Sequence record: FJ373894
DNA: 64,000 nucleotides
From: Shigella phage Ag3
Direction: 5' to 3' (one strand)
In this document: in pieces, positions 1-64,000 of the stretch
Position numbering within the stretch: the first letter of the stretch is position 1
How the letters are laid out: each line of letters opens with the position of its first letter
Notes under the pieces: generated by a model
Database searches by the model: none
Told to the model about the DNA's origin: nothing
Seen by the model: the letters and a program-made list of their open reading frames with translations, nothing else
Made by a program: the position numbers and the translations under genes

Positions 1-118
1 TGAAGAACACATCGCCTGCGTTCTTCTTGCCCATGGTCAGCTCATACGGAGCGGAGTTGAACGCTTCGTCCAACTGATCCTTTTCCTGCATGAACTGAAG
101 GAAATTTGGCTTTGACAT
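1..118 (-). CDS. hypothetical protein, partial (start in window, 3' end beyond left edge)
   Basis: ATG at 116-118 on minus strand preceded by GGAGAT RBS; frame open to window edge (MSKPNFLQFMQEKDQ...). Not in ORF track because under 60 codons in window. Confidence 0.35.
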   Translation of the reverse strand, partial: MSKPNFLQFMQEKDQLDEAFNSAPYELTMGKKNAGDVFF

Positions 119-193
119 TTTGTATCTCCTGATGGAATTATGGCGGTTTCTTCTAATTAGCGAAACCAAAAGAGAGCCGAAGCTCCCCTTATC

Positions 194-529
194 TTATTTT
201 TGAACTTTGGCTACCGACATCGCCCAGAGTGGGAGGGTGTGTGAGTCCAGGGCTTCCAGCAGATATTCAATGCGCTCTGACATGATGCCTTCAGGGAAGT
301 TTACTTCTTCCGGCTCGTTATTGGCCGTCCAGCCCAGAGATAACCCTTCAGCGTGATGGATGATATAAACGAAGTCGCCTGATTCGTAGTCCTTTTCCAT
401 CAGGTCGAAGAACGCTTCCATCTCTTCGTCGGAGAAATAGTAGATGCGAGGTACAGAGCCGTCAGCAAAGTGCTCAGCGCCCTGGAAGGCAAACATGTCA
501 TCGGCTGTGAAGTTCTTGAGTTGTGTCAT
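194..529 (-). CDS. hypothetical early protein
   Basis: ORF 194..550; start moved to ATG at 529, which is preceded by the conserved GGAACTATATC initiation motif. Confidence 0.55.
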   Translation of the reverse strand: MTQLKNFTADDMFAFQGAEHFADGSVPRIYYFSDEEMEAFFDLMEKDYESGDFVYIIHHAEGLSLGWTANNEPEEVNFPEGIMSERIEYLLEALDSHTLPLWAMSVAKVQK

Positions 530-551
530 GATATAGTTCCTTCGGTTCAAA

Positions 552-827
552 TTAACGGCGGAAAGGGCGGTTTGCGTTTTCGCGGTTAGACCAATTCTTT
601 TCAGCCCGAGCGATAGCCGCTGGACTCCATTCGCGTTCCCACTCTTTGTCTACTTCAGCCTGGTTGGCAGGCTCTACCATTTCAACACCAGGGAAGTCGC
701 GTGACATGATTTCGCGCAGCTGGGCAGCTGGGGCAGTCTGGGCGTGGATCAATTCTTCGCCGTCGTAAACCTTGGCCATCAGGTATTTCTGGCCGTGGCG
801 GATATATGCGTCGAGGATAATTTTCAT
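552..827 (-). CDS. hypothetical early protein
   Basis: ORF 552..848; start at 827 after GGAACTACACC; early promoter plus stem-loop immediately upstream (876-922). Confidence 0.55.
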   Translation of the reverse strand: MKIILDAYIRHGQKYLMAKVYDGEELIHAQTAPAAQLREIMSRDFPGVEMVEPANQAEVDKEWEREWSPAAIARAEKNWSNRENANRPFRR

Positions 828-852
828 GGTGTAGTTCCTGCTTTTCAAGTTG

Positions 853-881
853 GTGTCGTACTGCTTATGGAATGAAGTATA
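853..881. repeat. 29-bp direct repeat (copy 1) of early-promoter cassette
   Basis: gtgtcgtactgcttatggaatgaagtata is identical at 853-881 and 36499-36527. Confidence 0.7.
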
Positions 882-922
882 GGGAAGGATATTGAAGAAG
901 TAAAGGGGCGTTTGCCCCTTTT
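876..922 (-). promoter_or_regulatory. early promoter fused to stem-loop (PeSL-like): -35 TTTACT, 17 bp, -10 TATACT
   Basis: Minus-strand TTTACT-N17-TATACT (plus 876-904) overlapping hairpin GGGGC-GTTT-GCCCC (905-918); upstream of gene 552..827. Confidence 0.6.
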
Positions 923-934
923 ATTGAATTATTT

Positions 935-1573
935 TTAAGGCGTTGGGTTCACAATCGGAATGTGGAATCTGATTCCTGCGATGATATCCTTCAGCTGTGG
1001 CTTCCAGCCATCTACCAAACGGGGTAGAGCGATAGCACCAGGCTGAACTAAAATGATGTCGCTGCCTGTGATATTGTGCTGAGGGAACTGGGCAAGGTAC
1101 TGCTCCATGGTGACACCCTCATCAATCAGAACCGCACCGACGTCAGACGATGCGTAGGTTGCACCCAGACCGTCAACGCCCCACGCCAAGATGCCCCAGT
1201 CAGGGATGTTGGCTTCAGATGTGATGGTGAACCCAAACACAGTGTTCAGGGAGGTGAAGGAATAGACATCGTGAGTGATGTCATACACCAGATACCCCTT
1301 GGCCAGCATATCGGCAAAGATCGCGTCCGTATCCCCCGCCGCTGGAGTTGGCACAGAAAACAGCAGCTCGCCCTCAGGAGGGGCAGGATACGTGCCGAGG
1401 GCATAGAGGCACCATGCATCAATGCACTTCTTAATGAACGCCTCGGGTGCGACATAATCGGCAAGGCGCACAGTCCCCGAGTACTCGGATACGATGATGC
1501 CTTCCTTCGTGCCCTGTAGAGCGATGAAGACCAAGATATGTTCATATCCGGTCTGAGATGGAGTGATGTTCAT
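935..1573 (-). CDS. hypothetical protein
   Basis: ORF 935..1669; start moved to internal ATG at 1573, which overlaps the stop of the upstream gene (TAATG). Confidence 0.5.
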   Translation of the reverse strand: MNITPSQTGYEHILVFIALQGTKEGIIVSEYSGTVRLADYVAPEAFIKKCIDAWCLYALGTYPAPPEGELLFSVPTPAAGDTDAIFADMLAKGYLVYDITHDVYSFTSLNTVFGFTITSEANIPDWGILAWGVDGLGATYASSDVGAVLIDEGVTMEQYLAQFPQHNITGSDIILVQPGAIALPRLVDGWKPQLKDIIAGIRFHIPIVNPTP

Positions 1574-2187
1574 TATCTTGTCCTCTTCAGTTTCTCTATC
1601 GTGCGCTTGTTCATGGCGATCACCCGAGGATCTACCTCGGAGATGGTCCGGCCTTTGAAGGACACACATTTCTGAAGATATTTAGCTTTCTTCACGACGT
1701 CAGCGGCATAAGCGTTCGATGCGGGATTACGGGCGAAGCCAGCATTGTAAGAGGAGAGGGATTTGCGTACATTCTGCTTGTGATAGGTCAGCCAGAACTG
1801 CATCTCATCGAGGGCGGCTTGCGCGGCATATTCTTGGTCGGTCAGCAACTTTATGGCGACATTGGCATAGCACTTGCGATTCTTACAACCTTCGCGATCA
1901 CCAACTGTCTTCACCTTGTTCTGAAAGGCTCCCATGTTGGCCGCCTTGAGACCGTAGCGCATTGACACTACATCTTCACCAGCACGGCTCTCTCGCCAAG
2001 ATATGGCAGCCAGGGTGTAACCAAGATCTTGTGTCTTGCCTATGTGGTAGGCAGTTGCCAGCGTATTAAGTTGTTGCTCAGAGAAATCATAAACACATTG
2101 ACTTGTATTTTGGGAAGCGTGCACATTCCCGCTGGCAATGGTAAAGGTCACGGACAAGGCCATGGCCTTCAACGTTGTCATCGTCAT
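1573..2187 (-). CDS. secreted lytic transglycosylase-like protein (SLT-type motifs)
   Basis: N-terminal signal peptide (MTMTTLKAMALSVTFTIASGNVHA); E-S catalytic pair (SWRESRAGE), GAFQ and YNAG motifs typical of SLT domains; AAGGAA RBS. Confidence 0.5.
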   Translation of the reverse strand: MTMTTLKAMALSVTFTIASGNVHASQNTSQCVYDFSEQQLNTLATAYHIGKTQDLGYTLAAISWRESRAGEDVVSMRYGLKAANMGAFQNKVKTVGDREGCKNRKCYANVAIKLLTDQEYAAQAALDEMQFWLTYHKQNVRKSLSSYNAGFARNPASNAYAADVVKKAKYLQKCVSFKGRTISEVDPRVIAMNKRTIEKLKRTR

Positions 2188-2286
2188 GATGGCGTTCCTT
2201 ATGTGGATTGTCGACTTGCAGCTCGCTTGAGCCTCCTGACAGGGGTTAAAAGATAAAGGGCACGTGGTATTTAGTGCCCTTTGGCC

Positions 2287-2565
2287 TCATTCATAGATGA
2301 GGTGGTAGGATTCTTCGATGCACTCCAGCCAGCCGTAGACGAACTGTAGAGGGTCATCCCAGTCACACGCCTTGCCGATCGTGAACTGACCGTCTAGACA
2401 ATCCCCGCGCTCGTAGAAGTTCACGGTGCCATCAATCGTGATAACGTTTCCAGTCTGCATCACTGCTTTGACACCAACCGCAACCTTGTGGTGTTTATGT
2501 TTCGCATTCCAGGTATCAGCAGCAATCTGGCCTGCCGAAAACAGTTCAACGTTGTCTTCTTTCAT
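2287..2565 (-). CDS. hypothetical protein
   Basis: 92-codon ORF in the same-strand early gene array. Confidence 0.45.
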   Translation of the reverse strand: MKEDNVELFSAGQIAADTWNAKHKHHKVAVGVKAVMQTGNVITIDGTVNFYERGDCLDGQFTIGKACDWDDPLQFVYGWLECIEESYHLIYE

Positions 2566-2875
2566 ACGTTTGTCTCAGGTGTTCAGTAAAGGATTTACCC
2601 AGCTTGCGGAATAGTTTAATACGACCAATGACTTTGACGTAAACATCTCCGTGGCAGGGGCGTGGCTTACACCAGCACCCCAAGATCTTCCCGTCAAGCT
2701 CAAGGAGTTCATCCTCGGTGATATCCCCTTCAATCAGGCGCACATACAGGTCTTCTTCAAACAGTTCGATACAGACGCCTCGTCCATGGTCTTTGACCTC
2801 GAACGGGTTCCCCCATTTACCAGGCCGACCAATGTAGACGTCGTATGGCTCCTTCTTGAAGTGGACGACTTTCAT
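2546..2875 (-). CDS. DUF4326-family protein
   Basis: GNPF and CWCKPRPCHGDV Cys/His motif characteristic of DUF4326 as I recall it. Confidence 0.55.
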   Translation of the reverse strand: MKVVHFKKEPYDVYIGRPGKWGNPFEVKDHGRGVCIELFEEDLYVRLIEGDITEDELLELDGKILGCWCKPRPCHGDVYVKVIGRIKLFRKLGKSFTEHLRQTYERRQR

Positions 2876-3036
2876 TTCAGGATTTGACCTGCAAGTAGAT
2901 AACAGAACCAGACAGAGAACCCGAGATACCCCAGTGCTTTCAGGTAGTTTTTCCTTTCGGTTTCACGAGAAAATGCAATGATGTCAATGATGCATGCAAA
3001 GATCAGAATAGCCAGTTTAATTTGTTCGTAGTTCAT
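2872..3036 (-). CDS. small hydrophobic membrane protein (54 aa)
   Basis: Own translation: MNYEQIKLAILIFACIIDIIAFSRETERKNYLKALGYLGFSVWFCYLLAGQILK; AAGGA RBS 7 nt upstream; stop overlaps next start (ATGA). Below ORF-track cutoff. Confidence 0.45.
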   Translation of the reverse strand: MNYEQIKLAILIFACIIDIIAFSRETERKNYLKALGYLGFSVWFCYLLAGQILK

Positions 3037-3038
3037 AA

Positions 3039-5375
3039 TCAATCCTTCTTGATAACTTCGGTCAGGCCGTTTCGCAGGCCATAACGGATGTTGTGTTGGA
3101 AGTATTCCTGGAACTCCTGCTCACGCTGACTGATGACAAACAGGTTGTTCCCGCCGAACTTATGCTTCAGCATCTCAACCGATTCCTGCACCCCGCGCTC
3201 GCTCATGTTCTCAAGGATTTCGTCCAGGACAAACAGGTTACATTGCACCGATGCCTTGAGGTTAGCCACGTCGCGCAGAGCCAGTGTCACCGCCAGGTTC
3301 AAACGACTGCGCTGGCCAGTAGACAGGGAGAAGATGCTCTGCCCCTTGCGGCCTGCTGCGCTCATGGTGATCTCAAAGGTATCGTCAACAACGATGTCCA
3401 GGAACATGTTGAGGGCTTCAAGATACTCGTTGATCTTGCTATTGAGGAATGGCAAGTACAGGGCGATGATACGCGCCTTGGTCTGGTCATCCTTCAAGAA
3501 GAACAGGAGGTGCTGTAAGTCCTGGAGTTCCTCATCTGCATCTTCACGGAGTTCATACAGAGCCTCCAGTTCACCTTCCAACGCAGCGATAGAGTTCTCC
3601 AGGTCGGCGGTAGGCGTCGGCTGTACAGCCAGTTTACGCTCCAGATCGGCAATAGACGCCACGAGAGGAGCACGACGGGCTTTCAGCTCGGCGATCTTAT
3701 CATCGACGGCTTTAATCCCGCTGACGGCATTCTCTCGCGTCTGTTGCAGCGACGCAGTGATGTCTTCAAAACGAACGTTCAGCGCCTTGCGGATGTCAAG
3801 GATCTTCTGTTGGCATTCACGGTTCAGCGAATTACACTCAATCGTGGCCGCTTCATGGAACCCCTGAATGTCACGGTGCAGCTGCTTGATGTTGTCAACG
3901 ATTTCGTCGGCCTGCTTGCGCATTGCATCCAGTTCGGCATCCAACACAGCAATGTCAGCAACCAGCTTGTCGTCCTGAGCCTTGTGACCATCAATCAGGG
4001 CGGTGACATCGGCAGTGACCTTATCCAGCTGATCCAACTTCGCCTGCAGTTCCTGTATCTGAGGGTTGTACTTGCTCTCAATGCGCGCCTTGGTATCGTC
4101 AGACACCAGCTGGGTGCATGTTGGGCAAGCCCCCATATCGTGGAAGCGCTTGATGGCCGCTTGATGACCATCCATTTCTGTTTGGAAACGGATACGGAAG
4201 TTCTCACCCTGTTGGCGGCGCTGGATAGCAGCGTTCAGGGTGTCCAGGTTGGCGTTGCGTTCGGTGAGCAGGGTGTTCTTGCTTTCGGCCACCGTAAAGG
4301 CGCGGTCACGCAAGACCTGAAGATCATGCTCCGCAGTAGACACTTCGATGCGCTCATAATCATCGGCCTTTTCCTGAGCGGCATCCTTCACCGCCTGGAT
4401 CTTGGCTTCAAAGTCTTTCTTGACAGCCTCGATCTCCACCATGGATTCGTCATGAAGGCGGCTTTCCACCGTCTTCATTTCCTGAGTGGCTTCGAATTCC
4501 ACGGCAGTGAGACGGGTGCGCTCCTCATTCTGCGCGGCAATGTCAGCGTCCAGCGATACCAGGGCTTCCCGTTGCTGTACAAGGATATCGGCCGACTGCT
4601 GTTGGATAAGGGCATTGGATTGCTCTATCTGCTGCAGCTGCGTCTTCTTGTTGGTGTGGTCAACAACCTTCAACGCACATTCATTCGCGATCGTGTCCAG
4701 CTTTTCGTTCGCTTTCTTGATGGATGCCTTGACATCTTCGTTCATCAGGCTGAAGAAGCCCAAGTCCCAGATAGTCTCCACCATGGCGCGACGGTCGGCG
4801 GTGTACATCTCCGTGAACGGAATGAACTTCTCTTTGCCCAGCACCAGAGAGTTCTCAAACATCTTCTGGTCCACGCCGATGAGGTTCACGATGTACTTGT
4901 TCATGTCGGCTTTGGCTGCTTCATTATCGATCTGCAACCACTTGCCGTCCACCATCTGGTAGACTTCAACAAAGTCAGGTTTAATGCCACGGCGAACCTT
5001 CCATTCGCTACCACGGCAGGCAAACTCTACCTCACCCACACATTCCTTGCGGCTCTGTGAGTTTACCAGGCCTGCCTTCTTCTCCTTCTTGCTGTATGTG
5101 TCGTTGTACAGTACGAAGAATAGCAGCCATACCAACATCGTGGATTTACCCGCGCCGTTATCGTCAGACGTGACGAGGGTAGCCGGGTTGCGCTGGTAAT
5201 CAATCTCCATGAACTGATTACCAATGGAGCGGAAGTTCTTGGCGCGGCCTTTGCGGAAGGTCAGTTTGTGCGTAATGTTGTCACGCACTTCAAATGGGAC
5301 TTCGACCTCAACCGGAGTGTCGGCTTCCTTCAAAAGATTGCCAAATTTGGCCAGGATATCTGTGCTCTGAGTCAT
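3039..5375 (-). CDS. 46: recombination endonuclease subunit gp46 (Rad50/SbcC-like ATPase)
   Basis: Walker A NGAGKST, long coiled-coil middle, C-terminal signature and D-loop (LFVLDE); start overlaps gp47 stop as in T4. Confidence 0.9.
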   Translation of the reverse strand: MTQSTDILAKFGNLLKEADTPVEVEVPFEVRDNITHKLTFRKGRAKNFRSIGNQFMEIDYQRNPATLVTSDDNGAGKSTMLVWLLFFVLYNDTYSKKEKKAGLVNSQSRKECVGEVEFACRGSEWKVRRGIKPDFVEVYQMVDGKWLQIDNEAAKADMNKYIVNLIGVDQKMFENSLVLGKEKFIPFTEMYTADRRAMVETIWDLGFFSLMNEDVKASIKKANEKLDTIANECALKVVDHTNKKTQLQQIEQSNALIQQQSADILVQQREALVSLDADIAAQNEERTRLTAVEFEATQEMKTVESRLHDESMVEIEAVKKDFEAKIQAVKDAAQEKADDYERIEVSTAEHDLQVLRDRAFTVAESKNTLLTERNANLDTLNAAIQRRQQGENFRIRFQTEMDGHQAAIKRFHDMGACPTCTQLVSDDTKARIESKYNPQIQELQAKLDQLDKVTADVTALIDGHKAQDDKLVADIAVLDAELDAMRKQADEIVDNIKQLHRDIQGFHEAATIECNSLNRECQQKILDIRKALNVRFEDITASLQQTRENAVSGIKAVDDKIAELKARRAPLVASIADLERKLAVQPTPTADLENSIAALEGELEALYELREDADEELQDLQHLLFFLKDDQTKARIIALYLPFLNSKINEYLEALNMFLDIVVDDTFEITMSAAGRKGQSIFSLSTGQRSRLNLAVTLALRDVANLKASVQCNLFVLDEILENMSERGVQESVEMLKHKFGGNNLFVISQREQEFQEYFQHNIRYGLRNGLTEVIKKD

Positions 5376-5376
5376 G

Positions 5377-6492
5377 TTATGCGTCCAGTTTGTTCAGGCG
5401 TTGTTGGGCAGCATTGTAGAAGTGCTCTGCCAGTTTACAGACGTTGTCAGGGCGCTGGATGTTGTTCCCGGCGCGGATATCCTTCTTCAGGACTTCCACT
5501 GCATCGGTCGCCACCATCTCTTCAGTGACCTCAACCTTCTCAGCCGCCACGGTGATAGTCCGGTCGATGAAGTTGTAGTCAATGCACTTGCAGCGCTTCA
5601 TGGCATCACAGAACTTTTCATAATGCTTAGCATTGTCGCGGTTCTGTACGATTACCTTAACGATCTGTCCTTCAATACCCAAGCCTGTGTTCAGCCATTC
5701 CGGGTCGATCCAGTTACCCTCATCGTCTGAGGACAACTTGGTGTAGTCATACTCCACATAGCGGAACAACGTCTGGTGCTCACTGTTGGGGATGAATACC
5801 TCTCCGCCGCGCATGTCGTCCACATAGAAGCCACGGTTGGTGCCGTCTTTGTAGTCTTCCCAGTTCAGGTGATACGGAGTCCCAATATATTGAATGTTAC
5901 CTTCCATCGAACGGGTATGGAAATGTCCCGTGTCGACCCTGGTAAACTTGGAAAGCAGAGCAACGTCGATCTGACCGTGATCACAAGTAGAAGACTGGTA
6001 CATTTTGAACCCTGCCAGCTCCAGATGCGCAAAACAGTACTCGGCGTCTGTATCTTGTATCGCTTTAATAGACGCATCATAGTTCTCCTTGTTGATCCAA
6101 GGCAGCAGCAGAGTCTTGACACCCTCGATCAACACTTCGGTCGGTTCGCTGTAGTAGCAGTACACATCTGGGTCGAGTTCGTTCAGGTAGGATGGCCAGT
6201 TGATGCGGTTGGTCTCTTCCAGGGTGATGTCGTGGTTGCCAACAATGCCATTCCACTTGATGCCAGCCGCTTTCAGCGCTGGAGTTAATTCATCCTTCAG
6301 CCAGTCTTTGTCGCGCCCGTACATGAATTTTCGGACGTCAAACGTGTCACCCAATTGCCAGACCTCATGGATGTCCGAGTCGACAAGCTCGGGGATGAAA
6401 TAGTTGATGAGGTAGTTCTTGATGAAGTCGCGAACGTAACGGGAACCATTACGGCTCCCGATATGCAGATCGCCTATTTTAGCAATCGCCAT
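5377..6492 (-). CDS. 47: recombination endonuclease subunit gp47 (Mre11/SbcD-like)
   Basis: Phosphoesterase motifs GDLHIG, GDTFDVRK, GNHD matching T4 gp47. Confidence 0.9.
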   Translation of the reverse strand: MAIAKIGDLHIGSRNGSRYVRDFIKNYLINYFIPELVDSDIHEVWQLGDTFDVRKFMYGRDKDWLKDELTPALKAAGIKWNGIVGNHDITLEETNRINWPSYLNELDPDVYCYYSEPTEVLIEGVKTLLLPWINKENYDASIKAIQDTDAEYCFAHLELAGFKMYQSSTCDHGQIDVALLSKFTRVDTGHFHTRSMEGNIQYIGTPYHLNWEDYKDGTNRGFYVDDMRGGEVFIPNSEHQTLFRYVEYDYTKLSSDDEGNWIDPEWLNTGLGIEGQIVKVIVQNRDNAKHYEKFCDAMKRCKCIDYNFIDRTITVAAEKVEVTEEMVATDAVEVLKKDIRAGNNIQRPDNVCKLAEHFYNAAQQRLNKLDA

Positions 6493-7270
6493 TATTCTTT
6501 TTCTCCCGTTCTTCTAATCTTTGTTTGAGGGCTTCCCAATCTGGTTCCATCGCACAGATATCATCTTCCAGATTGAATTGGGTTTTGCCGAAGTCCTGAT
6601 CTGAATTGTCTTCGGCCTGCGCTGTTACCGTATTCTTAGCCTGCGCCATGTATTGAAGTATGCCTTTCGCAATCTTTTTATTCGATTCTGCGAGACGAGC
6701 CGCCTCCACCTTCTCTCGCTCCTTCTGCCTTTGAGCGTCCTTTTTGTTCTCAAAGTTGCCGATACGTTCACGGAAGTCCATGCCAATCCCTGTCGCATCA
6801 ACAAAGATCTCTTGTTGGAAGTCAGGGTCGTCTGCCAGGCCTGCGAACCCACCCGCCTCTTCAAATGAGCGCAATTTGATGTACGTATGTTCTTCTTCGA
6901 TATTCAGTTTACGAGCAAATGAGCGATCTGCACACATGGTCACCCAAGAGAAGAAGTTGATCTTCCCTTTCTTTCCAATGTGGTCGACGTCAAAGGTGTG
7001 GAGGTAACGCAGGATGTTGACGATTGCTTCAGAGACCATGTCTTCACGGAAGGGATAGTCGCGATAGTTGTAGCGGGTGCTCATCTTGGTGATGATGCGC
7101 TGGACCTGTAGAGCAACATAGTTGGGGATCTTTGGAAGCCTGGTGCCTTCAGCCAGAGCCTTCTTACGAGCAGGGATCCAATCACGAAGGATACTGATGA
7201 CACGCTCGTTATCTTCGTCCGTGAAATATTTGACGACATTCTCGCCACGATCAACATAATTCATACCCAT
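6479..7270 (-). CDS. 55: late-transcription sigma factor gp55-like
   Basis: Position upstream of gp47 as in T4; sigma-region-2-like pattern alignable to T4 gp55; GAGGG RBS. Confidence 0.7.
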   Translation of the reverse strand: MGMNYVDRGENVVKYFTDEDNERVISILRDWIPARKKALAEGTRLPKIPNYVALQVQRIITKMSTRYNYRDYPFREDMVSEAIVNILRYLHTFDVDHIGKKGKINFFSWVTMCADRSFARKLNIEEEHTYIKLRSFEEAGGFAGLADDPDFQQEIFVDATGIGMDFRERIGNFENKKDAQRQKEREKVEAARLAESNKKIAKGILQYMAQAKNTVTAQAEDNSDQDFGKTQFNLEDDICAMEPDWEALKQRLEEREKKNNGDC

Positions 7271-7281
7271 TGTGGGAACCC

Positions 7282-7809
7282 TCAGATACCGATAAATTCA
7301 TCAAAAGATCCAACAACCTTCTTCACTGAGATCTTGTCATTCTCAATCAGGAAGTTGCTGTCGTTTTTGGCTGCTGTGGCCCAGTCATCGGCAAGTTCGT
7401 TACCTTCGTGCCCCGCATGACCCTTAACCCATTTTAGTTCAACTTCACAAATTGAACAAACGAGATCATAGATTCTGAACAGATCTTTGATGAGTTCAAC
7501 GTTCTTGTCTGGGAAACCCTGATACTCCCACTTCGCTCGCCATTCGGTGACGCTCTTGATGGTGTATTGACTGTCAGACCAAATTGTTGCCTTTGGTATT
7601 CTGCGCTCACCCTTTCCTGAGAATGCCCACAGCAGCTTCAATGCGTTGGTCACACCCAACAACTCGGCGATGTTGTTGGTGGACGGGGGAGGTAGGTGAC
7701 CGAAGAACACCTTCCATTGCATACCCGATATTGGCCTGATGACAAATGCCCATCCTGCGGCCTGGTTGGTCTTCGGGTTAGAACCCCCGTCAGAATAAAT
7801 TTCTATCAT
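7282..7809 (-). CDS. rnhA: ribonuclease HI (RnhA-type)
   Basis: Motifs IEIYSDGGS, NNIAEL, IWSDSQY, KWVKGHAGHEGNELADDWA match E. coli RNase HI; start moved to ATG at 7809 (ORF track extends to 7905). Confidence 0.85.
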   Translation of the reverse strand: MIEIYSDGGSNPKTNQAAGWAFVIRPISGMQWKVFFGHLPPPSTNNIAELLGVTNALKLLWAFSGKGERRIPKATIWSDSQYTIKSVTEWRAKWEYQGFPDKNVELIKDLFRIYDLVCSICEVELKWVKGHAGHEGNELADDWATAAKNDSNFLIENDKISVKKVVGSFDEFIGI

Positions 7810-7810
7810 G

Positions 7811-7819
7811 ATATAAATA
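7811..7819 (+). promoter_or_regulatory. late-promoter-like box TATAAATAT
   Basis: About 36 nt upstream of plus-strand ATG 7855. Confidence 0.45.
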
Positions 7820-7854
7820 TCCCAAACTGGTTTTATAGAAAGAGGAATGAAACT

Positions 7855-8622
7855 ATGGCACCCCGCGCATATCGTTTCAGTCTCACCGCCCCGCAGATTG
7901 AGCAATTGCTCCTTTCTATCAATGATGCTATCAAGTCAGAAGATATCATCTATGATTATGCTGCAGGTGGGACTGTTGGGCAAGTCGCAGCAGCGTCTGC
8001 CGTCAAGAACATGTGGTTGAAGCTCAACGAGATGGTAACAGGCCAAGGCCTCAAAGATGCCATCAACGCTGCAGAAGACAGCAACGTGTTCACTGACTAT
8101 TATAAGTCTTTACTGGATCGCGAAGGCTGGAAATTTATTGGGTCTCCGGCAGATGAACTTGAGCGAGGCGACATCGACACCGCGAACTTCACGGGTGGTG
8201 AGGTCATTCTACTTCAGAAGAACGCTTCAGGCAACCCCGAATTCCAATACTGGAAGCGAACCCCGGTTGCTGGGGGTGATCCTACCTTTGCATGGGCTTC
8301 GGTCTATGAAGGGAACTCCAATGACTCTTCCATTGAGATCCCTGTGGTTGGCACCAGCGTACTCAAGGACATCCCCAAGGCGCTCTTCCATATGATCGAG
8401 TTCAGAGTGCATGTCTACGATGAGACACTGGGTCATTGGCAGGACACCGACGGAAAAGTAGGGTATCGTGGCGAGGATCTGTTCTACAGCGTCTACAACC
8501 ATGTTCAGACCAAACCTCTCGCCACCATTGACTTCAGTCAAGACACAGATAGCATGACAGTCTCTGTTACTTCCCTGGAGCCGAATGTCAAATGCCATCT
8601 GTCGTTTATCGCTGGTTACTAA
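7855..8622 (+). CDS. hypothetical protein, plus-strand late-type gene
   Basis: ATG at 7855 with AGAGGAA RBS and TATAAATAT late-promoter-like box at 7811-7819; ORF track extends upstream to 7696 (GTG start) but that region is antisense to RNase H. Confidence 0.6.
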   Translation: MAPRAYRFSLTAPQIEQLLLSINDAIKSEDIIYDYAAGGTVGQVAAASAVKNMWLKLNEMVTGQGLKDAINAAEDSNVFTDYYKSLLDREGWKFIGSPADELERGDIDTANFTGGEVILLQKNASGNPEFQYWKRTPVAGGDPTFAWASVYEGNSNDSSIEIPVVGTSVLKDIPKALFHMIEFRVHVYDETLGHWQDTDGKVGYRGEDLFYSVYNHVQTKPLATIDFSQDTDSMTVSVTSLEPNVKCHLSFIAGY

Positions 8623-10337
8623 ACCTCGAACACGGCATCAGTAAACCAAGCGGGGAAGAACTCTGGGTTGCGCATCATCAGTGATTCAAAAGAAGAATCA
8701 AGGATGTATGTCGCAGCCCAGTCATTCACGCCCCTGACCGAACGCCCGCACATCTGAACGATACGCAGTACCGCCATCCTGAAGTACGCCGATGGGTCTA
8801 CACTGTTGACGTGAGCCACCAGAGGATCACCAAGGTAATCGTATGGAACCTTGATCAAGATCTGAAATCGGCTGTAATCGCCTTTGAAGTCATACCCCTC
8901 TTCCATAGCCGGACTGGCGATGACACAAGGCGTCTTCGTCCGGAACGCGTGTTCCATGATGTCCATCAGAGCCTTACGAGTACGAGGAACGTGAATCATA
9001 TTCCGGTACTTACTGAACTTCTGTAGAGCCAGGGCGCGGTCATAACTTACTGTGTGAATGATACCAGACTGCCCAGGGTGGAATGCGATGATTTCATCCA
9101 CGTATTCGGCCAGCTTCTTCATCTCATAGTCACCCATGTTCGCCGTCATCTTCATGATGGGCATGTAGTTGACTTTCCGGTTCTCAATCGGGATAGGGTT
9201 GCCGATCTGAATCTTGTGGTACTCGCCCTCACGGATACCCAGTGACCGAGCGTACGAGTCAATCCCACAAATGGTCGCCGACATGTGAACGTGGTAGTCA
9301 CCCTTGCGGAACAGGCCGAACTGGGATACATCAGATGCGATGACAGGCTTGAACTGAATCATACCCTTGTCCTTCTCCTGCACGATGAAGGTGCTGGCGT
9401 TGGTCTGCCCCATGATCCCACAGTAGTCGCTGAGGTTGTGAAGGGTGTCAATGATGTCCGACAACTTCATCACCTGGGCTTCAGTCAGGCGCTCGTCCTC
9501 TACCAGTTCCTCAAGAGTTTCCAGCAGGGCTTCAACCTTGTCATGCAGGTCGTCAAATATCGAATGCATCTCGCCTGTTAGTGAGTACAGCTTGCCCAGC
9601 TCATAGTTCTCTGTGCGCCTGATGATATCCGTGATGGTCTCCACGATAGGCACTCCCTCGGGGATCGTAAGCAACCCCCTTACAGCATTTATACTGTATT
9701 CCATGATCGTGTGCTCTAGGAGCGTAGAGGGCATCTTATGGCACTCGTCAAGGATCAGCATATCGGCGCGGTTTTCCGGCTTCATACAGATCGTCGTGCA
9801 CATCTCCACCATCATGGCGGCGTTGGTGCAGCGCAGAGAAGAGATGTCCGTCCACTGACGACGCGCCTGAACATATGGACAACGATTCTTGTTACAGTGG
9901 CCATCTCGGCATGCCATACGGCACTGGATGGCGTTGTAATACAGGTCAGGGCTGATATGGCAACGATAGTTCTTCTTGCCCTTCAGGATGTCTATCGCCA
10001 CGGCTTTCTCCGCCGCATACTGATCCTGCAGACCTTTGGTCGGTGTTGTGATAGACGTGCGGAACTGGCCATATGGGTTGCGCTCAAGAACCAGATGGCG
10101 AAGCACATTATGAATGGTAGTGCCGATGAGGGATTTGCCCACACCAGTCGGAGCCTCGATGATCACGTGTTTGAATTTCTTATTCACAAGGGCATCAACG
10201 GCTTCAACGATGCATTCCATCTGTCCTGGGTTGGCGGTGTCGTATGGGAAGAACTCAGTGGCAAGAGACTTGATGCGGTCTATGCTAACTGGTCCGACGC
10301 CATCAAGCGCCTTGGTATATTGGTTGAATGCTGTCAC
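8619..10337 (-). CDS. SF2 DNA helicase, DinG/XPD(Rad3)-like with Fe-S cysteine cluster
   Basis: Walker A APTGVGKS, four-Cys cluster between Walker A and B, DECH box (LILDECH); GTG start with AGGAGG RBS. Confidence 0.75.
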   Translation of the reverse strand: MTAFNQYTKALDGVGPVSIDRIKSLATEFFPYDTANPGQMECIVEAVDALVNKKFKHVIIEAPTGVGKSLIGTTIHNVLRHLVLERNPYGQFRTSITTPTKGLQDQYAAEKAVAIDILKGKKNYRCHISPDLYYNAIQCRMACRDGHCNKNRCPYVQARRQWTDISSLRCTNAAMMVEMCTTICMKPENRADMLILDECHKMPSTLLEHTIMEYSINAVRGLLTIPEGVPIVETITDIIRRTENYELGKLYSLTGEMHSIFDDLHDKVEALLETLEELVEDERLTEAQVMKLSDIIDTLHNLSDYCGIMGQTNASTFIVQEKDKGMIQFKPVIASDVSQFGLFRKGDYHVHMSATICGIDSYARSLGIREGEYHKIQIGNPIPIENRKVNYMPIMKMTANMGDYEMKKLAEYVDEIIAFHPGQSGIIHTVSYDRALALQKFSKYRNMIHVPRTRKALMDIMEHAFRTKTPCVIASPAMEEGYDFKGDYSRFQILIKVPYDYLGDPLVAHVNSVDPSAYFRMAVLRIVQMCGRSVRGVNDWAATYILDSSFESLMMRNPEFFPAWFTDAVFEV

Positions 10338-10382
10338 TTTCTTCCTCCTATGGGATTCGCCTTTAGTTTAACCGATTCCCAG

Positions 10383-10414
10383 GAACGAAAAAGCCGGAGT
10401 ACAATGCTCCGGCT
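10383..10414 (-). terminator. rho-independent terminator after HU gene
   Basis: Hairpin AGCCGGAG-tacaatg-CTCCGGCT followed on minus strand by TTTTTCGTT; T-rich on plus side too. Confidence 0.7.
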
Positions 10415-10465
10415 TTCTCTTTTGTCACGCCCCGCGTTGCAGAGGCCGGACCGAACCAGGTTGAA

Positions 10466-10744
10466 TTACTTGCCGTTGGCAGCGTTCTTCAGACCTTCGC
10501 CCACTTTAAATTTCACAACGTTTTTCGCTTCGATCTGAATGGTCTGGCCGTTCAGAGGGTTACGACCTTCACGAGCTTCCTGGTGCTTCACTTCGAACGC
10601 GCCGAAGCCGACCAGCTGTACAGATGCGCCTGCAGCAACTGCAGTTTTAACGCCGTCGATAAAGGATGCCACTACTTTCTCCGCTTCGCCTTTGGTGATG
10701 TTCTGGGTCGAAGCAATGTGGGCAACAAATTCAGTACGATTCAT
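10466..10744 (-). CDS. HU/IHF-family DNA-binding protein
   Basis: 92 aa; MNRTEF..., GFGAFEV, REGRNP motifs of HU; GGAGAA RBS; strong terminator downstream. Confidence 0.9.
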   Translation of the reverse strand: MNRTEFVAHIASTQNITKGEAEKVVASFIDGVKTAVAAGASVQLVGFGAFEVKHQEAREGRNPLNGQTIQIEAKNVVKFKVGEGLKNAANGK

Positions 10745-10837
10745 CTGGATTTCTCCGTTGGGTTAATGTTTACTTTCATGTTCACTACAAGAGGACTACA
10801 GTTTAACTAAGAAATTTTATTGAATAAAGCGGAATTA

Positions 10838-11086
10838 TTAGCCTTTCGCCACGTCTTCAGTCGTCATCGTGCCATAACATCCGCAGCGTTCACAAATCAC
10901 TCTGACGCAAGGCTTAAAAGTCTGAACATTAGACACAGGAACGTTCACCGCCCTTGAAGAAACCTGCATTTCGCGGACTTCAACCCGTTGTTCGACCAGG
11001 CGCTCATCGTCCAAGAAGGTGATCGTCTTGTGAGGACAACGTATTGACGATTCACCAACCCAGATTATTGCCATGTTGGGACTCAT
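10838..11086 (-). CDS. hypothetical Cys-rich small protein
   Basis: 82-codon ORF with CPH...CERCGC motif; coordinates from ORF track (could not be reconciled to the base by eye). Confidence 0.4.
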   Translation of the reverse strand: MSPNMAIIWVGESSIRCPHKTITFLDDERLVEQRVEVREMQVSSRAVNVPVSNVQTFKPCVRVICERCGCYGTMTTEDVAKG

Positions 11087-11361
11087 GATTTGACCTCCGA
11101 TTTGGAGATTAACAATTCCATCTCTGCTCTGGTGACAATCGTTTCTACATGAACATCATCTATCAGCATCTCGTTCAGAAGATCGTACCCCAGGACTTGC
11201 ACACCAAAAGACTTTTTGTTCAGTTCTGACTCTATGTCGAGAACTCGCTGAACCGTTAGACCGCCGGAAGAGAATGGGACCGGATAGAAGGTGGAACGCA
11301 CTTGGGCACACCCATTCACGCTGTATCGAACCAGCAGGACATCACACCATACGCCAGCCAT
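11083..11361 (-). CDS. hypothetical protein
   Basis: 92-codon ORF, overlaps downstream gene. Confidence 0.4.
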   Translation of the reverse strand: MAGVWCDVLLVRYSVNGCAQVRSTFYPVPFSSGGLTVQRVLDIESELNKKSFGVQVLGYDLLNEMLIDDVHVETIVTRAEMELLISKSEVKS

Positions 11362-11362
11362 G

Positions 11363-12046
11363 TTACACCTCCACCGCGTGAGACTTCAGGAGTTCATCAA
11401 TCGCTTTCTGTCCCATATAAGAGAATGGGGTGCGCTGGTAGAATGCCCACAGAACCAACTGAACGACAGCGCGGGAACGGGTTTCGGCTCGCATCACCAG
11501 GTCGCTGAAATGAGGAGACTGCGCCGTCCATTGGATCTCTTCGCCCAGGTCTTGATTACAGGTCACGGAGATGCGGAACTTGTTGCACAGATTGTCGACT
11601 TCTTTGTACGCATCGGTAGACACCCGAAGTTGGTCTGCATGCGCCCATGGTGTCGTGACGATTCTTTCACCCATCACTTTATCAGAGATAAACCAATCAA
11701 TGGATTCAACAAACTTGCCGAAATGGTCGATGCGATAAATGCAGTCTCCCCCTTCCATAGAACGCATGGCATGATAGCGAGCGTCGATTTCGTTGTTGTG
11801 CATCGCGTTGAAGTCGATGAACACGCGACGCGCCAACACAACATCTTCCGGCTCCAGAGGGATGTATTCCCCTTCGTTGCTAGACCTCCGGATGTTCGGA
11901 TAATGTAGAATGCCGCTTAAATGCCCAGTGCAATATACATAACGAGGTCCAACACCCCCGACACGAGCATGAGCGACATAGGATGGTTCTGTGAATCGCA
12001 AGTGGCCTTGATCGGCACCGACGATAATAGAATAAAGTTTTTCCAT
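11363..12046 (-). CDS. hypothetical protein
   Basis: ORF 11363..12061; start at 12046 after conserved GAGAGACTATATC motif; terminator hairpin upstream. Confidence 0.55.
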   Translation of the reverse strand: MEKLYSIIVGADQGHLRFTEPSYVAHARVGGVGPRYVYCTGHLSGILHYPNIRRSSNEGEYIPLEPEDVVLARRVFIDFNAMHNNEIDARYHAMRSMEGGDCIYRIDHFGKFVESIDWFISDKVMGERIVTTPWAHADQLRVSTDAYKEVDNLCNKFRISVTCNQDLGEEIQWTAQSPHFSDLVMRAETRSRAVVQLVLWAFYQRTPFSYMGQKAIDELLKSHAVEV

Positions 12047-12059
12047 GATATAGTCTCTC

Positions 12060-12092
12060 AAATGAAAAGGGCGACCTTATGATAAGTCGCCC
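12060..12092 (-). terminator. rho-independent terminator
   Basis: Hairpin GGGCGAC-(9 nt loop)-GTCGCCC followed by TTTTCATTT on minus strand. Confidence 0.6.
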
Positions 12093-12103
12093 GAGGTTAT
12101 TGA

Positions 12104-13012
12104 TTATTGGAAATCACCAACATACATGTTCAGCTTGTCATCCCAGTTCAGAACAACACGGATCGTTGCGGTATCTTCTGGGAAGGTCAGTTTGTCACAC
12201 ATGGCGCGATTAACATAAGTCCCACTCTGGTTCACGTTGTAGTCCTTGCCTTGCATGATACCAAAACGCTTGAAGTCCCGTGTCACCATCATGTTCAGGG
12301 TCGCCCATGGGAGTGATTCACGCAATGCTTTACACAGGATAATCTTTCCATTCGGCCTGAATGATACAAACAACTCATTAGCAACCCGGCGGCGGGTGGG
12401 CGCCTCGAGTTCGCGCAGGGAGATAAATTCAGAGGGATCGTCCAATGCACCCAGGGTGATCATGTCTTCGCGAACTTTATTGACAATTTCAGTTACTGCT
12501 GACACGACTTCAACTGCCGGATTCGTCTTAAATGGCTCAACAGTCGTGGACATCTTGGATACAGACATCCCGTTGCCGTTGCGCTTCTCTGCATATTGCT
12601 CGACGGACTTGTCGCTCACTGGAGGCAGTTTGGTGGCAGGAGTTATGACCGGGCTTGCATCTGGTTTCGCCTTTGGAGTACTCCGAGCCGCACGCAGCTT
12701 TTCCTGGGCTTCCAGAATGCGCTCTTGACGAGAAAGTGGAGCCTTTGGGGTGATCTTCGTACTGAAGTCGGAAACACCCACCCAGTCACCCTGGTCATTA
12801 CGCTTGGCGACCAGAGTCAGTTTGTGGATGATGCCCTGAAGTTTGCTCTCACGCAAGTTGTCGGCATACCAGAACTTCGCGCCCATCTCGAACTTCTCGG
12901 CGAAGATCACGCGAGCGTCTTCGTGCACCAACATAACTTTGGCTGTGTTGGGGGCAAAAGCCTTATTCTTTTCGATAATCGCCGCAGCGATTGATTTGGT
13001 CAGGAGCATCAC
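12104..13012 (-). CDS. hypothetical protein
   Basis: 302-codon ORF, GAAGGAA RBS. Confidence 0.55.
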   Translation of the reverse strand: MMLLTKSIAAAIIEKNKAFAPNTAKVMLVHEDARVIFAEKFEMGAKFWYADNLRESKLQGIIHKLTLVAKRNDQGDWVGVSDFSTKITPKAPLSRQERILEAQEKLRAARSTPKAKPDASPVITPATKLPPVSDKSVEQYAEKRNGNGMSVSKMSTTVEPFKTNPAVEVVSAVTEIVNKVREDMITLGALDDPSEFISLRELEAPTRRRVANELFVSFRPNGKIILCKALRESLPWATLNMMVTRDFKRFGIMQGKDYNVNQSGTYVNRAMCDKLTFPEDTATIRVVLNWDDKLNMYVGDFQ

Positions 13013-13060
13013 AGTGTATTCCTTCAGTTCACAATGTAGGGCTAAATTTTAACCCGAAAC

Positions 13061-13378
13061 TTATTTTTGAAATCCGACAAAGTCCTGGGCAATCCCCCGA
13101 CAATACATCAGATCTTTCTTCGTTTGTGGGCTGTTATCAGCCGCAGTCAGCATCATGGGAAGATCCAGCGCATTCTCTATCTGATCAACACTGAACAGAT
13201 CAAGGCGCTTCAGCTCTCCCTCGAAGTCAGACAGGAGGATAGATGTATCTTTGTCGTCTGGATGGAATTGCTGATACGTCTCCATCCAGGCGGCGCAGGT
13301 ATTCAGTTTAGACGGTGGTGTGGCGTTTACACACCCGGCCATCAGTAACAGCAGGAGTAGGATTTTACCTTTCATCAC
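13061..13378 (-). CDS. putative lipoprotein
   Basis: N-terminus MMKGKILLLLLLMAGC with lipobox LMAGC. Confidence 0.55.
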   Translation of the reverse strand: MMKGKILLLLLLMAGCVNATPPSKLNTCAAWMETYQQFHPDDKDTSILLSDFEGELKRLDLFSVDQIENALDLPMMLTAADNSPQTKKDLMYCRGIAQDFVGFQK

Positions 13379-14061
13379 TCGTTCTCCTTCATCATATTGT
13401 CGCAGTCAACACGAGTCTGCTGGAGTTCGCGCGACATGCGAGGATCATCAAGGTTCACGCTCAGATTCGTGGCCAAGTCTTTCAGACCGTTCTGAACACG
13501 ATCCTCAAAATAATGGTCGTTCTCAACCAGCCAGGCTCTGAGGCCAAGAGCGCGAGTACGCCATTCCTTCTTCAGGACGCGATCAGAGGTCTGCGTAGCG
13601 CTGTATTCGAATACTTTGATGCACTGATTGCCATCGTTGATGAGGTTCAGGTGACGGCGGCCTATCTGCACACCCTTCTGTAATGCCGGAGAAGGGAGAG
13701 AACGGCACTGTCTGACTGTCATTCGGCCTTGGGTGCCCATACGCCCAGTCATGATAAGATCGCCAGCCTCCATGCCGCCTCGATTAAATTCATCGTCATT
13801 GAGGTAGCCCTTGAGGTTATAGGCTCCCTGTTTGTAACGGTTGAACTCAATCCCAGCATTGACCACAGCAGTGGAGACGTTGCCCGTGTTCCAGAGTTCA
13901 GCAAAGTTCTCTATGGAACCAGACTTGTCGATGGCGACTGCCTGGGAGAACCCAGCACAGTAGGAAAGATCAGACCACAGTTTGTCACCTGTGGAGTTCA
14001 GCTTGGCGGCGGCGGGTAATGCCAGACCAGCCAGCACGACCCCGAGGATTAAACGTTTCAT
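13375..14061 (-). CDS. secreted protein (signal peptide)
   Basis: ORF 13375..14154; start moved to 14061 (MKRLILGVVLAGLALPAAA signal peptide) with AGGAG RBS. Confidence 0.55.
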   Translation of the reverse strand: MKRLILGVVLAGLALPAAAKLNSTGDKLWSDLSYCAGFSQAVAIDKSGSIENFAELWNTGNVSTAVVNAGIEFNRYKQGAYNLKGYLNDDEFNRGGMEAGDLIMTGRMGTQGRMTVRQCRSLPSPALQKGVQIGRRHLNLINDGNQCIKVFEYSATQTSDRVLKKEWRTRALGLRAWLVENDHYFEDRVQNGLKDLATNLSVNLDDPRMSRELQQTRVDCDNMMKENE

Positions 14062-14140
14062 GGTGATTCTCCTTATTTCATTGGATGAAATGATAGGTGG
14101 CTCACCATGTTGAGTAAAGGGTTTCAATAAACTATCGTAT

Positions 14141-14590
14141 TCAGAAGCGAGCATCAGACACGGTTCTGAACTTCACACCCTTGAACTGCTTGGCGACCTT
14201 GACGAACTCCATCGCTGGCATGTCCACTTTGTAGACCTTGATGCGCTGGCGGTCATCCATGTTCAGAGCGGCCACATAGCGGTGTGAGCCGTCGACCACG
14301 TAATTGTCAGAAGACACCCAAACTCGACCCATGGGCTTCTTGTTCCGGATGTTCTTCATGATCTTCCAGACCTTCATCTTGTTGATTTCGTTCTGAGTGA
14401 GACGGAGGGATTTGATTGGAACCTGGCCAGCGTCGATAGTGATGCCAAGTTCCTCCAGGTAGTCGTGGAACGCCTGCTGCTTGTCATCGTCAATCTGCGG
14501 CATAGAAGAACGAGAAAGCCCGAGGTTTCCAACAGGAATCCTCAGGCCGTTGATAATGTTCAACCAGTCTATGAAGGAAGACATGAACAT
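14141..14590 (-). CDS. ParB-like nuclease domain protein (tentative)
   Basis: DGSHRYVAA motif resembling the ParB N-terminal/sulfiredoxin-like DGxHR motif; GAGGTG RBS. Confidence 0.4.
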   Translation of the reverse strand: MFMSSFIDWLNIINGLRIPVGNLGLSRSSMPQIDDDKQQAFHDYLEELGITIDAGQVPIKSLRLTQNEINKMKVWKIMKNIRNKKPMGRVWVSSDNYVVDGSHRYVAALNMDDRQRIKVYKVDMPAMEFVKVAKQFKGVKFRTVSDARF

Positions 14591-14623
14591 GAGATTCACC
14601 TCGGGATATGGATTATCCCTTAG

Positions 14624-14815
14624 TTAGCGCATCCAGCGATCCTTTCTCTCTTTCTCCTTGCGTTCGCGACGTTTCTGGTCGGATCGGAATAACCAATAGA
14701 AGAAGTTCCCACCCAAGATGAAAACCACCGCGATTATTACCAGGACACCCTTCACAATTTCCCAAACCAATTCTTTATCCAAATTATACCTCGTCTTCTT
14801 CAGGTCCACCATCAA
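14624..14815 (-). CDS. small membrane protein
   Basis: 63 aa; single hydrophobic helix followed by a basic tail. Confidence 0.4.
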   Translation of the reverse strand: MMVDLKKTRYNLDKELVWEIVKGVLVIIAVVFILGGNFFYWLFRSDQKRRERKEKERKDRWMR

Positions 14816-15071
14816 TCAGGATACGAGCGGTGTCGAAACCTTCCCCGCCTGTGTTCAACAGCTTGGTCAGATCATCAAGGGTGTCGACAGGACCAAGATC
14901 AGCCTTGCGCAGAATGAACTCGAGAAGGCCGTAGAGCGCTGTTTTGTACCGTTCATTGTCGATATCGTTTTTGACTTTCATTAAGTCAATAATCGCGTCT
15001 GTCTCCCTGAAACCTGTTTCAACTTCACTGCGCACCATAGAGAATAGAGCGAGTTCTTCGTCCCTTTTCAT
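14784..15071 (-). CDS. hypothetical acidic protein
   Basis: 95-codon ORF in array. Confidence 0.4.
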   Translation of the reverse strand: MKRDEELALFSMVRSEVETGFRETDAIIDLMKVKNDIDNERYKTALYGLLEFILRKADLGPVDTLDDLTKLLNTGGEGFDTARILIDGGPEEDEV

Positions 15072-15442
15072 AACGTACCCCCGACAGAGATCAAGAACTC
15101 TTCTTCAATGGTCGTGACAGGGCGGCGGTTGCGGGTTTCGATCATGAAGCCCCAGCCGCCGTCGGCGACGTTGCCAAAGGTCTTGACGCCAAAGGTCTTC
15201 GTCCTGTTGGAGCAGGCATAGAAGTCCAGGATGAACGGACTGCCCTGATTGTCGATCCCACGGTTTACGCCGTCCGATACGCAGCGCTCAATCATCTTCC
15301 CGTTCTTATACAGAACGAGGTCTTGGCCATACGCCTTGAAAGCATAAACGCCGTTGGTGGACACTCCGGTAATCACAGGAGGAGCGGAAACAACAGCGAA
15401 GGAAGCGCCCAGCAGGGCAACAGCGAGGATTAACTTTTTCAT
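15068..15442 (-). CDS. secreted protein (signal peptide)
   Basis: Start at 15442 (MKKLILAVALLGASFAVVSA) after GAGACTATATC motif. Confidence 0.55.
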   Translation of the reverse strand: MKKLILAVALLGASFAVVSAPPVITGVSTNGVYAFKAYGQDLVLYKNGKMIERCVSDGVNRGIDNQGSPFILDFYACSNRTKTFGVKTFGNVADGGWGFMIETRNRRPVTTIEEEFLISVGGTL

Positions 15443-15501
15443 GATATAGTCTCTTGATTTCAAATGGGCGAGGCAATCATACCTCGCCGGAGTTTATAGA
15501 A

Positions 15502-15741
15502 TTAACTGATATGCTTCAGAAGAGCGAAGAGGATCGCGGCCTTGGCCTTTACCTTTCCCACGACGCCTGTCTCGACATCAACTTCTTCAGCAACCCACTC
15601 TTTGCCCTTCTTGCTGATGATAACGTCACGGCGCTGTGCGTAGACTTCTTTGGTCGCATACACACGGCGGAACCCCTTTGCGCGCAGCAAGCCCCAATTG
15701 CGATCAATCTCTACTGAAGTTTCGACCATTTTGTTCTTCAT
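15502..15741 (-). CDS. hypothetical basic protein
   Basis: Start at 15741 after AGGACTATATC; early promoter 15795-15822 upstream. Confidence 0.5.
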   Translation of the reverse strand: MKNKMVETSVEIDRNWGLLRAKGFRRVYATKEVYAQRRDVIISKKGKEWVAEEVDVETGVVGKVKAKAAILFALLKHIS

Positions 15742-15794
15742 GATATAGTCCTGCTTTCAAACAGGCGGGAACTATTCCCGCCCCAGAATTTGAA

Positions 15795-15822
15795 TTATAC
15801 GTGAGTTATTGAAGAAGTAAAC
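15795..15822 (-). promoter_or_regulatory. early promoter: -35 GTTTAC, 16 bp, -10 TATAAT
   Basis: Minus-strand GTTTAC-N16-TATAAT; T4-early/sigma70-like; upstream of gene starting 15741. Confidence 0.6.
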
Positions 15823-15837
15823 CGTTATTCAATATTC

Positions 15838-16122
15838 TTAACTTCTCTCCCAGATGTCTTCCAGGACATCACGCATATTTCTGAGTTCCGGAGTATCACC
15901 GAAGAAAGTTTCCATTTCCCCCTCTTCACCACCCGCCAACAACCAGAATGAGCTGTCAAGGTCTTCTGGGTCTTCTTCGTGGAAGAAACCCTGCTCAACC
16001 ATTTTGATGATAGAAGGTTCGGCGCGCTTGAAGTCCTTTTCTGTCACCACATCAGAGTAGTCGAACTGGTTGTCATAAGACATGATGGAAATGATCTTAT
16101 CAAATATTTCTTTGCTGGTCAT
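15838..16122 (-). CDS. hypothetical acidic protein
   Basis: Start at 16122 after AGGACTATATC; early promoter 16171-16199 upstream. Confidence 0.5.
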   Translation of the reverse strand: MTSKEIFDKIISIMSYDNQFDYSDVVTEKDFKRAEPSIIKMVEQGFFHEEDPEDLDSSFWLLAGGEEGEMETFFGDTPELRNMRDVLEDIWERS

Positions 16123-16170
16123 GATATAGTCCTGATTTCATCGGCCTTCACAATGAAGGCCGTCTATTGA

Positions 16171-16218
16171 ATAATAGCGGGTGTTTATCTAAAGTAAAGC
16201 CCCAACAAATGTTGGGGC
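16171..16218 (-). promoter_or_regulatory. early promoter fused to stem-loop (PeSL-like): -35 CTTTAC, 17 bp, -10 TATTAT
   Basis: Hairpin GCCCCAACAAATGTTGGGGC (16199-16218) overlaps -35; upstream of gene starting 16122 and downstream of ACP-like gene. Confidence 0.55.
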
Positions 16219-16223
16219 TTCTG

Positions 16224-16550
16224 TTATTTGCGCAGGGCAACCACGAGTTCAGCGAGTTCACCCATGGTCGGGTCGTCGCCTTTACTGCCCAGCCAGCCGT
16301 CGTCGATTTCGACCTGAAACTCTTCTTCGAGGTCCATTACGATTTCGATGGCATCCAGTTCATCACCGCCGAGGTCTTTCTTGGTGCGGAGACCAGCCAG
16401 CTTGTCCAGGGCATCGTTGATTACCACTTCGGCATCGACGATCCCTTTGATGCTACTCTTGTCCTCATCACTGACTTCCAGATTCAGATTGTCAGTGGCG
16501 TACTGAGCCAGATGACGCATGACTTCAACATATGTTGGTTTACTGCTCAT
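16224..16550 (-). CDS. acyl-carrier-protein-like protein with Glu at the phosphopantetheine-Ser position
   Basis: LGGDELDAIEIVMDLEEEF aligns to ACP LGADSLDTVELVMALEEEF, with DSL replaced by DEL; GGAGA RBS. Confidence 0.55.
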   Translation of the reverse strand: MSSKPTYVEVMRHLAQYATDNLNLEVSDEDKSSIKGIVDAEVVINDALDKLAGLRTKKDLGGDELDAIEIVMDLEEEFQVEIDDGWLGSKGDDPTMGELAELVVALRK

Positions 16551-16592
16551 GCTACTTCTCCCAAAGAAAGGCGGGTTGCCCCGCCCGTTGGA

Positions 16593-18794
16593 TTAAATTT
16601 TGATCTCTTTCTCTGCCAGTTCGGCAGTGACCTTGTACTTCACACCATCCACTTCAACTTCCATGGTGGACTCTTCCAGGTCGAGGTCGGTGAACCAGCC
16701 GTGGCCAGCAACGATACCATACACCACTTTAGACAGCGTCTTGTTCAGGGCGCGGACTTCGGTGATGGCCGCCTTGGCAGCAGCGTCGATCCAGTTTTCG
16801 ATCAGCTGTTTCTGTACGGCTTCAGGCACGGCAGTGATCGCAGGAGACTTCACGAATGCCTCGTACTCTTTCAGGGCATTGGCGATGAACAAGTCACCCG
16901 CATTGAGTTTCTTGTTCTCGGCAATCTTTTTCTGTACTGCCGCGATGCTAGGCAGAGAAGACGCCCCAGCGATCTTAACGTTCAGCTCACGGCTCATGTA
17001 GACATCCGTGGAGTCCTTCAGTTCGGTCTTCGGTGAGAAGCCGTAATCGCGGATGCCGTAGGAGGACAGGAACTCGGCCGCCTCAGCGCCGTACTGTACT
17101 GCCAGGCCTTTGGCGTTGCCTTTGCCAACCAGTTCATCACGGAAGAACTTCAGCACCTTCTGCTTGCCTTTCAGGGCTTCCAGACGGACGTTGTCAGCAA
17201 AGAACTGAGCAGCACTGATGTTCTTGACCATGGCGCGGTTGACCAGCGGTACGCTTTCCAGGTTCAGGACAAACACTTCCGGACCACCAAACACATGGAC
17301 GCCCATCTGACACAGATTGGTTACAACTTCAACATCAGCCCTGAACGGCAGAGTCTTCACGTTGATGATGCCGTCTTTGACGATGGTGTAGTTGCGCCAC
17401 TGGAAAGTATCCAGTTCTTCAGGCAGACCGAACTTCTTCTGCACGAACTCCGGAATCGCCACAGTGCCGTGTTGGACAGTGCGTACACTGATATTAGGGC
17501 GTTCGGAGTTATAGACCAAATCGCTGATTGGCACAACACCCAGATCGTTGGTAGGTTCGAACGTCGGGTTCCACTCTTCGTGCTCGGCCAGCTTGAGAGC
17601 CAGGGCTTTGCGCTCTTCTTTGGACTCGGCGTTCGCGATCTGTTCTGCCAGCTTGTCTTCGGTATCGTCCAGTTTCTGAGCCGTACCGCGACCGATGCTC
17701 TTGTAGGAGAACATAGGATGTTTGGTAGCAACACACACGCCAGCTTCAGCCAGATACGTCAGCACGTCAACGACGGTCGTCGCATCTTCAGCTGGAACCA
17801 GGTCATAGTCAATACCGTCAACGCCGCGCAGCTGGTCATCAACGATGGCCTGGGTCAGATCAACTTTGATGTTGGAGTAGTCCTGCTTGGTGAAGCAGTT
17901 GCTGTACTGTTTGATGAAGCGAACGTCACCAGTTTTCTTCAGTGCAGCCCACACCAGGTCTGCGTCCATGATGTGTACGCCGTAGAACGCCAGCACGTAT
18001 GCCGCCTGGATGTCCGCCAGTGCATCAAGCTGGTCGATCATGTTAGGATTGACGACCCACAGCTTCGTGACGCTCTCAGGGATGCTCACGTGGCCGATAG
18101 GATGGTCTTCATCCGGCTGTACCGCCAGCACAGTTGCTACGCCGTTTTCAACGTAGATGGCATGATCATACAGCAACGGAACATCAACAACCACTTTCGG
18201 CACCGAGGACTTCAGTACGTTTTCCAGCTCGGTCTGATATTCGGTCTGGCCTTCGGCGAACACGTGAGTCGCGCCGGAACGTTCAGACATCAGAGCCAGC
18301 AGTTCGCGGTTGCAGTACCAGCCGTATTCGATGAATGTGACGTTGTCGAAAGCGGAAGGAAGTTTTTCGGCGGTCTCCAGGATCTCATTGGAGCGCCAGC
18401 AGTTGTCATAACCATCGGTCATGAACGCCAGGTTGTTGACATAGCCAGGCTTCTTCAGACTACGAGCGGTGTCTACAGCCAGACCCAGAGGTTCCACGAA
18501 TCCAGTGCATCCGGACGGTTGTAGGAAGCGGTCGATCAGTTTGTTCAGCTCGCTCAGGTCAGATGCTGCACTAACCTGACGGCCAGCGAACACAGTACCA
18601 AAGTCGCCACGGGATGAGAAATACAGAACACTCACAGTGTCTTCCGGCTTCACCAGAGAAGGCAGGTTCTCCTTCAGATGCTTACGGACTTCAGGGAGCG
18701 CACGGTACATCGAATAAGAGATGTCCACAACGATTACATGGTTGGACGGGGCAGCAGTCGCAACCGCATTCTTAAATTCTAATGATTCAATCAT
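16593..18794 (-). CDS. von Willebrand factor A (VWA) domain protein
   Basis: VIVVDISYSM and FMTDGYDN motifs at N-terminus typical of VWA domains; start moved to ATG at 18794. Confidence 0.6.
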   Translation of the reverse strand: MIESLEFKNAVATAAPSNHVIVVDISYSMYRALPEVRKHLKENLPSLVKPEDTVSVLYFSSRGDFGTVFAGRQVSAASDLSELNKLIDRFLQPSGCTGFVEPLGLAVDTARSLKKPGYVNNLAFMTDGYDNCWRSNEILETAEKLPSAFDNVTFIEYGWYCNRELLALMSERSGATHVFAEGQTEYQTELENVLKSSVPKVVVDVPLLYDHAIYVENGVATVLAVQPDEDHPIGHVSIPESVTKLWVVNPNMIDQLDALADIQAAYVLAFYGVHIMDADLVWAALKKTGDVRFIKQYSNCFTKQDYSNIKVDLTQAIVDDQLRGVDGIDYDLVPAEDATTVVDVLTYLAEAGVCVATKHPMFSYKSIGRGTAQKLDDTEDKLAEQIANAESKEERKALALKLAEHEEWNPTFEPTNDLGVVPISDLVYNSERPNISVRTVQHGTVAIPEFVQKKFGLPEELDTFQWRNYTIVKDGIINVKTLPFRADVEVVTNLCQMGVHVFGGPEVFVLNLESVPLVNRAMVKNISAAQFFADNVRLEALKGKQKVLKFFRDELVGKGNAKGLAVQYGAEAAEFLSSYGIRDYGFSPKTELKDSTDVYMSRELNVKIAGASSLPSIAAVQKKIAENKKLNAGDLFIANALKEYEAFVKSPAITAVPEAVQKQLIENWIDAAAKAAITEVRALNKTLSKVVYGIVAGHGWFTDLDLEESTMEVEVDGVKYKVTAELAEKEIKI

Positions 18795-18957
18795 CGTTAT
18801 TGCCTTCTTCAGGGTTGTCTTCGGCCTCACCTTCCGGCTTGACCAGCATGTGTTCCAGGAAATCGCGATTGAGTTCAATCTGACTCATCAGCGTTTCCGA
18901 TGGGCTAAAGCGGCGGTCGAGGTTGTCGACGCCCGCACGTTCAAATGGTTTGGCCAT
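18787..18957 (-). CDS. hypothetical small acidic protein
   Basis: Internal start of ORF 18787..19014; position only. Confidence 0.3.
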   Translation of the reverse strand: MAKPFERAGVDNLDRRFSPSETLMSQIELNRDFLEHMLVKPEGEAEDNPEEGNNDD

Positions 18958-18958
18958 A

Positions 18959-19318
18959 TCAGCCGCCCTTGACTTCAGTAACGCCAGGGATCGACCGCAG
19001 GGCTTGGCGAACATCGGCGACCTTGTCCTTCTCCACAGTCACCACAATGAACGAGAAGTTCCTTTGTTTACGCCATTTCTTGAAGTGTGAGACAAGCTGT
19101 ACTTCGTTTTCTTCTGCGCCGCTTCCCCCTTCTACAGGGACGTAAACGACACCAGATTCAATAACTACATCGGCGTCATCGGGGATATCTGCGTCTACAT
19201 CTTCGCGATATTCACCATTGACTTTGATGCAATGATCGTCGTGCCAAGCGCCGTTCACCCAATATTCATCATCGTGGTAGTACGCATTGAATTCCGCGCC
19301 TTTCATCTTCACAGACAT
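18959..19318 (-). CDS. hypothetical protein with RAM/ACT-like C-terminus
   Basis: FSFIVVTVEKDKVADVRQALRSIPGVTEV resembles Lrp/AsnC RAM-domain pattern. Confidence 0.4.
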   Translation of the reverse strand: MSVKMKGAEFNAYYHDDEYWVNGAWHDDHCIKVNGEYREDVDADIPDDADVVIESGVVYVPVEGGSGAEENEVQLVSHFKKWRKQRNFSFIVVTVEKDKVADVRQALRSIPGVTEVKGG

Positions 19319-19360
19319 CAGGTTTCCCTCAAAACAGGGGAGTTGCCTCCCCTTCGGTTA

Positions 19361-21004
19361 TCAGATTTGTGAGGCCAGTTCCGCCACCAGAGGAGCGGCG
19401 CGGACACGCGCATCTTCCAGAGTTTGAGTGTTGAAGAACTTGCCGTCACGATACACCAGCTGGTGCTGGTTGTCGGCGTCTTGTACCTGATCAAAGGTGA
19501 TACCGTCAACCAACACTAGTTTACCCTGAGAGTCTTTAATGACTTTAAGGAAACCACGCGCAGACTTTTTAGTCCCGCCTTTATCGGTCTTCGGCTCTTT
19601 GAAGATCTCACGGAATTCACCGTTCACCTTACCAGCCGTTGCTTTCACCGCCGTGCCAGTACTGTCACGGGTGTTCATCTGGTAGGTGTAGGAACCGATA
19701 CCGAACACCACGTTGATGGAAGCGAAGTTCCGGCCAGCCAGACGGCTAAAGATCTGGTCTTCACGCGCCAGGGTGATGGAGTCGCCGTAAATCAGACCGA
19801 TGTGTTCGTCCAACAGGAAGTGGCCAGTTTCGGTCTGGGTCCCGCCAAAGATCTCCCACAGGCGCTGGATAGAGCCGACTGCTTCAGAACGGCTGATGAT
19901 ATTACGGTCGTCTGCCATCAGAGAGTTGATCGTGCCTTCGCCTGTAATCAGGTGATAGGTGTTCGTCTCTTCGATGTGAATGACTTCGGTGCTGCTAGAC
20001 ACGCCGCTGATGTTCAGCGTGGCGCGGTCTTTGAACCCCTCAATTCGGTAGCCGCCGACGATATGAACTGGGTCGCCCGAGTCAGGGCGGATCACGACTT
20101 TACCGTTACGCGCCATGATAATATCTTTCAGGCGCGGCAGATAGTCGTCGATGACCTGCCAGTAATCCCACGCATCAGACACGATGCTGACGATGCCATC
20201 AGGATACACGTCCTGCACCAGGCGGCGGAAGGTTTCGAATTCGCCATCCTTCGTACCCATACACATCACGGCGTGTTCGGTAGCCGCAACAGAACCAGCA
20301 ACGACATAGTCTTCGTCGATGTCTGCGCCATAATACTCTTCAACGAACGTGCGCCCACCGTCGCAGATATCATCGACCACCACCAGATAACGGTCTTTGA
20401 TCAGTTCAGGGTTTGTAATGCTCACCCCAATGATCTCACCAGTCTTGGTGTCACGGTTCTTGTGTCCGTAGACAACAGGAACGCCATCCAATGACAGGCT
20501 GAGGGCTTCGGTCTTCTTCGCCGCGCCGCCGTCAGGAGCTACCAGCACAGCGTTGTTCCCACGGATGAACCAGCCCAGATACTGCCGCACGATGTAATCT
20601 TGCGGGACAACATGGACGTTGTTGATCAGAGAAGTCACAACATGGCTGTGAGGGTCTTTGATCGCCACACGGTCAAAGTTCATGCTATTGATGAACTCAG
20701 CCGCCCACTTCACGGACAGAGGCTCTCCGAAGTCGCAATGGCGGTCCTGGCGAGCATACGGGAAGTAAGGGATATACGCATGGAAGGTCGTCAGACGGTC
20801 CACGTTACCCAGGCCGCGCACGGCGTTAACCAGCAGTGCCAGCTCAACGAAGTCGGCTGATGATTTGATGTGGGCATCAATCACCACGTTCTGGACGTGG
20901 CCGACAGGGATACCAGCCTTTTGGATCTTGATATGTTCCTCACCACCTGGGAAGGTGAAGTGTTTGTAGAACACATCTTGGTCGTTCAATTTCAAACGAA
21001 ACAT
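19361..21004 (-). CDS. fusion protein: ribose-phosphate pyrophosphokinase (Prs)-like N-domain plus nicotinamide phosphoribosyltransferase (NAMPT)-like C-domain
   Basis: N-terminus has IPYFPYARQDR and VVVDDICDGGRT (Prs motifs); C-terminus has VSDAWDYW, VIRPDSGDP, GLIYGDS and a long stretch alignable to NAMPT; single uninterrupted ORF; GAGG RBS. Confidence 0.75.
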   Translation of the reverse strand: MFRLKLNDQDVFYKHFTFPGGEEHIKIQKAGIPVGHVQNVVIDAHIKSSADFVELALLVNAVRGLGNVDRLTTFHAYIPYFPYARQDRHCDFGEPLSVKWAAEFINSMNFDRVAIKDPHSHVVTSLINNVHVVPQDYIVRQYLGWFIRGNNAVLVAPDGGAAKKTEALSLSLDGVPVVYGHKNRDTKTGEIIGVSITNPELIKDRYLVVVDDICDGGRTFVEEYYGADIDEDYVVAGSVAATEHAVMCMGTKDGEFETFRRLVQDVYPDGIVSIVSDAWDYWQVIDDYLPRLKDIIMARNGKVVIRPDSGDPVHIVGGYRIEGFKDRATLNISGVSSSTEVIHIEETNTYHLITGEGTINSLMADDRNIISRSEAVGSIQRLWEIFGGTQTETGHFLLDEHIGLIYGDSITLAREDQIFSRLAGRNFASINVVFGIGSYTYQMNTRDSTGTAVKATAGKVNGEFREIFKEPKTDKGGTKKSARGFLKVIKDSQGKLVLVDGITFDQVQDADNQHQLVYRDGKFFNTQTLEDARVRAAPLVAELASQI

Positions 21005-21114
21005 AATGTAGCCTCATGGTGTATTGTACAGCCGTATTATACTGTGATGCACAAATTGAAACACCCAGCAAATATACTGGGCGTCATTGATATTGAAGGA
21101 GTTTGATAATTCAG

Positions 21115-21909
21115 TTATTTGTAGGAATCGACGATGGCCTTGAACAGCGCGTCCTTCTGGTCGGTTGGGATATAATCCGCCGGAGCCAGCAAGAGCCGCC
21201 TGATGTCTTCACAGCAGCCTTTCTGTTCTTCGGCGCTCATCTTATCCCAAGTGGTGGCATTAAAGTAGATCCCACCCTTGTAAGCCGCCGTGCAAGTCTT
21301 GGCCAGGCGAACAACGAGTTCAGAATACAGTTCATCAGGCCGCATGTGTGAACGCAAATATGTTTCCACTCTGGCCTGGACTTTGCTGTTGTGTTGGTCA
21401 TTGTGAAGTTCGTTGTCGGTATGAATAAATTCAGCACCGAATCCGCGACTTGGGTCTCGTGGATGATGGAACACGAAAGACTGGCTATGACCTTTCAAGA
21501 ATTCCATCCCAGCCATATGATTTATCTTCCCCCTTTCGGAGATGTACTGCAAGATATCTATCTTCGCATCGGCGGTGGCCGCCTCCAACATCTGCTTCTC
21601 CACAACGGCGCGGTAGGCTTCCAGTTCCCACAACTGGGAGAAGGTCTTGTCATAGGCCAGCTTCTTACCCAACTCTTCATCAAAGTTGGCAGGGTCGATG
21701 GAAGTAGAGCTATTCTTGCCCCAGACGACGAAGCCGTTGTCCATCTTGAAGTGGCAGGTGATGACACGATGACCGCCGACTTCACGGTCTTCATAGATGA
21801 CTTCGGCAATGTGGGACTTCAGGAGGTCTGGAGACAGCTTCAGACCTTCGCGAACAGATTTACCCTTCAGCTCAACACCTTTGGGTTCATTACGATTGAT
21901 GGTTGCCAT
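21115..21909 (-). CDS. hypothetical protein
   Basis: ORF 21115..21942; start at internal ATG 21909. Confidence 0.5.
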   Translation of the reverse strand: MATINRNEPKGVELKGKSVREGLKLSPDLLKSHIAEVIYEDREVGGHRVITCHFKMDNGFVVWGKNSSTSIDPANFDEELGKKLAYDKTFSQLWELEAYRAVVEKQMLEAATADAKIDILQYISERGKINHMAGMEFLKGHSQSFVFHHPRDPSRGFGAEFIHTDNELHNDQHNSKVQARVETYLRSHMRPDELYSELVVRLAKTCTAAYKGGIYFNATTWDKMSAEEQKGCCEDIRRLLLAPADYIPTDQKDALFKAIVDSYK

Positions 21910-22291
21910 TCTGTGTTTCCCGTAATTGGTTGCATACAACAACTACTTTACGGCACATGTCGATATCGAACAAGCCAATATGACACTCACGCTTCTTTAT
22001 CCCCAGCTTATGCGCCAGCCAACTGTAAGCGTCGCTTCTGCTCCTCTCTCCGCTTTTCCACAATGGGTCAAACGATCTATGGGCTTTTCGCTTCTCGGCA
22101 CGGAGAGCGGCATTCGCCATCCTTCCCAGAGGTTGTCTGCCGTCTCCATGGGCATGGCAACCGACACGAGCGTCACATGGAGTGCATACCCAGAACTTCA
22201 GATTGCGGAGGTCAGGGCGATGAGGGTGGAGGACGTCACCACCGACGAATTCGGCTGGGAGGCCACAGTAATCACAGATGACAGGTTTCAT
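21890..22291 (-). CDS. Cys-rich zinc-ribbon protein (DUF3268-like, tentative)
   Basis: CDYCG...CTPCDARVGCHAH pattern; start moved to 22291. Confidence 0.45.
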   Translation of the reverse strand: MKPVICDYCGLPAEFVGGDVLHPHRPDLRNLKFWVCTPCDARVGCHAHGDGRQPLGRMANAALRAEKRKAHRSFDPLWKSGERSRSDAYSWLAHKLGIKKRECHIGLFDIDMCRKVVVVCNQLRETQNGNHQS

Positions 22292-22305
22292 ATTCTTTGT
22301 CCAAA

Positions 22306-22326
22306 AGAAACCCCGCACATGGCGGG
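22306..22326 (-). terminator. terminator-like hairpin
   Basis: CCCCGC-acatg-GCGGGG followed by TTTCTTTTGG on minus strand. Confidence 0.5.
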
Positions 22327-22351
22327 GTTGCTCAGGCCGAGGCCAACAGGG

Positions 22352-22723
22352 TTATTTCAGCAACGCTTCCAGTTCTTCAACAGATTTGTTTTCCAGCTCC
22401 TGCTGTTTCTTACGCTGGATCAACTCCAGGATAACCTGGTTGTTCGCCTTACGCTCTGCCGCGTCTTTGCTGTCGTCACGCTCTTTCAGCTTAACGCCGA
22501 TGATGTGCTTGACAACGTCGAAGCGCAGCTGCAGTTCGGAGTCAACGGCGCTTTTGGTGCCGATGAAATCTTCTTCATCAGTTTCCGCTGCCTTCACCTG
22601 ACGGCTCAGGCTCTTCGCCATTTCGTTCAGGGCATTCAGGCTCAGATCCCAAACCTGCTCAACAGACAGCAGACCTTTGTTGGATTCGAAGCGCAGTTTC
22701 AGACGGGTTGCTTTATCGAACAT
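22352..22723 (-). CDS. hypothetical protein
   Basis: 123-codon ORF, terminator hairpin downstream. Confidence 0.5.
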   Translation of the reverse strand: MFDKATRLKLRFESNKGLLSVEQVWDLSLNALNEMAKSLSRQVKAAETDEEDFIGTKSAVDSELQLRFDVVKHIIGVKLKERDDSKDAAERKANNQVILELIQRKKQQELENKSVEELEALLK

Positions 22724-22767
22724 TTTACTATCCTCAATGATGAATGGGTTACAATTTCAAATTAGGT

Positions 22768-24786
22768 TTAGAACACAACTTTCACAGTGCGGTTGAACGA
22801 GCCGCTCACCTTCACGAACACGTGGTTGCGTTGGGTGGTAGAGAAGCCCAGACCGGACAGCTGCTCAGTGCTTGGCTGTACTTTAATCTTACCGCCTAAC
22901 ATTTCAAAAACCTTGCGGTGTTTATCAAGTTCCGGCTTCAGATATTCGTTGTAGAAGCCACGAGTGCCGACAGGGTTAGCACAACCTTCCAGGATGAAGA
23001 ACACGTGCTTGTTGCCCGTCTGCTCGCCGTCCCAATGGTTTGGTGAGTTCAGAACCAGCTGCACTTTCTGGAATACCGAGGTCTTGATGCCCCAGATTTC
23101 CTGCGAGCGTTCGTCGTCCTTCAGGGTAGAACGGATGTCTACCACTTGTCCAGCGCGGACATCAATCACAACAGCCAGAGTGCGATCTTTGTGCTTCAGG
23201 CCAGGATGCGAAAAACGCTTGGTCTGGCCTTTGTATTCAACTTCGATTTCGAAGCCCATATCACAGGTTTCACGCTGGCTGAAGTTAGTGACATAGAACT
23301 CGTACAGACCATCACGCAGCTTGCGTTCATCGCTGAAGAAGATGTTCTCCACCGGGCGGCGGTTGGGGTCAATACCGTCCATACCGTTCATGTCGATATC
23401 CAGGGTTGCGCCAGTTGCCGAGCGACGGTTGTGGTAATACACATGATTGTGTAAAGGATCGTTCAGGCTCAGATCCAGGTCATCGTTGTTATGCCACGCC
23501 AGGGACACACGGAGGAAACCGTCAACGTTGCCGCCTGCCGTCTTCACGCGCTCTTTGATGGAGTCGGCCACTTCACCGTTGTATGACCAGCTGAAGCCGT
23601 TGTTCCACTTGAACAGGTTAGGAGCGCCTGCGGTAGCCGGGGCGATCAGGGACATCAGGTTGCCAGTGTGAGAGTTTTCAACCAGCACTTCCAGGGAATG
23701 CGCCTTTGGCAACACGTTGGTCAGGAAGTCGTCGATGGTGATTTCTTCAACCTTGTCCAGGGACTTGGTCGGAGTCTTCACTTCAGACGCCAGCTGAGCA
23801 AACGGGTCCATCTTCTTCTGCGCTGCCAGGTCGGCAAACAAAACGTTGTTGATGGTCAGGTCGTCATATACAGCATAACGGCGGCCAAGGGATTCGGTCA
23901 GACCCAGCGCTTCGACTTCTTTCTGTGCGTTTTCAATCATGGACTTCGTGACCAGTGCAGTCGGGCGCTTATAGTTCTGAGGAGCGACTTTGGCTTCAAA
24001 GGACTTCACGGCGGTTTCCAGATCCCGACCTTCGTTGAGGTCTACCAACAGAGAGCCAATCACGGTATTACGGATGCCGTGAGGGGTGTGTCCGTTTGCA
24101 CGGTAGCCAGTACGCCAAGCCCACAGAGCGCGTTTCTCTTCTGCAGTTTGTTCGTACAGGGTCTTGCTCGTCACGAACGCCTGCACAGCAGCTTTGTGCT
24201 CTTCACCACGATACAGAGAATTCTGATCAATCAGTTCCAGAACGATTTCGGCCGATTCCAGAGACAGTTCACGCAGGCCGCGCTCAAACACTTCAATCGC
24301 CTGGCGGATTTCACCCTTCTTAGAAGCGATGACATCAGCCCGCAGAACATAGCTGGGCAGCAGGTCGGTGTGGAAGTGGTTGTAGGTGCGGACATTACCG
24401 TCTTTCATTTCGTGATTCGACTCAACACCGACTTTCTTGGTATCGTTGAAGTACACGTCGACGATTGCGTGTTGCTTGACATACGCAGACAGCGCCGCAG
24501 CGACAACGTCGTATTCGTTACCCAGCTGAATGTTATCCCAGATAGAGATCACGTTCAGGTCGGCGTCGATGGTCACCACACCGCCGATGTTACGGATGAA
24601 TTGTTTGCAGCAGGTGCAGTCGTGCTCGGTACGCTCACGGTAAAGCGGGTTGGTGCCAGCAGGGAAAGAAGACAGATACAGATCCCACAGAGCATCTTTA
24701 TCGATGTTGGTCATGAACAGACCAGTTGCTGACATGGCCAGCACGTTGTTATTAACAGCTACTGCGAAGGGCTTAAATTCTGACAT
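22768..24786 (-). CDS. hypothetical large protein (672 aa)
   Basis: Long ORF, start preceded by AGGAAGACTACATC variant of the conserved initiation motif; no motif recognised. Confidence 0.6.
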   Translation of the reverse strand: MSEFKPFAVAVNNNVLAMSATGLFMTNIDKDALWDLYLSSFPAGTNPLYRERTEHDCTCCKQFIRNIGGVVTIDADLNVISIWDNIQLGNEYDVVAAALSAYVKQHAIVDVYFNDTKKVGVESNHEMKDGNVRTYNHFHTDLLPSYVLRADVIASKKGEIRQAIEVFERGLRELSLESAEIVLELIDQNSLYRGEEHKAAVQAFVTSKTLYEQTAEEKRALWAWRTGYRANGHTPHGIRNTVIGSLLVDLNEGRDLETAVKSFEAKVAPQNYKRPTALVTKSMIENAQKEVEALGLTESLGRRYAVYDDLTINNVLFADLAAQKKMDPFAQLASEVKTPTKSLDKVEEITIDDFLTNVLPKAHSLEVLVENSHTGNLMSLIAPATAGAPNLFKWNNGFSWSYNGEVADSIKERVKTAGGNVDGFLRVSLAWHNNDDLDLSLNDPLHNHVYYHNRRSATGATLDIDMNGMDGIDPNRRPVENIFFSDERKLRDGLYEFYVTNFSQRETCDMGFEIEVEYKGQTKRFSHPGLKHKDRTLAVVIDVRAGQVVDIRSTLKDDERSQEIWGIKTSVFQKVQLVLNSPNHWDGEQTGNKHVFFILEGCANPVGTRGFYNEYLKPELDKHRKVFEMLGGKIKVQPSTEQLSGLGFSTTQRNHVFVKVSGSFNRTVKVVF

Positions 24787-24901
24787 GATGTAGTCTTCCT
24801 GTTTCAGTTCAAATGTGCGCCCCGTTTGCCAGGGCGCTTCGTTTAAGTGAGGTCAATAATACGTTGAAAAAAGTTATTGAAGAATGAAGTAAAGGGAATC
24901 T

Positions 24902-26122
24902 TTATTCAGGTTTCTTCAAACGGTCCAGCAAATTGACGGAACCACGTTTGAGCACGACTTCATCACAGCGCTTTTTGTATTCCCCACCGCCGTCATAGCT
25001 GACCTTGCCCCGAGGTTTTTCGCCGCGCCCAACCGCCTCAACACAGCGAGTGTACTTGCTCAGTTCACAGAACATGTTCTCCAGCTGCATAACGTTCATG
25101 CATTGGTCTACAGGCTCTTCGGCCGACCAGAATTGCTCGCGAACATACCCATATTGGGAGTACACTGCGTCCTGATTATCCCGTAGCCAGAATATGCATT
25201 CTTCGTGAGTCATGCCGTCCTTGTTCAGGAACAGCAGATCAATACCTGCGCGACAGCCCGGTCCGGCGATCGTGAAGTGGTTCTCACTGAACGGATAACC
25301 AGGCATGTACGTGAAGTCAACCCAGATCTGGTATGCCAGGAATGGACCAAGACCTTCGATGTCGTCGTACATGCGCTGGTATACTTCCAGAGGAGTACCA
25401 AGGCGCAGCAGGTCATGGAAGTAATTTGGATACTTGTTGACGAATGCCTTCAGGGAACGGATGACACGCATTGGCATGTACGGCTCCCAGCCTTCTATGG
25501 TGTAGAAGTCCGGCTCTGCTTCAGCAATAGCCTTGGCTTCCTTATAATCCATGTTCTGGGTCGAACCGTCCTTACAGATCAGGTTCACCATCATCCCACC
25601 GAAGCGCTGCTCTTTGTGGTTGACAACCAGCTCAGGGAAAGCCAGGCATTGCTTCAGACCGCCTGTGTTGAAGGCATTGGTGAATACTTTACCGCCGTCG
25701 GCCTCGAACTTCTGAAGTCGTTCGCGGGTTGCGTCAAGGTTGATCTTGGCGAATTCTTTGATCGTCATCGCGCCGCCGATAGCCTGGATCGGATCCCAGA
25801 GGTTGAACATGCGGAACAGAACGCAGTTGAACATCTTGTCTGCCATGCCCAGAGCATCGTTCTTGACGATGTTATTGATCAGGTTGAGAGACTGCCTGTC
25901 GTGCTCTCTCCGGACGTTACAGAACTTGACCTGCCGTAGTATAGGATTATTGGTCCAAGGGGCAGGAAGACGCTGGACGTCCTTCTTGACGTGGATCTTA
26001 TAGCGCTCGCTCATCCATTCGTAAGACAGGCGGGTATGGGTCGGACTGAGAACCGGTTTGGCCGACTTTATCTTTTCTTCACGGACACCGCAGTACGGGA
26101 CGTCCAGGGCTTTATCTTTCAT
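24902..26122 (-). CDS. hypothetical protein (406 aa)
   Basis: Long ORF with AGAGGA RBS; no motif recognised. Confidence 0.6.
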   Translation of the reverse strand: MKDKALDVPYCGVREEKIKSAKPVLSPTHTRLSYEWMSERYKIHVKKDVQRLPAPWTNNPILRQVKFCNVRREHDRQSLNLINNIVKNDALGMADKMFNCVLFRMFNLWDPIQAIGGAMTIKEFAKINLDATRERLQKFEADGGKVFTNAFNTGGLKQCLAFPELVVNHKEQRFGGMMVNLICKDGSTQNMDYKEAKAIAEAEPDFYTIEGWEPYMPMRVIRSLKAFVNKYPNYFHDLLRLGTPLEVYQRMYDDIEGLGPFLAYQIWVDFTYMPGYPFSENHFTIAGPGCRAGIDLLFLNKDGMTHEECIFWLRDNQDAVYSQYGYVREQFWSAEEPVDQCMNVMQLENMFCELSKYTRCVEAVGRGEKPRGKVSYDGGGEYKKRCDEVVLKRGSVNLLDRLKKPE

Positions 26123-26139
26123 GGTATCCTCTTAGAATA

Positions 26140-26171
26140 CGAAAAACAGAGGCCATTATAGCCTCTGTTGT
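26140..26171 (-). terminator. rho-independent terminator
   Basis: AACAGAGGC-cattata-GCCTCTGTT followed by TTTTTCGTATTC on minus strand. Confidence 0.6.
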
Positions 26172-26191
26172 TTAGTGAATAACTGTATATC

Positions 26192-27061
26192 TTAATCGAT
26201 ACGGGTCAGCTGGGTTATAGATGGTTGCACTGGGCTGGCCACATAGATACGGACGTTGGCTTTCCATTCACCCCAGATCAACGGCAGAGTTGGGAAGTTG
26301 TCTTCATTGAAAACAAACACGGGAATATAACTCTCGACTGTTTCACCAGAGAACGCCTGGAAGCCCATCTTGGCGTACCCCATAATCTCGTCAACAAAGT
26401 CGAACGGAGCGAAGGCAACACCAGCGTGTTCGTTGCATCCGAGTTGACCTGGGGTAGCCGTGCCCGTCAGAATGATTTCGGTGATCTGGCGCTTAGGCTC
26501 GGTGGTCAACATATCAGAGAAGTCCGGCTCTTTGAATGCTGCCATGTTCTTCAGGAACTTGCCAGCCGGGTACTCTTTGCCGTCGACGGTGATGGTGTCT
26601 ACCACTTTGATGCACGCCTGAGGGAATTCCCCTTCGATGCGTAGACTTTCGCGTGGGAAGCCTTTGTTGTAGTAGTAATCCAGTGCAGGCACAACTTCAC
26701 CTTCATTACGGATGAACTTGCTCATGTTGGAAGCATAAACGCGCTGTAGGCACTCATCGCCGTCGAAACCAGCAATGTGAGCCACGCCGTCATTGACGGT
26801 GGTGATATCACCCTGAGCGTCCATGATGTCCTTCAGGATTTCCTGAATGGTTCTGGTCTGGTAAGGTTCTTGTTTAGGTGTGAGCACCAGATCCAGTTTC
26901 ACATCGCAATCGTAGTACGCCGCCTCTAACAGTTCGCGGGTCTCTTCCAGCACCAGTTTCGCCTGATTGCGGATCTTACCAAAGTCGGGCGATGTGACGT
27001 CGCCCTTTGCATTACCGAAAGCCAGATTCAGATTCACGTTCTTAGAAAATGTAGTTGTCAT
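26192..27061 (-). CDS. hypothetical protein (289 aa)
   Basis: Long ORF with GGAG RBS, immediately downstream of regA. Confidence 0.55.
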   Translation of the reverse strand: MTTTFSKNVNLNLAFGNAKGDVTSPDFGKIRNQAKLVLEETRELLEAAYYDCDVKLDLVLTPKQEPYQTRTIQEILKDIMDAQGDITTVNDGVAHIAGFDGDECLQRVYASNMSKFIRNEGEVVPALDYYYNKGFPRESLRIEGEFPQACIKVVDTITVDGKEYPAGKFLKNMAAFKEPDFSDMLTTEPKRQITEIILTGTATPGQLGCNEHAGVAFAPFDFVDEIMGYAKMGFQAFSGETVESYIPVFVFNEDNFPTLPLIWGEWKANVRIYVASPVQPSITQLTRID

Positions 27062-27077
27062 GATTTAGCGACTCCAG

Positions 27078-27473
27078 TTATTCGCTTTTGGCCTTTGTAG
27101 GCCGGATAATGTATTTTGGGACCAGCTTCCATTCAGGAACCTGATCGTGTTTAACCACTTTAATGCGTGACATATCGGCGGCTTCGGTGACCTGCTCGGG
27201 ATGAATGACCTTCACCATGTTCCACTGCTCAAGCAGCTTGATGATGCGGTTCATCCTCAGGACATCTTCGCGGTTAAACCCGTTGTAATGTCCGTCCAGC
27301 ATAAACAGATGCTTGAAGTGGACGATATAATACTTGCCATACTTATGAAGAATATGACAAGTCTGATACAGAGTATTCGGCTCTTGGCGCGTGTTTACCC
27401 CAATTCGGCTCAGTGTTTCCTTGATCCCCAGGAATATTCCTGGCCGATCTTGGTTCAATTGAACTTCAACCAT
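27078..27473 (-). CDS. regA: translational repressor RegA
   Basis: ETLSRIG, LYQTCHILHKYGKYYIVHFKHLFMLDG, EWKLVPKYIIRP match T4 RegA; start moved to 27473. Confidence 0.85.
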   Translation of the reverse strand: MVEVQLNQDRPGIFLGIKETLSRIGVNTRQEPNTLYQTCHILHKYGKYYIVHFKHLFMLDGHYNGFNREDVLRMNRIIKLLEQWNMVKVIHPEQVTEAADMSRIKVVKHDQVPEWKLVPKYIIRPTKAKSE

Positions 27474-27571
27474 ACAATCAACGATGCTGGCCTCATCGTT
27501 GACGGCTGAAATGTTCAATATGTCTAGCGTATTGCGCGCCATGACTCATTCCCCTTTTACAATAGTTTGAA

Positions 27572-27994
27572 CTACTTAGCCTTGCGCGGTTTCGCTTTGG
27601 CGTTCAGCTCAGTACGTCCCATCTTCTCGCGTATCTCGGCCAGGACTTCCTTCGGCAAGAAACGGACGTACTCGGATGCCTTCTCCATGCTGATGTAGAA
27701 GTACTCGGAGAGTAACTTCACGTCAGGATCAATCGGACCTTTCTTAGACCATTTGTCGTAGCGTTTCCGCGCCGGAATGGTGTGAAAGGCATATGACCAT
27801 TGCATCCATGGAGTAACGGCATGCAGCTTGTTCATCTGCTGTGCAGTCACCAGAGTGTCTTTGCTCTGAGCTAAACCACGCCGCGTCATAAACGGGTCGA
27901 ATCCTTTCAACACTTCTGGGTCATCGGACTGCAGAAGGTTTTCTTTGCTGCTGTTCAGAGCAGCCAGGTAATCGAACAATCCAGGGGCGGCCAT
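27572..27994 (-). CDS. 62: clamp-loader small subunit gp62
   Basis: PARKRYDKWSK aligns to T4 gp62 PRGKRYGKWAK; position between gp44 and regA. Confidence 0.75.
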   Translation of the reverse strand: MAAPGLFDYLAALNSSKENLLQSDDPEVLKGFDPFMTRRGLAQSKDTLVTAQQMNKLHAVTPWMQWSYAFHTIPARKRYDKWSKKGPIDPDVKLLSEYFYISMEKASEYVRFLPKEVLAEIREKMGRTELNAKAKPRKAK

Positions 27995-27998
27995 AGTA

Positions 27999-28988
27999 TC
28001 ACTTCCACTTGATGTTGAGCATGACGTTGGTCAGGAAAAACACAGCATGCAGCCAGACATCGCCGACCTGACGGTGTTCAATCTGAGACTGACCACATAC
28101 GCATACCAGATCAGGGATAGACTCATTCTGAACCAGCATCGGCTTCTCTTTATCCTGTGGTACACAGAACTGGAAGAAGCGGGAATAGAAGTCTTCGGTG
28201 ATGTAGTTCTGGTTGTCAGTCACCCACTGCTTCATGCCAGCCCAGTCATTGCCTTTCAGCATATCAACCAACACACCCATGTCGGCAGATTTCAATACGG
28301 CGAGGGCGCGTTCATCGATCTTGCCGTAGGTGGTGACGTTATCCTGTAGGGCACCCATGATGCGGCGGTTATCGGGGAAATGACGTTTGACAATAGCAGC
28401 CAACACAGGAGGGTCATACTCAACACCTTCGCTGCGAAGGATTTCAGCACAGCGGCGCATGAACTGAAGTTTTACCTCATCAGCCTCGGTCTCATTCCAG
28501 ATAAAGTCGATTTCACGGCAACGAGAGCGCAGAGGTTCGTTCACACGCTGCTTGGCGTTGGTGGTCAGGATGAATGAACAGTTCTTGGAGACCTTCTCCA
28601 CAATACCCTTCAGCGACTCCTGTGCCGCCATAGACAGACGCTCTACTTCGTCGAGGATAACGACTTTGCGGCCACCGAATACACTCACACCAGTAGAGTA
28701 CTGAATCACGCGGTCACGGATAACGTCGATGCTGTTGTCCAGGGATGCGTTGATCATCAGTGGTTGCTTACAGCCGATTTCATTACACACGGCCAGGGCA
28801 GAGGTAGTCTTGCCAGTACCAGGCTGAGGGGAGTAGAACAGCATAGACGGGATGTTGCCGTTGCCACTGGTAATGTAGCCATGGATTTTAGCGCGGACGT
28901 CTTGAGGGATGATGATCTCGTCCAGGTTGTCAGGGCGGTACTTGTTTTCCCATGCGTACTGGTCGGAAACGATAGTGATATTAGACAT
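27999..28988 (-). CDS. 44: clamp-loader large subunit gp44 (AAA+)
   Basis: ENKYRP, Walker A PGTGKTT, DEVER box, SRC motif; start moved to 28988. Confidence 0.9.
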   Translation of the reverse strand: MSNITIVSDQYAWENKYRPDNLDEIIIPQDVRAKIHGYITSGNGNIPSMLFYSPQPGTGKTTSALAVCNEIGCKQPLMINASLDNSIDVIRDRVIQYSTGVSVFGGRKVVILDEVERLSMAAQESLKGIVEKVSKNCSFILTTNAKQRVNEPLRSRCREIDFIWNETEADEVKLQFMRRCAEILRSEGVEYDPPVLAAIVKRHFPDNRRIMGALQDNVTTYGKIDERALAVLKSADMGVLVDMLKGNDWAGMKQWVTDNQNYITEDFYSRFFQFCVPQDKEKPMLVQNESIPDLVCVCGQSQIEHRQVGDVWLHAVFFLTNVMLNIKWK

Positions 28989-29069
28989 TTCAGCCTCGTG
29001 TAGAAGAATCATTTCAAATAGGCGGGGAACGCCCCCGCCCACACATTATAGCATCAGGCTGGAGATTGA

Positions 29070-29738
29070 TTACTCAATCTGTGCGCCGACGAAGTAATTG
29101 ATCGTCGCGTCGGATGATTGGAAGTTCACCATCTGCAGCTCAGCGCAGGCACGCAGAGTGTAGTTACCTTCGATCATCTTCAGGTTAGCAACGTCCAGTG
29201 GCATGACGAAGTCCGGCAGCGCAGTTTCACCCAGCTCAACGGTGTAGTTGTTGGAGTTGTCCAGGGTAGTGGTGGTTGCAACCAGGCGAGTTTTGCCACC
29301 CTGAGCAACCAGGCGCACAGTCTTGTGACCGAGGGTAGAACAGGCGCGGGTCAGTTCTTTCATCTTCTCTGGAGTGATGATCGCTTCAAAGTCGACAGAC
29401 GGCAGTTCAATGGTGTCAGCCGGAACAACAGTGAGTTCTTTAGCAGAACGCCAGAATTGCAGCTGAGAGCTTTCGCCTTTCAACAGGATGTAGTCCTGAT
29501 GGAATTCGGCTTTACCGCCTTTGAAGGAAGGCAGGCGCTGGATGGCCAGAAGTTTGGTCAGGTCCAGGATAGGGAACTCAAACGGGAAGTCTTCTTCGAT
29601 CTGTGCCACGGCGATAACAGTAGACGAATCGTTAATGCTGCGCAGCATCTTACCCGGTGTCAGAACGATAGATGGGTTGATGGTCTCAAAGTTGGCCAGC
29701 AACTGGAGTGTACGTTCGGAGAGAGTGATCTCTTGCAT
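29070..29738 (-). CDS. 45: sliding clamp gp45
   Basis: Length and N-terminal LLANFETINPSIVL alignable to T4 gp45 LLKNFATINSGIML; operon position. Confidence 0.85.
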   Translation of the reverse strand: MQEITLSERTLQLLANFETINPSIVLTPGKMLRSINDSSTVIAVAQIEEDFPFEFPILDLTKLLAIQRLPSFKGGKAEFHQDYILLKGESSQLQFWRSAKELTVVPADTIELPSVDFEAIITPEKMKELTRACSTLGHKTVRLVAQGGKTRLVATTTTLDNSNNYTVELGETALPDFVMPLDVANLKMIEGNYTLRACAELQMVNFQSSDATINYFVGAQIE

Positions 29739-30078
29739 TTATGTATCCTCAAAATATAGTGGGGTTCAAGTCATGTTTGACGCAATCTAGTATCGCTGTG
29801 TTGTGCTTATAGAACAAGTGGCAAATTGCGCTACGCGTTATTAATAAATGCCTTCGGCATTTATGGACTTTATTAAAGATAATAACCTTTATTAATCCTA
29901 TTCGCTTCGCTCATAAAACAAATACTCGTTGTTCGTTAACACTCACAACTCGTATAATACCACGCCATTTGTTCAACAGGAAAGCAATTTTTATTCAACA
30001 GCAAAATTAATTTATTTGGTCTAAACATGCACGCGAAATAATATGTATGTCATGTTAACCAACACACGAGAGTAATAT
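29739..30078. promoter_or_regulatory. 340-bp AT-rich intergenic regulatory hub upstream of gp45
   Basis: Longest non-coding stretch in window; contains TTGTTC-N18-TATAAT (plus), TGCTTA box, hairpin AAATGCC-TTCG-GGCATTT; divergent to plus-strand ORF 30079. Confidence 0.5.
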
Positions 30079-30456
30079 ATGAAACAGTTCGTAGGATTAT
30101 ATGCGGTCGGATGCAGTAAGCCAGACGCCATCCTCACCGCAGGGCAATTTGTCACAGGCACCCCAGTTTGTCTGACGCAGCTGGCGTCAGACAAGAACTT
30201 ACCATCGGAGCCGCGATTTGTCCCTCTGGGTTTGATGACAGGCCTGAAAGTTGGTCTGTATGTCGGTGTGGTGACGTTTGAAAACGGCGTCGAAGCGAAG
30301 GTTCTGCCATTCAAATTGGGCAGCGAACAAATGCTGAAGGACACTATCAGTGAACACCTGAACGCACAATGTCTGGTTTCTCTGGACAAATTGTTCGGCG
30401 CAGTATCTGATGAAGGCGAGGCCACCCCCGCCTATGTGAATCAAGATCAGTCGTGA
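30079..30456 (+). CDS. hypothetical protein (plus strand)
   Basis: 125-codon ORF after the AT-rich hub with weak GAGAG RBS; 3' end overlaps uvsW 3' end. Confidence 0.35.
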   Translation: MKQFVGLYAVGCSKPDAILTAGQFVTGTPVCLTQLASDKNLPSEPRFVPLGLMTGLKVGLYVGVVTFENGVEAKVLPFKLGSEQMLKDTISEHLNAQCLVSLDKLFGAVSDEGEATPAYVNQDQS

Positions 30457-31955
30457 TTACCCAGCGCCACCTTCATGAACTCCACAGGGTGGCGCTCTGT
30501 CAGGTAGAACTTGTATCGCTCATGAGAGTGCCTGATAGCGTGGTTCGTGCTGGCGTTGTACGACACATCATCCACTAAGTCCCATATCCACGCGACGTCC
30601 TTGGAGGAGTGCTGACGCATCAGACGACCCAATGTCTGTATGACGCGGATATATGACTTGCTCGGGTGCGCCAGTACAAGGTGGTGTAGCTTCTTGATTG
30701 ACACACCCTGTTGCATTGTCCCGTATGAAGCCAACAACGTGATATCCTCTCCATCCTCCATCGCTTTCTGTATGCGGCGGCGGTCTTCGATCTTCACTTC
30801 CCCGTTGATGACAAACACGTTGGGCTTGACTGCGCTCAGCATATCGTACACAACCATCATGTGGGCGTCAATACGCTCGAACATGATGGCCACGTTCCCT
30901 TTCAGATTCAGTGCCATCTTGGCGATCAGTTCGTTGCGGGACTGGTGTGTAATAAGGTATTCTATTTCCTTGGTATAATCCCCGTCCAGACCAACAGCAT
31001 CCGCCGGAGTGTGCTTTAGCTGAATCATCTTCACTTTGATGTCAGTGGCGTACCCGAGATTGATAAGGTCGCGAGCCGTGATGATCTTATGGTACGCCCC
31101 GAAGTGAGCCACCACCTGAAGCCCGGCAACTTTGGTGTTCGACAGCGTACCTGTAACCCCCAGGCGCTGGTCGGCGTAGATGCAGTTGTTGAGGATATAG
31201 GACAGTTTCTCAGACTTGGAGGTATGCACTTCATCCACCACGATGTCACCGAACTGGTGGAACCATTCCTTCGGCTGGTCTTGAATGCCCTGCCATGTAC
31301 TGATGACGATTGGTTTGCTGATTTCCTTTGTCGCGCCCTCAAAGATCAACTGAGTGTTGGCAACGGGCTTCCAATCGCTGCCGTGTGCGTACTCTTCAAA
31401 GTTGTCGTACAGCTGAGTGACCAGGTGAATCGACGGCACCACGATAAGCGTCTTCAGAGGACTTTCGAGAGCTTCTCTGCGCTGCCTGTAGTACCGCGCC
31501 ATGACATACAGAATAAAGGACTTACCAGCACTCGTAGCCAGTTCACAGACGCATCTGGTTTGACGCATAGCCTTGGCGATGGTGTCGTACTGATAGTCGC
31601 GGGTCTCAGCATCGATGTATTCGTGATTTTCGGTGCGGATCTTTGGATGGAGACTGTCGATGAAGTCATGGATTTCTTGATCTGGGATGTCCTGAATGTA
31701 CTTCAGAGCCGGATCCAGTTCAATGGTGTATTTGTTGTTCTTGCAGAACTTGAACACCTCAAACAGTAGGCCGATATCAATCAGACCGGATGACTTGGTG
31801 AACAAGCGAACAACCCCGTCCCATTTAGAGAAGGGGTTGGGAACGAAGTTCGGGTCTTCGAATTTGAAGTAGTCATTCAGCTCTTCCCTGATAGAAAGAT
31901 CTGCGATGCAACGCATGCGGACTTCGTTAACCTTAACAATCTGAATGTCTGCCAT
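30447..31955 (-). CDS. uvsW: UvsW helicase (SF2, DEVH box)
   Basis: Walker A TSAGKS, DEVH, TWQG...PKEWF, LHHLVLAH, QTLGRLMR align to T4 UvsW; 503 aa after start moved to 31955. Confidence 0.9.
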   Translation of the reverse strand: MADIQIVKVNEVRMRCIADLSIREELNDYFKFEDPNFVPNPFSKWDGVVRLFTKSSGLIDIGLLFEVFKFCKNNKYTIELDPALKYIQDIPDQEIHDFIDSLHPKIRTENHEYIDAETRDYQYDTIAKAMRQTRCVCELATSAGKSFILYVMARYYRQRREALESPLKTLIVVPSIHLVTQLYDNFEEYAHGSDWKPVANTQLIFEGATKEISKPIVISTWQGIQDQPKEWFHQFGDIVVDEVHTSKSEKLSYILNNCIYADQRLGVTGTLSNTKVAGLQVVAHFGAYHKIITARDLINLGYATDIKVKMIQLKHTPADAVGLDGDYTKEIEYLITHQSRNELIAKMALNLKGNVAIMFERIDAHMMVVYDMLSAVKPNVFVINGEVKIEDRRRIQKAMEDGEDITLLASYGTMQQGVSIKKLHHLVLAHPSKSYIRVIQTLGRLMRQHSSKDVAWIWDLVDDVSYNASTNHAIRHSHERYKFYLTERHPVEFMKVALGNHD

Positions 31956-31976
31956 ACAAAATCTCCCAAGATATAT

Positions 31977-31987
31977 GGGGTATTTAG
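31977..31987 (-). promoter_or_regulatory. late promoter motif CTAAATACCCC (uvsW)
   Basis: Minus-strand CGCTAAATACCCC about 25 nt upstream of uvsW ATG. Confidence 0.55.
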
Positions 31988-32730
31988 CGATCCGGCCAGA
32001 CTCCGTTCTGTTCTTTATCCATGCGATGGTACAGACGAACACGCTCAAACATCTTTGCCAGGATGTCATCGCGGTTGAACTCTATGATGGTTGGCGTCAA
32101 CGATGACTCGTTGGCAATCACATTGATGAGGCGGGTGATCTTGACACCGAACATCTGCTGGAACATAACAGAGTACAAGCACAGTTGGATACTGTAGTCC
32201 TCGATCATTCCCCGCGTCTTCATGGTGTTCGATGTCTTGAAGTCGATGATAGCAGGCTTACCCTCATAAACCCCAATAAGGTCCACTCGACCTGCGAGAC
32301 CAAGCACCTCGCTATATAACGGGATCTCCTGAGCATAGATCTTTGTCATCTTGTTCAGATAGGGGAACAGCTGCTTGAACATGAACATGTATTCGCCAGC
32401 CGCTTCCAACACTTCTTTCATTGGGCGGTTCTTCAAATACAGTTCACATGCAAGGTGCAGCTTCTCCCCTCGGTCAGCGCAACGCATGGTCTCAAGGTCG
32501 GCGGCCTCTGCACCCAGCTTCTCCCTCCAAGCCTCAAGCCATTCATGATCACCAGTACGCCCCAGCATCGTCGTTACAGACGTCAGCTTGACACCAGTTG
32601 GTGACACATAATGACGACCGTTCTCCGTCGTCACACACTCCAGTTCCTTATGAGGAAGTTCGTACTGCTGGAATGTGTAATGACGATTTTCGAAGTCGTT
32701 CAGCTTGCGCAGGGCTTGGAGAGATGCCAT
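31984..32730 (-). CDS. PD-(D/E)xK nuclease (RecB/Cas4-like)
   Basis: GRVDLIGV, IIDFKTS (D-x-K) and QLCLY motifs; start moved to 32730, overlapping uvsY stop. Confidence 0.6.
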   Translation of the reverse strand: MASLQALRKLNDFENRHYTFQQYELPHKELECVTTENGRHYVSPTGVKLTSVTTMLGRTGDHEWLEAWREKLGAEAADLETMRCADRGEKLHLACELYLKNRPMKEVLEAAGEYMFMFKQLFPYLNKMTKIYAQEIPLYSEVLGLAGRVDLIGVYEGKPAIIDFKTSNTMKTRGMIEDYSIQLCLYSVMFQQMFGVKITRLINVIANESSLTPTIIEFNRDDILAKMFERVRLYHRMDKEQNGVWPDR

Positions 32731-33182
32731 CAGGAACCATCCATATATTTTCGCCAATCGATGGCATTCTTCACTTCGTATCCCAGCTTGTTCAGGCGAT
32801 CCAAACAAGTCTCGATGAACTTGACTTTTGCTTTTTGTTCTTGTAACAGAACAGACAGTTCTACATAGTCATCGTCGGCTTTGACCCATGTGTCCAGGTC
32901 AGACTTCAGGGGGCGAACCTTCAGGGGGCGCTCTGCGTAGATGTTCGGGGGTAACTCCCCTGCGTAGTAGCGGCGCAGATAGAGATCGATCTGGCGGAAG
33001 CGCCCGTTGAGGAATTCAAGATAACGCCCCTCACGCAGATAATGCCGTTGTACGGCCATCCAAGAGCGCCCGATTTTCAGTGAGATCTGGTCAAGGTTCA
33101 TGTCTTCTGGGTCCACTGTAATCAGCGGCTCCAGTTCGTTCATGATGTCCTCGGTTGCCATTGTCTGTAGTTGTTCTTTCAT
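32730..33182 (-). CDS. uvsY: recombination mediator UvsY-like
   Basis: Size, position next to uvsW, and C-terminal pattern alignable to T4 UvsY. Confidence 0.6.
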   Translation of the reverse strand: MKEQLQTMATEDIMNELEPLITVDPEDMNLDQISLKIGRSWMAVQRHYLREGRYLEFLNGRFRQIDLYLRRYYAGELPPNIYAERPLKVRPLKSDLDTWVKADDDYVELSVLLQEQKAKVKFIETCLDRLNKLGYEVKNAIDWRKYMDGS

Positions 33183-33224
33183 AAAATATCCCAGCTTGTC
33201 AATGTCATAGAATTATACCGTATT

Positions 33225-33725
33225 TCATGGATTAGAATCAATCACCTTCCCACCAGATAGTGGGACCAGCTGCTGGAACTTGAACGTCACTGTCGTCACC
33301 AGCTGAGGTACAGCCGCATCCACGTCCACCAGTACGTTGTCCAGAGCAGTCGGACGGGCTTCCTCCAGCACGAGAGTGAGGCCAATCGGTCGGTTGAGGT
33401 TATCCAGTAATTCAATGGTAATGTCCTTGGAGACAGCCAAATCCTTGCCGACGTTGCTGGTGATCCATTGGTGGATCTGTAACCATGATTTCCAGTCCTC
33501 GTCTATAACGAAAGTAAATACGACGGGATCATAGGTTAAACGTTCTGAAGGGATAGAAACCAGTACGTCGCCAGGAGACGGACCATCGATGCCTTCAGAG
33601 TATACTCCTGGTATACTGAAGTCGTGGATGTTACGGGTTAGGAGTACAAGGTCTCCGATAGTCAGACGCCACTTATCGGACGCCGCGAAATTAGGGTTTT
33701 CGTTCTTGAATTGTACGTCGGACAT
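33225..33725 (-). CDS. tail-tube-family protein (gp19/gp48/gp54-like paralogue)
   Basis: IPSERLTYDPVVFTFVIDEDWKSWLQIHQW follows the gp19-type motif also present in this window's gp19. Confidence 0.45.
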   Translation of the reverse strand: MSDVQFKNENPNFAASDKWRLTIGDLVLLTRNIHDFSIPGVYSEGIDGPSPGDVLVSIPSERLTYDPVVFTFVIDEDWKSWLQIHQWITSNVGKDLAVSKDITIELLDNLNRPIGLTLVLEEARPTALDNVLVDVDAAVPQLVTTVTFKFQQLVPLSGGKVIDSNP

Positions 33726-33754
33726 AATAGCACCTTTTGCTGTGGAGATATTTT

Positions 33755-34405
33755 GTGACCCTGATGCGCGGGATCAGTAGATTGTTGTTGGCATGCGCGA
33801 TGCTCTTGCTTACGAGCTGTCGCATCTTTGTCACGCCAATAATTTCTGTTTCCGAACTCTGGAACCCAGAAGTACGCACCGTACCCGTGACGTTGTCGGC
33901 CAGTGTTCCTACTTGTAACAAGGGTATGCTGGACATCATCGTGCAAGAGTTCCAGACCTTTCAGAAGCTCGTGCCTTTGGGTTGCTTCGAGGAGAACACG
34001 AGCACCCTCAAGCCATACTGGAAGACCACGATTCCCCTCCTGCGTCGTGGCGATGAAGGGAAGATTCCATACCTATCAGCAAGTATTTATTACTCTCAGA
34101 ACAACAGCATCATCATCACTTTTAATCCATCATTCTACGCCAAGCTGAAGCAACACATGGTTGGGCGACTGAGTGAAACGTCGGATATAATCGTGACGTT
34201 CAAGATCATGAATGACTCAGACAAGCCAGTACGAATCGCAACTCAGGGTGTGTTTGTCAACAACGATGCTGTTGGGAATGAGATGAACATCTTCGAAGTT
34301 AACCCAGGGGGGACGATCTGGATTAGACTGAGTAATGTGGGTGTGAACTCCCTACTGTTGGATGGCATCGAACCAGTGGGAGTTCTTCCGGCGCGGGAGC
34401 GCTGA
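33755..34405 (+). CDS. putative lipoprotein (plus strand)
   Basis: GTG 33755 or ATG 33764 with GGAG RBS; MRGISRLLLACAMLLLTSC signal with lipobox. Confidence 0.5.
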   Translation: MTLMRGISRLLLACAMLLLTSCRIFVTPIISVSELWNPEVRTVPVTLSASVPTCNKGMLDIIVQEFQTFQKLVPLGCFEENTSTLKPYWKTTIPLLRRGDEGKIPYLSASIYYSQNNSIIITFNPSFYAKLKQHMVGRLSETSDIIVTFKIMNDSDKPVRIATQGVFVNNDAVGNEMNIFEVNPGGTIWIRLSNVGVNSLLLDGIEPVGVLPARER

Positions 34406-34406
34406 A

Positions 34407-35135
34407 TTACTTCAGCGCGCTCTTCAGATTATCAGAACCGATGTTGTTGATAACGCCACCAGCACACAGGTCTTTAGCCCACTCAGACAGTACATTGGCG
34501 AACGAGAAGTTCAGACACTTGCTGACCATGTCTTGGATGTGGGCTAACTCTGAGGCAATACCATTGGCGATATCCTGACCGATTTGCGCCACCTGAGCAA
34601 TAGCATCGTTGATGTATCCGGTAACTTCGGCGGCCAGCGCCTGGATCTTTGCCAGGCCAGCGCTCACACCCTGCGCAACTAACTCAGCCAGTTCGGCCAT
34701 CTTGGCAGTAACAGTGCTGAGAGCGCCCTCCATAGCCCCGATCCACTGGCGCCCAAGAGTCTGTATGACGCCGAAGGCATTGTTGATCAGATCACAGTTG
34801 GTCGGCTCGCGCTCGATTGACTTCAGGCCAGATTTGTACGACACGGAAGTCCCGATGCGGGAATACGCTTCGTTCACAGTCTGATCACCATAGTTGTTCA
34901 GTGTGGTGAGGCTGGTGTCGGCAGAGGTGAACATCGTGTTCGTTTCATTGAGTTTGGCTGTGGTTAGACCACCTGCCGTCAGAGCGCCCTGGATTTGCGT
35001 ATTTCCGGTGTTTGCCAGTGCAGCTGTAGTCGCCTTGCCGCTGGTGATTAAACCCTGAGACGTGCTGCTGAGGGACGGGAGAGGATTGTTAAATGCGTTA
35101 CCCTGCTCAAGGGCGTCATAGATCTGTGCGTTCAT
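34407..35135 (-). CDS. late protein, probable virion/structural (Ala/Thr/Gln-rich)
   Basis: Start at 35135 (MNAQIYD...); CTAAATACCCCC late motif about 25 nt upstream. Confidence 0.5.
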   Translation of the reverse strand: MNAQIYDALEQGNAFNNPLPSLSSTSQGLITSGKATTAALANTGNTQIQGALTAGGLTTAKLNETNTMFTSADTSLTTLNNYGDQTVNEAYSRIGTSVSYKSGLKSIEREPTNCDLINNAFGVIQTLGRQWIGAMEGALSTVTAKMAELAELVAQGVSAGLAKIQALAAEVTGYINDAIAQVAQIGQDIANGIASELAHIQDMVSKCLNFSFANVLSEWAKDLCAGGVINNIGSDNLKSALK

Positions 35136-35156
35136 AGAAAATACCCCCATGGATGA

Positions 35157-35169
35157 TGGGGGTATTTAG
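35157..35169 (-). promoter_or_regulatory. late promoter motif CTAAATACCCCC inside a hairpin
   Basis: Upstream of late protein starting 35135; motif is one arm of palindrome AAATACCCCCAT-GGATG-ATGGGGGTATTT. Confidence 0.5.
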
Positions 35170-35382
35170 GTGATCATGGCAGTTTGTAAACGAAGTTGGA
35201 CCAGAACTTCCGAGCGAACTTCTTGGCATAGACCTTCCAGTCGGCGTATTCGCCCTCCTTCAGGTCGTTGTAGGTCTCGAACCCTACTGCTCCCAGGAAG
35301 TACGCCGTGAAGATATAGCAGAACAGATTGACGACAAACATGATGTATCTCCGCTGTGTGAACTCAAATTATTTATGGTATG

Positions 35383-35805
35383 TTACAAAAGGCGCTTGGT
35401 CTTCGGCTTGCCCATCAGTGTGATGTCCACAGGGAGGCCAGCTTTCTTGCAACGGTTGATCATGTCCAGGGTGCCAGTGGACGAACCATCCCACATCGCA
35501 ATCGGATACACTTCCAGCTTGGTCTGCCTGACGAGATCCAATGCCTTGTCTAACATGTCCTGATTGCGTTTGTTGCCCATCCCTTTCCCATACTTTTCAT
35601 AATAGCTCGGAGGGATTGGCATAGGAGTGATATGAACATAATTGATTTCAGCCCAATCACGGCAAATCGTGTCGACACCCGTGGCCTCACCCTCGATCAA
35701 CGTATAGACTTCATGAGGATCGAGGAGTTCGTCCAGCTTGGCGAATACCTTATCCCGCTCGGTGATTGAGCGGGAACCTGTAACGAGTACGATATATTTC
35801 TTCAT
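35383..35805 (-). CDS. SLOG/DUF2493-like Rossmann-fold protein
   Basis: MKKYIVLVTGSRS N-terminal motif; start moved to 35805. Confidence 0.5.
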   Translation of the reverse strand: MKKYIVLVTGSRSITERDKVFAKLDELLDPHEVYTLIEGEATGVDTICRDWAEINYVHITPMPIPPSYYEKYGKGMGNKRNQDMLDKALDLVRQTKLEVYPIAMWDGSSTGTLDMINRCKKAGLPVDITLMGKPKTKRLL

Positions 35806-35810
35806 GGAAC

Positions 35811-36131
35811 TCACAGCGCCCCAAGATTGCCGATGACATACAGGGAGCACAGAGGAGTGCCTGACGAACGGGGTTCGATTGTCATCCCGCTCAGGCGGAT
35901 CAGTTCCAGTAAGCCGTCAGTGGTTTGATACGCGCGTGTCGAACCGTTCGGGCGATAAAGCTCCAGCTCGGTTCTTCCTTCCTTTAATGCATTACGGATA
36001 CGAGCGAACACACTGTGGTCGCCGAACTTCTGTTTCAGAAGGTCCAGCTTGGTGACCAGTCGACGACGCGATTTGCGCGCACGAGGGTTCTCTTTTACGA
36101 CCGCTTCTAAAATTGGGATGCTGTTAGCCAT
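35811..36131 (-). CDS. hypothetical protein
   Basis: 106-codon ORF. Confidence 0.45.
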   Translation of the reverse strand: MANSIPILEAVVKENPRARKSRRRLVTKLDLLKQKFGDHSVFARIRNALKEGRTELELYRPNGSTRAYQTTDGLLELIRLSGMTIEPRSSGTPLCSLYVIGNLGAL

Positions 36132-36190
36132 GATAAAGTCCTCTATTTGTAGGGGATAGGGTATGCGGTTAACATACCCCGTTCAAAGGT

Positions 36191-36472
36191 TTAGAACAAA
36201 TGCTCGCCTTCCACATGGTATGCTAACACGCCGTCAGAACATTCAAAATACATGTTATCATATTCCCACAGAGCGGTGATTTCTTCACCCTGGCAAACTA
36301 CCGAAAACTTCGGCTGGCTGGCCTTAACTGGAAATTTTTCAGGGGAAGAGATTGGGGTGAATTTGGCATTTCTGACGGCCATACCAACAAATTGCTGCAA
36401 TGTTACTTTGTAACGAGAGTGGGTGATAGTACCAGCATTCAGAGCTTCGATCAATTGCGCTTTAGTTGTCAT
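36191..36472 (-). CDS. hypothetical protein
   Basis: Start after GGAACTATATC; early promoter 36522-36550 upstream. Confidence 0.5.
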   Translation of the reverse strand: MTTKAQLIEALNAGTITHSRYKVTLQQFVGMAVRNAKFTPISSPEKFPVKASQPKFSVVCQGEEITALWEYDNMYFECSDGVLAYHVEGEHLF

Positions 36473-36498
36473 GATATAGTTCCTTCATTTCAGAGTCA

Positions 36499-36527
36499 GT
36501 GTCGTACTGCTTATGGAATGAAGTATA
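36499..36527. repeat. 29-bp direct repeat (copy 2) of early-promoter cassette
   Basis: Identical to 853-881. Confidence 0.7.
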
Positions 36528-36557
36528 CGGGGTTTATTGAAGAAGTAAACCCCGTAT
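36522..36557 (-). promoter_or_regulatory. early promoter fused to stem-loop (PeSL-like): -35 GTTTAC, 17 bp, -10 TATACT
   Basis: Perfect hairpin ATACGGGGTTTA/TAAACCCCGTAT contains -35; upstream of gene starting 36472. Confidence 0.6.
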
Positions 36558-36574
36558 TCAACTTTTTATTGAAT

Positions 36575-36811
36575 TTATTTAAAACGGTCAGGAAGGGTGT
36601 CGTGCAGTTCAGCTGACAGCACCAAGAACTTACCATCCGTCGTTGGGAAGCAATAGTCTTTATTGATGTGACGCAAGTGTTCAGCTACAGCTGCCACGCA
36701 GTCATCTGTCACGTCGGTCTTCTCACCAACCCACATGCTGGTTTTGGTGTTCAGCCTACCCTGGAATATAGTACCAGTCAGAGGGCTTGCGCCGATCTTT
36801 TTGATAATCAT
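36575..36811 (-). CDS. hypothetical protein
   Basis: 78-codon ORF. Confidence 0.4.
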   Translation of the reverse strand: MIIKKIGASPLTGTIFQGRLNTKTSMWVGEKTDVTDDCVAAVAEHLRHINKDYCFPTTDGKFLVLSAELHDTLPDRFK

Positions 36812-36819
36812 GTTTGACC

Positions 36820-37260
36820 TCAGTTAATGCGGAACAGATGTGGATAACCACCAGGATGACCCTGACCCGTAACGAACACGTCGAACTTCGAACCCTTGAT
36901 CAGGCCAGGCAGATTGCCAGAGTCCAGCAGTTCTCGGATCTGATCCATCGCCAGCATCCAGTTCTTAGCAGGTTCAGCTTCAGCCTCTCCACGATTGAGG
37001 ACGAGTTCACCTTCAGAATAATACTTCCCGCTGTCCTTCATGTAGTACAGCTTGATATGGATATACTGAGGGGATGGGACCAAACGCCAGCCGTCATCAA
37101 TCAGATCCTGGCGATCATTATCCAGGGACTGGTAATCGATCTCACCAGACGCCAGACCATAGCTGCGCATGTAGCGGAACTTCTCAACACGGTCTTTCAC
37201 GTCAGAGATGAAGAACTCCTTCGTGGCAGGACTGATGAAAATGTATTTCTCTTTTGACAT
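36820..37260 (-). CDS. hypothetical protein
   Basis: Start after AGGATCTATATC variant. Confidence 0.5.
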   Translation of the reverse strand: MSKEKYIFISPATKEFFISDVKDRVEKFRYMRSYGLASGEIDYQSLDNDRQDLIDDGWRLVPSPQYIHIKLYYMKDSGKYYSEGELVLNRGEAEAEPAKNWMLAMDQIRELLDSGNLPGLIKGSKFDVFVTGQGHPGGYPHLFRIN

Positions 37261-37272
37261 GATATAGATCCT

Positions 37273-37500
37273 TCAGTTCAAAATGGGATGTTCGTCGATA
37301 TCGGACTGCGTTGCAATCTCCCAGCGGACGATGTTCTCGGTTGTGATGAAATCACGGTTCAGGTGAGAGGCTGGCACATACACCATCGTGTCGACCATGA
37401 AGTAACGCTGCTCGTTGTTCCAGGAGTCAACGTAAGCCTCAATGAGGCATACTTCGATCACTTCGCCTTTCGGCTTCTTCACAGTCTTTTTCAGGTACAT
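37273..37500 (-). CDS. hypothetical protein
   Basis: Start moved to 37500 (GAGG RBS); track N-terminus lies in a terminator hairpin. Confidence 0.4.
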   Translation of the reverse strand: MYLKKTVKKPKGEVIEVCLIEAYVDSWNNEQRYFMVDTMVYVPASHLNRDFITTENIVRWEIATQSDIDEHPILN

Positions 37501-37560
37501 GACGCAGCCCTCGGATAGTAGACGGGGCAATAATACCTCTCGCCCCGTTATTGAAAACTG

Positions 37561-37761
37561 TTATCCTTCTTGTTCTTCCCAACCCCATTCATCTTCCCAA
37601 GACTGGCGAGGGGTCTTGCCCGCTTCGTAATCATCACGCCATGCGTCGGCGTCGGCGGCTGAACCACCCTGGCTTTTCGCGACTTTGCACAATACGTCGT
37701 GCCACTCACGGAAGGTGGAGTTGGCGACTGTGGTGTTTACAGAATCTTCTTTCAGGCTCAT
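37561..37761 (-). CDS. hypothetical acidic Trp-rich protein
   Basis: Start moved to 37761 (GAGGAA RBS). Confidence 0.4.
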   Translation of the reverse strand: MSLKEDSVNTTVANSTFREWHDVLCKVAKSQGGSAADADAWRDDYEAGKTPRQSWEDEWGWEEQEG

Positions 37762-37820
37762 TGTGATTTCCTCGATTAATAGAGAGGGTAATAATACCCT
37801 CATGCAATCTTTGAAACTCT

Positions 37821-38153
37821 TTATCCAGCCAAAGTCATATTCTGGGAACCAACCCCATCTTCACATTCTGGATGACATGAAGTGCCCAGTTTTTCATGGA
37901 TTACATCCAGATGGGTAAAGATAGCGTCGATGATATCGTCTTGGTCAGACTGGACGTCAATCACCAAGCCGACCAGACCAGGCGCGGCCATTTCTTTATC
38001 TTCACCTTTCTGAGTGGTTGGGTAATCACCGTCGAGTTGGATACGGATGTTTCTGATATTGGTGAGGAGGTTGCACAAACGCTCTTTATGAGAACGAGCA
38101 TTGACCAGAATTTGGGACACGGATTGTGTTGGTGATACGAGGTTACTTGACAT
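37821..38153 (-). CDS. hypothetical protein
   Basis: Start moved to 38153 (AGGAG RBS). Confidence 0.4.
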   Translation of the reverse strand: MSSNLVSPTQSVSQILVNARSHKERLCNLLTNIRNIRIQLDGDYPTTQKGEDKEMAAPGLVGLVIDVQSDQDDIIDAIFTHLDVIHEKLGTSCHPECEDGVGSQNMTLAG

Positions 38154-38245
38154 GATTTGTACTCCTGTTGTATGGTTGACTGTACAAGCATACAACAGGC
38201 AGGTGTATTGAACAACGCGGGTATTAAATCGACACGATAAAGGAA

Positions 38246-38473
38246 TTAACTCGGAATGTGTCTAGCGATCTTCTTGTTGATGTCGTCTAGCAGAATACTC
38301 ATCGTATCTTTGTAGACCTCTACAGCCAATATCGATTTGGAATTCATGAATGAGCTGAAGATACCAGATTTCAAACGCCTCAACTCCTTTTCCGCTTCTT
38401 CAATCTGTCCCATGATGTATTTCTTCGCGCCCTGTAGCTCTATAGCACGGATGTCTATTTCTTTATCGTTCAT
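38246..38473 (-). CDS. hypothetical protein
   Basis: Start moved to 38473; first gene after the gp23 terminator. Confidence 0.4.
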   Translation of the reverse strand: MNDKEIDIRAIELQGAKKYIMGQIEEAEKELRRLKSGIFSSFMNSKSILAVEVYKDTMSILLDDINKKIARHIPS

Positions 38474-38517
38474 GATGGCCTCCAATTAGTTTGGCACATC
38501 ATATAGCGAATCCCCAT

Positions 38518-38546
38518 AATGAAAAACCCCGCCGAAGCGGGGTTTT
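38518..38546 (-). terminator. rho-independent terminator after gp23
   Basis: AAAACCCCGC-cgaa-GCGGGGTTTT followed by TTTTTC; strongest hairpin in window. Confidence 0.8.
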
Positions 38547-38565
38547 GTAGGACCAGCCTGTTGGA

Positions 38566-39888
38566 TTAGAACAGACCTTTGATCAGACCTTTACGGAAGT
38601 AAGGGTTGCTGTCCTGAGCGATACCATCGGCAGTCACGTAAACCTGTGGGTCCTGGTTCGCTGGGATCTGTACGAATGGGTTCGCGCAGATGCCGTAACG
38701 AGTTTTGAACGCCATACGTGGGCTGAAGGTGGTTTCACCCTGGGTGCGGTACATTTCCAGCGGTACATACGGCGCGAAGAAGATACCAGCATCCAGCGCG
38801 GTCGCGCCTTTGTATGCCAGGGTGATGTACTCTGCTACTGCATACGGGTCGATGTAAACGCGCATGCCGTTAGACAGAACACCAGCGAAGGTCTGACCAG
38901 TTGGGTCAATCGCCAGCTTGGTGTTTTCCTGTAGCGCCGGGGCGTAATCCAGCATGCCGGACATCGCCAGAGCAGATGCTACGTTCGGAGAACACAGAAC
39001 ACGGTTGCCTTTACCACGACGGGTGTCAACACCGATGCCGTTCGCTTCAACTTCCAGCATGAAAGTCATGTACTTCCATTTTTCCAGCGCCCAACGACCG
39101 GAGATGTCGGTGGAGATGTCTACAACGCCGTTTGCGCCGAATTTTTTGAAGCGTACTGCACTGAAGTTCATGGTACGGATGAACTCACGGTTCATTTCCG
39201 CCTGAATTTCAGTTACCATCACGTCGGACAGGATGCTGTCAACGTCTTCGCCGTGGATCGCCATCATGTCCTGGCGCAGTTCATGGCTGTAGTCAGCGTA
39301 CAGGCCACGAGACTTCGCAGTCACGGTTGCTTTCTGAACGGTGATACCAACACGTGCCCATGGGTTGGTGGTGGTGCCCAGCAGTTCAGCGTCGGTGGTT
39401 GGCATGCCTTTACCGATGGTGGTCACGCCAGCGCCGGAACCTTCGATCTCGGCCTGAGTAAAGCCAGATGGATCGCCAGCCTGTACAGTACCGTCACCAG
39501 AGTAGCCGGAATCAGCTTCCTGCATGAACAGTTCTTTACGGGACTGTTGGGTGTTGGATGAGTCGCCGACGCCCTGGCGAGCACGCAGAGCAAAGATCTG
39601 ACCGTCAGGACCAGACAGCGGCTGCACGCCGAAGAAGTCCATCGCGATGTTGATCGGAGCCAGACGTTTTGCCATGTCGATCAGGACTGGCTGCCATTTG
39701 CCCACAGAGTTGTTCACAGAACCAGGAGCGTCAGATTCGCCCAGGTTTTTGGCGTTCCACTCAGCCTGGTTTTGCAGCAGGCGGACAGCAACGTTTTCGG
39801 CAGAAAGCGGCTGGATACTTTCAGATTCTTTCTGAAGAACTGGCAGCCACTGCTCGCGCATTTGTTCGGTAACAAGTTTCTTAGCCAT
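38566..39888 (-). CDS. 23: major capsid protein gp23
   Basis: FGVQPLSGPDGQIFALRA, AGVLSNGMRVYIDPYA, TLAYKGATALDAGIFFAPYVPL, MAFKTRYGI align to T4 gp23; start at second ATG (39888) by RBS spacing. Confidence 0.95.
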   Translation of the reverse strand: MAKKLVTEQMREQWLPVLQKESESIQPLSAENVAVRLLQNQAEWNAKNLGESDAPGSVNNSVGKWQPVLIDMAKRLAPINIAMDFFGVQPLSGPDGQIFALRARQGVGDSSNTQQSRKELFMQEADSGYSGDGTVQAGDPSGFTQAEIEGSGAGVTTIGKGMPTTDAELLGTTTNPWARVGITVQKATVTAKSRGLYADYSHELRQDMMAIHGEDVDSILSDVMVTEIQAEMNREFIRTMNFSAVRFKKFGANGVVDISTDISGRWALEKWKYMTFMLEVEANGIGVDTRRGKGNRVLCSPNVASALAMSGMLDYAPALQENTKLAIDPTGQTFAGVLSNGMRVYIDPYAVAEYITLAYKGATALDAGIFFAPYVPLEMYRTQGETTFSPRMAFKTRYGICANPFVQIPANQDPQVYVTADGIAQDSNPYFRKGLIKGLF

Positions 39889-39979
39889 GATGGTCATTCC
39901 TTACATTGATATTCAGTTAAGTTGAAATTACTTAGTAGTTCAAAATCAAGCCCCCTTTCGAGGGCTGTGGCTGCTAAAA

Positions 39980-40846
39980 TTAGCCGTTGATGCCGAAGCG
40001 ACGATTATAGTCGGCCAACTGACGCTTGATAGATTCTTTCAGCTCTTTGTCTGTTTCATCTTCATCGTCTTTGCCATCGTCGTCGTCATCGCCTTCTTTC
40101 TTAGACTTTTTGCCTTCGTCGACTTTGTCTTTGTCGCCTTTGTTGTCGTCGTCACCGTCTTTGCCGCCGACTTTGTCCTGGAAGTCATCGTCATCGCCTT
40201 CTTTCTTCGCGGACTTACCTTCTACCAGGTTGCGGAAGGTGTGTACGCGGGAAGCGAATTCGCTTTCGGTGGTGAACTGCACCGCTTCCAGCAGATTGAC
40301 AACCGTTGCTTTCTTGGTGTCGACCATGCCTTCACAGATACGGGCGATCACAGAGTCGCGCAGAGTCGCATTCGCGGCTTCTTTGATTTGACGGTTTTCG
40401 CTTTCAGCAGCCGCAGCGCGTTGTTCTGCTTCGGTCAGGCGGGCAGTCAGCGCAGCGATCTGGCCGTTTTCGTCAGTCGCAAAGTTGATACCAGCTTCTT
40501 TCAGAACGCCAGTCAGGCCAGTCAGCAGGTTTTCAGCTGCTTCACGCTTGATCTGAGCATCGATTGCAGGAGCGTTGGTGTTAGCCCACTCTTCTACAAC
40601 AGCGTTCAGGAAGCTGTCAACTTTGGTTGCGATCTCCATCAAGTGAGACTCTTTCAGCTGAGCAATCTCAGACTGATGAGCTTCAACCAGACGCAGGCGC
40701 TCGACGTTGGCAGCGTTTTCGGTTTCTTGAATAGCGGTCAGGCGAGCGGCTTCTACTTTAGATTCCAGCAGACCAGACACTTTATCCAGGAAGTCGGTGC
40801 TGAGGCCGTTAACGCCCTCAAACAGTTTTTGCAATTCAGGTTTCAT
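39980..40846 (-). CDS. 22: prohead core scaffold protein gp22
   Basis: Acidic, coiled-coil, poly-D/K tail; position between gp21 and gp23. Confidence 0.8.
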   Translation of the reverse strand: MKPELQKLFEGVNGLSTDFLDKVSGLLESKVEAARLTAIQETENAANVERLRLVEAHQSEIAQLKESHLMEIATKVDSFLNAVVEEWANTNAPAIDAQIKREAAENLLTGLTGVLKEAGINFATDENGQIAALTARLTEAEQRAAAAESENRQIKEAANATLRDSVIARICEGMVDTKKATVVNLLEAVQFTTESEFASRVHTFRNLVEGKSAKKEGDDDDFQDKVGGKDGDDDNKGDKDKVDEGKKSKKEGDDDDDGKDDEDETDKELKESIKRQLADYNRRFGING

Positions 40847-40873
40847 GATTATTTCCTTCTGAACGATTTTCAG

Positions 40874-40882
40874 TATTTAGTG
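40874..40882 (-). promoter_or_regulatory. late promoter motif CACTAAATACTG (gp22)
   Basis: About 30 nt upstream of gp22 ATG. Confidence 0.5.
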
Positions 40883-40891
40883 AGGCTGAAT

Positions 40892-41560
40892 TCAGCCCAG
40901 ATGTCTCAATGCGATATCGAGGCGGCGCAGGAAGTCGTCTTCGAACTGAATATTGGTTTTCACCAATGAATCGACCACTTGCCCTTTGATGTCTTTAGGA
41001 ACCCAAATTCCTGAAGATTCATCAAGCTGCCATTCAACAGATTCGCTCACAGCCTTTACATAACAAACTTGTCCAGAAGGACGGTCGACTGCATCAACAG
41101 CAGTGAGCATAAAGCCAGGTTGAACGTCGTCATAACCGTTCACCGACTTGGTCTCACCAAGGCCACGTGTAGACACGGCCAAGTTGAAGTCTGCTTCAGC
41201 CAGAGCACGAATGATCTGGCCTTTTGGTGTATTTAGCACACGCGCTCGACCGATTGCGTTTGTACCCTCCCAACGGAGGCTCTCGGTCTTCAGCGCAGCT
41301 TCAGCAATATCTGGGAAAGGGTAGTCGGGATGTTTGAGTTCACCGATTGCGCGACGATCCTGAACATACTCTTTGTCATATGCTTCGACAGCTGGTATGC
41401 CCACTTTCTGGAGATCGTAGTTGCGTCCATTACGGTTCACCTGATTACACATCACGAATGGACCTTCGATGAACATAGCCTTACCCCCGGTGGAGGTCGT
41501 GCTTTCACCAATTTGGAGGTCTTTCCCTATCGCCGTGATCTCACGCAACAGTTTCATCAT
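40892..41560 (-). CDS. 21: prohead protease gp21
   Basis: NRNGRNY motif and size as T4 gp21; position. Confidence 0.85.
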   Translation of the reverse strand: MMKLLREITAIGKDLQIGESTTSTGGKAMFIEGPFVMCNQVNRNGRNYDLQKVGIPAVEAYDKEYVQDRRAIGELKHPDYPFPDIAEAALKTESLRWEGTNAIGRARVLNTPKGQIIRALAEADFNLAVSTRGLGETKSVNGYDDVQPGFMLTAVDAVDRPSGQVCYVKAVSESVEWQLDESSGIWVPKDIKGQVVDSLVKTNIQFEDDFLRRLDIALRHLG

Positions 41561-41567
41561 TCGCTCC

Positions 41568-41873
41568 TTAACTCAGTCCCATCATTTTGCGGAACTTCAT
41601 CGCTTTCTTCTTACGACGCTCAATCTTTCGACTGTAGCCCATACCCATGCGTTTCTTGGCTCGGATTGCCTTGCGGTTGCCCAGCTTGCGGGTACGGCGC
41701 TCACTGGCGACCATAACCTCACAACGAGAACCATCCGCAGACAATTTGAAACCAGGAGCGCACTGCAGGCGACGGCGGCGTTTACCTTTTGCATTCACCT
41801 TGTCAATGACTTTCTGCTCGTCCATGCGGGAAGCCAGGAAATCAGCGAATGTTGCAACTTCTTCGATTTCCAT
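41568..41873 (-). CDS. 68: prohead core protein gp68-like
   Basis: Small basic protein between gp67 and gp21. Confidence 0.6.
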   Translation of the reverse strand: MEIEEVATFADFLASRMDEQKVIDKVNAKGKRRRRLQCAPGFKLSADGSRCEVMVASERRTRKLGNRKAIRAKKRMGMGYSRKIERRKKKAMKFRKMMGLS

Positions 41874-41883
41874 GATGCTCTCC

Positions 41884-42102
41884 TTATTCGTCTTGCGCAG
41901 GAGACATGTCTTGACTCAGAGAGTTCATGACATATGCGGTGCCCTGTTGAACGAGTTCCTGGGCGCGAGCGGACAGTTCAGTTTGACATTCTGCAACAGC
42001 AGCATCGGTGTCACCAGCGATGATTGCTTTTACCAGATCGATAGCGGCCATGTTCATATCCTCTAAATGTTTTCTATACTTAGTCGAATTATTCTTCACC
42101 AC
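41884..42102 (-). CDS. 67: prohead core protein gp67-like
   Basis: 72 aa, immediately after portal gene as in T4. Confidence 0.6.
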   Translation of the reverse strand: MVKNNSTKYRKHLEDMNMAAIDLVKAIIAGDTDAAVAECQTELSARAQELVQQGTAYVMNSLSQDMSPAQDE

Positions 42103-43780
42103 CAGGAGGGTTAGTCGCTGGGATGACGTTAGGTCTGAATTTCAGTGGGCTGACTTCACCGCCGCCGAAGCCGCCTGATTCATCTGCCTGCACTTCAGGA
42201 TATTTGCCTTCTTTCTTCTCTTGCGCGATCTTCTCTTGCTGATCTTTGATGTCTTCGTCAGACATACGCAGCAGATTGCGCTGAGCATAATCGATAGAGA
42301 ACAGGGTGCCAATGTACGGTTCGATCTGACCAAGAGCAGACATGCGTTGTGCCAGGATTTCGTTTTCCTGCTGCTCACGAATGAAGCTGTCAGATGTAAA
42401 TTCGAACTTGACAAACGGCTTGATCTTTTCGTTCCAATCAGTCTGGTCAGTGATGTTCTTCAGGATCAGCTGACGACGAAGAAGTTCAAGGAAGAATCCT
42501 GAATAACGACGACGCAGGCCTGCGCAGAATTTGTTGAAGCGCAGTTCTTCCTGGGTGATTTCAGCAAGATTGGAACCACCGATGTTGATGGAACCTTCCT
42601 CTTGGAGGCGGCTCTTAGGGATCATCAGAGCCTCGTAGAGCTTCTCGCGGAAGTATACCACATGATCCATTTGACCCAGTTGATCGCCACCACCTACGTT
42701 GGATATCTCCGTTGCGTTCTGCCCTTCGCGGCGCGGCAACCAGTAGTCTTCAGCGATACCCATCAGATGGGTATTGCCTGCCACTTTACCAGTGGTGCGA
42801 TCATACGCCAGACGGTTCTTGAATTTACCCATCATGGCTTGCATGTATTCTTCGGCCGACTTCTTGCCCAGCGTACCCACGTCGAGATAGAACGCTCGCT
42901 TCTCTGGAGCACGCGTGATGGCGTAGATGACCGTCGCATCCTCAGTTGTAACGAGGTTGTTCAGGGGACGGATAGCGGGGTTCAGCAAGCCTGGGATAAC
43001 CCCATTGGCCAACGGATCTTCACCACTGTCGATGTAGACAACGCTTTCTTCATCAAACACCAGTTCCTGCTGTGACGGCTGGAAGTTCTGAGACGTGCCC
43101 GATTGCCCAGTAAACTGATTGCGGTTGTAGTTCGGGTTGTAGTAGTATTGAAGTTTGACTTCTCCAATTACCTCGATACCGTCGCGAACTTCTTTCTTCA
43201 CGATGTATACAGGGCGGATGCAGCGCGAATCCAGCATCACCAGTTTGGCAATACCACCTTTCTTGTTCTTTGGATCTACGACAACATGGTATGCTTGACG
43301 ACCTTCTACATACCAACGACGGATCTTTTGATATGCGGTGTTGTTGAAGTCCATGAGTTCAAGAACTTCCTTGAAGGCATCATTGATCTTTTCTTTGATG
43401 GAGTCGTCGATGCCTTCAACCTTTTCCAGATTGATTGTGACGGGAGTCTCATCCTCTTCACAGGTGACGACGTCGTTCACGATAATATCGACAGCCTTAC
43501 GGATCTCAGGTTGCTGAGCCATAGACTGATATTCTTCGACGACTTGTTTGACGCTGAGTAGTTCACTCTCAACGCCTACGAAATTGAATGTGTTGGCACC
43601 GCCCTGCAAGATGATAGAACCATCCTGAGCATCGTCCAGCGCAACAACAGCCGCTTTTGAAAGCAACTTCTCTTCTTGGTTCGTTACCAGTTTGTCGGTG
43701 TCTACCGGGGCTTCAATCTTCCCGCCAGTACCGAACAGACCGAAGAACCCGTTACCGAATGCACCATTACCGAATGCCAT
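42089..43780 (-). CDS. 20: portal vertex protein gp20
   Basis: VIYAITRAPEKRAFYLDVG, MGIAEDYWLPRREG align to T4 gp20. Confidence 0.9.
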   Translation of the reverse strand: MAFGNGAFGNGFFGLFGTGGKIEAPVDTDKLVTNQEEKLLSKAAVVALDDAQDGSIILQGGANTFNFVGVESELLSVKQVVEEYQSMAQQPEIRKAVDIIVNDVVTCEEDETPVTINLEKVEGIDDSIKEKINDAFKEVLELMDFNNTAYQKIRRWYVEGRQAYHVVVDPKNKKGGIAKLVMLDSRCIRPVYIVKKEVRDGIEVIGEVKLQYYYNPNYNRNQFTGQSGTSQNFQPSQQELVFDEESVVYIDSGEDPLANGVIPGLLNPAIRPLNNLVTTEDATVIYAITRAPEKRAFYLDVGTLGKKSAEEYMQAMMGKFKNRLAYDRTTGKVAGNTHLMGIAEDYWLPRREGQNATEISNVGGGDQLGQMDHVVYFREKLYEALMIPKSRLQEEGSINIGGSNLAEITQEELRFNKFCAGLRRRYSGFFLELLRRQLILKNITDQTDWNEKIKPFVKFEFTSDSFIREQQENEILAQRMSALGQIEPYIGTLFSIDYAQRNLLRMSDEDIKDQQEKIAQEKKEGKYPEVQADESGGFGGGEVSPLKFRPNVIPATNPPGGEE

Positions 43781-43805
43781 GATTAAGTCCTCAACATTTT
43801 CTTGT

Positions 43806-43814
43806 AATTAGTGA
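43806..43814 (-). promoter_or_regulatory. late promoter variant CACTAATTAC (gp20)
   Basis: Upstream of portal gene, just after a hairpin; the same CTAATTAG variant precedes gp19 at 44411-44418. Confidence 0.4.
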
Positions 43815-43846
43815 GGGGGAATAAGATTCCCCCAGCACTGAGGACA

Positions 43847-44380
43847 TTACAGGGACTTATCAGAAATGGCCTGGAAGTAACGCAGATCGACAGTGAACTG
43901 AGTATATGAGTCCATTGCAGACATATCCAGTTCCAGCTGGCCGAGGTTCTGAGGCCAACCCCCCTGCAGAGTCCAGGTCTTAGTGACGTTGTCGTTCGCA
44001 TCCAGTAACTCCATGATCACGTCACGGAAATAGTCATCTGGATTCGCCGCCGCACGGTTGCTGTTGCTTCCGTTAATGCACTGCTGCCAAACTTCAAAGG
44101 CGTTGTAAGCAGAGTTGTTCACGACGTTGATGAACGTAATAGGAAGCGCTTCGAAGCGACGATCACCAGGGAATGGAAGTTCACGGCCACCCCAAGGCAC
44201 AAGGATCTCACCCAGCTGGCCAGTAGGAGTGTTGGTTGTTACTGCCAACAGAGACACGTCGCGAATGGTATCCGCGCCAGCTACGAATGCTGGGAAGTTG
44301 ACGGTCACACGCCAGCGGTGCTGACGCTGTACGCCGCCCCCACGGGACATGGCCGCGCGAAATTCATTAACTGTAGCCAT
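43847..44380 (-). CDS. 19: tail tube protein gp19
   Basis: GDRRFEALPITF, LQGGWPQNLGQLELD align to T4 gp19. Confidence 0.85.
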   Translation of the reverse strand: MATVNEFRAAMSRGGGVQRQHRWRVTVNFPAFVAGADTIRDVSLLAVTTNTPTGQLGEILVPWGGRELPFPGDRRFEALPITFINVVNNSAYNAFEVWQQCINGSNSNRAAANPDDYFRDVIMELLDANDNVTKTWTLQGGWPQNLGQLELDMSAMDSYTQFTVDLRYFQAISDKSL

Positions 44381-44458
44381 TATAGATTCTCCAAAAAGAG
44401 TTACACAATTCTAATTAGTGCTTTCAATGAAATTGCCCTCCGAAGAGGGCATGTTCCA

Positions 44459-46354
44459 TCAGGAAGCGGCTACGATGCCACCGCCAGTTTCGATCTCGCT
44501 GAACTCCATGTCCGGACGTACTGCAGCAAAGTCCAGATACACCCAGTTGATGGAGTATTCTGGTTTCAGCCAGATACCCGCAACCATCTGGTTCGCAGCG
44601 ATGATGTCGGCGGTGTTGTTGTCGGCGTCGCACTTCACCTGACCATCGTAGATCGCACCCATGTTGGCCAGCTGGCGGATATACGGGCGTACAGCGTTGC
44701 TGAACAGGCTACGAGTGAATTCATCGTTGTTCTCACCAAGGTAGTATTTGGCGATGGCAGCGATGTTCTGCTCGGCCATGATGAACAGACCGCGAACGTT
44801 GATGCGGTCAAACGCAGACGGGCGAGTCAGACCAGTCTTGTCGCCGTACAGCACGATGCCTTCGTTGGAGAAGGTGACGATGCTGTTGATCTGGTTGCGA
44901 TACAGCACAGCACGCTCATCAGAAGACGCAGACCACGCCATGCGGTTATAGTTGTTGTATTTGCCACGGTTGTGGAACGCAGGGGATTTGTAGATGCCCG
45001 CGATCTCAATGCTGCGTGCCCAAACACCCGCCGTACCACCACAAGCAGGGATCCAGCGCATCTTATCGTTGTACTTGTCGTACACATACGCCCAGTTGTC
45101 GTCCATGAAGAAGTAGGAAGAGTCACGTACCAGGCTTTCACGCCAGGCCACAACATCTTCCATCTCACGACCACGGTTGCCGACCACAACGTCACGCAGA
45201 GGAGACACGAAGGACACAGTGTCTTTGCGCTCGGTGGAGAGATCAATCAGTGTCTGTTGCTCAATGAGTTCTTCACAGAATGCAAACACAGGCTTGGCGT
45301 CATACGCTTCGGCATTGTTCAGGGCTTCAATGGCCGCCACACGGTTGCCAGTGTAATCGTCTACACCACCTTCGAGTTCAGTGACGCCAGCAGCCAGGGT
45401 AGTGGCGAAGGTGTACACCCAATTTGAGGTGTCGTTGATCACGTCTTTGAAGTACGCATTGGAGCCATCGGATTTCTTAGAACCCTGAGTGGCCTGCATC
45501 AGTTCATATTTTTCGATAATAGAACCGGAAGCACCAACAGTGGTGGTCACTGCAGTCGCAGTCAGACCGTTCGCATCAGGCACGATAGCAGTCACAGTCT
45601 GAGGACCGATTGCTTTGTGAGTGACGGTGACGGTGTTGGACTTCACGACAACAGAAGAATACACGTCAGTCAGAGCCGTCAACGCAGTGCCGATTTTGGT
45701 CGCCAGGGTGGCCGGGGTGTCAGTGTCAGTGTACGCCACGTCTTCGCCAGCAACAGAGATTGAGCCTGCACCAGTAGCCGTACCGGATACGGAGATACGA
45801 TCAACCTGACCAACAGCGCCAGAAGAATCTGTGATGCGACCGACTTTGTCAACGATGACGATGTGGTATTCGCCAGCCTGTGGAGCATATGCGAAGTTGT
45901 TACGGAATTCCCAAGTCGGGAATCCAGCAGCATCACACACGTTGATCGCAACGTCGTTACCCAGGGAGCCAGCATAGCGGCCTGTCCAGGTAATAGACGC
46001 AGATGGGGACGCGGTTTCGAAGTCCAGTTTGTTACGGATAAGGATTGCAGTCTGACCTTTGGTTACAGCGTTACGTGCCGCCGGACCGACCACACGGGTC
46101 ACCCATGCAACAGAGCTGTAAGACAGGAAGTCAGCAATCACCAGGAAGTCGGTGGCAGTTGCATCGTTTGGCTTGAAGAATTTCTTCACCAGACCAGTTT
46201 CACCACCAGTGACCAACACAGGGAGTTCTGCTTCACCCCATTGGAATTTACCGACGGTCGCACCCTGAACAACAACGGATGGAGACGTCTGAAGCGTGGC
46301 ATCACGCTCAGTCCACTGTACGGACGGCGCAACGCTGAAGCTTTGAGTTGCCAT
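44459..46354 (-). CDS. 18: tail sheath protein gp18
   Basis: GKFQWGEA near N-terminus, C-terminal DRINVRGLF aligns to T4 gp18; start moved to 46354 (AAGGA RBS). Confidence 0.9.
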   Translation of the reverse strand: MATQSFSVAPSVQWTERDATLQTSPSVVVQGATVGKFQWGEAELPVLVTGGETGLVKKFFKPNDATATDFLVIADFLSYSSVAWVTRVVGPAARNAVTKGQTAILIRNKLDFETASPSASITWTGRYAGSLGNDVAINVCDAAGFPTWEFRNNFAYAPQAGEYHIVIVDKVGRITDSSGAVGQVDRISVSGTATGAGSISVAGEDVAYTDTDTPATLATKIGTALTALTDVYSSVVVKSNTVTVTHKAIGPQTVTAIVPDANGLTATAVTTTVGASGSIIEKYELMQATQGSKKSDGSNAYFKDVINDTSNWVYTFATTLAAGVTELEGGVDDYTGNRVAAIEALNNAEAYDAKPVFAFCEELIEQQTLIDLSTERKDTVSFVSPLRDVVVGNRGREMEDVVAWRESLVRDSSYFFMDDNWAYVYDKYNDKMRWIPACGGTAGVWARSIEIAGIYKSPAFHNRGKYNNYNRMAWSASSDERAVLYRNQINSIVTFSNEGIVLYGDKTGLTRPSAFDRINVRGLFIMAEQNIAAIAKYYLGENNDEFTRSLFSNAVRPYIRQLANMGAIYDGQVKCDADNNTADIIAANQMVAGIWLKPEYSINWVYLDFAAVRPDMEFSEIETGGGIVAAS

Positions 46355-46396
46355 AATCTTATTCCTTCTCGGTAGAGTTTCGCTCAATTTGAAAGT

Positions 46397-46405
46397 TATT
46401 TAGTG
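46397..46405 (-). promoter_or_regulatory. late promoter motif CACTAAATAACT (gp18)
   Basis: About 45 nt upstream of gp18 ATG, overlapping gp17 stop. Confidence 0.5.
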
Positions 46406-46406
46406 A

Positions 46407-48626
46407 TCACCGTCTCAGCCATTCTTCCATGGACATGCCAGAGCGTTCGTCATACACCTGAACTCCACCAAACCCTGGGATACTCTCTATAGAGTGAGGA
46501 TCTGGTGTTGAAAGCACACCCCCGAAAGGTAACATCTGAGATTCTTCCATCGCAGATAATCTTCCTCTCATGTCCACAGAGATACTTGAGTTTGTGAGAT
46601 CACTAAACCATTCTTGTTTCACCGCCCATGCATAGAGCACGAGAGGCATCACACAGTCATCATGACAACCATCATCGGCTTCATACCTTGTCCCAGTCCA
46701 TACGAATGTACTGAGTTCATCTATCGTGTCTTGGTCATCAACCACCAGCATCTCACGTTCGATAAGCGCCTTGAGGTTAGCACAACCATTCGAACGCACT
46801 TTCTTGTTCGTGTTGATGCCAGGCTCAGGGCGGCGGCCACCAATTCGTTTGCCAGTACCCTTCGCATCTGTGGTAGTGAAGATGATCTCTGGGTATTCAA
46901 TTTCCTGGTATAGAATTGTGATTACCTGGCCGCCCACGTCGTTGTTGGTTTCAACCAGCATCGGACACGTGCCATATTTCTCGCCCATGTCGGCGATAGT
47001 GTATGCATACATCATTGGAGGTATCGTGTTGTTCCGATACTTGGCCGCAATCTTGTGAGGATAGTCTGTGATATCCAAGATGGTCAGAACAGAGTAATCC
47101 CCCTCCACACCTTTGCCTGTATCGGCGATACCCATGTAGATGCGCTTCGGATCGTAATCGTGGTAGATCTTGGTGAACTCGTTCGGCTCCTGATAGAGTT
47201 TCGAGGTCATCTTGTCTAGACACTTGGCAGGTATCAGTGATCCTACAGAACCACGGAACTTGATACCGAATTCCTGATCGAAACGTGCATCGCCCAGCTT
47301 CGCCCTCTGTTTGGATTCCCAGTTCGGATCCTTGGTGTATGTTGGAACACGATACCATGGAACCTCTGTGAGTTTGAAGTCGTTGTACTGAGGGTGTTCT
47401 GGGTTCGCCTTGGTGACGATGTCGTAGAACAACCCGCGCTGACCTTTCGGCGTACTGGTCAGGATACAACGTGATGTATCTGCAGATGCAATCGCCGGGA
47501 ATGTAGACTCCCAGAATTCAAAGTCGTTTTCGATGAACGCCACTTCGTCCACATACAGTAGCGATACGGAACGACCACGGATAGAGTCAGAAGATGTCGC
47601 ATAAGCATAGATCTTCGATCCGTTTTCGAACTCGATGAGTGTGGAGCCGAACTTCTCACAACCCTGTTGGAGGAAGAATGGCAAATCCTGGTATGCCTTG
47701 CGGATACGGTCTAGGATTTCAATCGCCTGCTTCTCTTTGTTCGCCAGTACCGCGATCTCTTTGTCAGAGTGGAACATCGCATACCAGAGCAGGAACGCTG
47801 CTACGACTGTCGTGTTGTGGCTGAGGAAGCCGTTGGTGTAGTAGCGCTGATCACTAGATTTCACCTGCAGGTCAAACATGTGATGCATCTCACCAGTCTG
47901 CCATACCTCAACGACTTCTTCTAGACCTTCTTCGGTCATTAGCCGTGAACCAGCAACCAGATCTTTAGCAAACACTTCCTTCATGTTCTGATTGAAGAAC
48001 ATGTGATCATCGGCCACGTTGATACGACGACCACTGGAAGTGATGACAACGTACTCTTGGTACAGCTTAGTCTTGTGCGCGGCGATGACAGGCACCCAGC
48101 CTTTGTCACAGCGAACAAAATAACGCTTGCCGAAGCGGCTGTCTACGAACTTATCGTGTTTGCCAAAGGCATTCAGTGGCTCGGCGTGATTTGGTCCCTC
48201 GAAGCGGCTGTGAAGCTCCTCGATGGTGACTTTAAACTCTTCTTGGCTGAACGTATCGTAAACCTCGACGATGCTGTCACCCTTCACACACTTACCAGAC
48301 TGACGCGCCTGAACCACGGCGTTGAAGCGGTGATCCTGGAAGTCATGGAACAGCTGCTTCTGATAATCATGCATATCGAAGAGGATGAAGCCCTTATCGA
48401 TGGTCGTGATCTTGTAGTAGTTGGCGGCGAAGTAATGAGCGTCCATTGCGCACTCAACGAACTCCGATTCTTGATCGTCGGTCAACATCAACTCTACACG
48501 AGGAGCACGCACAGACGGCTTGCGCATGAACGTCTGGTCCATACGCAATCTGACATCATCAATCTTGAATCCCGTCTTTATCGGGGCATATTCAATATCA
48601 CGCTTCTGATACGCCATCGTCTTCAC
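46407..48626 (-). CDS. 17: terminase large subunit gp17, interrupted in-frame by a mini-intein
   Basis: Walker A QSGK/TTVVA split by 159-aa insert; downstream ATPase and nuclease regions T4-gp17-like; about 580 aa once insert is removed. Confidence 0.9.
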   Translation of the reverse strand: MKTMAYQKRDIEYAPIKTGFKIDDVRLRMDQTFMRKPSVRAPRVELMLTDDQESEFVECAMDAHYFAANYYKITTIDKGFILFDMHDYQKQLFHDFQDHRFNAVVQARQSGKCVKGDSIVEVYDTFSQEEFKVTIEELHSRFEGPNHAEPLNAFGKHDKFVDSRFGKRYFVRCDKGWVPVIAAHKTKLYQEYVVITSSGRRINVADDHMFFNQNMKEVFAKDLVAGSRLMTEEGLEEVVEVWQTGEMHHMFDLQVKSSDQRYYTNGFLSHNTTVVAAFLLWYAMFHSDKEIAVLANKEKQAIEILDRIRKAYQDLPFFLQQGCEKFGSTLIEFENGSKIYAYATSSDSIRGRSVSLLYVDEVAFIENDFEFWESTFPAIASADTSRCILTSTPKGQRGLFYDIVTKANPEHPQYNDFKLTEVPWYRVPTYTKDPNWESKQRAKLGDARFDQEFGIKFRGSVGSLIPAKCLDKMTSKLYQEPNEFTKIYHDYDPKRIYMGIADTGKGVEGDYSVLTILDITDYPHKIAAKYRNNTIPPMMYAYTIADMGEKYGTCPMLVETNNDVGGQVITILYQEIEYPEIIFTTTDAKGTGKRIGGRRPEPGINTNKKVRSNGCANLKALIEREMLVVDDQDTIDELSTFVWTGTRYEADDGCHDDCVMPLVLYAWAVKQEWFSDLTNSSISVDMRGRLSAMEESQMLPFGGVLSTPDPHSIESIPGFGGVQVYDERSGMSMEEWLRR
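47814..48290 (-). mobile_element. mini-intein (159 aa) in terminase P-loop
   Basis: Insert starts with Cys right after SGK, ends with HN, followed by Thr that restores GKT; block A-like CVKGDSIV; no homing-endonuclease-sized domain; boundaries verified at codon level. Confidence 0.8.
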
Positions 48627-49305
48627 CTTCTTCCTTCGGCTCTGCCTGAACTTCGATTACATCTTCTTCGGGATCAGGTCCTTTGGACGCAGCTTTCGCT
48701 GCAGTACGTTCTTCAGCACGTTTACGGGCGTCTTCGATGGTCTTCAGTAGATCACGGGAAGACCTGGCCTGTTTGCCGACGTTGACCGTGGTTGTACCAT
48801 CAGGGGACGTGGTGACCTCGACGGTTGTTTCGTCCCCAGGAGGTGGCTCTTTGTCGCCTGTAACGGCCTTGATGGTCTTCTGGTTCTCCATCAGGTCTTT
48901 GTTCAGACCGCGCATGAGTTCGCCCAACTCTTTGAAGACTGTGAACGCGCGGGGTGCTTCAGTGGTCGTCGCGAGTTTGGCCGCCTGTCCCATCATGAAC
49001 ATCGTGGCTTCCTGCATGGCATAAGTCGTGTCACGGATGCGTTTGTAGTCGGTGGTGGCGTCCGTGTCTTCGAAGTCTGGAACCTTAGACTCCTTGGACT
49101 TCAGCTCTTCTGGGTCCAGAGAAGGAGGGAACACCACAGGCTCATACCCTGCAGGCTTTTCACCCAACCATTCGCCTGTATCCGGATCATAATCTTTTCC
49201 AGCCACAGGCGAGGTCTTCTCCATGACTTCTTGAGCGACCTCATCCCGCGCTTGGATAGCACCGAGGGTGGACAATAGGCGTTCTGACATAGCACTCATA
49301 ATCAA
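48598..49305 (-). CDS. 16: terminase small subunit gp16
   Basis: DYKRIRDTTYAMQEATMFMMGQAA and FTVFKELGELM align to T4 gp16; overlaps gp17 start. Confidence 0.75.
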   Translation of the reverse strand: MIMSAMSERLLSTLGAIQARDEVAQEVMEKTSPVAGKDYDPDTGEWLGEKPAGYEPVVFPPSLDPEELKSKESKVPDFEDTDATTDYKRIRDTTYAMQEATMFMMGQAAKLATTTEAPRAFTVFKELGELMRGLNKDLMENQKTIKAVTGDKEPPPGDETTVEVTTSPDGTTTVNVGKQARSSRDLLKTIEDARKRAEERTAAKAASKGPDPEEDVIEVQAEPKEEGEDDGVSEA

Positions 49306-49997
49306 TCTCCAGGATGATGTACGCCGTCTTTGTCAACACGGAACCACTCTGGTAGTTCCGTCCACGGCGTTTTCAAATCATTAGACATTTCGATAATTAT
49401 CTCTTTGATCCCGTTGGGATCCCCGCCACCGCCGTTGTCCACCCAATAGTCGTACCCATAGATGAAGCCGCTCAGCTGGAACATGAAGGAGCAGTCGACG
49501 TGTGGTGAATCAGAAGCATCCCCTTCCCAGTTATCGGACATCTGGTGGTTAATCAGTTGGATCTTGATCTTCTGGTCTTGCTGTAGTGTATCGTTGTCCT
49601 TGATGCCACAGTCTAGAGAGGGGGTGAATACCGAATAAACCTGCTCTAGCACCTGTAACATCTCAACCAATTTCTTGGTTCGGATATTGTACTCAAAATC
49701 GATAATCAGGGGAATTCGCTGCTTCGCCCCGGCTGTTGGCGTCGATTGTCGATTGTGGTACGTCTTCGTCACTTGTTTGTTGATCTCAAACTGACCAAAA
49801 GAGAAGGTCGCAAATGGGAGCATGTTGGATGGCACGTTCCTGTTGAGGTCATTGCGTCTCCCGATGGCCATGTGTAATGGGACTTCCATAAGGCCACGCT
49901 CTGTGTTCACCTTCAGATCAGACATAATGGTGGCAAACAGATTGATGTATTTCATCAATGAATCATGGTAGAAGTAATTTTCAAATGGTCTGGCCAT
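49302..49997 (-). CDS. 15: tail completion/sheath stabiliser gp15-like
   Basis: Position between gp16 and gp14; N-terminal pattern similar to T4 gp15. Confidence 0.6.
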   Translation of the reverse strand: MARPFENYFYHDSLMKYINLFATIMSDLKVNTERGLMEVPLHMAIGRRNDLNRNVPSNMLPFATFSFGQFEINKQVTKTYHNRQSTPTAGAKQRIPLIIDFEYNIRTKKLVEMLQVLEQVYSVFTPSLDCGIKDNDTLQQDQKIKIQLINHQMSDNWEGDASDSPHVDCSFMFQLSGFIYGYDYWVDNGGGGDPNGIKEIIIEMSNDLKTPWTELPEWFRVDKDGVHHPGD

Positions 49998-49999
49998 GA

Positions 50000-50650
50000 T
50001 TATTCTCCAAAGTCGATCTTCATCTTGTCTACTGCAAGCCCCTTCTCAAGCACATCCGCCAAAGCATTGTCGGTCTGCAGAGAAGAATCCTTGTACACGT
50101 CCGGTTCGTTCTCTTCGTCCAAGATGGACAGACGTTTGTCGATATCGTCGATCTCCGGAACGCCTGTATCGAAGTTTTCGTTGCCGTACTGGAACAACGT
50201 GCACGGCAGAGAGAACGTATACCATTTGCCAAATTGCATGAAGTCTTCATCGTTGTTTGGGTTGTTGACCTTGAAGATCTTGTTCGCCAGGGGCAGGTAG
50301 ATCAGGTCACCTTCCTGAGGTTGTTGTTCAATCCCAACACCGTTGCCTATCACCTCAGCAAAGCGGCGGCGCGAGATAGAGAACGTCACCTCATCCTGTA
50401 GATTAATACCCCCGAACTTCTCCCACATCTGGGTGTTGAAGCCCTGGTAATCCTGCATGTAAACTTCGATGTCGAACGCTTGGTCGAATCGATGGTTTGC
50501 ATCGTTGGTGACTGGGAATTTTTCAACGATGGAACGTGGTATATACTTGACGTCTATCCCACGCAACTGAATCATTTCTTGCACCAAATCTTCAATCAGC
50601 TTCTGTGTGCCTTGGTGATTGGTGGCGTTGAAATATTTTGAAGTGGCCAT
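50000..50650 (-). CDS. 14: neck protein gp14-like
   Basis: Position; late motif CTAAATACC upstream. Confidence 0.6.
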   Translation of the reverse strand: MATSKYFNATNHQGTQKLIEDLVQEMIQLRGIDVKYIPRSIVEKFPVTNDANHRFDQAFDIEVYMQDYQGFNTQMWEKFGGINLQDEVTFSISRRRFAEVIGNGVGIEQQPQEGDLIYLPLANKIFKVNNPNNDEDFMQFGKWYTFSLPCTLFQYGNENFDTGVPEIDDIDKRLSILDEENEPDVYKDSSLQTDNALADVLEKGLAVDKMKIDFGE

Positions 50651-50673
50651 ATCGATACCCTCAATTTTGAAGG

Positions 50674-50682
50674 TATTTAGTC
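50674..50682 (-). promoter_or_regulatory. late promoter motif CGACTAAATACC (gp14)
   Basis: About 25 nt upstream of gp14 ATG. Confidence 0.5.
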
Positions 50683-50709
50683 GAAGTTTATTCTTTTGAG
50701 GAATAACTC

Positions 50710-50922
50710 ATGCAAGTGGAAGACATCAAAGAAGTTCGCAGCGGTCGTCGCGTCCGAATCATCTGTGTGGACGCCAAGATTGGAGGCGGTGATTACGACA
50801 TCGTCGGTCTGGTGAAGGAAGTGGATGGCACAGACTTCATTGAGTGGTGGAACTCCAAAGACAAGACCGAAGACGGCCTGCTGCGTGGTAGTGGCAACGG
50901 AAACCTGGATTTGAAAATCTAA
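50710..50922 (+). CDS. hypothetical small protein (plus strand)
   Basis: 70 codons, GAGGA RBS, followed by a bidirectional terminator hairpin. Confidence 0.3.
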   Translation: MQVEDIKEVRSGRRVRIICVDAKIGGGDYDIVGLVKEVDGTDFIEWWNSKDKTEDGLLRGSGNGNLDLKI

Positions 50923-50925
50923 AAG

Positions 50926-50947
50926 AAGGGCGGGGGAACCCGCCTTT
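50926..50947. terminator. bidirectional terminator between plus ORF 50710..50922 and gp13
   Basis: GGGCGGG-ggaa-CCCGCC with T-runs on both sides. Confidence 0.6.
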
Positions 50948-50949
50948 CC

Positions 50950-51702
50950 TTATCCCATATAGAAGTCAATCGGGTATTGCTGGCCAGTACGAAGTTCTTC
51001 CTCTAAACGCTCGATCTCCGCTTCAGCCTCACTGAACATAGTATCACCATCCAGCTCAATACCGCCAGGGAGACGGATGCCTCTTGCCTTCTTCAGCACC
51101 TCCGCCCAACGGCGTTTTACCAGAGCTGTTGCATACGCCTTCAGCCACATGTCATTCCATGCTTCTTCATTACCCTCTACCTCTGGGTCGATGTTCTGGA
51201 AACATTTGAACGCCAGAGCCTCGTCCTTCGTCAGGGCGAATTGAGGGTAGAGTTTGCGCTGGAATTTCTTGTACACGAAGGTGCGCTTCACGTTCAGCAC
51301 ACTGGTGATGTCGGACAGACGCTGCTGCATTGAGACATAATCGATCAGGCGGATAGACACCAGCGCTGACTTCGGCACCAACATAGCCTGCGCCATTTGC
51401 CACTGAGGGGTTGCCCAGTTACCGATAGATTCAATAGGTGGTCCTGGAATGACTTCGGTGACGTCATCGATATCTTTCGGGAATTCGATGTAGCCCTTCG
51501 TGATAGTGTCGTCATCAACGACATGGACGAAGAACGCATCCTGGCTACCATCGCGGTGATACTCCCAGAATTTCTGTAGAGCGTCATCGACAGCGTCGGA
51601 CACCTGTGATGGGTCGAGGTTGATCTGAATTACGGGTGCCCCCAATTTCTTGAGGATGTAATTCATAAACCCCTTGCGGTCTCTGATAGAATTAACGGCC
51701 AT
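50950..51702 (-). CDS. 13: neck protein gp13
   Basis: ILKKLGAPVIQINLDPSQV...EYH aligns to T4 gp13 N-terminus; start moved to 51702. Confidence 0.75.
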   Translation of the reverse strand: MAVNSIRDRKGFMNYILKKLGAPVIQINLDPSQVSDAVDDALQKFWEYHRDGSQDAFFVHVVDDDTITKGYIEFPKDIDDVTEVIPGPPIESIGNWATPQWQMAQAMLVPKSALVSIRLIDYVSMQQRLSDITSVLNVKRTFVYKKFQRKLYPQFALTKDEALAFKCFQNIDPEVEGNEEAWNDMWLKAYATALVKRRWAEVLKKARGIRLPGGIELDGDTMFSEAEAEIERLEEELRTGQQYPIDFYMG

Positions 51703-52030
51703 TGACGTTCCCCTTACCACTCTGGAGATCAGATACCGTAATCCGCAGAGTTCGCACGTCGTCGGACAGACTGCTGCTATTGAGTTTTAATTCAGCAACG
51801 TTCTGCTTGACGTAGTTGACGTCTGTGTTCAATACAGCGATCTTCTCACTCATATCGTTGACTTTGACAAGGATCTGGTCAACCTTGTTGGAATCCCGCT
51901 CAACCACATCAAGACGGTTTTCGAACTTACCCATCATCCAAACAACCGAGCCAACAGAGACTATCGCCGCCGTCAGCACCCCGGTGAGGATCGCTTTCAC
52001 ATCGATCACAGTGTTAGTTTGAGTTGTCAT
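51692..52030 (-). CDS. membrane-anchored coiled-coil protein (spanin/holin-like, tentative)
   Basis: One TM helix (ILTGVLTAAIVSVGSVVWMMG) followed by heptad-like region. Confidence 0.35.
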   Translation of the reverse strand: MTTQTNTVIDVKAILTGVLTAAIVSVGSVVWMMGKFENRLDVVERDSNKVDQILVKVNDMSEKIAVLNTDVNYVKQNVAELKLNSSSLSDDVRTLRITVSDLQSGKGNVNGR

Positions 52031-52262
52031 CTTGGCCTCCTGACGGGAGTTCAATCCCGAGGTGTTCCGCCATGAGTTGTACCGTCGCTGTCAGTTGATC
52101 GATCTGCGCTGCCTGCGCTGCAATAGTTCTGTCCTTTTCTTCCTGATTACGACGGGCGTTCAGAGCCGCTAAACCAGCAGCGCTGTCTGTGCAGATGATA
52201 GCCCCAGGGCAAGAGCTACTTCTCATCATCGATGCATGCCCCTGTACTTTTACACCACGCAT
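52014..52262 (-). CDS. hypothetical small protein
   Basis: 82-codon ORF, position only. Confidence 0.3.
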   Translation of the reverse strand: MRGVKVQGHASMMRSSSCPGAIICTDSAAGLAALNARRNQEEKDRTIAAQAAQIDQLTATVQLMAEHLGIELPSGGQDDNSN

Positions 52263-52312
52263 GATAATATCCTCTGTTAATGGCGGGGTTGCCCCCGCCT
52301 TGGTAATACTAC

Positions 52313-55300
52313 TTATGCCAGAGCAATCAAACGGAAATCTTTGAATGATGGCGGCGCTGTACGGTTGCCTCTCACCAGCAGGCGGATCTTCAGGCCAACG
52401 AAAGGATTGGTGCTGTCCACAGTCTTGTCATATTCGTATTCAAAGAATGTAGAACCGTCATTGACCAGAGGGGATGTTGGAGTCACAGTTTCCCATGCCA
52501 CGTCATCCATCTCCTGACCAGCGCGGAGCAGTTTCACCTGTACAGTCATTGAAGACTGAGAAGGTAGCATCGCACCGAAGTACTGTTTCAGAGTGGTGCA
52601 AGGGTTATCGAATCCGATATCCTTGGTCACATAACTGAACACGTCTTCAAACGGATCCACCCCGTAGGTGTTGAAGATGATAGTGAAATCATCTCCATCA
52701 ATCATCGGAGCCGTGTACACGTTGCTTTCGTTACGCGTCATTGTCGCCCGCACCTGGAAGTCACCCACTTGGCGATAGATGCCTTCCGTCGACAGAGACA
52801 CGTCCGTATCGGATTCGAACTCAGCCCAATCAGAGAATGAGTTGGAGGTCGCATCGCGGTAACGGTATTCCAGTTTCAACACAGAACCTTCCAGGGCTGA
52901 ATTGGTGACGCTTGCGTAGAACATGTCTACCAAGTAGTTGCCCAGGAAAGAAGCCTCTTCACCACCAATCTGCCCGTCGGAGTCGGCGTTGGAACTCAGA
53001 ACAAATTTGAACGTCGTGAACGTCGCGTCTGTCACAGTGTGTTGGGCGTTCAGTTGCTCAGGAGTGAAACCACAACCACCCGTCAGACCAGACAGGGTAA
53101 CACTTTCACCCGCAGTCAGGCCATGCCCCGGCGCGTACACTGTAACAGTTGAAGAACCGTTGACACATTTCACGGTGTTCAGACCCAGAGGGCGGATCTT
53201 CGGACCGACTTTAGCATCGAAGGTCACGATGTTTGAACCAGCGGAGAAGTTACAGCGATACACACGGAACTTCATATCGGCAGTCTGGTTTGGAGTCCAA
53301 GTCGTGCCGTTGGAAGACGTGAAGAACACACCAGTGTACGGCTGCTTGGCGATGTACTCGTTGGTCAGCAAGTTCTTTTTGCCCATCTCTGCGATGTATG
53401 CGTTGTAGTCCTGAGTGTTGGCCAGGAGCACGATCGCGAACTCAGTCTGCGCCTGCAGATACACAGGATAATCAAACTTGAACATCGTTGGTACAGAAGA
53501 GTCTGTGGAGACGGAAACTTCTGATGGGTTCAAAGTCTTACGAGTGACCACAGTCGTCGCAGGCAGGCCATTACTCATCTCACGGATTTCCAGAGTAATC
53601 GGGATATCACGGGACTTGGTGGAGAAGAAGACTTCAATCCCTTCGATGTACTCGCCACCAATATTGGTAGCAACCATGAAGGATTGAGCAATCGGGTCTT
53701 TCCACTTCGCAACTTCAACCGTCTCCGTTTTGTTTTCGGTGGACTTGGTCGCAGTGTAACCCAGGACGCGAGTGTTGACATAGGTCTTCTGAATGCCCTG
53801 TTTCTTACCGAAGGATTTGTGAACCGCTTCAGCATTGGTCAGGGTATCGTCAGCAGACTTGCTGTCCACAGGACTATCAGTCAGACGGAAGACGTTGTCG
53901 CCCGTGTTGAACTTAACAGTCTCGTTCTGAGGAACTGCGAACACGCCTTTGATGTTGCCGTTGGCGTCAGTATTCAACGCACCACCCAGGGAGCCGCCGT
54001 TGGGTGTACAGTACGCGCTAACATCGCGTCCAGAGAAGAACGGATACACGCGAGTAAACGGACGCAGGCCTGTGGCTTCGAAGTTGATGTTCGTTTTGCG
54101 CATGTATGGGATAACCTGCGTTTCAACGATCTGCTCGCCAGTCAGGGTAGTGGTCGTCTTGTCGGTGTACGTGTACGTGGTGACGTCACGGGTAGACACA
54201 GTCGTGCGGTAGCGGTAGCCCCACCATACACCGCCTGCGCCATGCGGTTCCCACACACGCTCAGACACGGAAACAGTACGCCATGTGCCATACACAGAAC
54301 CTTCTTTGATCGCGCCGCGTGTGTTGATCGTTTCGTTGATCACACGTGGAGCAACATAGTAGTTCTCGAACCAGTAGTCGGTGGTCGGGTTCAGCTTCAG
54401 GAAACCTTCCCAGTTGAATACCGCATATGGGTTCACGTTGATGGTCGTGGTCGCATAATCCTGGCGCACAGAGATCTCACGGGTGTAGTTGCATACAACC
54501 ATGCCATCCTGAACGTTGTTCCAGCCCACTGGCGTCAGGTCAACCGCATTCTGCTGAACGAACGGGCGTAGGCGACCATTGTCAGTGTCGATTGAACCTA
54601 CCCAGTCAGCAGACAAATCGTCGATCAGACGGAAGTCTTTGAACGGGTCGGCAGCGATACCGTTTTTGAAGCGCGGGTTGCCAGTGATCGGGTCGAACAC
54701 CTGCTGAGTCATAGCTGAAGATTCCAGCTGTGACAGTGAGGTGTAGTATTCAACATTGGAGATACGGGTCTCCAGTTTACCGATATCACGCATCGTGTAA
54801 CGACGGTTGTCGATGGTACGAATCTGAATATCGTCGATGTTGGCCGTGTAAGGCGGGATCATCAATTCGTACAGACGCATGCCGTTGTCTGGGATCGCAG
54901 GCGAAGCCAGGTTGTTGGAACTCACACCACGCGCAACGTTAAACACGCCGTTGTCGGCCAGATACACAGCATCAATACGAGGCAGATAGTACTCCGCATC
55001 GAGGACGATAGCAGTGTTCGGGCGAACCATATCAGTGTCGGAAGCACCGCTGGTGATCTTAGGACGGAAGTCCAGGCAGTCTGCCAGGCCATACACAGTA
55101 CCAGAACTGGACGAAACATAGTTCGGAATGTCTGGGTAATCGATGGAAGAATAGGAATCCGCTGTGAAGAAATCACCAGAGCTGTGAGCGAAATACTGAT
55201 ACACCACCGTGAACGTCCCTGAAATGGCTCCAGTGCCCGATAACAGGTTAGAACGATAGTATGCAGCATCACGCTGGCCGCCGTCCAGAGTGAAGTTAGA

Positions 55301-57151
55301 GGTGACGTCAGCGCCACTTGCATTCTTCACGCTGACCAGCTTGTAGCCGTCGTGGTTGTTCAGCTGTACGCTGGCCGCCGAAGTGAACGTCACAGTCTCG
55401 GTGACTTCGGTAACAGTCTTGGTCTTGATCGTCGCTGTGGTGCGGACCATCAGTGCCAACAGGTTGATAGACTGGTTGGCGTACCCCGCACCCAGGGAAA
55501 TCTGCAGTGCTGAACCGACCGGAGTACCAGTCAGGGACAGTCCCGAAGAGATATCAAACTGAGCTGCAGTGCCGTCTGCCTTCGCCGCTGAGTACAAAGA
55601 GAATTCAGGGCTGAAGCTGTAACCCAGAGGAGCAGAGATAGAGCCTGCGCCTGCCGCGTTCAACGTGATCTTGTTTGACCGCAGGACGGTGTAGTTGATG
55701 TCGATGGTCCCCGTAGGAGCCAGCGTCTTCACACCAAATACAGGCAGAGGGAAGATCAGGTCAATTGCTGAACTCTGGCTGAACTGATTAGACTCCAGTT
55801 CGCAAGAGAACATTGTTGTACCGCTTTCTTCGTATGCAACTTTGGTGACAGTACCCATGTCCCCAGTGACAACGAGGTCGCGCATATACAGACGGAATTC
55901 CGCTCCAGAACGTTCTGCTGAAATCAGGAGGGCAGTGGCCTGGACAGCGCTGGATGCGTTCAGGAACTTGTAACGGATTGTGCGAGAGACAACCGGAACC
56001 CCTTTGGAGTTCTTGGACACCAGATAGTTGCCAGTCGCAACAGCCACAGGGTTGTTGTTCAGGGTATCGGTGTCACGGGCTTTATCAATAGTGACCAGCT
56101 CTTCGCCGAGGTTTTCGATACGACGGCCACGAACGTAGGAGATCCCTGGCTTCATGACCGCCACGAATTTGCTTGCGTCACCACCTTCGGCCGGAGTGTA
56201 CACGCCGCCGTTGTTGTTCTCTTTCAGATGTTCACGCAGGTCGATCTGGTGAGTAGAGACGTTGTAATCCCCGTTGGTCTCATAAGTGCGCTGCGCCATA
56301 CTGTCTTCGAGGATGTTGTAGGTGGACTGGGTCACCATGGACTGAATGCGCCCGTCTTTGACTTTCGCCAGTTCAACGAAGTCGGCCACTTCTTCATCAT
56401 AACCGTAGCGAGACAACACGAGGTCGATGCGCAGGCGATGCGCACCAGGGGCTTTGGAGTTCGGAGTACCCTGAGCATTGGAGAACAGACTTTCGTCTTC
56501 GGTTTCGGTGACGATGGTCTCTGTCACTTTGAATCCAACGCGGTGTGAGGTGGAGTTGGATGCGTTGTCGACGATCAGGGTAGCAGCCTCAACATCCAGG
56601 AACATGCCGCGGACGAAGTAAACGCCTTTGGTCATGCGCGCAACAATAGAGCCACCGACAGTAGCAGCCACACCATAGCCGACACGAATGAAATTATCGT
56701 TCACGTCGTAGGTGTTGAAGTACAGGTTGTCACCAGCTTCGAAACCGTCTGAACTACCACTCTCAGTCATCTCTAAGATGGCGTACATTGTATCCGGCTC
56801 AGCCAGGTAACGTTCCAGAGACAGGACGCGCGCTTTCGCATTGTTGTCCTTACCCAGAACATAGAGTTCGGAGATACCTTCCAGATCGGTGAACTCGCTA
56901 CCACCAGCCAGAGTGAACTTCATGGACACTGCGGTGTTGGTGATTGTCAGGCCGCCGGGGATAACCATCGAACCGTCTTTGAACAGATGGTTCCCGAGTT
57001 TCTCCAGCTGATCCTGGAAGATGGTCTGCATCTGGTTCAGTTCACGCGTCTGAACTTTGATAGGAGCCGGACGGAACAGGATGCGTGAAAAACGCTTCTC
57101 TGGATTCCAATCATCCCAGTATGGGCGGCGGTTGAGGTTCATTTCTTGCAT
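52313..57151 (-). CDS. large tail fibre/tail-spike protein (about 1612 aa)
   Basis: Start at 57151 (GGAG RBS; track extends to 57289); late motif CTAAATATC upstream; Thr/Ser/Gly/Asn-rich repetitive beta-type sequence. Confidence 0.7.
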   Translation of the reverse strand: MQEMNLNRRPYWDDWNPEKRFSRILFRPAPIKVQTRELNQMQTIFQDQLEKLGNHLFKDGSMVIPGGLTITNTAVSMKFTLAGGSEFTDLEGISELYVLGKDNNAKARVLSLERYLAEPDTMYAILEMTESGSSDGFEAGDNLYFNTYDVNDNFIRVGYGVAATVGGSIVARMTKGVYFVRGMFLDVEAATLIVDNASNSTSHRVGFKVTETIVTETEDESLFSNAQGTPNSKAPGAHRLRIDLVLSRYGYDEEVADFVELAKVKDGRIQSMVTQSTYNILEDSMAQRTYETNGDYNVSTHQIDLREHLKENNNGGVYTPAEGGDASKFVAVMKPGISYVRGRRIENLGEELVTIDKARDTDTLNNNPVAVATGNYLVSKNSKGVPVVSRTIRYKFLNASSAVQATALLISAERSGAEFRLYMRDLVVTGDMGTVTKVAYEESGTTMFSCELESNQFSQSSAIDLIFPLPVFGVKTLAPTGTIDINYTVLRSNKITLNAAGAGSISAPLGYSFSPEFSLYSAAKADGTAAQFDISSGLSLTGTPVGSALQISLGAGYANQSINLLALMVRTTATIKTKTVTEVTETVTFTSAASVQLNNHDGYKLVSVKNASGADVTSNFTLDGGQRDAAYYRSNLLSGTGAISGTFTVVYQYFAHSSGDFFTADSYSSIDYPDIPNYVSSSSGTVYGLADCLDFRPKITSGASDTDMVRPNTAIVLDAEYYLPRIDAVYLADNGVFNVARGVSSNNLASPAIPDNGMRLYELMIPPYTANIDDIQIRTIDNRRYTMRDIGKLETRISNVEYYTSLSQLESSAMTQQVFDPITGNPRFKNGIAADPFKDFRLIDDLSADWVGSIDTDNGRLRPFVQQNAVDLTPVGWNNVQDGMVVCNYTREISVRQDYATTTINVNPYAVFNWEGFLKLNPTTDYWFENYYVAPRVINETINTRGAIKEGSVYGTWRTVSVSERVWEPHGAGGVWWGYRYRTTVSTRDVTTYTYTDKTTTTLTGEQIVETQVIPYMRKTNINFEATGLRPFTRVYPFFSGRDVSAYCTPNGGSLGGALNTDANGNIKGVFAVPQNETVKFNTGDNVFRLTDSPVDSKSADDTLTNAEAVHKSFGKKQGIQKTYVNTRVLGYTATKSTENKTETVEVAKWKDPIAQSFMVATNIGGEYIEGIEVFFSTKSRDIPITLEIREMSNGLPATTVVTRKTLNPSEVSVSTDSSVPTMFKFDYPVYLQAQTEFAIVLLANTQDYNAYIAEMGKKNLLTNEYIAKQPYTGVFFTSSNGTTWTPNQTADMKFRVYRCNFSAGSNIVTFDAKVGPKIRPLGLNTVKCVNGSSTVTVYAPGHGLTAGESVTLSGLTGGCGFTPEQLNAQHTVTDATFTTFKFVLSSNADSDGQIGGEEASFLGNYLVDMFYASVTNSALEGSVLKLEYRYRDATSNSFSDWAEFESDTDVSLSTEGIYRQVGDFQVRATMTRNESNVYTAPMIDGDDFTIIFNTYGVDPFEDVFSYVTKDIGFDNPCTTLKQYFGAMLPSQSSMTVQVKLLRAGQEMDDVAWETVTPTSPLVNDGSTFFEYEYDKTVDSTNPFVGLKIRLLVRGNRTAPPSFKDFRLIALA

Positions 57152-57185
57152 TTTGATGCTCCATCGATAGGTGCCATTATAGAGA

Positions 57186-57194
57186 TATTTAGTA
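57186..57194 (-). promoter_or_regulatory. late promoter motif ACTAAATATC (large fibre gene)
   Basis: About 35 nt upstream of ATG 57151, downstream of terminator 57219-57243. Confidence 0.5.
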
Positions 57195-57214
57195 TACAGC
57201 CAACCGAGGAATAG

Positions 57215-57245
57215 AAAGAAAAAGCCCCTCATCTGAGGGGCTTTG
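57215..57245 (-). terminator. rho-independent terminator after tail spike 57250..59034
   Basis: AAAAGCCCCTC-atctg-AGGGGCTTT followed by T-rich tract. Confidence 0.7.
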
Positions 57246-57249
57246 TCTA

Positions 57250-59034
57250 TCAAGCGGAAGCATTCCATTGACCAGCATTGATCACCCATGTGCTCGTTAC
57301 TTTTGAATACACCATTTTCACGAGATTCATTTTCGTGGTGGCGGTGTTGGCACCAGTCACATCGACAGGGACACCCGCTATGCTCAATGAAGCAATGTTT
57401 GAACCTCTCAGTAAAAACGTCAGCTCCATACCATCATATGGCGTACCGGTAAATGCGATGTTGGAACCAGAAGAAACGTTTCTTCGATAGCACCCATAAC
57501 CGCTGTTTATGTCGACAGAGTCAGTTGTGAGCTGTAATGGCAATTTTCCACGACTTAATTTACATGCCGTTACAACGCCGAGATCATCAATGCCTCGACT
57601 TGCGCCCCAACGTGCGATGTTGACTATGTGGCCAGTCACACCAGCGTCTTGCGCACCACCAATGTCGAAGAAACCTCCAGCCCTTGTTCCCCATATCGGC
57701 TCATCAATTAAGCTGTTGGTGGAGTTGGTTATACTATACCCATGCGCGAGGGTTCCTTGGCTTGGGGAAGAGTGTGTACAATCTCGGAATGTGGCATCTT
57801 GAGAACCACTGATGCGGACATCAGAGATACTATTGTTCTCATAATACATTCCATACACCTTAGTTCCCTTGGCCTGATCCAAGAATCCATATTTCGTGGT
57901 ATTCTGGCTGAATCCGTTAACAAAACAGACTGCTTCTGTAGGGAATGTTGTGGTATAATCCCAAGAAGTCCCGCCGTCGGTGGAGTGTCTTACGATAATA
58001 CCATAATCCGGCATATCCACTTCCGGAGCACCAGAATAACCATCAAACCCTGTTATAACGATAGCATTGGCTCCGTTCTGTACTATTAACCGACTCGAAC
58101 CAGCCCCACCACCGATAACCTCACAACCGTCTATCTTCAATCCATAACACAAAGTCCCTATCTCTATCCCGATATTATTAATGGCTGTGCCCATGTCCAC
58201 CCACATCATATCTAGATGACCATGGTTCCTCCAATATTTGGCTCTGAAAGCGACGCAACCCGTTTTACCATTCAACGATATCCTGATATTGTGTAATTTG
58301 CAGTTTCTCACTGCATTCCCACCAGAACGAGAAGGATCAATCGTGAGTACACCAACGTTGTTTTCACCAGCCAAGAATAATGCGCCGGAATGTGCATAAA
58401 TTTCAGAGTTAGGATAAAACGCCAACGCCTGGCCAGTTACCGTATAGTTGCCAGGAAGAAACTGGAATGTCCCACCCTGGGATAATTTAGTTTGTATAAG
58501 AGACTGAGACATCGAAGGGTCGATAACAGTTAGACGATAAAACCCAGAGTATAACTCATCTCTTAATGCATCTGGATCCAATTTCACCCAGTTAGAACTT
58601 GACAATCCACCAGTATTGGCAATGGTGCCACCAGCGTTTACAGATTTGGGTAAAGTCCCACCCCAACGGTAAAGACTTGTACCATCAGAAACGACTTCAT
58701 TTCTTACACGTATCGTGAACCCCGAATCGAAGTTTTCGACCAAAGTTACAAATTCCTTCCGAAGTACTGCAAGAACCCCCAGGTCTACGGTGCCCGTATT
58801 GTGTACGAGAATGCCGTCTGCCATGCTGGTGATGGTAGCGCCAGCAGGCAGGTTAGAAGGCAGAGCATAGGAGCGCTGGGGCACCTTGTCGTAGATCACC
58901 TTATAACCAGTCAGGGTGGATCCTGGTTTAGCATACAGAACCTCGGACTTCTTGCACCCGAACTTGCGTGCAATAGAGTCCTTGTTGGTCTCTTTCGAGA
59001 CCGTACCTTTCGGCTGTGAAAATTGCGGATTCAT
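57250..59034 (-). CDS. tail-spike protein (MNPQFSQPKG N-terminal anchor type)
   Basis: Shares N-terminus with 61698..63719 product; Gly/Asn/Ser-rich beta-helix-like body; late motif CAACTAAATAAGCC upstream. Confidence 0.7.
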   Translation of the reverse strand: MNPQFSQPKGTVSKETNKDSIARKFGCKKSEVLYAKPGSTLTGYKVIYDKVPQRSYALPSNLPAGATITSMADGILVHNTGTVDLGVLAVLRKEFVTLVENFDSGFTIRVRNEVVSDGTSLYRWGGTLPKSVNAGGTIANTGGLSSSNWVKLDPDALRDELYSGFYRLTVIDPSMSQSLIQTKLSQGGTFQFLPGNYTVTGQALAFYPNSEIYAHSGALFLAGENNVGVLTIDPSRSGGNAVRNCKLHNIRISLNGKTGCVAFRAKYWRNHGHLDMMWVDMGTAINNIGIEIGTLCYGLKIDGCEVIGGGAGSSRLIVQNGANAIVITGFDGYSGAPEVDMPDYGIIVRHSTDGGTSWDYTTTFPTEAVCFVNGFSQNTTKYGFLDQAKGTKVYGMYYENNSISDVRISGSQDATFRDCTHSSPSQGTLAHGYSITNSTNSLIDEPIWGTRAGGFFDIGGAQDAGVTGHIVNIARWGASRGIDDLGVVTACKLSRGKLPLQLTTDSVDINSGYGCYRRNVSSGSNIAFTGTPYDGMELTFLLRGSNIASLSIAGVPVDVTGANTATTKMNLVKMVYSKVTSTWVINAGQWNASA

Positions 59035-59077
59035 AAGAATCTCCTGTTGTTTATTCTCGATGGTATGCGCAACGGCT

Positions 59078-59086
59078 TATTTAGTT
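59078..59086 (-). promoter_or_regulatory. late promoter motif CAACTAAATAAGCC (tail spike)
   Basis: About 45 nt upstream of ATG 59034. Confidence 0.5.
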
Positions 59087-59203
59087 GTCGGCGAGTCCAG
59101 GTATGCCGCCACCGAATATGTTGCTGGTGAACGCGCAACTGGATTGGCTTATCGAACAGACTGGAACAAAGCGCGTTATCAGGTCTGACATGGACGAATG
59201 CGA

Positions 59204-59230
59204 CTGAAGAAAAGGTCCCTTTCGGGACCT
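59204..59230 (-). terminator. rho-independent terminator after tail spike 59236..61512
   Basis: AGGTCCC-tttc-GGGACCT followed by TTTTCTTC on minus strand. Confidence 0.7.
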
Positions 59231-59235
59231 TGACT

Positions 59236-61512
59236 TTAGTTCTGAATCAACACGGCATTGTACGATAGTGGAAAATCACCAGAAGTTCCTGAACGGGTAA
59301 ACTGGTAGTTAGACCCAGAAACACCAGCAGCGACAGACGCCAACTGACTCGCTGAAGTGGCTGTCACCGCAATGCTACGGCCAGATACCAGGCTAACTAT
59401 ACCGACAGCGGCAGTAACGGACCCAACGCCATTCGGGATAGTAACTAACCCGACTTGCTTGTCCGGGTGTGTCGGGGAGTCATAATGGTAGAACTTACAC
59501 GAAGCTCCACCCACAAAAACCTGCCCGTAAAAGTAACAATTTTTTGTTGTTACGCTAGAGCCACCAGTTTGGTTATCTAAAACAGTAATTCCCAGTGGCT
59601 TATTTGCCAGGAATGTACAATTTTCCGCAGTTACTCCAACTACAGAGTTCACTAAAAGGTCTCCCTGCTGTGCTGCATCAATGTCATTGTTCTGGAAAAG
59701 GCAATTCACAAGCTTTGGTCTTGCCGGTACTAGGCCACCTTCTTTAATAATCTCAAGACCAAAGTAACGGCTGTCAGAGAATTTAACACCTGTAGCCATA
59801 AACTCATTACAAGAACCCTGAATTACCACACAAGATTTATTACCGCTGCGGTTGCTGCTGTAATACCCGTTTGTTAATTGTAAATACTGAGTATTAGTCG
59901 CTCTCAGTGCAATACCGGTGGCAAGGTCTGACATGACGTCAGTCAGCCATATCCACCGGCAGTTAACTATCTCTATAGCTGCGGTGCCTAAAGTGTTATC
60001 ACCACAGGCGTAGAATCTATCGCCTAGCAGCTCAATACCCTCTATGTTCGTGCTCACATGAGAGCTGTTTTCGGTTATGAACAGCCCGCATTTACACCCA
60101 TTGAATGTATTCTGGTTAAATCGAGTGTTAATCTGTCCCCCACCAAGTACAACACCGTATGTACTGGCAGCGAATCTGTTGAACCTGAAATCAAGCTCTC
60201 CAGCCCCATAACCGCCGGGTGCATCTACGCAATATTTAAGGAAGGCAAAAGAACAATTTTCAACTGTAACCAAAGGCGCTTCGATTCGTATACCAGTTGA
60301 TGTGGATTCTACGGTAACTGACTGAATCGTAAAGTCCGCAAGTCTTGCAAATTCATGAGTAACCTTGAAACATGTATCTCCGTCATTTTCAGGGCAGAAT
60401 GTCGTGTTGAGCTTGCCCGCTCCGATAAGATTGGCGGGGCTATCAATAACAATATCTTTTACGAAATATTTCTCCGTTGCCGCCGGGACAAATACTGTAT
60501 TAGACGCTGTAGAGGCGAGCTTAGCTGCGGCCAATGCGGCATTGATGGCCTGTGACCATGTATTAGACCCAGTTTTATAGTCGGCGGCATTGAAATAGAC
60601 GGCATGGCGGGCGTTAATTATAGCCTGCTCTACAGTAACACCAGAAGAAGTCCCGACTAACGTAGCCCCGGAGCTTGCCGCTAAATCGTTTCTTAAATTT
60701 GGGTCCGTTTGTGGAGTCCAGTCGGCAACAGCAACAGGGTTGGTACTTGCTGCGATTACATGCGGCAATGCACCACTCCAGGAATACCAGGTCTTACTTA
60801 CCGGGTCATATACCACTTTGTCACGGTCATTAATTGTTAAAGTGCCGCCTACGCTAAAAGTTAAACCAGAGTCAGCGTAGCCATTTTCAATAGCCCAGTT
60901 GAGTTTTAACTTGATCAAATCATCACCAACAGAGTCTAAACTCTGTTGCACCGTTTGCCCCGACGTAGTTCCAACAAGGCTTGCCCCATTATCAGAAGCC
61001 AACGCCAGGTAATTTTGTTTTACGGACATTTCTGACACGACCCAAACTCCAGCCGCAGGCGAACCTGTGAGGAAACTCACAACTCCTGTTGTGCTGTTGT
61101 AGCTGTAGTTGACACCAGGAACCTGGAACTTCCCGTCAACATACAGAGACTGTACGCCGTAGGTTGTGAAGTCTGGCGTGAAAGTAGTCTCGTTACCGTC
61201 CGCCTGAAACTTGTAGATTCTGATCCCGTTTTCATAATCTTCTGGGGACAGGATCTTGTCAAACAGACAGTACACTACATCATCAGCCTCTAGTGCTCGA
61301 CCGAGGTTGACTGTGTTGCCATCGATTTCATAGTTGTCGACAGGAACCTGAACACCACCATTGATAGTGATGAAGCCCGTAACGGGATAGAACGGGAGGG
61401 AGATAAACGTCTCTCCACCCGTTGCGGTATAAGTGTATGGAATCTGGTGTGGTGCTGTTACAACCGCTCCAAAGATGCTCTCGACGTTTCTGGTCATTTG
61501 AAGATACCCCAT
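59236..61512 (-). CDS. tail-spike protein (distinct N-terminal domain)
   Basis: 758 aa; Gly/Asn/Thr-rich beta-helix-like body; late motif CGCTAAATACCCC upstream. Confidence 0.7.
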   Translation of the reverse strand: MGYLQMTRNVESIFGAVVTAPHQIPYTYTATGGETFISLPFYPVTGFITINGGVQVPVDNYEIDGNTVNLGRALEADDVVYCLFDKILSPEDYENGIRIYKFQADGNETTFTPDFTTYGVQSLYVDGKFQVPGVNYSYNSTTGVVSFLTGSPAAGVWVVSEMSVKQNYLALASDNGASLVGTTSGQTVQQSLDSVGDDLIKLKLNWAIENGYADSGLTFSVGGTLTINDRDKVVYDPVSKTWYSWSGALPHVIAASTNPVAVADWTPQTDPNLRNDLAASSGATLVGTSSGVTVEQAIINARHAVYFNAADYKTGSNTWSQAINAALAAAKLASTASNTVFVPAATEKYFVKDIVIDSPANLIGAGKLNTTFCPENDGDTCFKVTHEFARLADFTIQSVTVESTSTGIRIEAPLVTVENCSFAFLKYCVDAPGGYGAGELDFRFNRFAASTYGVVLGGGQINTRFNQNTFNGCKCGLFITENSSHVSTNIEGIELLGDRFYACGDNTLGTAAIEIVNCRWIWLTDVMSDLATGIALRATNTQYLQLTNGYYSSNRSGNKSCVVIQGSCNEFMATGVKFSDSRYFGLEIIKEGGLVPARPKLVNCLFQNNDIDAAQQGDLLVNSVVGVTAENCTFLANKPLGITVLDNQTGGSSVTTKNCYFYGQVFVGGASCKFYHYDSPTHPDKQVGLVTIPNGVGSVTAAVGIVSLVSGRSIAVTATSASQLASVAAGVSGSNYQFTRSGTSGDFPLSYNAVLIQN

Positions 61513-61529
61513 AGAGGATTTGCCAATAT

Positions 61530-61540
61530 GGGGTATTTAG
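61530..61540 (-). promoter_or_regulatory. late promoter motif CGCTAAATACCCC (tail spike)
   Basis: About 20 nt upstream of ATG 61512; same 18-mer as the uvsW copy. Confidence 0.5.
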
Positions 61541-61697
61541 CGAATGGATAAGAAGTCGCAGGACTACCCACTTGTTTTATCTGATTACGAATTTACCCAG
61601 GCTGATATCGTTAATCAGCGTAGCCACTATGTTTGCCAGTTGGGTGGTTGTTAACGTGTTCACATCACCACGCAATTGCTGGCTACAACAATGATTG

Positions 61698-63719
61698 TTA
61701 GCTTAGATTTAGACTAAACCCACCATTTGACTTGCTTATCATACCACGAACAGTTTTGTTGCCTCCACCGCTGTATTCGTCATATTGCATTTTGACATTT
61801 ACAGCGATGTTGGCGTCAATTGAATCCCATCCAGCAAAGTTCAGGAACACATTTCCGCTAGTGTCTACTGATATTGTTGGCGTGGCTGCTGTTCCTTTTG
61901 TGAACGTACTTTGCACTGAACCTTCCATTGTGCTTGCTGCTGGAGTTGTACCCATCACTAATGTTCCCTGCAATCGCCCATGCCATGCGCTAGAAACACC
62001 TGAAACCGGGGAGTTGGCTACAACATCAACCGTCCACAAACTTACGTTTCGGTACGTACTCACAGTGCCAATTTTAAAATTCCTGGAATCTCCAGCGGCT
62101 TTAATGAACAGCATTGAACCCGTAGCGCATTTACTTGAATCAGGCGCTGCACCTGCAGATGCAAAATCAGAGAATGTGCAATTATCAAATTTTACTTTGC
62201 TGTAATCGGTAGCTGTTAACTTAGCTTCTGGTGCATTAACATTTTCGAATTTAACTCCGCCATAGTTCGCCACTGCGCCTGTAAGCTGATTGGTATTGAC
62301 ATATACATCACCACCATTCAGCTTTCGGACCACCAGGTCACGACAGATAAATCCATTAATAGAATCGCCTGACGTCCAGTTATCGTTGGTGTTGAAGTTA
62401 AAGAACCATGCATGGTTACCAGAGTCTCCGCCGCCAAGTTCTATGCGTCCGGTGATCACAATATTTGAATAACCATAGCCACGCGGGTTATTATCTGCTA
62501 CAGACTCGTCAATCAGCTTTGTTGTGCCAATAACACTTCCCCAATTCCCCCCGACGACATCATAATTGATGGTTATGTTACGCATCAGCCCGGCAATCAT
62601 CGTCTCTGTTATGGTGCTGTCCCAACCCCAATCCAGCCATATTGGTGCTACGCGGTACGGAAGCGTGTAACGCCCTGTGCTACGATATTTGTAATTGACT
62701 GTAAGATTAGATATTTGATTATCCATGTTACCGTTATAGAAATACATTTTGATTGGCGTACCCTGTTGAGTATCAATGGCATCAACAGTTATCTGGCCAC
62801 CACCACAATTGTTCGTCAGAAAGAAATCACGACGGCAACCATTATTAACTGTATGGATGTCAACTACACCAACATTACCAAGGAGATGTGGATAGCGAGT
62901 GTCATTGTTCACACTGCGAGCAAAGAGATTTTTTACATTAGTACATTCGTAGCCTTGATAGCACTTGTTAGTCTTGCCAATAAATGTGAAATTATTGCAT
63001 CCATTCAGGCGCAGTGGGGTTAGTCCGCGTTTGTCATCACCGACATACTCAAGGGTGGAAGAAGCATCCACTTCAAACACCAGATTGGTGATATTCGTCA
63101 GGTCGAACACGCGCGTCAGGTCAAATGCACCGGAGTAAAGCAGGGTGTCCCTGATAACCAGTCCGCGAATTTCAAGGCAGTCCATATTACTTAAAGTAAA
63201 GATGGTACTAAGACCGCCACTACCAGGACCAAAGTTCACAACCTGGTCAAAAATAATTTCAACACTTTTTAGGTTGTTAGATGTGATGTAAGACTGCAAA
63301 GATTGCAGTGTACCGAATCGGGAGAAGTAAAGGACACGTTTGTTTACAACTGAATCAAGAGCATCTTTTACTGTAGATGATTCGTATCCGACAAGACTTG
63401 CCTTTTCACCCGTCAGCAGTTCAGAACCCAGCGTTTTGCTTTCAACGCTAACCCATGCTGAAGATGATACACCACCAGTTGATTGTGGTGTTGAGTTTTT
63501 GTTCACAGTTTTGGGCAAAGACCCACCCCAGGTATAACACTGGGCACCATTGATATGCCACACGGCGTCGGTTGCAGTCGTCACAGTAGCACCGTCTTCA
63601 AAACTACCTTCGACCAAATTAAGACCTAAATCCGACAAAGCCCGCCGCCACAATTCACGCGGGTTTTTGTTGATTTCTTTGGCTGTTGAACCTTTCGGCT
63701 GATTGAATTGCGGATTCAT
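61698..63719 (-). CDS. tail-spike protein (MNPQFNQPKG N-terminal anchor type)
   Basis: 673 aa; first about 20 codons about 75% nucleotide-identical to the 57250..59034 gene. Confidence 0.7.
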   Translation of the reverse strand: MNPQFNQPKGSTAKEINKNPRELWRRALSDLGLNLVEGSFEDGATVTTATDAVWHINGAQCYTWGGSLPKTVNKNSTPQSTGGVSSSAWVSVESKTLGSELLTGEKASLVGYESSTVKDALDSVVNKRVLYFSRFGTLQSLQSYITSNNLKSVEIIFDQVVNFGPGSGGLSTIFTLSNMDCLEIRGLVIRDTLLYSGAFDLTRVFDLTNITNLVFEVDASSTLEYVGDDKRGLTPLRLNGCNNFTFIGKTNKCYQGYECTNVKNLFARSVNNDTRYPHLLGNVGVVDIHTVNNGCRRDFFLTNNCGGGQITVDAIDTQQGTPIKMYFYNGNMDNQISNLTVNYKYRSTGRYTLPYRVAPIWLDWGWDSTITETMIAGLMRNITINYDVVGGNWGSVIGTTKLIDESVADNNPRGYGYSNIVITGRIELGGGDSGNHAWFFNFNTNDNWTSGDSINGFICRDLVVRKLNGGDVYVNTNQLTGAVANYGGVKFENVNAPEAKLTATDYSKVKFDNCTFSDFASAGAAPDSSKCATGSMLFIKAAGDSRNFKIGTVSTYRNVSLWTVDVVANSPVSGVSSAWHGRLQGTLVMGTTPAASTMEGSVQSTFTKGTAATPTISVDTSGNVFLNFAGWDSIDANIAVNVKMQYDEYSGGGNKTVRGMISKSNGGFSLNLS

Positions 63720-63765
63720 GTGAATCTCCTGTTGTTCTCATGAAGCCCCGAAGGGGCTTTATCAA

Positions 63766-64000
63766 TTAGAAGTTGCGAGACATCTCGAACCATATACCAG
63801 CTCGGCGCTGGAGAGTCATGATAGCCAAGCCACCGGAAGCCGTGGCGTTCACCCCACCTTTGAGGCGCATCACAGTACTATTGTGAGTGAGGACAACCCC
63901 ATCACCCATACGCAGGTTGATAATATCACCCGATTGTGCACCAGTGAAGTCGGTGATGGTTCCTGAAGCGATATACAGATTCGGACCAAACACCGCAGAT
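63766..64000 (-). CDS. C-terminal part of a protein running off the right edge (probable structural)
   Basis: Minus frame open from window end to stop at 63766; track ORF starts at first in-window Met (63993). Confidence 0.4.
   Translation of the reverse strand, partial: SAVFGPNLYIASGTITDFTGAQSGDIINLRMGDGVVLTHNSTVMRLKGGVNATASGGLAIMTLQRRAGIWFEMSRNF

What the first reader, a model, noticed from the sequence alone, without database searches (positions are those of the whole stretch)
7282..8622. RnhA-type RNase HI overlapped by an opposite-strand late-type gene
The RNase H is of the cellular RnhA family, not the T4 FEN-type RNase H. Its 5' end is flanked by the only clear plus-strand gene in the early region (7855..8622, 256 aa, no recognised motif), which has a TATAAATAT box and strong RBS. 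The divergent arrangement within under 50 bp suggests coupled or mutually exclusive expression.
Basis: seen in the sequence. Interest (0 to 1): 0.45.

Follow-up and report, generated by a model that had tools for sequence, protein, structure and literature searches.

The report
RNase HI beside gp9-like baseplate gene
In this Ackermannviridae phage an ordinary cellular-type RNase HI gene sits head-to-head with a real late gene for a virion protein, and that protein's C-terminal domain is a remote relative of the T4 gp9 tail-fibre socket, a part these phages have been said to lack.

Summary
The window is an Agtrevirus-like Ackermannviridae phage, 97-98% identical to phages P46FS4, MK-13 and SKML-39. 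Both genes are real but they do not overlap. RNase HI is 7282..7809 (-), not ..7905. The plus-strand gene is 7855..8622, 255 aa. The 45-bp gap between them holds TATAAATA (7812-7819) and an AAGAGGAA ribosome-binding site. The only overlap is 4 bp, tail-to-tail, with the DinG-like helicase gene (8619..10337, -).

The RNase H is RnhA-type with all catalytic residues. The plus-strand gene is late-type. Its box carries the TAAATA core that in this window sits in front of the prohead protease, terminase and tailspike genes. Its LIMEstone1 orthologue (ORF093) was found in virions by mass spectrometry (40.8% coverage, 8 peptides) with a late promoter annotated. This arrangement is therefore already annotated in relatives.

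Nothing supports special coupling with RNase H; outside the family the gene has other neighbours. Interest is modest.

The parts
7282..7809 (-). RnhA-type RNase HI gene (175 aa plus stop); start is the ATG at 7809..7807
   Evidence: Pfam PF00075 E 2.8e-25, 89.6 bits. PHROG 531 'Rnase H' E 3e-59. Aligns to E. coli RNase HI: D7/E49/D79/D141 and H131 match D10/E48/D70/D134 and H124. Annotated with the same length in P46FS4, LIMEstone1 and vB_CECAV_050.
7810..7854 (.). 45-bp divergent intergenic region
   Evidence: Read from the sequence. Identical in LIMEstone1, vB_CECAV_050 and P46FS4; 27-59 bp in other genera.
7812..7819 (+). T4-type late promoter box TATAAATA, 3 bp from the RNase H start codon and 35 bp before the plus-strand ATG
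   Evidence: Only exact copy in the window. Annotated as a putative late promoter in LIMEstone1. A box is kept at the same place across genera: TATAAATA, ATAAATA, CTAAATA, and TATAAGTA in Kuttervirus. The TAAATA core is enriched upstream of late genes in this window.
7840..7847 (+). Ribosome-binding site AAGAGGAA, 7 nt upstream of the ATG
   Evidence: Read from the sequence. GAGGAA is kept in all genera aligned.
7855..8622 (+). Late gene for a 255-aa virion protein (PHROG 3833), a proposed gp9-like baseplate adaptor
   Evidence: Full-length homologues at 53-99% identity across Ackermannviridae. The LIMEstone1 orthologue ORF093 was detected in virions by mass spectrometry. AF2 model has mean pLDDT 85.
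8035..8118 (+). aa 61-88, one copy of an 'A-I-x-A-A-x-D-S-N-V-F-T-D-x-x-K-x-x-L' unit that is tandemly repeated in long fibre- or tailspike-like proteins
   Evidence: The profile search matched this stretch 6-8 times in each of P0086, P0087, P0092 and P0094. P0094 carries a pectate-lyase beta-helix.
8311..8619 (+). aa 153-255, beta-sandwich domain homologous to the C-terminal (long-tail-fibre socket) domain of T4 gp9
8619..10337 (-). DinG/Rad3-like helicase gene, convergent, with a 4-bp stop-codon overlap with the late gene
   Evidence: Pfam Helicase_C_2, ResIII and DEAD. PHROG 2488, E 4.9e-261. Coordinates.
10390..10416 (.). 12-bp-stem hairpin with T-runs on both strands. It is the likely bidirectional terminator and the first terminator-like site downstream of the late gene on the plus strand.
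   Evidence: Terminator scan. Fold of -21.3 kcal/mol, z -4.1. Minus-strand tail TTTTTCGTT. Annotated as a minus-strand terminator in LIMEstone1.
6479..7270 (-). gp55-like late sigma factor gene, immediately downstream of RNase H in the same minus-strand gene row
   Evidence: PHROG 234 'late sigma transcription factor', E 6.8e-52. Annotated as gp55 in relatives.

Best explanation
Two independent, ordinary genes lie back-to-back.

(1) RNase HI. The minus-strand gene 7282..7809 encodes a catalytically complete cellular-type RNase HI. It sits in a minus-strand row of replication and recombination genes: helicase, RNase H, gp55, gp47, gp46. It presumably removes RNA primers or R-loops during phage DNA replication.

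(2) The late gene. The plus-strand gene 7855..8622 is a self-contained late cassette: a gp55-type promoter box, a strong ribosome-binding site, then the ORF. It is wedged in the opposite orientation into that row. Its product is a virion protein with three parts:
- a helical N-terminal part (aa 1-105) that carries one fibre-shaft repeat unit;
- a small beta unit;
- a C-terminal beta-sandwich (aa 153-255) homologous to the C-terminal domain of T4 gp9, the domain onto which the long tail fibre docks coaxially.

Proposed function (inferred). The protein forms trimers at the baseplate periphery and acts as an adaptor or socket for a trimeric appendage. The most attractive partner is the anchor domain of tailspike TSP4, which carries the branched tailspike complex.

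Proposed transcription (inferred).
- Late transcripts start a few bases after 7819.
- They cross the ORF and, with no terminator in between, run antisense through the helicase gene to the hairpin at 10390-10416.

Status of each step.
- Shown: both ORFs, the RNase H family and active site, the promoter motif and its conservation, virion presence of the orthologue, and gp9 C-domain homology.
- Inferred: trimer state, baseplate location, docking partner, transcript ends, and any interference with the early operon.
For: Phage identity and conserved gene order.

RNase HI.

Late class:
- Exact TATAAATA at 7812.
- The TAAATA core occurs 18 times in the window. Eleven copies lie in short non-coding gaps 27-43 nt before an RBS and ATG, including the prohead protease, terminase and tailspike genes, although gaps are about 6% of the sequence.
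- LIMEstone1 annotators marked the same TAAATA boxes as late promoters.
- gp55 is encoded next door.

Virion protein: LIMEstone1 ORF093 at 40.8% coverage with 8 peptides (PMC3296691).

gp9 link, from independent methods:
- Profile against PDB sequences, E 5e-4.
- Pfam T4_gp9_10_C is the family matched by the most members.
- hhalign 94.6%, E 7e-8.
- Foldseek top hit 1qex, E 2e-7.

Supporting knowledge:
- In T4 the gp9 C-domain is the fibre socket and the N-domain binds gp7 (PMC3004832).
- T4 gene 9 also has its own late promoter.
Against: - The gp9 homology covers only about 100 C-terminal residues. The single sequence fails Pfam thresholds, and sequence identity is about 13%.
- gp9's N-terminal coiled coil and middle domain are not detectable here.
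- In Ackermannviridae those modules are instead found in TSP4-N (PMC8432352; PMC8825819). TSP4 might therefore occupy the gp9 position itself.
- The gp9 C-domain fold may serve merely as a trimerisation module (PMC10253068).
- No structure or localisation of this protein in a virion was found.
- No transcript data were found for any Ackermannviridae phage.
- In Kuttervirus the box is TATAAGTA, a departure from the consensus.
Confidence: 0.7

Rival explanations
1. The head-to-head arrangement is a regulatory switch. The late promoter complex (gp55, gp33 and the gp45 clamp) sits on the RNase H translation-start region. Together with head-on late transcription, this would shut off the helicase-RNase H-gp55-gp47-gp46 row late in infection. 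Antisense RNA across the helicase gene would reinforce the shut-off.
For: - The box lies 3 bp from the RNase H start codon in every Ackermannviridae genus examined, including the Vibrio genus Vapseptimavirus.
- No plus-strand terminator-like site lies between the late gene and the hairpin at 10390-10416. Late RNA should therefore be antisense to all 1.7 kb of the helicase gene.
- The gene for the late sigma factor lies in the opposed row.
Against: - No expression data exist.
- The tight spacing is equally explained by genome compaction. Most gene junctions in this window are a few bases long, and about 94% of the window is covered by the ORF map.
- Distant relatives of the late gene have other head-to-head neighbours: a 260-aa protein in L008 and a 73-aa protein in L010.
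- Opposed late and early transcription is commonplace in T4-type phages without implying gene-specific switches (general knowledge of T4).
Confidence: 0.15
2. The 255-aa protein is a virion component outside the baseplate, such as a head decoration, neck or collar protein. On this reading the gp9-like C-terminal domain is only a generic trimerising beta-sandwich.
For: - The fold family also turns up as a C-terminal trimerisation domain in unrelated fibre proteins (PMC10253068).
- The gene lies far from the baseplate and tailspike clusters (about 52-64 kb in the window).
Against: - The best sequence and structure matches are specifically gp9 and the particle-proximal parts of tail fibres and tailspikes, not capsid or neck proteins.
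- The N-terminal part carries a fibre-shaft repeat unit.
- One depositor already labelled the orthologue 'baseplate wedge protein' (SeF3a). The basis is not stated, so this is weak evidence.
Confidence: 0.2
3. The plus-strand ORF is a chance antisense ORF and not a gene.
For: Long spurious ORFs antisense to real genes are common in this window.
Against: - No competing minus-strand gene covers 7855-8622.
- Full-length homologues go down to about 21% identity (about 53% within the close Ackermannviridae set) in many phages, with conserved length.
- Peptides were recovered from virions.
- The fold is predicted with confidence.
Confidence: 0.01

Closest known systems
T4 gp9, baseplate wedge tail-fibre connector (PDB 1QEX/1S2E; Pfam PF07880 plus PF23618)
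   Same: - A late-expressed virion protein of similar size (255 versus 288 aa).
- A C-terminal beta-sandwich homologous to the gp9 C-terminal domain that receives the long tail fibre.
- Its gene has its own late promoter, as T4 gene 9 does.
   Different: - The N-terminal 150 residues show no detectable relation to gp9's coiled coil and middle (XD1) domain.
- The gene is not in the baseplate cluster but sits alone among replication genes.
- The phage has no long tail fibres, so the partner must be something else.
LIMEstone1 ORF093, Vi01_105 and PHROG 3833 (orthologues in Ackermannviridae)
   Same: Same gene, same neighbours and same promoter box. The LIMEstone1 protein is a virion component confirmed by mass spectrometry.
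   Different: These are annotated only as 'unknown structural protein', 'hypothetical' or 'conserved phage associated protein'. No gp9 relation is noted there. A 2024 review states that these phages lack Gp9-Gp11 (PMC11721090).
E. coli RNase HI (RnhA, PDB 2RN2 and others)
   Same: Same fold family, the same DEDD active site with His, and the GHxGxxxNExAD motif.
   Different: About 20 residues longer, with an insertion around aa 61-74 and a C-terminal tail. It is phage-encoded. It is not the FEN-type 'RNase H' of T4.
CBA120 TSP4 N-terminal region (anchor domain plus XD1-3; PDB 7REJ)
   Same: Another Ackermannviridae virion protein built from T4 gp9/gp10-type modules that mediate contacts between trimers (PMC8825819; PMC8432352).
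   Different: TSP4-N resembles the N-terminal and middle parts of gp9 and gp10, whereas the protein here resembles the C-terminal part of gp9. The two are complementary rather than homologous.

Membership tests
RNase HI (RnhA type, Pfam PF00075) | Significant match to the RNase_H profile over the whole domain | tested here: met
   89.6 bits against a cut-off of 25.8, residues 4-148 on profile positions 5-139 of 141. PHROG 531, E 3e-59.
RNase HI (RnhA type, Pfam PF00075) | Catalytic carboxylates D10, E48, D70, D134 and H124 (E. coli numbering) | tested here: met
   The alignment to E. coli RNase HI gives D7, E49, D79, D141 and H131 at those positions.
RNase HI (RnhA type, Pfam PF00075) | Cleaves the RNA strand of RNA/DNA hybrids | not testable with these tools
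   Needs an enzyme assay.
T4 RNase H (FEN / 5'-3' exonuclease type) | Match to 5'-3' exonuclease / FEN profiles | tested here: not met
   The only Pfam hits are RNase_H and a weak RVT_3.
T4 gp9 baseplate tail-fibre connector | C-terminal beta-sandwich domain (Pfam PF23618, gp9 residues about 167-288) | tested here: met
T4 gp9 baseplate tail-fibre connector | N-terminal coiled coil and middle XD1 domain (Pfam PF07880) | tested here: not met
   No PF07880 match in any of the 39 family members. The hhalign alignment is confined to the C-terminal domain.
T4 gp9 baseplate tail-fibre connector | Homotrimer, six trimers per baseplate, bound to gp7, with a fibre docked coaxially | not testable with these tools
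   Only monomer prediction was available. Known for T4 from PMC3004832.
T4 gp9 baseplate tail-fibre connector | Present in the virion | tested here: met
   By orthology only: LIMEstone1 ORF093 at 40.8% coverage with 8 peptides.
T4-type late promoter (gp55-dependent) | TATAAATA-like box without a -35 element, a short distance upstream of a late gene | tested here: met
   Exact box at 7812-7819, 35 nt before the ATG. The same TAAATA core lies 27-43 nt before other late genes of the window.
T4-type late promoter (gp55-dependent) | Phage encodes gp55, gp33 and the gp45 clamp | tested here: inconclusive
   gp55 is confirmed in the window. gp33 and gp45 are reported for the close relative AG3 (PMC3121705), and gp45 is annotated in LIMEstone1. 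Neither was checked in this window.
T4-type late promoter (gp55-dependent) | Late, replication-dependent transcript starting just downstream of the box | not testable with these tools
   No transcriptome of an Ackermannviridae phage was found.

The most novel reading that the evidence does not exclude
Ackermannviridae do have a counterpart of the T4 gp9 fibre socket, hidden in this stand-alone late gene. In these phages the gp9 modules would be split between two proteins. TSP4-N carries the gp9-like N-terminal and middle parts. This 255-aa protein carries the gp9-like C-terminal socket. The 255-aa protein would be the so far unidentified baseplate partner onto which the TSP4 anchor domain docks coaxially. 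It would thus attach the whole branched tailspike complex and relay receptor binding to the baseplate.
Probability: 0.3. Interest if true: 0.5.

Novelty: new variant of a known kind. Interest (0 to 1): 0.3.

Why it matters
The finding as written describes an arrangement that is already annotated in related phages, so it is ordinary.

The added value is a functional lead for a conserved virion protein of unknown function in Ackermannviridae. This phage family is widely used for biocontrol and studied for its multi-tailspike host range.

The baseplate partner of the TSP4 anchor is not identified in the papers read here. A recent review states that gp9-gp11 are absent from these phages. A gp9-C-like adaptor gives a concrete, testable candidate for that partner. 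It also suggests that T4 baseplate modules were redistributed among proteins rather than lost.

Tried and rejected
- Single-sequence searches of the 255-aa protein gave nothing useful. Pfam returned only a sub-threshold DUF4859 hit. PDB returned only a chance match to a synthetic repeat protein.
- Literature searches found no cryo-EM structure of an Ackermannviridae baseplate. They found no paper on the Klebsiella phage Lilla1 structure 9f4a and no Ackermannviridae transcriptome.
- Sigma-70-like promoters that could drive RNase H from inside the late gene, on the minus strand at 8234-8206 and 7983-7955, occur at the chance rate: 8 found against 6.5 expected. They were not pursued.
- The extended starts were rejected. 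The N-termini of all homologues begin at the ATG sites, which are preceded by ribosome-binding sites:
  - TTG at 7905 for RNase H;
  - GTG at 7696 for the late gene, as annotated in ChubbyThor at 308 aa.
- The idea that strand marks temporal class in this phage was rejected, because the main late genes share the minus strand with the early genes.

Full report
**What the window is.** A megablast of 6400-10400 finds 232 phage records. The best are Salmonella phage P46FS4 and Shigella phages MK-13 and Gloob, plus SKML-39, at 97-98% identity. All are Ackermannviridae, subfamily Aglimvirinae, genus Agtrevirus. The local gene order is the same in every relative fetched:
- gp46, gp47, gp55 and RNase H on one strand;
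- one gene on the other strand;
- then a helicase on the first strand again.

The relatives fetched cover Agtrevirus, Limestonevirus, Kuttervirus, a Klebsiella phage (KFM-TASP06) whose record carries no genus assignment, Nezavisimistyvirus, Miltonvirus and the Vibrio genus Vapseptimavirus.

**Checking the observation.**
- The mechanical ORF list gives 7282..7905 (-) starting at a TTG, and 7696..8622 (+) starting at a GTG. These would overlap.
- The conserved starts are the ATG at 7809 for RNase H (175 aa) and the ATG at 7855 for the plus-strand gene (255 aa). These lengths match the annotations in P46FS4, LIMEstone1 and vB_CECAV_050. All 27 aligned homologues of the plus-strand protein begin there.
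- The genes are therefore divergent with a 45-bp gap (7810-7854), not overlapping.
- The gap contains TATAAATA at 7812-7819 followed by T, and AAGAGGAA at 7840-7847.
- At its 3' end the plus-strand gene overlaps the convergent helicase gene by 4 bp (8619-8622).

**The RNase H.**
- Pfam RNase_H scores 89.6 bits and PHROG 531 gives E 3e-59.
- The best solved relatives are E. coli RNase HI variants.
- In that alignment D7, E49, D79, D141 and H131 fall on E. coli D10, E48, D70, D134 and H124. The enzyme should be active.
Nothing is unusual about it.

**Is the plus-strand gene real and late?**
- It has full-length homologues at 53-99% identity throughout Ackermannviridae.
- It also has a wider family of 245-260-aa proteins down to about 20% identity. 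These occur in Vibrio phages, Ralstonia phage RSP15 and roughly 168-kb metagenomic T4-like contigs.
- Its LIMEstone1 orthologue ORF093 is listed among virion proteins identified by ESI-MS/MS: 28.3 kDa, 40.78% coverage, 8 unique peptides (PMC3296691). The GenBank record marks a putative late promoter at the same box.
- That paper also states that all twelve unknown structural proteins of LIMEstone1 have structural counterparts in phage ViI.

**The promoter box.**
- One exact TATAAATA in 64 kb is not significant on its own: 0.54 are expected, and 43 of 100 shuffles have at least one.
- The shorter core TAAATA occurs 18 times on both strands. Eleven copies lie in short non-coding gaps, 27-43 nt upstream of an RBS and ATG. 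These include the genes homologous to the prohead protease, the terminase and the tailspikes. Gaps make up only about 6% of the sequence.
- The LIMEstone1 authors marked the same TAAATA boxes as late promoters.
- The phage's usual late box is therefore CTAAATA. The gene studied here carries the full T4 form.
- A box is kept next to the RNase H start codon in every genus:
  - TATAAATA in Agtrevirus, Limestonevirus, the Klebsiella phage KFM-TASP06 and Miltonvirus;
  - (T)ATAAATA in Nezavisimistyvirus;
  - CTAAATA in Vapseptimavirus;
  - TATAAGTA in Kuttervirus (Vi01, SeF3a).
- The late sigma factor gp55 is encoded two genes away.
- Taken together, the late-gene reading is well supported, although no transcript data exist.

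**What the 255-aa protein is.**

- Direct searches were empty, and PHROG 3833 has no assigned function.
- An AF2 model from close homologues had a confident C-terminal beta-sandwich only.

*Sequence-level tests with a widened family profile.* An exhaustive profile search supplied distant full-length relatives. I aligned these with the close homologues as A2.
- The A2 profile matches T4 gp9 itself among all PDB sequences. E is 5e-4, with profile positions 148-246 on gp9 residues 174-280.
- Scanning each A2 member against Pfam makes PF23618 (T4 gp9/10-like C-terminal) the family hit by the most members, though weakly: 5 of 39, best E 0.004.
- I built a gp9 family alignment from T4 gene 9 and its homologues. 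hhalign of A2 against it gives 94.6% probability and E 7.3e-8, with aa 153-250 on gp9 175-280.

*Structure-level tests.*

*Conclusion on homology.* These are different methods, though all use the same homologue set and the models built from it, and they agree. Homology of the C-terminal domain to the gp9 C-terminal domain is well supported.

**What is not gp9-like.**
- The first 150 residues do not align to gp9's coiled coil or middle (XD1) domain. No member matches Pfam PF07880.
- The model shows helices (12-21, 47-72, 81-89) and a small beta unit.
- Residues 61-88 match a unit of the form AIxAAxDSNVFTDxxKxxL. This unit is repeated 6-8 times in long fibre-like proteins. One of these carries a pectate-lyase beta-helix typical of tailspikes.
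- The protein is therefore a variant: a gp9-type C-terminal module on a different N-terminal part.

**How it most likely works.**
- In T4, gp9 is a trimer present in 18 copies. Its N-terminal domain binds gp7, and the long tail fibre attaches coaxially to its C-terminal domain (PMC3004832).
- In Ackermannviridae the N-terminal region of tailspike TSP4 resembles the N-terminal and middle parts of gp9 and gp10. Its extreme N-terminal anchor domain is thought to bind the baseplate (PMC8825819; PMC8432352). None of the papers read here names the partner.
- A 2024 review states that these phages lack Gp9-Gp11 and Gp12 (PMC11721090).
- My inference is that the 255-aa protein is a trimeric peripheral baseplate adaptor whose C-terminal domain receives a trimeric appendage. 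The TSP4 anchor is the most attractive candidate.
- This is inference by analogy. The C-domain might instead serve only for trimerisation (PMC10253068), and the location in the virion has not been shown.
- One depositor already labelled the orthologue 'baseplate wedge protein' without stating a basis (SeF3a).

**Expression and the 'coupling' idea.**
- RNase H has no room for its own promoter in the 45-bp gap. It must be transcribed from further upstream on the minus strand, across the antisense of the late gene.
- Sigma-70-like matches there are at the chance level.
- On the plus strand no terminator-like site follows the late gene until the 12-bp-stem hairpin at 10390-10416. That hairpin has T-runs on both strands. 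It is annotated as a minus-strand terminator in LIMEstone1.
- Late RNA is therefore predicted to run antisense through the whole helicase gene.
- Head-on interference and antisense effects are possible, but nothing indicates a dedicated switch:
  - gene junctions are tight everywhere in the window;
  - most late genes share the strand of the early genes;
  - in more distant relatives the late gene faces other neighbours (L008, L010).
- In L008 it still lies near an RNase H-gp47-gp46 cluster, so the neighbourhood is old, but the direct adjacency is not.

**Verdict.**
It is unsupported on coupling.
- The arrangement is already annotated in related genomes, with virion proteomics.
- The new element is the gp9 C-domain homology of a conserved 'unknown structural protein'. 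It gives a testable candidate for the baseplate socket of the branched tailspike complex.
- Interest is modest.

Noticed in passing
window-wide; e.g. 40879(-), 46402(-), 50679(-), 59083(-), 61539(-), 35375(-), 35168(-), 2273(-): The phage's usual late-promoter box appears to be CTAAATA rather than T4's TATAAATA. Eleven of 18 TAAATA copies sit in short gaps 27-43 nt before an RBS and ATG, in front of the prohead protease, terminase and tailspike genes among others.
   Followed up: partly
window 10390-10416: A 12-bp-stem hairpin between the HU-like gene and the helicase gene has T-runs on both strands (-21.3 kcal/mol, z -4.1). It looks like a bidirectional terminator. It would also end the antisense late transcript.
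   Followed up: partly
L006 1690-1697 (SeF3a) and L013 (Vi01), homologous to window 7812-7819: Kuttervirus phages carry TATAAGTA instead of TATAAATA at the conserved box. Either their late sigma tolerates G at position 6, or this gene is expressed more weakly there.
   Followed up: no
P0002 (ChubbyThor_142, 308 aa); L006 1164-1706 (SeF3a RNase H): Public annotations over-extend both genes. The late gene starts at the GTG equivalent to window 7696, and RNase H starts at a TTG inside the promoter region.
   Followed up: yes
L008 8001-8753; L010 8001-8765: Relatives of the late gene at about 25% identity occur in roughly 168-kb metagenomic T4-like contigs. They too are single plus-strand genes set among minus-strand early genes. 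In L010 the gene also has a 4-bp convergent overlap with its downstream neighbour; in L008 it lies near RNase H, gp47 and gp46.
   Followed up: partly
P0086, P0087, P0092, P0094 (not in the window): Long fibre- or tailspike-like proteins consist of 6-8 tandem copies of a unit of roughly 30 residues (about 31-32) of the form 'AEIRxAVEAATDSNVFTDADHSKLNAIEA'. The 255-aa protein has one copy of it (aa 61-88). Pfam matches this unit only through unrelated families (DUF2922, Lectin_like) with no single stretch significant.
   Followed up: partly
window 6479-6492: The gp55 and gp47 genes overlap by 14 bp on the minus strand (6479..7270 and 5377..6492). This is consistent with translational coupling in the RNase H-gp55-gp47-gp46 row.
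   Followed up: no
literature, PMC11721090: A 2024 review of Ackermannviridae states that the baseplate lacks Gp9-Gp11 and Gp12. The gp9 C-domain homology found here qualifies that statement.
   Followed up: yes

What the first reader, a model, noticed from the sequence alone, without database searches (positions are those of the whole stretch)
8619..10744. Fe-S DinG/XPD-like helicase and HU homologue in the replication/recombination region
Neither is a T4 core gene. The helicase has a four-Cys cluster between Walker A and the DECH box, typical of Rad3/XPD/DinG. The adjacent HU gene has its own strong bidirectional terminator. Together they suggest a phage-specific DNA-processing function.
Basis: partly seen in the sequence, partly recalled or inferred. 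Interest (0 to 1): 0.5.

Follow-up and report, generated by a model that had tools for sequence, protein, structure and literature searches.

The report
Phage Fe-S helicase and HU genes
The two genes are real: a DinG/XPD-type helicase with a conserved four-cysteine (iron-sulfur type) motif, and a separately transcribed HU-type DNA-binding protein. Both are ordinary, already annotated, conserved genes of Vi01-like (Ackermannviridae) phages and not a new system.

Summary
ORF 8619-10337(-) encodes a 572-aa SF2 helicase. Four cysteines (C126, C139, C148, C153) lie between Walker A and DECH and are invariant in 119 of 119 homologues. Three align with the positions recalled as the Fe-S ligands of E. 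coli DinG. The AlphaFold model (pLDDT 90.7) matches DinG and XPD structures best. ORF 10466-10744(-) is a canonical 92-aa HU protein. A hairpin terminator with compensatory changes across genera lies between the two genes.

The window is an Agtrevirus-like Ackermannviridae phage, not a T4 phage. Proteins 98-100% identical are already deposited as "DNA helicase"/"DinG" and "DNA-binding protein HU-beta". The helicase is not host-derived: 20% identity to E. coli DinG, and its nearest cellular relatives are in Deinococcota and methanogens.

The terminator and a candidate promoter separate the two genes. Their adjacency is lost in the marine and Acinetobacter relatives examined. A joint function is therefore not supported.

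Most likely the helicase is a 5'->3' accessory helicase for replication and recombination intermediates; this lineage has no detectable Dda. HU is probably a general architectural protein.

One weak lead: in PhiW-14 and SH-Ab 15599 the helicase lies one to two ORFs upstream of a 5-hmdU DNA kinase-family gene. Interest is low.

The parts
8619..10337 (-). XPD/DinG-family SF2 helicase CDS (572 aa, GTG start)
   Evidence: ORF. Pfam Helicase_C_2, DEAD and ResIII. PHROG 2488 'DNA helicase', E 4.9e-261. Profile against PDB: DinG 3.3e-19, XPD 6e-14. Foldseek top hits are DinG and XPD. Same coordinates and length as RefSeq P46FS4 ORF69.
10131..10154 (-). Walker A / motif I, APTGVGKS (aa 62-69)
   Evidence: Translation. 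P63, G65, G67 and K68 are invariant in 119 homologues. Aligns with DinG P55-K60.
9879..9962 (-). Predicted Fe-S cluster segment, CHISPDLYYNAIQCRMACRDGHCNKNRC (aa 126-153). Invariant C126, C139, C148, C153; C143 is present in only 42/119 homologues.
   Evidence: C126, C148 and C153 align with E. coli DinG C120, C199 and C205; C143 aligns with C194.
9738..9749 (-). Motif II, DECH (aa 197-200)
   Evidence: Translation. D, E and H are invariant; C in 111/119. Aligns with DinG DEGH 248-251.
9333..9725 (-). Mostly helical insertion between motifs II and III (aa ~205-335), in the position of the Arch domain of XPD/DinG
   Evidence: Secondary structure of the AF2 model: helices 217-311 and strands 316-331, pLDDT 85-96. 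Full-length structural matches to DinG and XPD.
8643..8945 (-). Helicase_C_2 domain (aa 465-565) with motif V (EGYD) and motif VI (QxxGRxxRG)
   Evidence: Pfam PF13307, 46.7 bits against a cutoff of 25.3. Invariant G481, D483, Q528, G531, R532, R535 align with DinG G597, D599, Q652, G655, R656, R659.
10344..10349 (-). Shine-Dalgarno AGGAGG of the helicase
   Evidence: Sequence; AGGAG is conserved in six genera.
10365..10372 (-). GTTAAACT, candidate -10-like element of a helicase promoter located after the terminator
   Evidence: One of only two occurrences in 64 kb. Conserved as GGGTAAACT in four relatives and TACAAT in Serratia phage KNP4. Promoter function is inferred only.
10390..10416 (.). 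Intrinsic terminator hairpin between HU and helicase, with an A-run upstream and a T-run downstream (two-way in form)
   Evidence: Covariation over six genera. Annotated as a terminator in Klebsiella phage May.
10466..10744 (-). HU-family DNA-binding protein CDS (92 aa)
   Evidence: Pfam PF00216, E 5.9e-30, full length. PDB HU and IHF matches, E 1e-22 to 1e-14. G46, F47, R58, G60, N62 and P63 are conserved. 100% identical to a deposited phage protein.
10783..10831 (-). Conserved ~50-nt block upstream of HU (contains GTTAAACT at 10800-10807); candidate HU promoter or regulatory region
   Evidence: Nearly invariant across Agtrevirus, Limestonevirus, Kuttervirus and Taipeivirus, although the gene upstream differs in each. 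Function not shown.

Best explanation
Two independent, conserved, probably pre-late genes of an Ackermannviridae (Agtrevirus-like) phage.

(1) Helicase. It is a compact member of the XPD/Rad3/DinG group of SF2 helicases.
- Shown: all helicase motifs are present. Four invariant cysteines sit in the Fe-S position. There is an Arch-like insertion, and the predicted fold is DinG/XPD-like.
- Inferred from the family: it binds a [4Fe-4S] cluster. It moves 5'->3' on single-stranded DNA, which it threads between the Fe-S, Arch and motor domains. It unwinds forked, D-loop or R-loop structures.
- Inferred role: an accessory helicase for phage replication and recombination. It would clear R-loops, D-loops or bound proteins ahead of the fork, the job done by Dda in T4 and DinG in E. 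coli. This lineage has gp41-, gp59- and UvsW-like proteins but no detectable Dda. Across Ackermannviridae the gene stays beside RNase HI, gp55 and the gp47/gp46 nuclease.

(2) HU. It is a canonical HU-type dimeric DNA-bending protein, made from its own short transcription unit that ends at the hairpin. It most likely acts as a general architectural factor on phage DNA (compaction; help with replication, recombination or transcription).

The two genes are neighbours by conserved gene order in the enterobacterial branch, not an operon.
For: Family identity:
- Pfam, NCBIfam and PHROG hits.
- Profile against PDB: DinG 3.3e-19, XPD 6e-14.
- AF2 model pLDDT 90.7, pTM 0.89. Foldseek: 6fws DinG 1.6e-27, then F. 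magna DinG, XPD and CasDinG.

Cysteines:
- Invariant in 119/119 homologues and in more distant phage and bacterial relatives.
- Aligned to DinG C120, C199 and C205.

Replication context:
- Gene order helicase - (opposite-strand gene) - RNase HI (PF00075) - gp55 - gp47 - gp46 in the window, P46FS4, Vibrio K474 and Vibrio YC.
- In a Rhizobium phage the gene lies between primase, exonuclease, dCMP deaminase and DNA polymerase.
- tblastn with T4 Dda finds nothing in the window or the whole P46FS4 genome (best E 0.92). The helicases annotated there are gp41-like, UvsW and this one.

Separate units:
- Terminator with covariation, followed by a conserved -10-like element and a strong RBS.
- Conserved upstream block for HU.

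HU:
-.
Against: - No biochemical or genetic data for this clade turned up in the searchable literature.
- Metal content, polarity and substrates are extrapolated from DinG/XPD at 16-20% identity.
- I could not measure Cys-Cys distances in the model, because coordinates are not exposed.
- Which cysteine is the second ligand (invariant C139, or C143 at the DinG C194 position) is unresolved.
- 'Dda replacement' rests on absence of a BLAST hit plus polarity inferred from the family.
- Promoter assignments are weak consensus matches, and expression timing is unknown.
- The best non-PHROG profile hit is a PADLOC 'type IV-A CRISPR-associated DinG' model (E 1.9e-51). Its meaning is unclear.
Confidence: 0.7

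Rival explanations
1. The helicase works with the post-replicative thymidine hypermodification pathway of these phages. It would open or remodel newly replicated 5-hmdU DNA for the 5-hmdU DNA kinase and the enzymes that follow. The HU homologue would be a TF1-like protein that prefers modified phage DNA.
For: - In PhiW-14 the helicase is followed, after one 120-aa ORF, by a PF18723 HMUDK_hel protein (E 5.8e-26).
- In SH-Ab 15599 (alpha-dapT DNA, PMC13458397) it is followed, after two small ORFs, by a P-loop protein related to the Ackermannviridae 5-HMUDK (BLASTP E 5e-4, same phrog_800).
- Ackermannviridae carry 5-NeOmdU, and modification occurs at or just after replication (PMC5889632).
- Some depositors label the HU gene 'transcription factor 1'.
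Against: - In the window's own lineage the kinase (P46FS4 ORF117, PF18748, E 3e-107) is about 35 kb from the helicase.
- The two distributions do not coincide. M6/YuA-like Pseudomonas phages have the kinase but do not appear among helicase hits. Rhizobium, haloarchaeal and Lak phages have the helicase but do not appear among kinase hits.
- Five ViI proteins, none a helicase, reconstitute 5-NeOmdU in lysates (PMC5889632).
- The HU is no closer to TF1 (38%) than to ordinary HU (40-52%) and lacks the TF1 C-terminal tail.
Confidence: 0.1
2. The helicase is a repair enzyme in the XPD sense. It would verify damage or unwind around lesions, working with the phage DenV-type glycosylase and nucleases, rather than helping replication forks.
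For: - The fold and motifs are shared with XPD.
- The relative P46FS4 encodes an 'endonuclease V N-glycosylase UV repair enzyme' about 6.5 kb away. It also encodes the SbcCD-like gp46/47 and a RuvC-like resolvase.
Against: - No TFIIH- or UvrABC-like partner is present.
- DenV is not adjacent to the helicase.
- The synteny is with RNase HI, gp55 and gp46/47, or in other phages with primase and polymerase.
- Bacterial family members such as DinG act mainly on R-loops and D-loops (established knowledge).
Confidence: 0.12
3. HU and the helicase form a functional pair. HU would bend or mark DNA (for example at an origin) to load the helicase.
For: - The HU-helicase adjacency, with a gap of about 128 bp, is kept in Agtrevirus, Limestonevirus, Kuttervirus and Taipeivirus, although the gene upstream of HU changes (coordinates).
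- The Miltonvirus KNP4 intergenic region aligns with the others, but its HU gene was not checked.
Against: - A conserved terminator and a separate candidate promoter lie between them.
- HU is missing beside the helicase in Vibrio, Aeromonas, Acinetobacter, Delftia and Rhizobium phage relatives.
- HU homologues occur in many phages without this helicase, for example Ralstonia, Bacillus and Burkholderia phages.
Confidence: 0.08

Closest known systems
E. coli DinG (PDB 6FWR/6FWS), a [4Fe-4S] 5'->3' SF2 helicase that unwinds R-loops and D-loops
   Same: - Best sequence and fold match.
- Same motif order, and the same Cys positions C120/C199/C205.
- An Arch-like insertion and a Helicase_C_2 domain.
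   Different: - Only about 20% identity.
- NCBIfam DinG score 67 bits against a cutoff of 598.
- 572 aa against 716 aa. DinG's roughly 70-residue insertion between the first and second cluster Cys is absent.
- The invariant second Cys (C139) is four residues upstream of the DinG C194 position.
- Motif II is DECH instead of DEGH.
- No close relative turned up in Enterobacterales genomes.
Archaeal and eukaryotic XPD/Rad3 (e.g. Thermoplasma XPD 4A15, 2VSF)
   Same: - Four-domain fold, with Foldseek E 1e-18 to 1e-23.
- Profile E 6e-14.
- More distant haloarchaeal virus homologues are annotated 'Rad3-related DNA helicase'.
   Different: - The Cys spacing is compact (28 residues), unlike the wider XPD spacing.
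- No TFIIH partners.
- 15-16% identity.
T4 Dda (SF1B 5'->3' accessory helicase)
   Same: - Proposed analogous role as a non-replicative 5'->3' helicase in a phage with T4-like replication and recombination genes.
- Dda is undetectable in this lineage.
   Different: - Unrelated superfamily with no sequence similarity.
- The analogy is inference only.
CasDinG (Csf4) of type IV CRISPR systems, and a PADLOC 'CAS-IV-A associated DinG' model
   Same: - The PADLOC model PDLC01439 matches the full length, E 1.9e-51.
- Fold matches to CasDinG structures.
   Different: - The core Csf4 models hit only weakly (28.6 and 19 bits).
- No cas genes are annotated in the closest relative, P46FS4.
- Solved CasDinG proteins lack the Fe-S cysteines (established knowledge).
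Bacterial HU (E. coli HU-beta; Bacteroidota HU) and SPO1 TF1
   Same: - Full-length Bac_DNA_binding fold.
- Conserved G46, F47, R58, G60, R61, N62 and P63 of the DNA-binding arm.
   Different: - 40% identity to host HU-beta, 52% to Bacteroidota HU, and 38% to a TF1 orthologue (Bacillus phage Goe19).
- Gln replaces Arg at position 55.
- Lacks the TF1 C-terminal extension.

Membership tests
XPD/Rad3/DinG Fe-S SF2 helicases | SF2 motifs I, Ia, II (DExH), III (SAT), V and VI (QxxGRxxR) in order | tested here: met
   Invariant columns in 61- and 119-sequence alignments. Each aligns with the corresponding E. coli DinG residue.
XPD/Rad3/DinG Fe-S SF2 helicases | C-terminal Helicase_C_2 domain (PF13307) above the Pfam gathering score | tested here: met
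   46.7 bits against a cutoff of 25.3, E 4.8e-12.
XPD/Rad3/DinG Fe-S SF2 helicases | Four conserved cysteines inserted in motor domain 1 between motifs Ia and II | tested here: met
   C126, C139, C148 and C153 in 119/119 homologues. Kept in distant phage relatives and bacterial relatives. C126, C148 and C153 align with DinG C120, C199 and C205.
XPD/Rad3/DinG Fe-S SF2 helicases | Arch-type insertion between motifs II and III, and an overall four-domain fold | tested here: met
   AF2 model pLDDT 90.7. The Foldseek top 40 hits are almost all DinG, XPD or CasDinG, TM-score (query-normalised) up to 0.68.
XPD/Rad3/DinG Fe-S SF2 helicases | Pfam DEAD_2 (PF06733) N-terminal model | tested here: inconclusive
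   No hit for this protein. One of the 120 listed homologues carries it (P0063). The region is too diverged for that model, and this is a detection aid rather than a biochemical criterion.
XPD/Rad3/DinG Fe-S SF2 helicases | Actual [4Fe-4S] binding, ATP-dependent 5'->3' unwinding | not testable with these tools
   Needs purified protein. Cys geometry in the model could not be read either, because coordinates are not exposed.
Orthologue of host DinG or YoaA | Reaches the NCBIfam equivalog cutoff, or is close to enterobacterial sequences | tested here: not met
   DinG 67 bits against 598; YoaA 57.9 against 680. 20% identity to E. coli DinG. The best genomic relatives are Trueperaceae/Deinococcales and Methanobacteriaceae at 26-30% identity, and a Glaciecola MAG at 37%.
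CasDinG / type IV CRISPR helicase | Match to the Csf4 core models, and a neighbouring type IV cas operon | tested here: not met
   Csf4 models reach only 28.6 and 19 bits. The strong hit is to an 'associated' model. No cas genes are annotated in the P46FS4 genome.
HU/IHF family (Bac_DNA_binding) | Full-length PF00216 domain with the arm residues (R58, R61, N62, P63) and G46-F47 | tested here: met
   E 5.9e-30, 1-90 of 90. Residues seen in the alignment. 36 PDB HU/IHF/TF1 matches.
SPO1 TF1-type (hmU-DNA-preferring) HU | Specific relatedness to TF1 and the TF1 C-terminal extension | tested here: not met
   TF1 E 2e-10 against HU 5e-19. 38% identity to the TF1 orthologue against 52% to Bacteroidota HU, and no C-terminal tail. 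Preference for modified DNA is not testable here.
Intrinsic (Rho-independent) terminator | GC-rich hairpin followed by a U-run, conserved by structure | tested here: met
   95% of cells paired and 3 of 7 pairs with compensatory changes; slid controls 36-69% paired. Actual termination was not tested.

The most novel reading that the evidence does not exclude
The XPD/DinG-like helicase is a replication-coupled helper of thymidine hypermodification. It is possibly adapted to track along DNA carrying bulky cationic 5-hmdU derivatives. The co-conserved HU homologue would be a modified-DNA-preferring chromatin protein, analogous to SPO1 TF1. The lead is the helicase - small ORF(s) - 5-hmdU DNA kinase-family gene order in PhiW-14 and SH-Ab 15599. 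All named close homologue carriers have hypermodified thymine.
Probability: 0.1. Interest if true: 0.6.

Novelty: already known. Interest (0 to 1): 0.15.

Why it matters
There is little consequence as it stands. Both genes are annotated in hundreds of Ackermannviridae genomes and belong to well-understood protein families.

- **Useful output:** a cleaner annotation. The helicase is a compact Fe-S DinG/XPD-type enzyme with predicted ligands C126/C139/C148/C153. It is not host-derived. HU is a separate, terminator-bounded unit.
- **Why the clade might still be worth a look:** I found no experimental work on this phage helicase clade in the searchable literature. These phages are used for typing and biocontrol, so the enzyme would be a convenient small model for Fe-S helicases.
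- **What would raise interest:** confirmation of the link to 5-hmdU hypermodification genes seen in PhiW-14 and SH-Ab 15599.

Tried and rejected
- **Recent capture of host DinG or YoaA: rejected.** Scores are far below the equivalog cutoffs, identity is 20%, and no enterobacterial relatives appear.
- **HU is an orthologue of SPO1 TF1, as some depositors label it: rejected**.
- **HU and helicase form one operon: rejected.** A terminator with covariation and a conserved downstream -10-like element separate them.
- **HU-helicase adjacency is a general feature of the helicase family: rejected**.
- **Strict co-occurrence of the helicase with 5-HMUDK: rejected**.
- **A Dda homologue hidden in the genome: not found**.
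- **TATAAATA at 7812-7819 as a T4-type late promoter for the convergent gene: not above chance.** It is the only hit in 64 kb, and 43 of 100 shuffles give at least one.
- **GTTAAACT as a general phage promoter motif: not supported.** Only 2 exact and 8 relaxed matches occur, and the others were not checked against gene starts.
- **Literature on this clade:** searches for an Ackermannviridae transcriptome or for biochemistry of phage XPD/DinG helicases returned nothing relevant. The Ackermannviridae review does not mention either gene.
Full report
**What the window is**

Megablast of 8000-11500 finds 250 phage records. The best are Agtrevirus and related Ackermannviridae (Shigella phages Gloob and MK-13, Salmonella phages P46FS4 and SKML-39) at 95-97% identity. 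The RefSeq record of P46FS4 annotates the two ORFs as 'DNA helicase' (ORF69) and 'DNA binding protein' (ORF68). They lie between RNase H, gp55 and gp47/gp46 on one side and small hypothetical genes on the other. The phage shares T4-like replication and late-transcription genes but belongs to the Vi01-like family. A table in PMC10892097 lists 'putative ATP-dependent helicase' and 'putative DNA binding protein' after 'Ribonuclease' among conserved Vi01-like proteins.

**The observation**

ORF 8619-10337(-) encodes 572 aa from a GTG that follows AGGAGG.
- Walker A (APTGVGKS) is aa 62-69 and DECH is aa 197-200.
- Eight cysteines lie between them.
- The segment C126-x12-C139-x3-C143-x4-C148-x4-C153 is at 9879-9962.

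ORF 10466-10744(-) encodes a 92-aa protein that matches Pfam Bac_DNA_binding over its whole length (E 5.9e-30).

Between the two genes, at 10390-10416, lies a GC-rich hairpin with an A-run before it and a T-run after it.
- The scan lists it as a terminator on the + strand.
- The minus-strand reading has GCCGGAG/CTCCGGC followed by TTTTTCGTT.
- The centroid hairpin is -21.6 kcal/mol, and the 61-nt stretch folds at -24.6 kcal/mol, z = -2.8.

All three parts of the observation are confirmed.

**Is the cysteine cluster conserved?**

A database search returned 286 homologues, of which the best 120 were retrieved. In an alignment of the 119 sequences of at least 500 aa:
- C126, C139, C148 and C153 are invariant.
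- C143 is present in only 42.
- The Walker A glycines and lysine, and D, E and H of motif II, are invariant (a 61-sequence alignment).

The four cysteines persist in other relatives:
- Acinetobacter, Vibrio, Aeromonas and Rhizobium phage proteins down to 31% identity.
- Bacterial chromosomal relatives at 28-30%.
- Archaeal relatives keep the first, second and fourth. They carry other cysteines in a longer insert where the third should be, which resembles the wider XPD spacing.

I added E. coli DinG, taken from NC_000913, to the family alignment. C126 pairs with DinG C120 (context GKKNYRC against GRGRYVC). C148 pairs with C199, C153 with C205, and the non-conserved C143 with C194 (the same register appears). 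From memory of the DinG literature, C120, C194, C199 and C205 are the [4Fe-4S] ligands. Hence three invariant cysteines sit at known ligand positions, and the fourth (C139) lies four residues before the remaining one.

**Family and fold**

Sequence evidence:
- Pfam gives Helicase_C_2 (the DinG/XPD C-terminal domain), DEAD and ResIII.
- NCBIfam gives only sub-threshold DinG, YoaA and rad3 hits.
- PHROG 2488 'DNA helicase' matches at E 4.9e-261.
- A family profile hits DinG (3.3e-19), Thermoplasma XPD (6e-14), Rad3/XPD and FANCJ in the PDB.

Structural evidence:
- An AlphaFold model built on 61 sequences has mean pLDDT 90.7 and pTM 0.89. A helical insertion lies between motifs II and III, where XPD and DinG carry the Arch domain.
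- Foldseek ranks E. coli DinG first (1.6e-27). Next come Finegoldia DinG, XPD, CasDinG and S. aureus DinG; unrelated SF2 helicases appear only from about rank 45.

Membership in the XPD/Rad3/DinG group is therefore well supported. Metal binding and polarity cannot be tested here.

**Origin**

- Identity to host DinG is 20%.
- The nearest relatives in 185,579 species genomes are a Glaciecola MAG contig (37%), many Trueperaceae/Deinococcales chromosomes (26-31%) and Methanobacteriaceae (26-29%). None of the 80 loci returned is from Enterobacterales.
- Among phages the family is broad. It occurs in Ackermannviridae of enterobacteria and vibrios, Aeromonas TSW001, Acinetobacter SH-Ab 15599 and Delftia PhiW-14. 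It also occurs in Rhizobium and Agrobacterium phages, haloarchaeal tailed viruses (annotated 'Rad3-related') and megaphages.

It is an old phage and cellular subfamily, not a recent capture.

**Are HU and the helicase a unit?**

The pair, with a gap of about 128 bp, is kept in Agtrevirus, Limestonevirus, Kuttervirus and Taipeivirus, although the gene upstream of HU differs in each: a hypothetical gene, SPFH, endolysin, or superinfection exclusion. The intergenic region of Miltonvirus KNP4 aligns as well, but its HU gene was not checked. The intergenic hairpin is conserved by structure:
- 95% of cells pair.
- 3 of 7 pairs show compensatory changes.
- Slid controls pair at 36-69%.

After the hairpin comes a conserved TGGGAATCGG(G/T)TAAACT element (TACAAT in KNP4) and then the RBS. 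HU has its own nearly invariant 50-nt upstream block. The simplest reading is two transcription units, with HU monocistronic.

Outside the enterobacterial branch HU is not next to the helicase:
- Vibrio K474 and YC, and Aeromonas TSW001, have other small genes there.
- SH-Ab 15599 has DexA overlapping the helicase start.
- The Rhizobium phage has dCMP deaminase.

What does stay with the helicase in Ackermannviridae is the block of an opposite-strand ~250-aa gene, RNase HI, gp55 and gp47/gp46. A joint HU-helicase function is therefore not supported.

**HU itself**

It has the conserved G46, F47, R58, G60, R61, N62 and P63 of the DNA-binding arm, and Gln replaces Arg at position 55. Identities are 40% to E. 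coli HU-beta, 38% to a TF1 orthologue (Bacillus phage Goe19) and 52% to Bacteroidota HU. It lacks the TF1 C-terminal extension. The depositor label 'transcription factor 1' is not specifically justified. HU homologues at 60% identity or more occur in about 268 records, essentially the enterobacterial Ackermannviridae. P46FS4 also has a second 'histone family DNA-binding' gene elsewhere in its genome.

**Likely function**

The whole genome of P46FS4 carries four relevant annotated genes: a gp41-like primase/helicase, a gp59-like loader, UvsW and this helicase. T4 Dda finds nothing by tblastn (best E 0.92, on PhoH).

By family analogy the enzyme should move 5'->3' on ssDNA and unwind forks, D-loops and R-loops. 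Its conserved place beside a true RNase HI (PF00075, E 4.6e-25) and the recombination nuclease fits an accessory role at replication and recombination intermediates. That is the niche Dda fills in T4 and DinG fills in E. coli. Everything beyond family membership is inference.

**A lead that does not fit the ordinary picture**

- In PhiW-14 the helicase is followed by a 120-aa ORF and a PF18723 '5-hmdU DNA kinase, helical domain' protein.
- In SH-Ab 15599, whose DNA carries alpha-diaminopropanylthymine (PMC13458397), it is followed by two small ORFs. After those comes a P-loop protein related to the Ackermannviridae 5-hmdU DNA kinase.
- In this lineage, however, the kinase lies about 35 kb away, beside the thymidylate-synthase-like gene.
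- The kinase and helicase distributions do not coincide.
- Five ViI proteins without a helicase suffice for modification in lysates (PMC5889632).

I rate a functional link at about 10%.

**Verdict**

The features are real and correctly recognised. They are conserved, already annotated genes of a known phage family and members of well-known protein families. I found no experimental work on this phage helicase clade. Interest is low.

Noticed in passing
L100 6001-8982 (PhiW-14); L002 7291-10845 (SH-Ab 15599): In two thymine-hypermodifying phages the helicase homologue lies one to two small ORFs upstream of a 5-hmdU DNA kinase-family gene. In PhiW-14 this is PF18723. In SH-Ab 15599 it is a P-loop kinase relative in phrog_800. 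In SH-Ab 15599 the helicase start also overlaps the end of a DexA exonuclease gene.
   Followed up: partly
L014 17830-18492 (P46FS4 ORF117) and orthologues: The 5-hmdU DNA kinase (PF18748, E 3e-107) is widely mis-annotated as 'terminase small subunit', in records that also carry a real T4-like gp16.
   Followed up: partly
window 10390-10416 against L012 (Dickeya phage phiD3): The terminator stems are identical, but the 7-nt loop is the reverse complement (CATTGTA against TACAATG). This looks like a hairpin-loop inversion between closely related phages.
   Followed up: no
window 10365-10372 and 10800-10807 (- strand): GTTAAACT occurs only twice in 64 kb. Both copies are on the coding strand just upstream of the helicase and of HU. 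Related forms (GGTAAGCT, GGGTAAACT, TACAAT) are conserved in other genera. They may be -10 elements of an early or middle promoter class that the CBA120 paper (PMC3184105) says is still undefined.
   Followed up: partly
window 7855-8622 (+): A 255-aa gene, called a structural protein in relatives, converges on the helicase. Their 3' ends overlap by 4 nt and no terminator lies between them. A transcript from it would run antisense through the whole helicase gene until the + strand form of the hairpin at 10390-10416. An opposite-strand gene occupies this position in Vibrio phages K474 and YC too. The TATAAATA at 7812-7819 is not above chance.
   Followed up: partly
window 8619-10337 (-): The strongest curated non-PHROG profile hit is PADLOC PDLC01439, 'typeIV_DinG, CAS-IV-A; associated' (E 1.9e-51, full length). 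Core Csf4 models hit only weakly. The composition of that model could not be inspected.
   Followed up: no
L020-L098 (genome contigs): The nearest cellular relatives of the helicase are chromosomal genes in many Trueperaceae/Deinococcales genomes and in Methanobacteriaceae. Their genomic neighbourhoods were not examined.
   Followed up: no
window 7282-7905 (-): The mechanical ORF for RNase HI starts at a TTG (207 aa). Relatives annotate a 175-aa protein, which corresponds to an ATG start at window 7809.
   Followed up: no
L015 3599-4099 (P46FS4 ORF167, outside the window): A second gene, annotated 'histone family DNA-binding' (166 aa), lies about 2.3 kb from rIIB. These phages may therefore encode two nucleoid-type proteins.
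   Followed up: no

Follow-up and report, generated by a model that had tools for sequence, protein, structure and literature searches.

The spanin label of a conserved exported protein pair in an Agtrevirus-like phage is most likely a false positive: a six-gene stretch of the Ackermannviridae backbone

Six genes on the minus strand at positions 13061–15442 of the window, i.e. the whole 64,000-nucleotide stretch of phage DNA analysed here, raise the question of whether neighbouring genes for exported proteins and a ParB-like protein belong to one envelope-directed cluster, as the original prediction had it, and whether two of them deserve the names i-spanin and o-spanin under which they are publicly annotated. 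The window comes from an Agtrevirus-like phage of the Ackermannviridae (~95 % nucleotide identity to P46FS4 and ChubbyThor), and the block is flanked on both sides by replication genes. The region is an ordinary, previously sequenced stretch, with its genes in GenBank for hundreds of Ackermannviridae genomes, and represents no new discovery. All features of the original prediction were present among the six genes, for whose products Pfam, NCBIfam and PADLOC searches gave no above-threshold match; nothing was found on the genes in the literature beyond annotation. In the explanation that we consider the best, and on balance probable, the region belongs to the conserved backbone of early/middle genes and combines three unrelated components, i.e. 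a packaged ParB/sulfiredoxin (ParB/Srx) protein, a periplasmic pair that is most likely not a spanin, and three accessory genes. The features are the following:

15794..15821, minus strand: sigma70-like promoter match (TTTACT-16-TATAAT, 10/12), a consensus match only, upstream of the 79-aa gene
15502..15741, minus strand: conserved 79-aa gene of the backbone (phrog_804), with which the predicted unit begins
15068..15442, minus strand: 124-aa exported protein with two Cys, lineage-variable (phrog_5474)
14784..15071, minus strand: acidic 95-aa predicted cytoplasmic protein, lineage-variable (phrog_4458)
14624..14782, minus strand: 52-aa single-pass membrane protein (63 aa for the ORF to 14815; phrog_14464 ‘membrane protein’)
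14141..14590, minus strand: 149-aa stand-alone ParB/sulfiredoxin-fold protein (from AlphaFold2, Foldseek and invariant motifs)
14090..14118, minus strand: weaker sigma70-like match (TTTACT-17-TATCAT, 9/12), a consensus match only, just upstream of the 228-aa gene
13375..14061, minus strand: 228-aa predicted Sec-exported protein, public label ‘i-spanin’ (phrog_4260)
13061..13375, minus strand: 104-aa predicted exported protein, public label ‘o-spanin / Rz-like spanin’ (phrog_3843)
12069..12092, minus strand: strong hairpin resembling an intrinsic terminator (stem of 9 bp with 6 GC pairs, T-run), where the unit may end

The genes probably form one sigma70-type transcription unit, for which the promoter match at 15821–15794 is a candidate start; the terminator-like hairpin at 12092–12069 sits after the next gene downstream of the block. 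Early expression, which the original prediction took as given, is compatible with the predicted promoter and terminator that bracket the genes and with the putative early promoter annotated at the position equivalent to 15794..15821 in the LIMEstone1 record. A search for the T4-type late promoter TATAAATA gave a single match in the 64 kb, and that one is not near these genes. Nothing usable on Ackermannviridae transcriptomes or on experiments with lysis genes came from the literature searched.

In a crude scan, 9 of the ~77 window genes were marked as having a signal or TM segment. Since a six-gene run with at least four such genes arises in 5 % of random placements, and in 26 % if the coupled pair is treated as one unit, the clustering of exported genes is marginal, i.e. 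barely beyond chance. The triad of ParB/Srx, 228-aa and 104-aa genes is kept strictly adjacent in six genera (Agtrevirus, Kuttervirus, Limestonevirus, Taipeivirus, Miltonvirus and Nezavisimistyvirus), while the remaining three genes come and go. The genes of the proposed cluster are all present, but with three of the six being lineage-variable accessories, the arrangement is largely backbone synteny.

These three accessory genes, probably encoding a secreted 124-aa protein, an acidic 95-aa protein and a 52-aa membrane protein of N-out/C-in topology, would constitute one of the components. The 124-aa protein starts with MKKLILAVALLGASFAVVSAPP, with the signal segment MKKLILAVALLGASFAVVSA/PP, and its Taipeivirus orthologue carries a classic ...FTAQA↓D signal peptide (↓, predicted cleavage); the gene is absent from PhaxI, Miltonvirus and Bue1. 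Its stop is overlapped by the ATGA of the 95-aa gene, an ORF that had previously been passed over. The single-TM protein of 63 aa is present as an ORF at 14624–14815, for which relatives annotate a 52-aa version from TTG at 14782, after GAGG. Since the C-tail that follows its TM segment VLVIIAVVFILGGNFFYWLF is strongly basic, an N-out/C-in topology is predicted by the positive-inside rule. The 52-aa protein yielded sub-threshold Pfam matches only, including one to a holin family (E = 0.06) that we do not credit, and the gene is absent from ChubbyThor, LIMEstone1, Taipeivirus, PhaxI, Miltonvirus and Bue1. As a candidate for the missing holin of the family it was rejected, being absent from most genera.

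The protein with the DGSHRY motif, for which the ATG used by relatives gives 149 aa (14141–14590), had been likened to ParB/sulfiredoxin-like nucleases, and the resemblance is borne out by structure prediction. With its AlphaFold2 model (pLDDT 72), the top ~30 Foldseek matches in the PDB were all ParB-N, Noc, Srx or PadC (E to 3e-4, probability 1.0), including pNOB8 ParB-N, Noc, sulfiredoxin and ParB-CTPase, and the BFVD matches were phage ParB/Srx proteins, both solo and fused. It thus shares the alpha/beta fold of the ParB/sulfiredoxin superfamily (ParB N-domain CTPases, Noc, sulfiredoxin, Osa and phage ‘DdrB-like’ proteins). Moreover, D103-G-S-H-R107, which does not vary among 19 sequences with identities as low as 56 %, forms an Arg-bearing phosphate-binding loop (GxxR) at the position of GERRxRA in ParB and GCHR in Srx; the Asp precedes the GSHR loop (VVD-GSHR), the next aromatic residue is Tyr or Phe and not invariant, and the preceding LRLTQNE motif is also invariant, including a Gln shared with the superfamily. 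At the sequence level, the protein matched phrog_1033 ‘ParB-like partition protein’ (E = 1.7e-4), whereas it falls below all Pfam thresholds, with no match to Pfam/NCBIfam ParB (PF02195 ParBc) at E up to 0.1 and none of its family to PDB sequences at E up to 1, and it carries a family-specific invariant N-terminal segment, IPVGNLGLSRSSMPQID. Unlike the ParB of chromosome or plasmid partition, it lacks an HTH, a dimerisation domain and a partner ParA; it ends ~40 residues past the GxxR loop with no ParA gene nearby. The ParB/Srx resemblance stands, while ‘nuclease’ is a family name only.

This protein, described in the original prediction as interleaved with the exported ones, is most likely not part of an envelope module. 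Its homologues, known from 430 phage records, have a much wider distribution than the exported genes, and it is virion-associated in two proteomes. Because orthologues were found in purified virions of LIMEstone1 (5 peptides, 35.6 % coverage) and Sajous1 (11 spectra), the protein is probably packaged in virions and unrelated to export, with peptide counts modest enough that contamination is possible. A 4,947-aa protein encoded by Pseudomonas phage USP_18 contains a homologous domain, which also turns up in the profiles phrog_2859 and phrog_11358, and phage ParB domains are known to occur solo or inside packaged polyvalent proteins (Iyer et al. 2017). The family resembles P1 DdrB in that it is virion-associated and in that the domain exists both solo and inside giant phage proteins, but it has no detectable sequence link to DdrB, and P1 was not among the listed tblastn matches. 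Following synthesis in the cytoplasm, the 149-aa protein would be packaged into the virion; with its intact nucleotide/phosphate-binding motif DGSHR, it most likely binds or hydrolyses nucleotides (possibly nicking DNA) and would be delivered to, or act in, the newly infected cell, as may the ParB domains, solo or in ‘polyvalent proteins’, of other phages that it would resemble.

The next two genes encode the pair publicly labelled as spanins. The 228-aa protein starts at ATG 14061, preceded by AAGGAG, and the 259-aa ORF reaching 14154 is a mere upstream in-frame extension of it. Of the two signal-peptide proteins originally proposed, i.e. this one and the 124-aa protein (15068–15442), both are present with predicted export signals that hold up. 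The N-terminus MKRLILGVVLAGLALPAAA↓K is laid out as MKR/LILGVVLAGLAL/PAAA↓K, i.e. an n-region MKR, a 12-residue hydrophobic core (16 uncharged residues in all) and an invariant P16-A17-x-A19↓K20. Distant homologues end the signal with ...STANA↓G, ...PVHA↓R, ...SAWS↓E or ...HASA↓A. Four Cys (35, 119, 147 and 220) are invariant, and the N-domain is conserved across all genera, whereas the helical C-terminal half is missing in Miltonvirus. An HMM search of 1.84 billion representatives returned only 11 matches, all of them phage-like or fragments; no function can therefore be transferred to this orphan family. AlphaFold2 with 17 homologues gave an unusable model (pLDDT 39).

The start of the 104-aa gene (ATG at 13375 or GTG at 13378) overlaps the stop of the 228-aa gene (GTGATGA), an overlap of 1–4 nt being found in all genera examined. 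The lipoprotein call made earlier for this ORF (13061–13375) is sound for the present copy, as its N-terminus MKGKILLLLLLMAG↓CVNATPP fits a PROSITE-type lipobox, LLMAG↓C, with Val at +2. Among 37 clusters at 90 % identity, however, the lipobox is present in six, borderline in two and lacking in 29, which carry plain AxA↓xP signal peptides instead. At the level of single sequences, 49/205 members have it; it is absent from the LIMEstone1, PhaxI, Taipeivirus, Miltonvirus and Bue1 copies, and P0066, a 96 % identical relative, has Ser where the Cys stands. Every family member combines a small residue at position −3 with an Ala that never varies at −1, ahead of xP. Cys27 and Cys92 are likewise invariant, and 56 % helix is predicted for the small protein of the pair. 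The two proteins share similar CxxF/W ... CR motifs, but were rejected as paralogues (hhalign probability 13 %).

Considering these features, the 228/104 pair most likely forms a complex in the periplasm that is soluble and held together by disulfide bonds within its proteins. We infer signal-peptide cleavage from sequence rules and from the annotation of another group, i.e. the SignalP calls of the LIMEstone1 authors for both orthologues. Both proteins would be exported by Sec, processed and oxidized to disulfide-bonded periplasmic proteins that probably function together as a complex while the cell is infected, and the 104-aa subunit, having apparently gained a lipobox in this lineage, may there be tethered to the outer membrane. 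The role of the pair would be exerted on the envelope from the periplasm; superinfection exclusion or control of lysis timing is plausible by analogy, although a guess.

The public i-/o-spanin annotation of the two proteins, which the original prediction did not mention, itself looks unsound and is most likely a false positive. It takes the 228-aa protein for an inner-membrane i-spanin with an uncleaved N-terminal segment and the 104-aa lipoprotein for an outer-membrane o-spanin, which we regard as quite unlikely; such a pair would bridge the periplasm and, in the final step of lysis, disrupt or fuse the outer membrane. As in lambda Rz/Rz1 and T4 PseT.3/PseT.2, the genes adjoin and overlap, encode envelope-targeted proteins and, in this lineage, include a lipobox in the second protein (with Val at +2 in the window copy); the exported domains of both contain cysteines, as in most spanins, and the genes lie apart from that for the endolysin, just as T4-like phages keep spanin genes apart from those for holin and endolysin. 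The annotation is found in Marshall, ChubbyThor and others, with an entry in SpaninDB and a match of the 104-aa protein to phrog_3843 ‘Rz-like spanin’ (E = 1e-54), and the pair of this lineage formally passes a topological screen, TMHMM-type tools evidently calling the 228-aa N-terminus a TM helix. Furthermore, a scan of the whole ChubbyThor genome (all start codons, six frames) yielded no better spanin candidate: only two lipoproteins were credible, and the 104-aa homologue is the sole one adjoining a protein with a hydrophobic N-terminus. The other, a lone 213-aa protein on the opposite strand with no C-terminal TMD, was rejected as a spanin. The label is nevertheless likely false, because the membrane anchors required by spanins are not conserved. 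The lipobox is missing from the 29 clusters given above and from all distant genera, yet the mature domain is conserved. In place of a signal anchor of ~20 residues, the 228-aa protein has a short signal peptide of the cleavable type, i.e. the core of 12–16 residues and the invariant PAxA↓K, as against uncharged runs of 17–26 residues in the seven bona fide i-spanins in SpaninDB used for comparison, and the SignalP-based LIMEstone1 notes call signal peptides. Miltonvirus orthologues of the 228-aa protein are half-sized, the whole C-terminal half being absent. On the coiled coil expected of an i-spanin the two sources disagree: according to SpaninDB, the 228-aa-type protein has little helix (35 %, with 12 % strand) and no Pepcoil coiled-coil segments, unlike two-component spanins, but in the record of LIMEstone1 it is described as having a ‘putative signal peptide and coiled coil’ (SignalP; COILS). 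The SpaninDB entry for Marshall is a ‘Singleton’ and the longest pair in the database (300 aa of combined periplasmic length). Finally, SpaninDB flags its one positive call as doubtful and accepted on trust, and classes ten sister phages as spanin-less, i.e. PhaxI, CBA120, ECML-4, SJ2, SJ3, Maynard, Vi01, SFP10, AG3 and RC-2014 (Kongari et al.); homologues from the block are present in at least PhaxI, ECML-4, CBA120, Maynard and SFP10.

Early superinfection exclusion, by a Spackle-like inhibitor of the tail lysozyme or by an Llp/Cor-like receptor-masking lipoprotein, overlaps our preferred explanation as its more specific version and, in this specific form, is unlikely. T4 Spackle and T5 Llp are comparable to the exported proteins in size and topology. 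Like Spackle (gp61.3) and RI of T4, which are small, Sec-dependent, disulfide-containing and largely helical periplasmic proteins encoded among the early/replication genes of a T4-related myovirus, the exported proteins appear small, Sec-exported, disulfide-bonded and largely helical (56 % helix for the 104-aa protein), and are encoded in a predicted early unit. The phage family also has a gp5-like tail lysozyme, and the pair occurs only in phages that infect Enterobacterales; the Vibrio genus Campanilevirus lacks it. Profiles of both families, however, found nothing relevant at E up to 10 among all PDB sequences, a set that would include any deposited T4 Spackle chain; there was no PADLOC, Pfam or NCBIfam match either, and none of the results shows the exclusion or the envelope remodelling of the original prediction. 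Unlike Spackle and RI, the pair has two subunits from coupled genes, and the bigger one reaches 209 aa when mature. The window copy of the 104-aa protein resembles T5 Llp and phi80 Cor as a predicted small, outer-membrane-directed lipoprotein with a disulfide in a lytic phage, but the lipid anchor needed for an Llp-like mechanism is not conserved in its family, its gene is unlinked to those for receptor-binding proteins and it has no homology to Llp or Cor. That the anchor-poor pair instead disrupts the outer membrane as two soluble proteins, or is a new two-subunit device for exclusion or lysis timing of the ‘spanin-less’ Ackermannviridae, seems improbable to us; such a device would have no relatives outside this phage family. 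An equally small probability is given to the ParB/Srx protein and the exported pair forming one module, e.g. a nuclease/NTPase with envelope partners during DNA entry or exit. Apart from the strict adjacency of the triad from Agtrevirus to Nezavisimistyvirus, this is suggested by Marshall (Kuttervirus), in which the triad is 94–98 % identical to the window and the flanking genes only 72–81 %, so that the three genes moved together. Gene order is, however, conserved over the whole family backbone (PMC3296691), which makes adjacency weak evidence for a module. In addition, phages of Vibrio, Aeromonas, Stenotrophomonas, Ralstonia and Pseudomonas carry ParB/Srx homologues but not the pair, ChubbyThor has a homing endonuclease between ParB/Srx and the pair with no apparent harm, and the components belong to different compartments (virion/cytoplasm versus periplasm). 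Still, adjacency of the three components may reflect a shared function.

As a stand-alone ParB/Srx protein associated with virions, the 149-aa protein offers a tractable candidate for an effector that is injected and depends on nucleotides. The analysis is chiefly of use in correcting the ‘i-spanin / Rz-like spanin’ label, which traces to one unverified student annotation of phage Marshall, has spread through PHROG 3843, RefSeq and UniRef, and conflicts with the sequences of most family members as well as with the listing of sister phages as spanin-less. The Ackermannviridae include many therapeutic and biocontrol candidates, i.e. against Salmonella, E. coli O157, Klebsiella and Dickeya, and the correction bears on how these phages breach the outer membrane at lysis and on what the job of the conserved pair may be.

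Over the 4.6 kb around the six-gene region at 13061–15442, the window shows 90–96 % nucleotide identity to Ackermannviridae phages, the top matches being Salmonella phage P46FS4 and Shigella phage ChubbyThor (Agtrevirus), followed by Marshall, Maynard, Enterobacter phage EspM4VN and others. The region is known sequence with known annotation, part of which is dubious. All genes between about 11 and 19 kb lie on the minus strand, and the six genes are flanked upstream by genes for a vWA-domain protein and an acyl carrier protein and downstream by genes for a DNA-binding protein and a helicase. The whole gene set is bracketed by a promoter match, at a position where an early promoter is annotated in phage LIMEstone1, and by a terminator-like hairpin; the endolysin gene is located about 20 kb away.

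Features of the region, in transcription order
15821–15794, minus: sigma70-like promoter match, 5' bracket of the gene set
15068–15442, minus: 124-aa protein, MKKLILAVALLGASFAVVSAPP, first of the six genes
14784–15071, minus: acidic 95-aa protein, its gene joined to the 124-aa one through overlapping ATGA; not listed in the original prediction
14624–14815, minus: single-pass membrane protein (63-aa ORF); in relatives a 52-aa form, TTG at 14782 behind GAGG
14141–14590, minus: DGSHRY protein (ParB/Srx gene), 149 aa from the start used in relatives
ATG at 14061, minus: 228-aa protein, start behind AAGGAG; the 259-aa ORF extends it upstream
13061–13375, minus: 104-aa protein, MKGKILLLLLLMAG↓CVNATPP, start overlapping the stop codon of the 228-aa gene (GTGATGA)
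12092–12069, minus: strong terminator-like hairpin, 3' bracket of the gene set

The original prediction described a cluster of exported proteins interleaved with a ParB-like nuclease-domain protein, and each of its features, i.e. the lipoprotein-like, signal-peptide, single-TM and DGSHRY proteins, was found at 13061–15442. The features are real, while their clustering is only marginally unusual: in a crude scan, 9 of the approximately 77 genes in the window carried a signal or TM segment, and at least four such genes fell within a six-gene run in around 5 % of random placements, or in 26 % when the coupled 228-aa and 104-aa genes were counted as one unit. In the N-terminus of the 124-aa protein (15382–15442), the most evident signal-peptidase site, VSA↓PP, has a proline at +1, which blocks signal-peptidase cleavage; cleavage may occur at SFA↓V instead, or the protein may stay anchored. 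A normal site, AQA↓D, is present in the Taipeivirus orthologue. Outside the region, a 204-aa ORF (1573–2187, minus) also has a clear signal-peptide-like N-terminus (MTMTTLKAMALSVTFTIASGNVHA↓SQ).

When the window proteins were compared by local tblastn with the corresponding region of nine phages from six genera, the ParB-like, 228-aa and 104-aa genes were invariably found as a triad in Agtrevirus, Kuttervirus, Limestonevirus, Taipeivirus, Miltonvirus and Nezavisimistyvirus, with identities to the most distant genera of 64–69, 27–34 and 34–50 %, respectively. The 124-aa, 95-aa and 52-aa genes are accessory, being missing from PhaxI, Miltonvirus and Bue1, and the 52-aa gene is further missing from ChubbyThor, LIMEstone1 and Taipeivirus. 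Marshall, a Kuttervirus, shares 94–98 % identity with the Agtrevirus-like window across the triad (13061–14590) but only 72–81 % in the flanking genes, and the triad of PhaxI, another Kuttervirus, shares 71–90 %; these alignments suggest that the triad has been exchanged between genera by recombination. In ChubbyThor, a NUMOD3 homing-endonuclease gene (gp150, 3648–4478 of the extracted locus) sits within the 79-nt spacer between the ParB/Srx and 228-aa genes, corresponding to about 14062–14140 of the window; it is missing from the window and the other relatives. A very acidic 94-aa ORF (15838–16122, minus), flanked by the genes for the acyl carrier protein and a 79-aa protein, had no PHROG match and no tblastn match in the nine related loci. 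Slightly further along, between the 79-aa and 124-aa genes, P46FS4, LIMEstone1 and EspM4VN carry denV, and this stretch is a variable insertion hotspot.

The overlapping 228-aa and 104-aa genes already carry a public label, which went unmentioned in the original prediction: they are annotated as i-spanin and o-spanin in Marshall, ChubbyThor, several other relatives and UniRef, PHROG 3843 is named ‘Rz-like spanin’, and the spanin database of Kongari et al. (2018) includes the Marshall pair. The window's 104-aa copy indeed has a good lipobox. However, a lipobox was found in just 6 of the 37 full-length clusters of this family, those nearest the window, with two more borderline; a 96 %-identical relative has serine in place of the lipobox cysteine, the LIMEstone1 orthologue, although 94 % identical in the mature domain, reads MARKIVLLLLLAVVVGYVAGAYA↓AP, and the copies of PhaxI, Taipeivirus, Miltonvirus and Bue1 have plain signal peptides. 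What is conserved throughout the family is instead a signal-peptidase I type site, in which position −3 is small and position −1 is invariably alanine, followed by xP, and the window's copy keeps this site too (VNA↓TP). The 228-aa protein likewise appears to lack the expected anchor, as its N-terminus consists of MKR, a 12-residue hydrophobic core and PAAA↓K, compared with uncharged runs of 17–26 residues in the bona fide i-spanins that accompany Marshall in the database. Its P16, A17 and A19 are invariant though the hydrophobic core varies, and the corresponding sites of distant homologues read STANA↓G, PVHA↓R, SAWS↓E or HASA↓A. The authors of the LIMEstone1 genome, using SignalP, TMHMM and COILS, recorded a ‘putative signal peptide’ for both proteins.

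For the 228-aa protein, the spanin database gives 35 % helix and no coiled coil, although the LIMEstone1 record notes one; the Marshall pair is the longest among its 528 two-component systems, and Miltonvirus orthologues of the 228-aa protein lack the entire C-terminal half. Moreover, Kongari et al. (2018) list PhaxI, CBA120, ECML-4, SJ2, SJ3, Maynard, Vi01, SFP10, phiSboM-AG3 and Dickeya RC-2014 as spanin-less, yet at least PhaxI, ECML-4, CBA120, Maynard and SFP10 carry homologues of the block, Maynard even with the lipobox form of the 104-aa protein. Tested feature by feature, i.e. lipobox, inner-membrane anchor, shape and provenance, the label is therefore most likely a false positive propagated from one record. 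Since a whole-genome scan of ChubbyThor yielded no better spanin candidate and the pair could possibly be anchored in a non-canonical way, we keep a small share of probability for the label being correct in the window's lineage, which is nevertheless unlikely.

The only other credible lipoprotein of the genome (window 33737–34405, plus; ChubbyThor gp179, 129858–130499) has 213–222 aa, a lipobox LLTS↓C-R and no C-terminal TMD, and its gene stands alone on the opposite strand, adjoining a tail-completion gene. Distant relatives encode different lipoproteins at a distance of a few genes on the downstream side of the pair: a 259-aa one in Bue1 (LLAG↓C; locus positions 4403–5182) and, in the Miltonvirus Serratia phages, a 91-aa one (LAS↓C; 4077–4352 and 4456–4731 in the two loci) that follows a TM peptide of 37–38 aa. 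Both kinds may serve as alternative envelope factors.

Both pair proteins have predicted cleavable-type Sec signals, which upholds the export claimed for them. Considering these signals, the invariant cysteine pairs (228-aa protein, C35/C119 and C147/C220; 104-aa protein, C27/C92) and the gene overlap in every genus, the two are most likely co-translated, DsbA-oxidised periplasmic proteins acting together. They showed no detectable relation to each other, so that paralogy was rejected, and neither resembled any solved structure in sequence. The family is an orphan (11 matches among 1.84 billion representatives) limited to phages of Enterobacterales; the Vibrio genus Campanilevirus lacks the pair and keeps the ParB-like gene. 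Phage T4 has early periplasmic proteins, Spackle and RI, and by analogy with these the likeliest roles of the pair would be exclusion of superinfecting phages, as originally proposed, or lysis control.

Concerning the 149-aa protein, Pfam and NCBIfam gave no match and PHROGs only a weak one (‘ParB-like partition protein’). Structure matches of its AlphaFold2 model (pLDDT 72) were nearly all of the ParB/sulfiredoxin fold, i.e. pNOB8 ParB-N, Noc, human and plant sulfiredoxin, CTP-bound ParB and PadC, and in a viral structure library the model matched phage ‘ParB/Sulfiredoxin’ proteins of the solo as well as the fused kind. DGSHR, which occupies the position of the GERRxRA motif of ParB, is invariant, as is the upstream LRLTQNE segment; judged from the model and these motifs, the fold assignment is sound. 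The predicted ParB-like resemblance thus holds, as does export, which makes the original interpretation partly supported; ‘nuclease’ is a family name only. In contrast to partition ParB, the protein has no HTH, no dimerisation domain and no accompanying ParA gene.

Its orthologue is present in two independent virion proteomes, LIMEstone1 and Sajous1: the LIMEstone1 paper reports it as a 17.31-kDa protein (5 peptides, 35.6 % coverage) and the GenBank note as a ‘confirmed structural protein’. Homologues occur in 430 phage records reaching well outside Ackermannviridae, including a 4947-aa protein of Pseudomonas phage vB_PaeM_USP_18 (locus positions 1131–7333) with a homologous domain at around residues 790–900. 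An N6-DNA-methylase match below threshold lies in this protein too, and it resembles the polyvalent virion proteins of the DarB type. Packaging and a role in early infection, as DNases or NTP-dependent enzymes, have been described for ParB/Srx domains that stand alone or form part of ‘polyvalent’ proteins (Iyer et al. 2017; PMC5512222), and by analogy the 149-aa protein would fit this picture. The vWA-domain protein (761 aa, 16593–18878) was represented by 6 peptides in LIMEstone1 virions and, like the ParB/Srx protein, is ‘non-structural-looking’ and was detected in Sajous1 as well; several products of this block may be packaged or ejected.

The main value of this region lies in correcting the spanin label, together with two testable leads, i.e. 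a virion-borne ParB/Srx protein and, from a phage family that specialists class as spanin-less, an orphan pair of periplasmic proteins.
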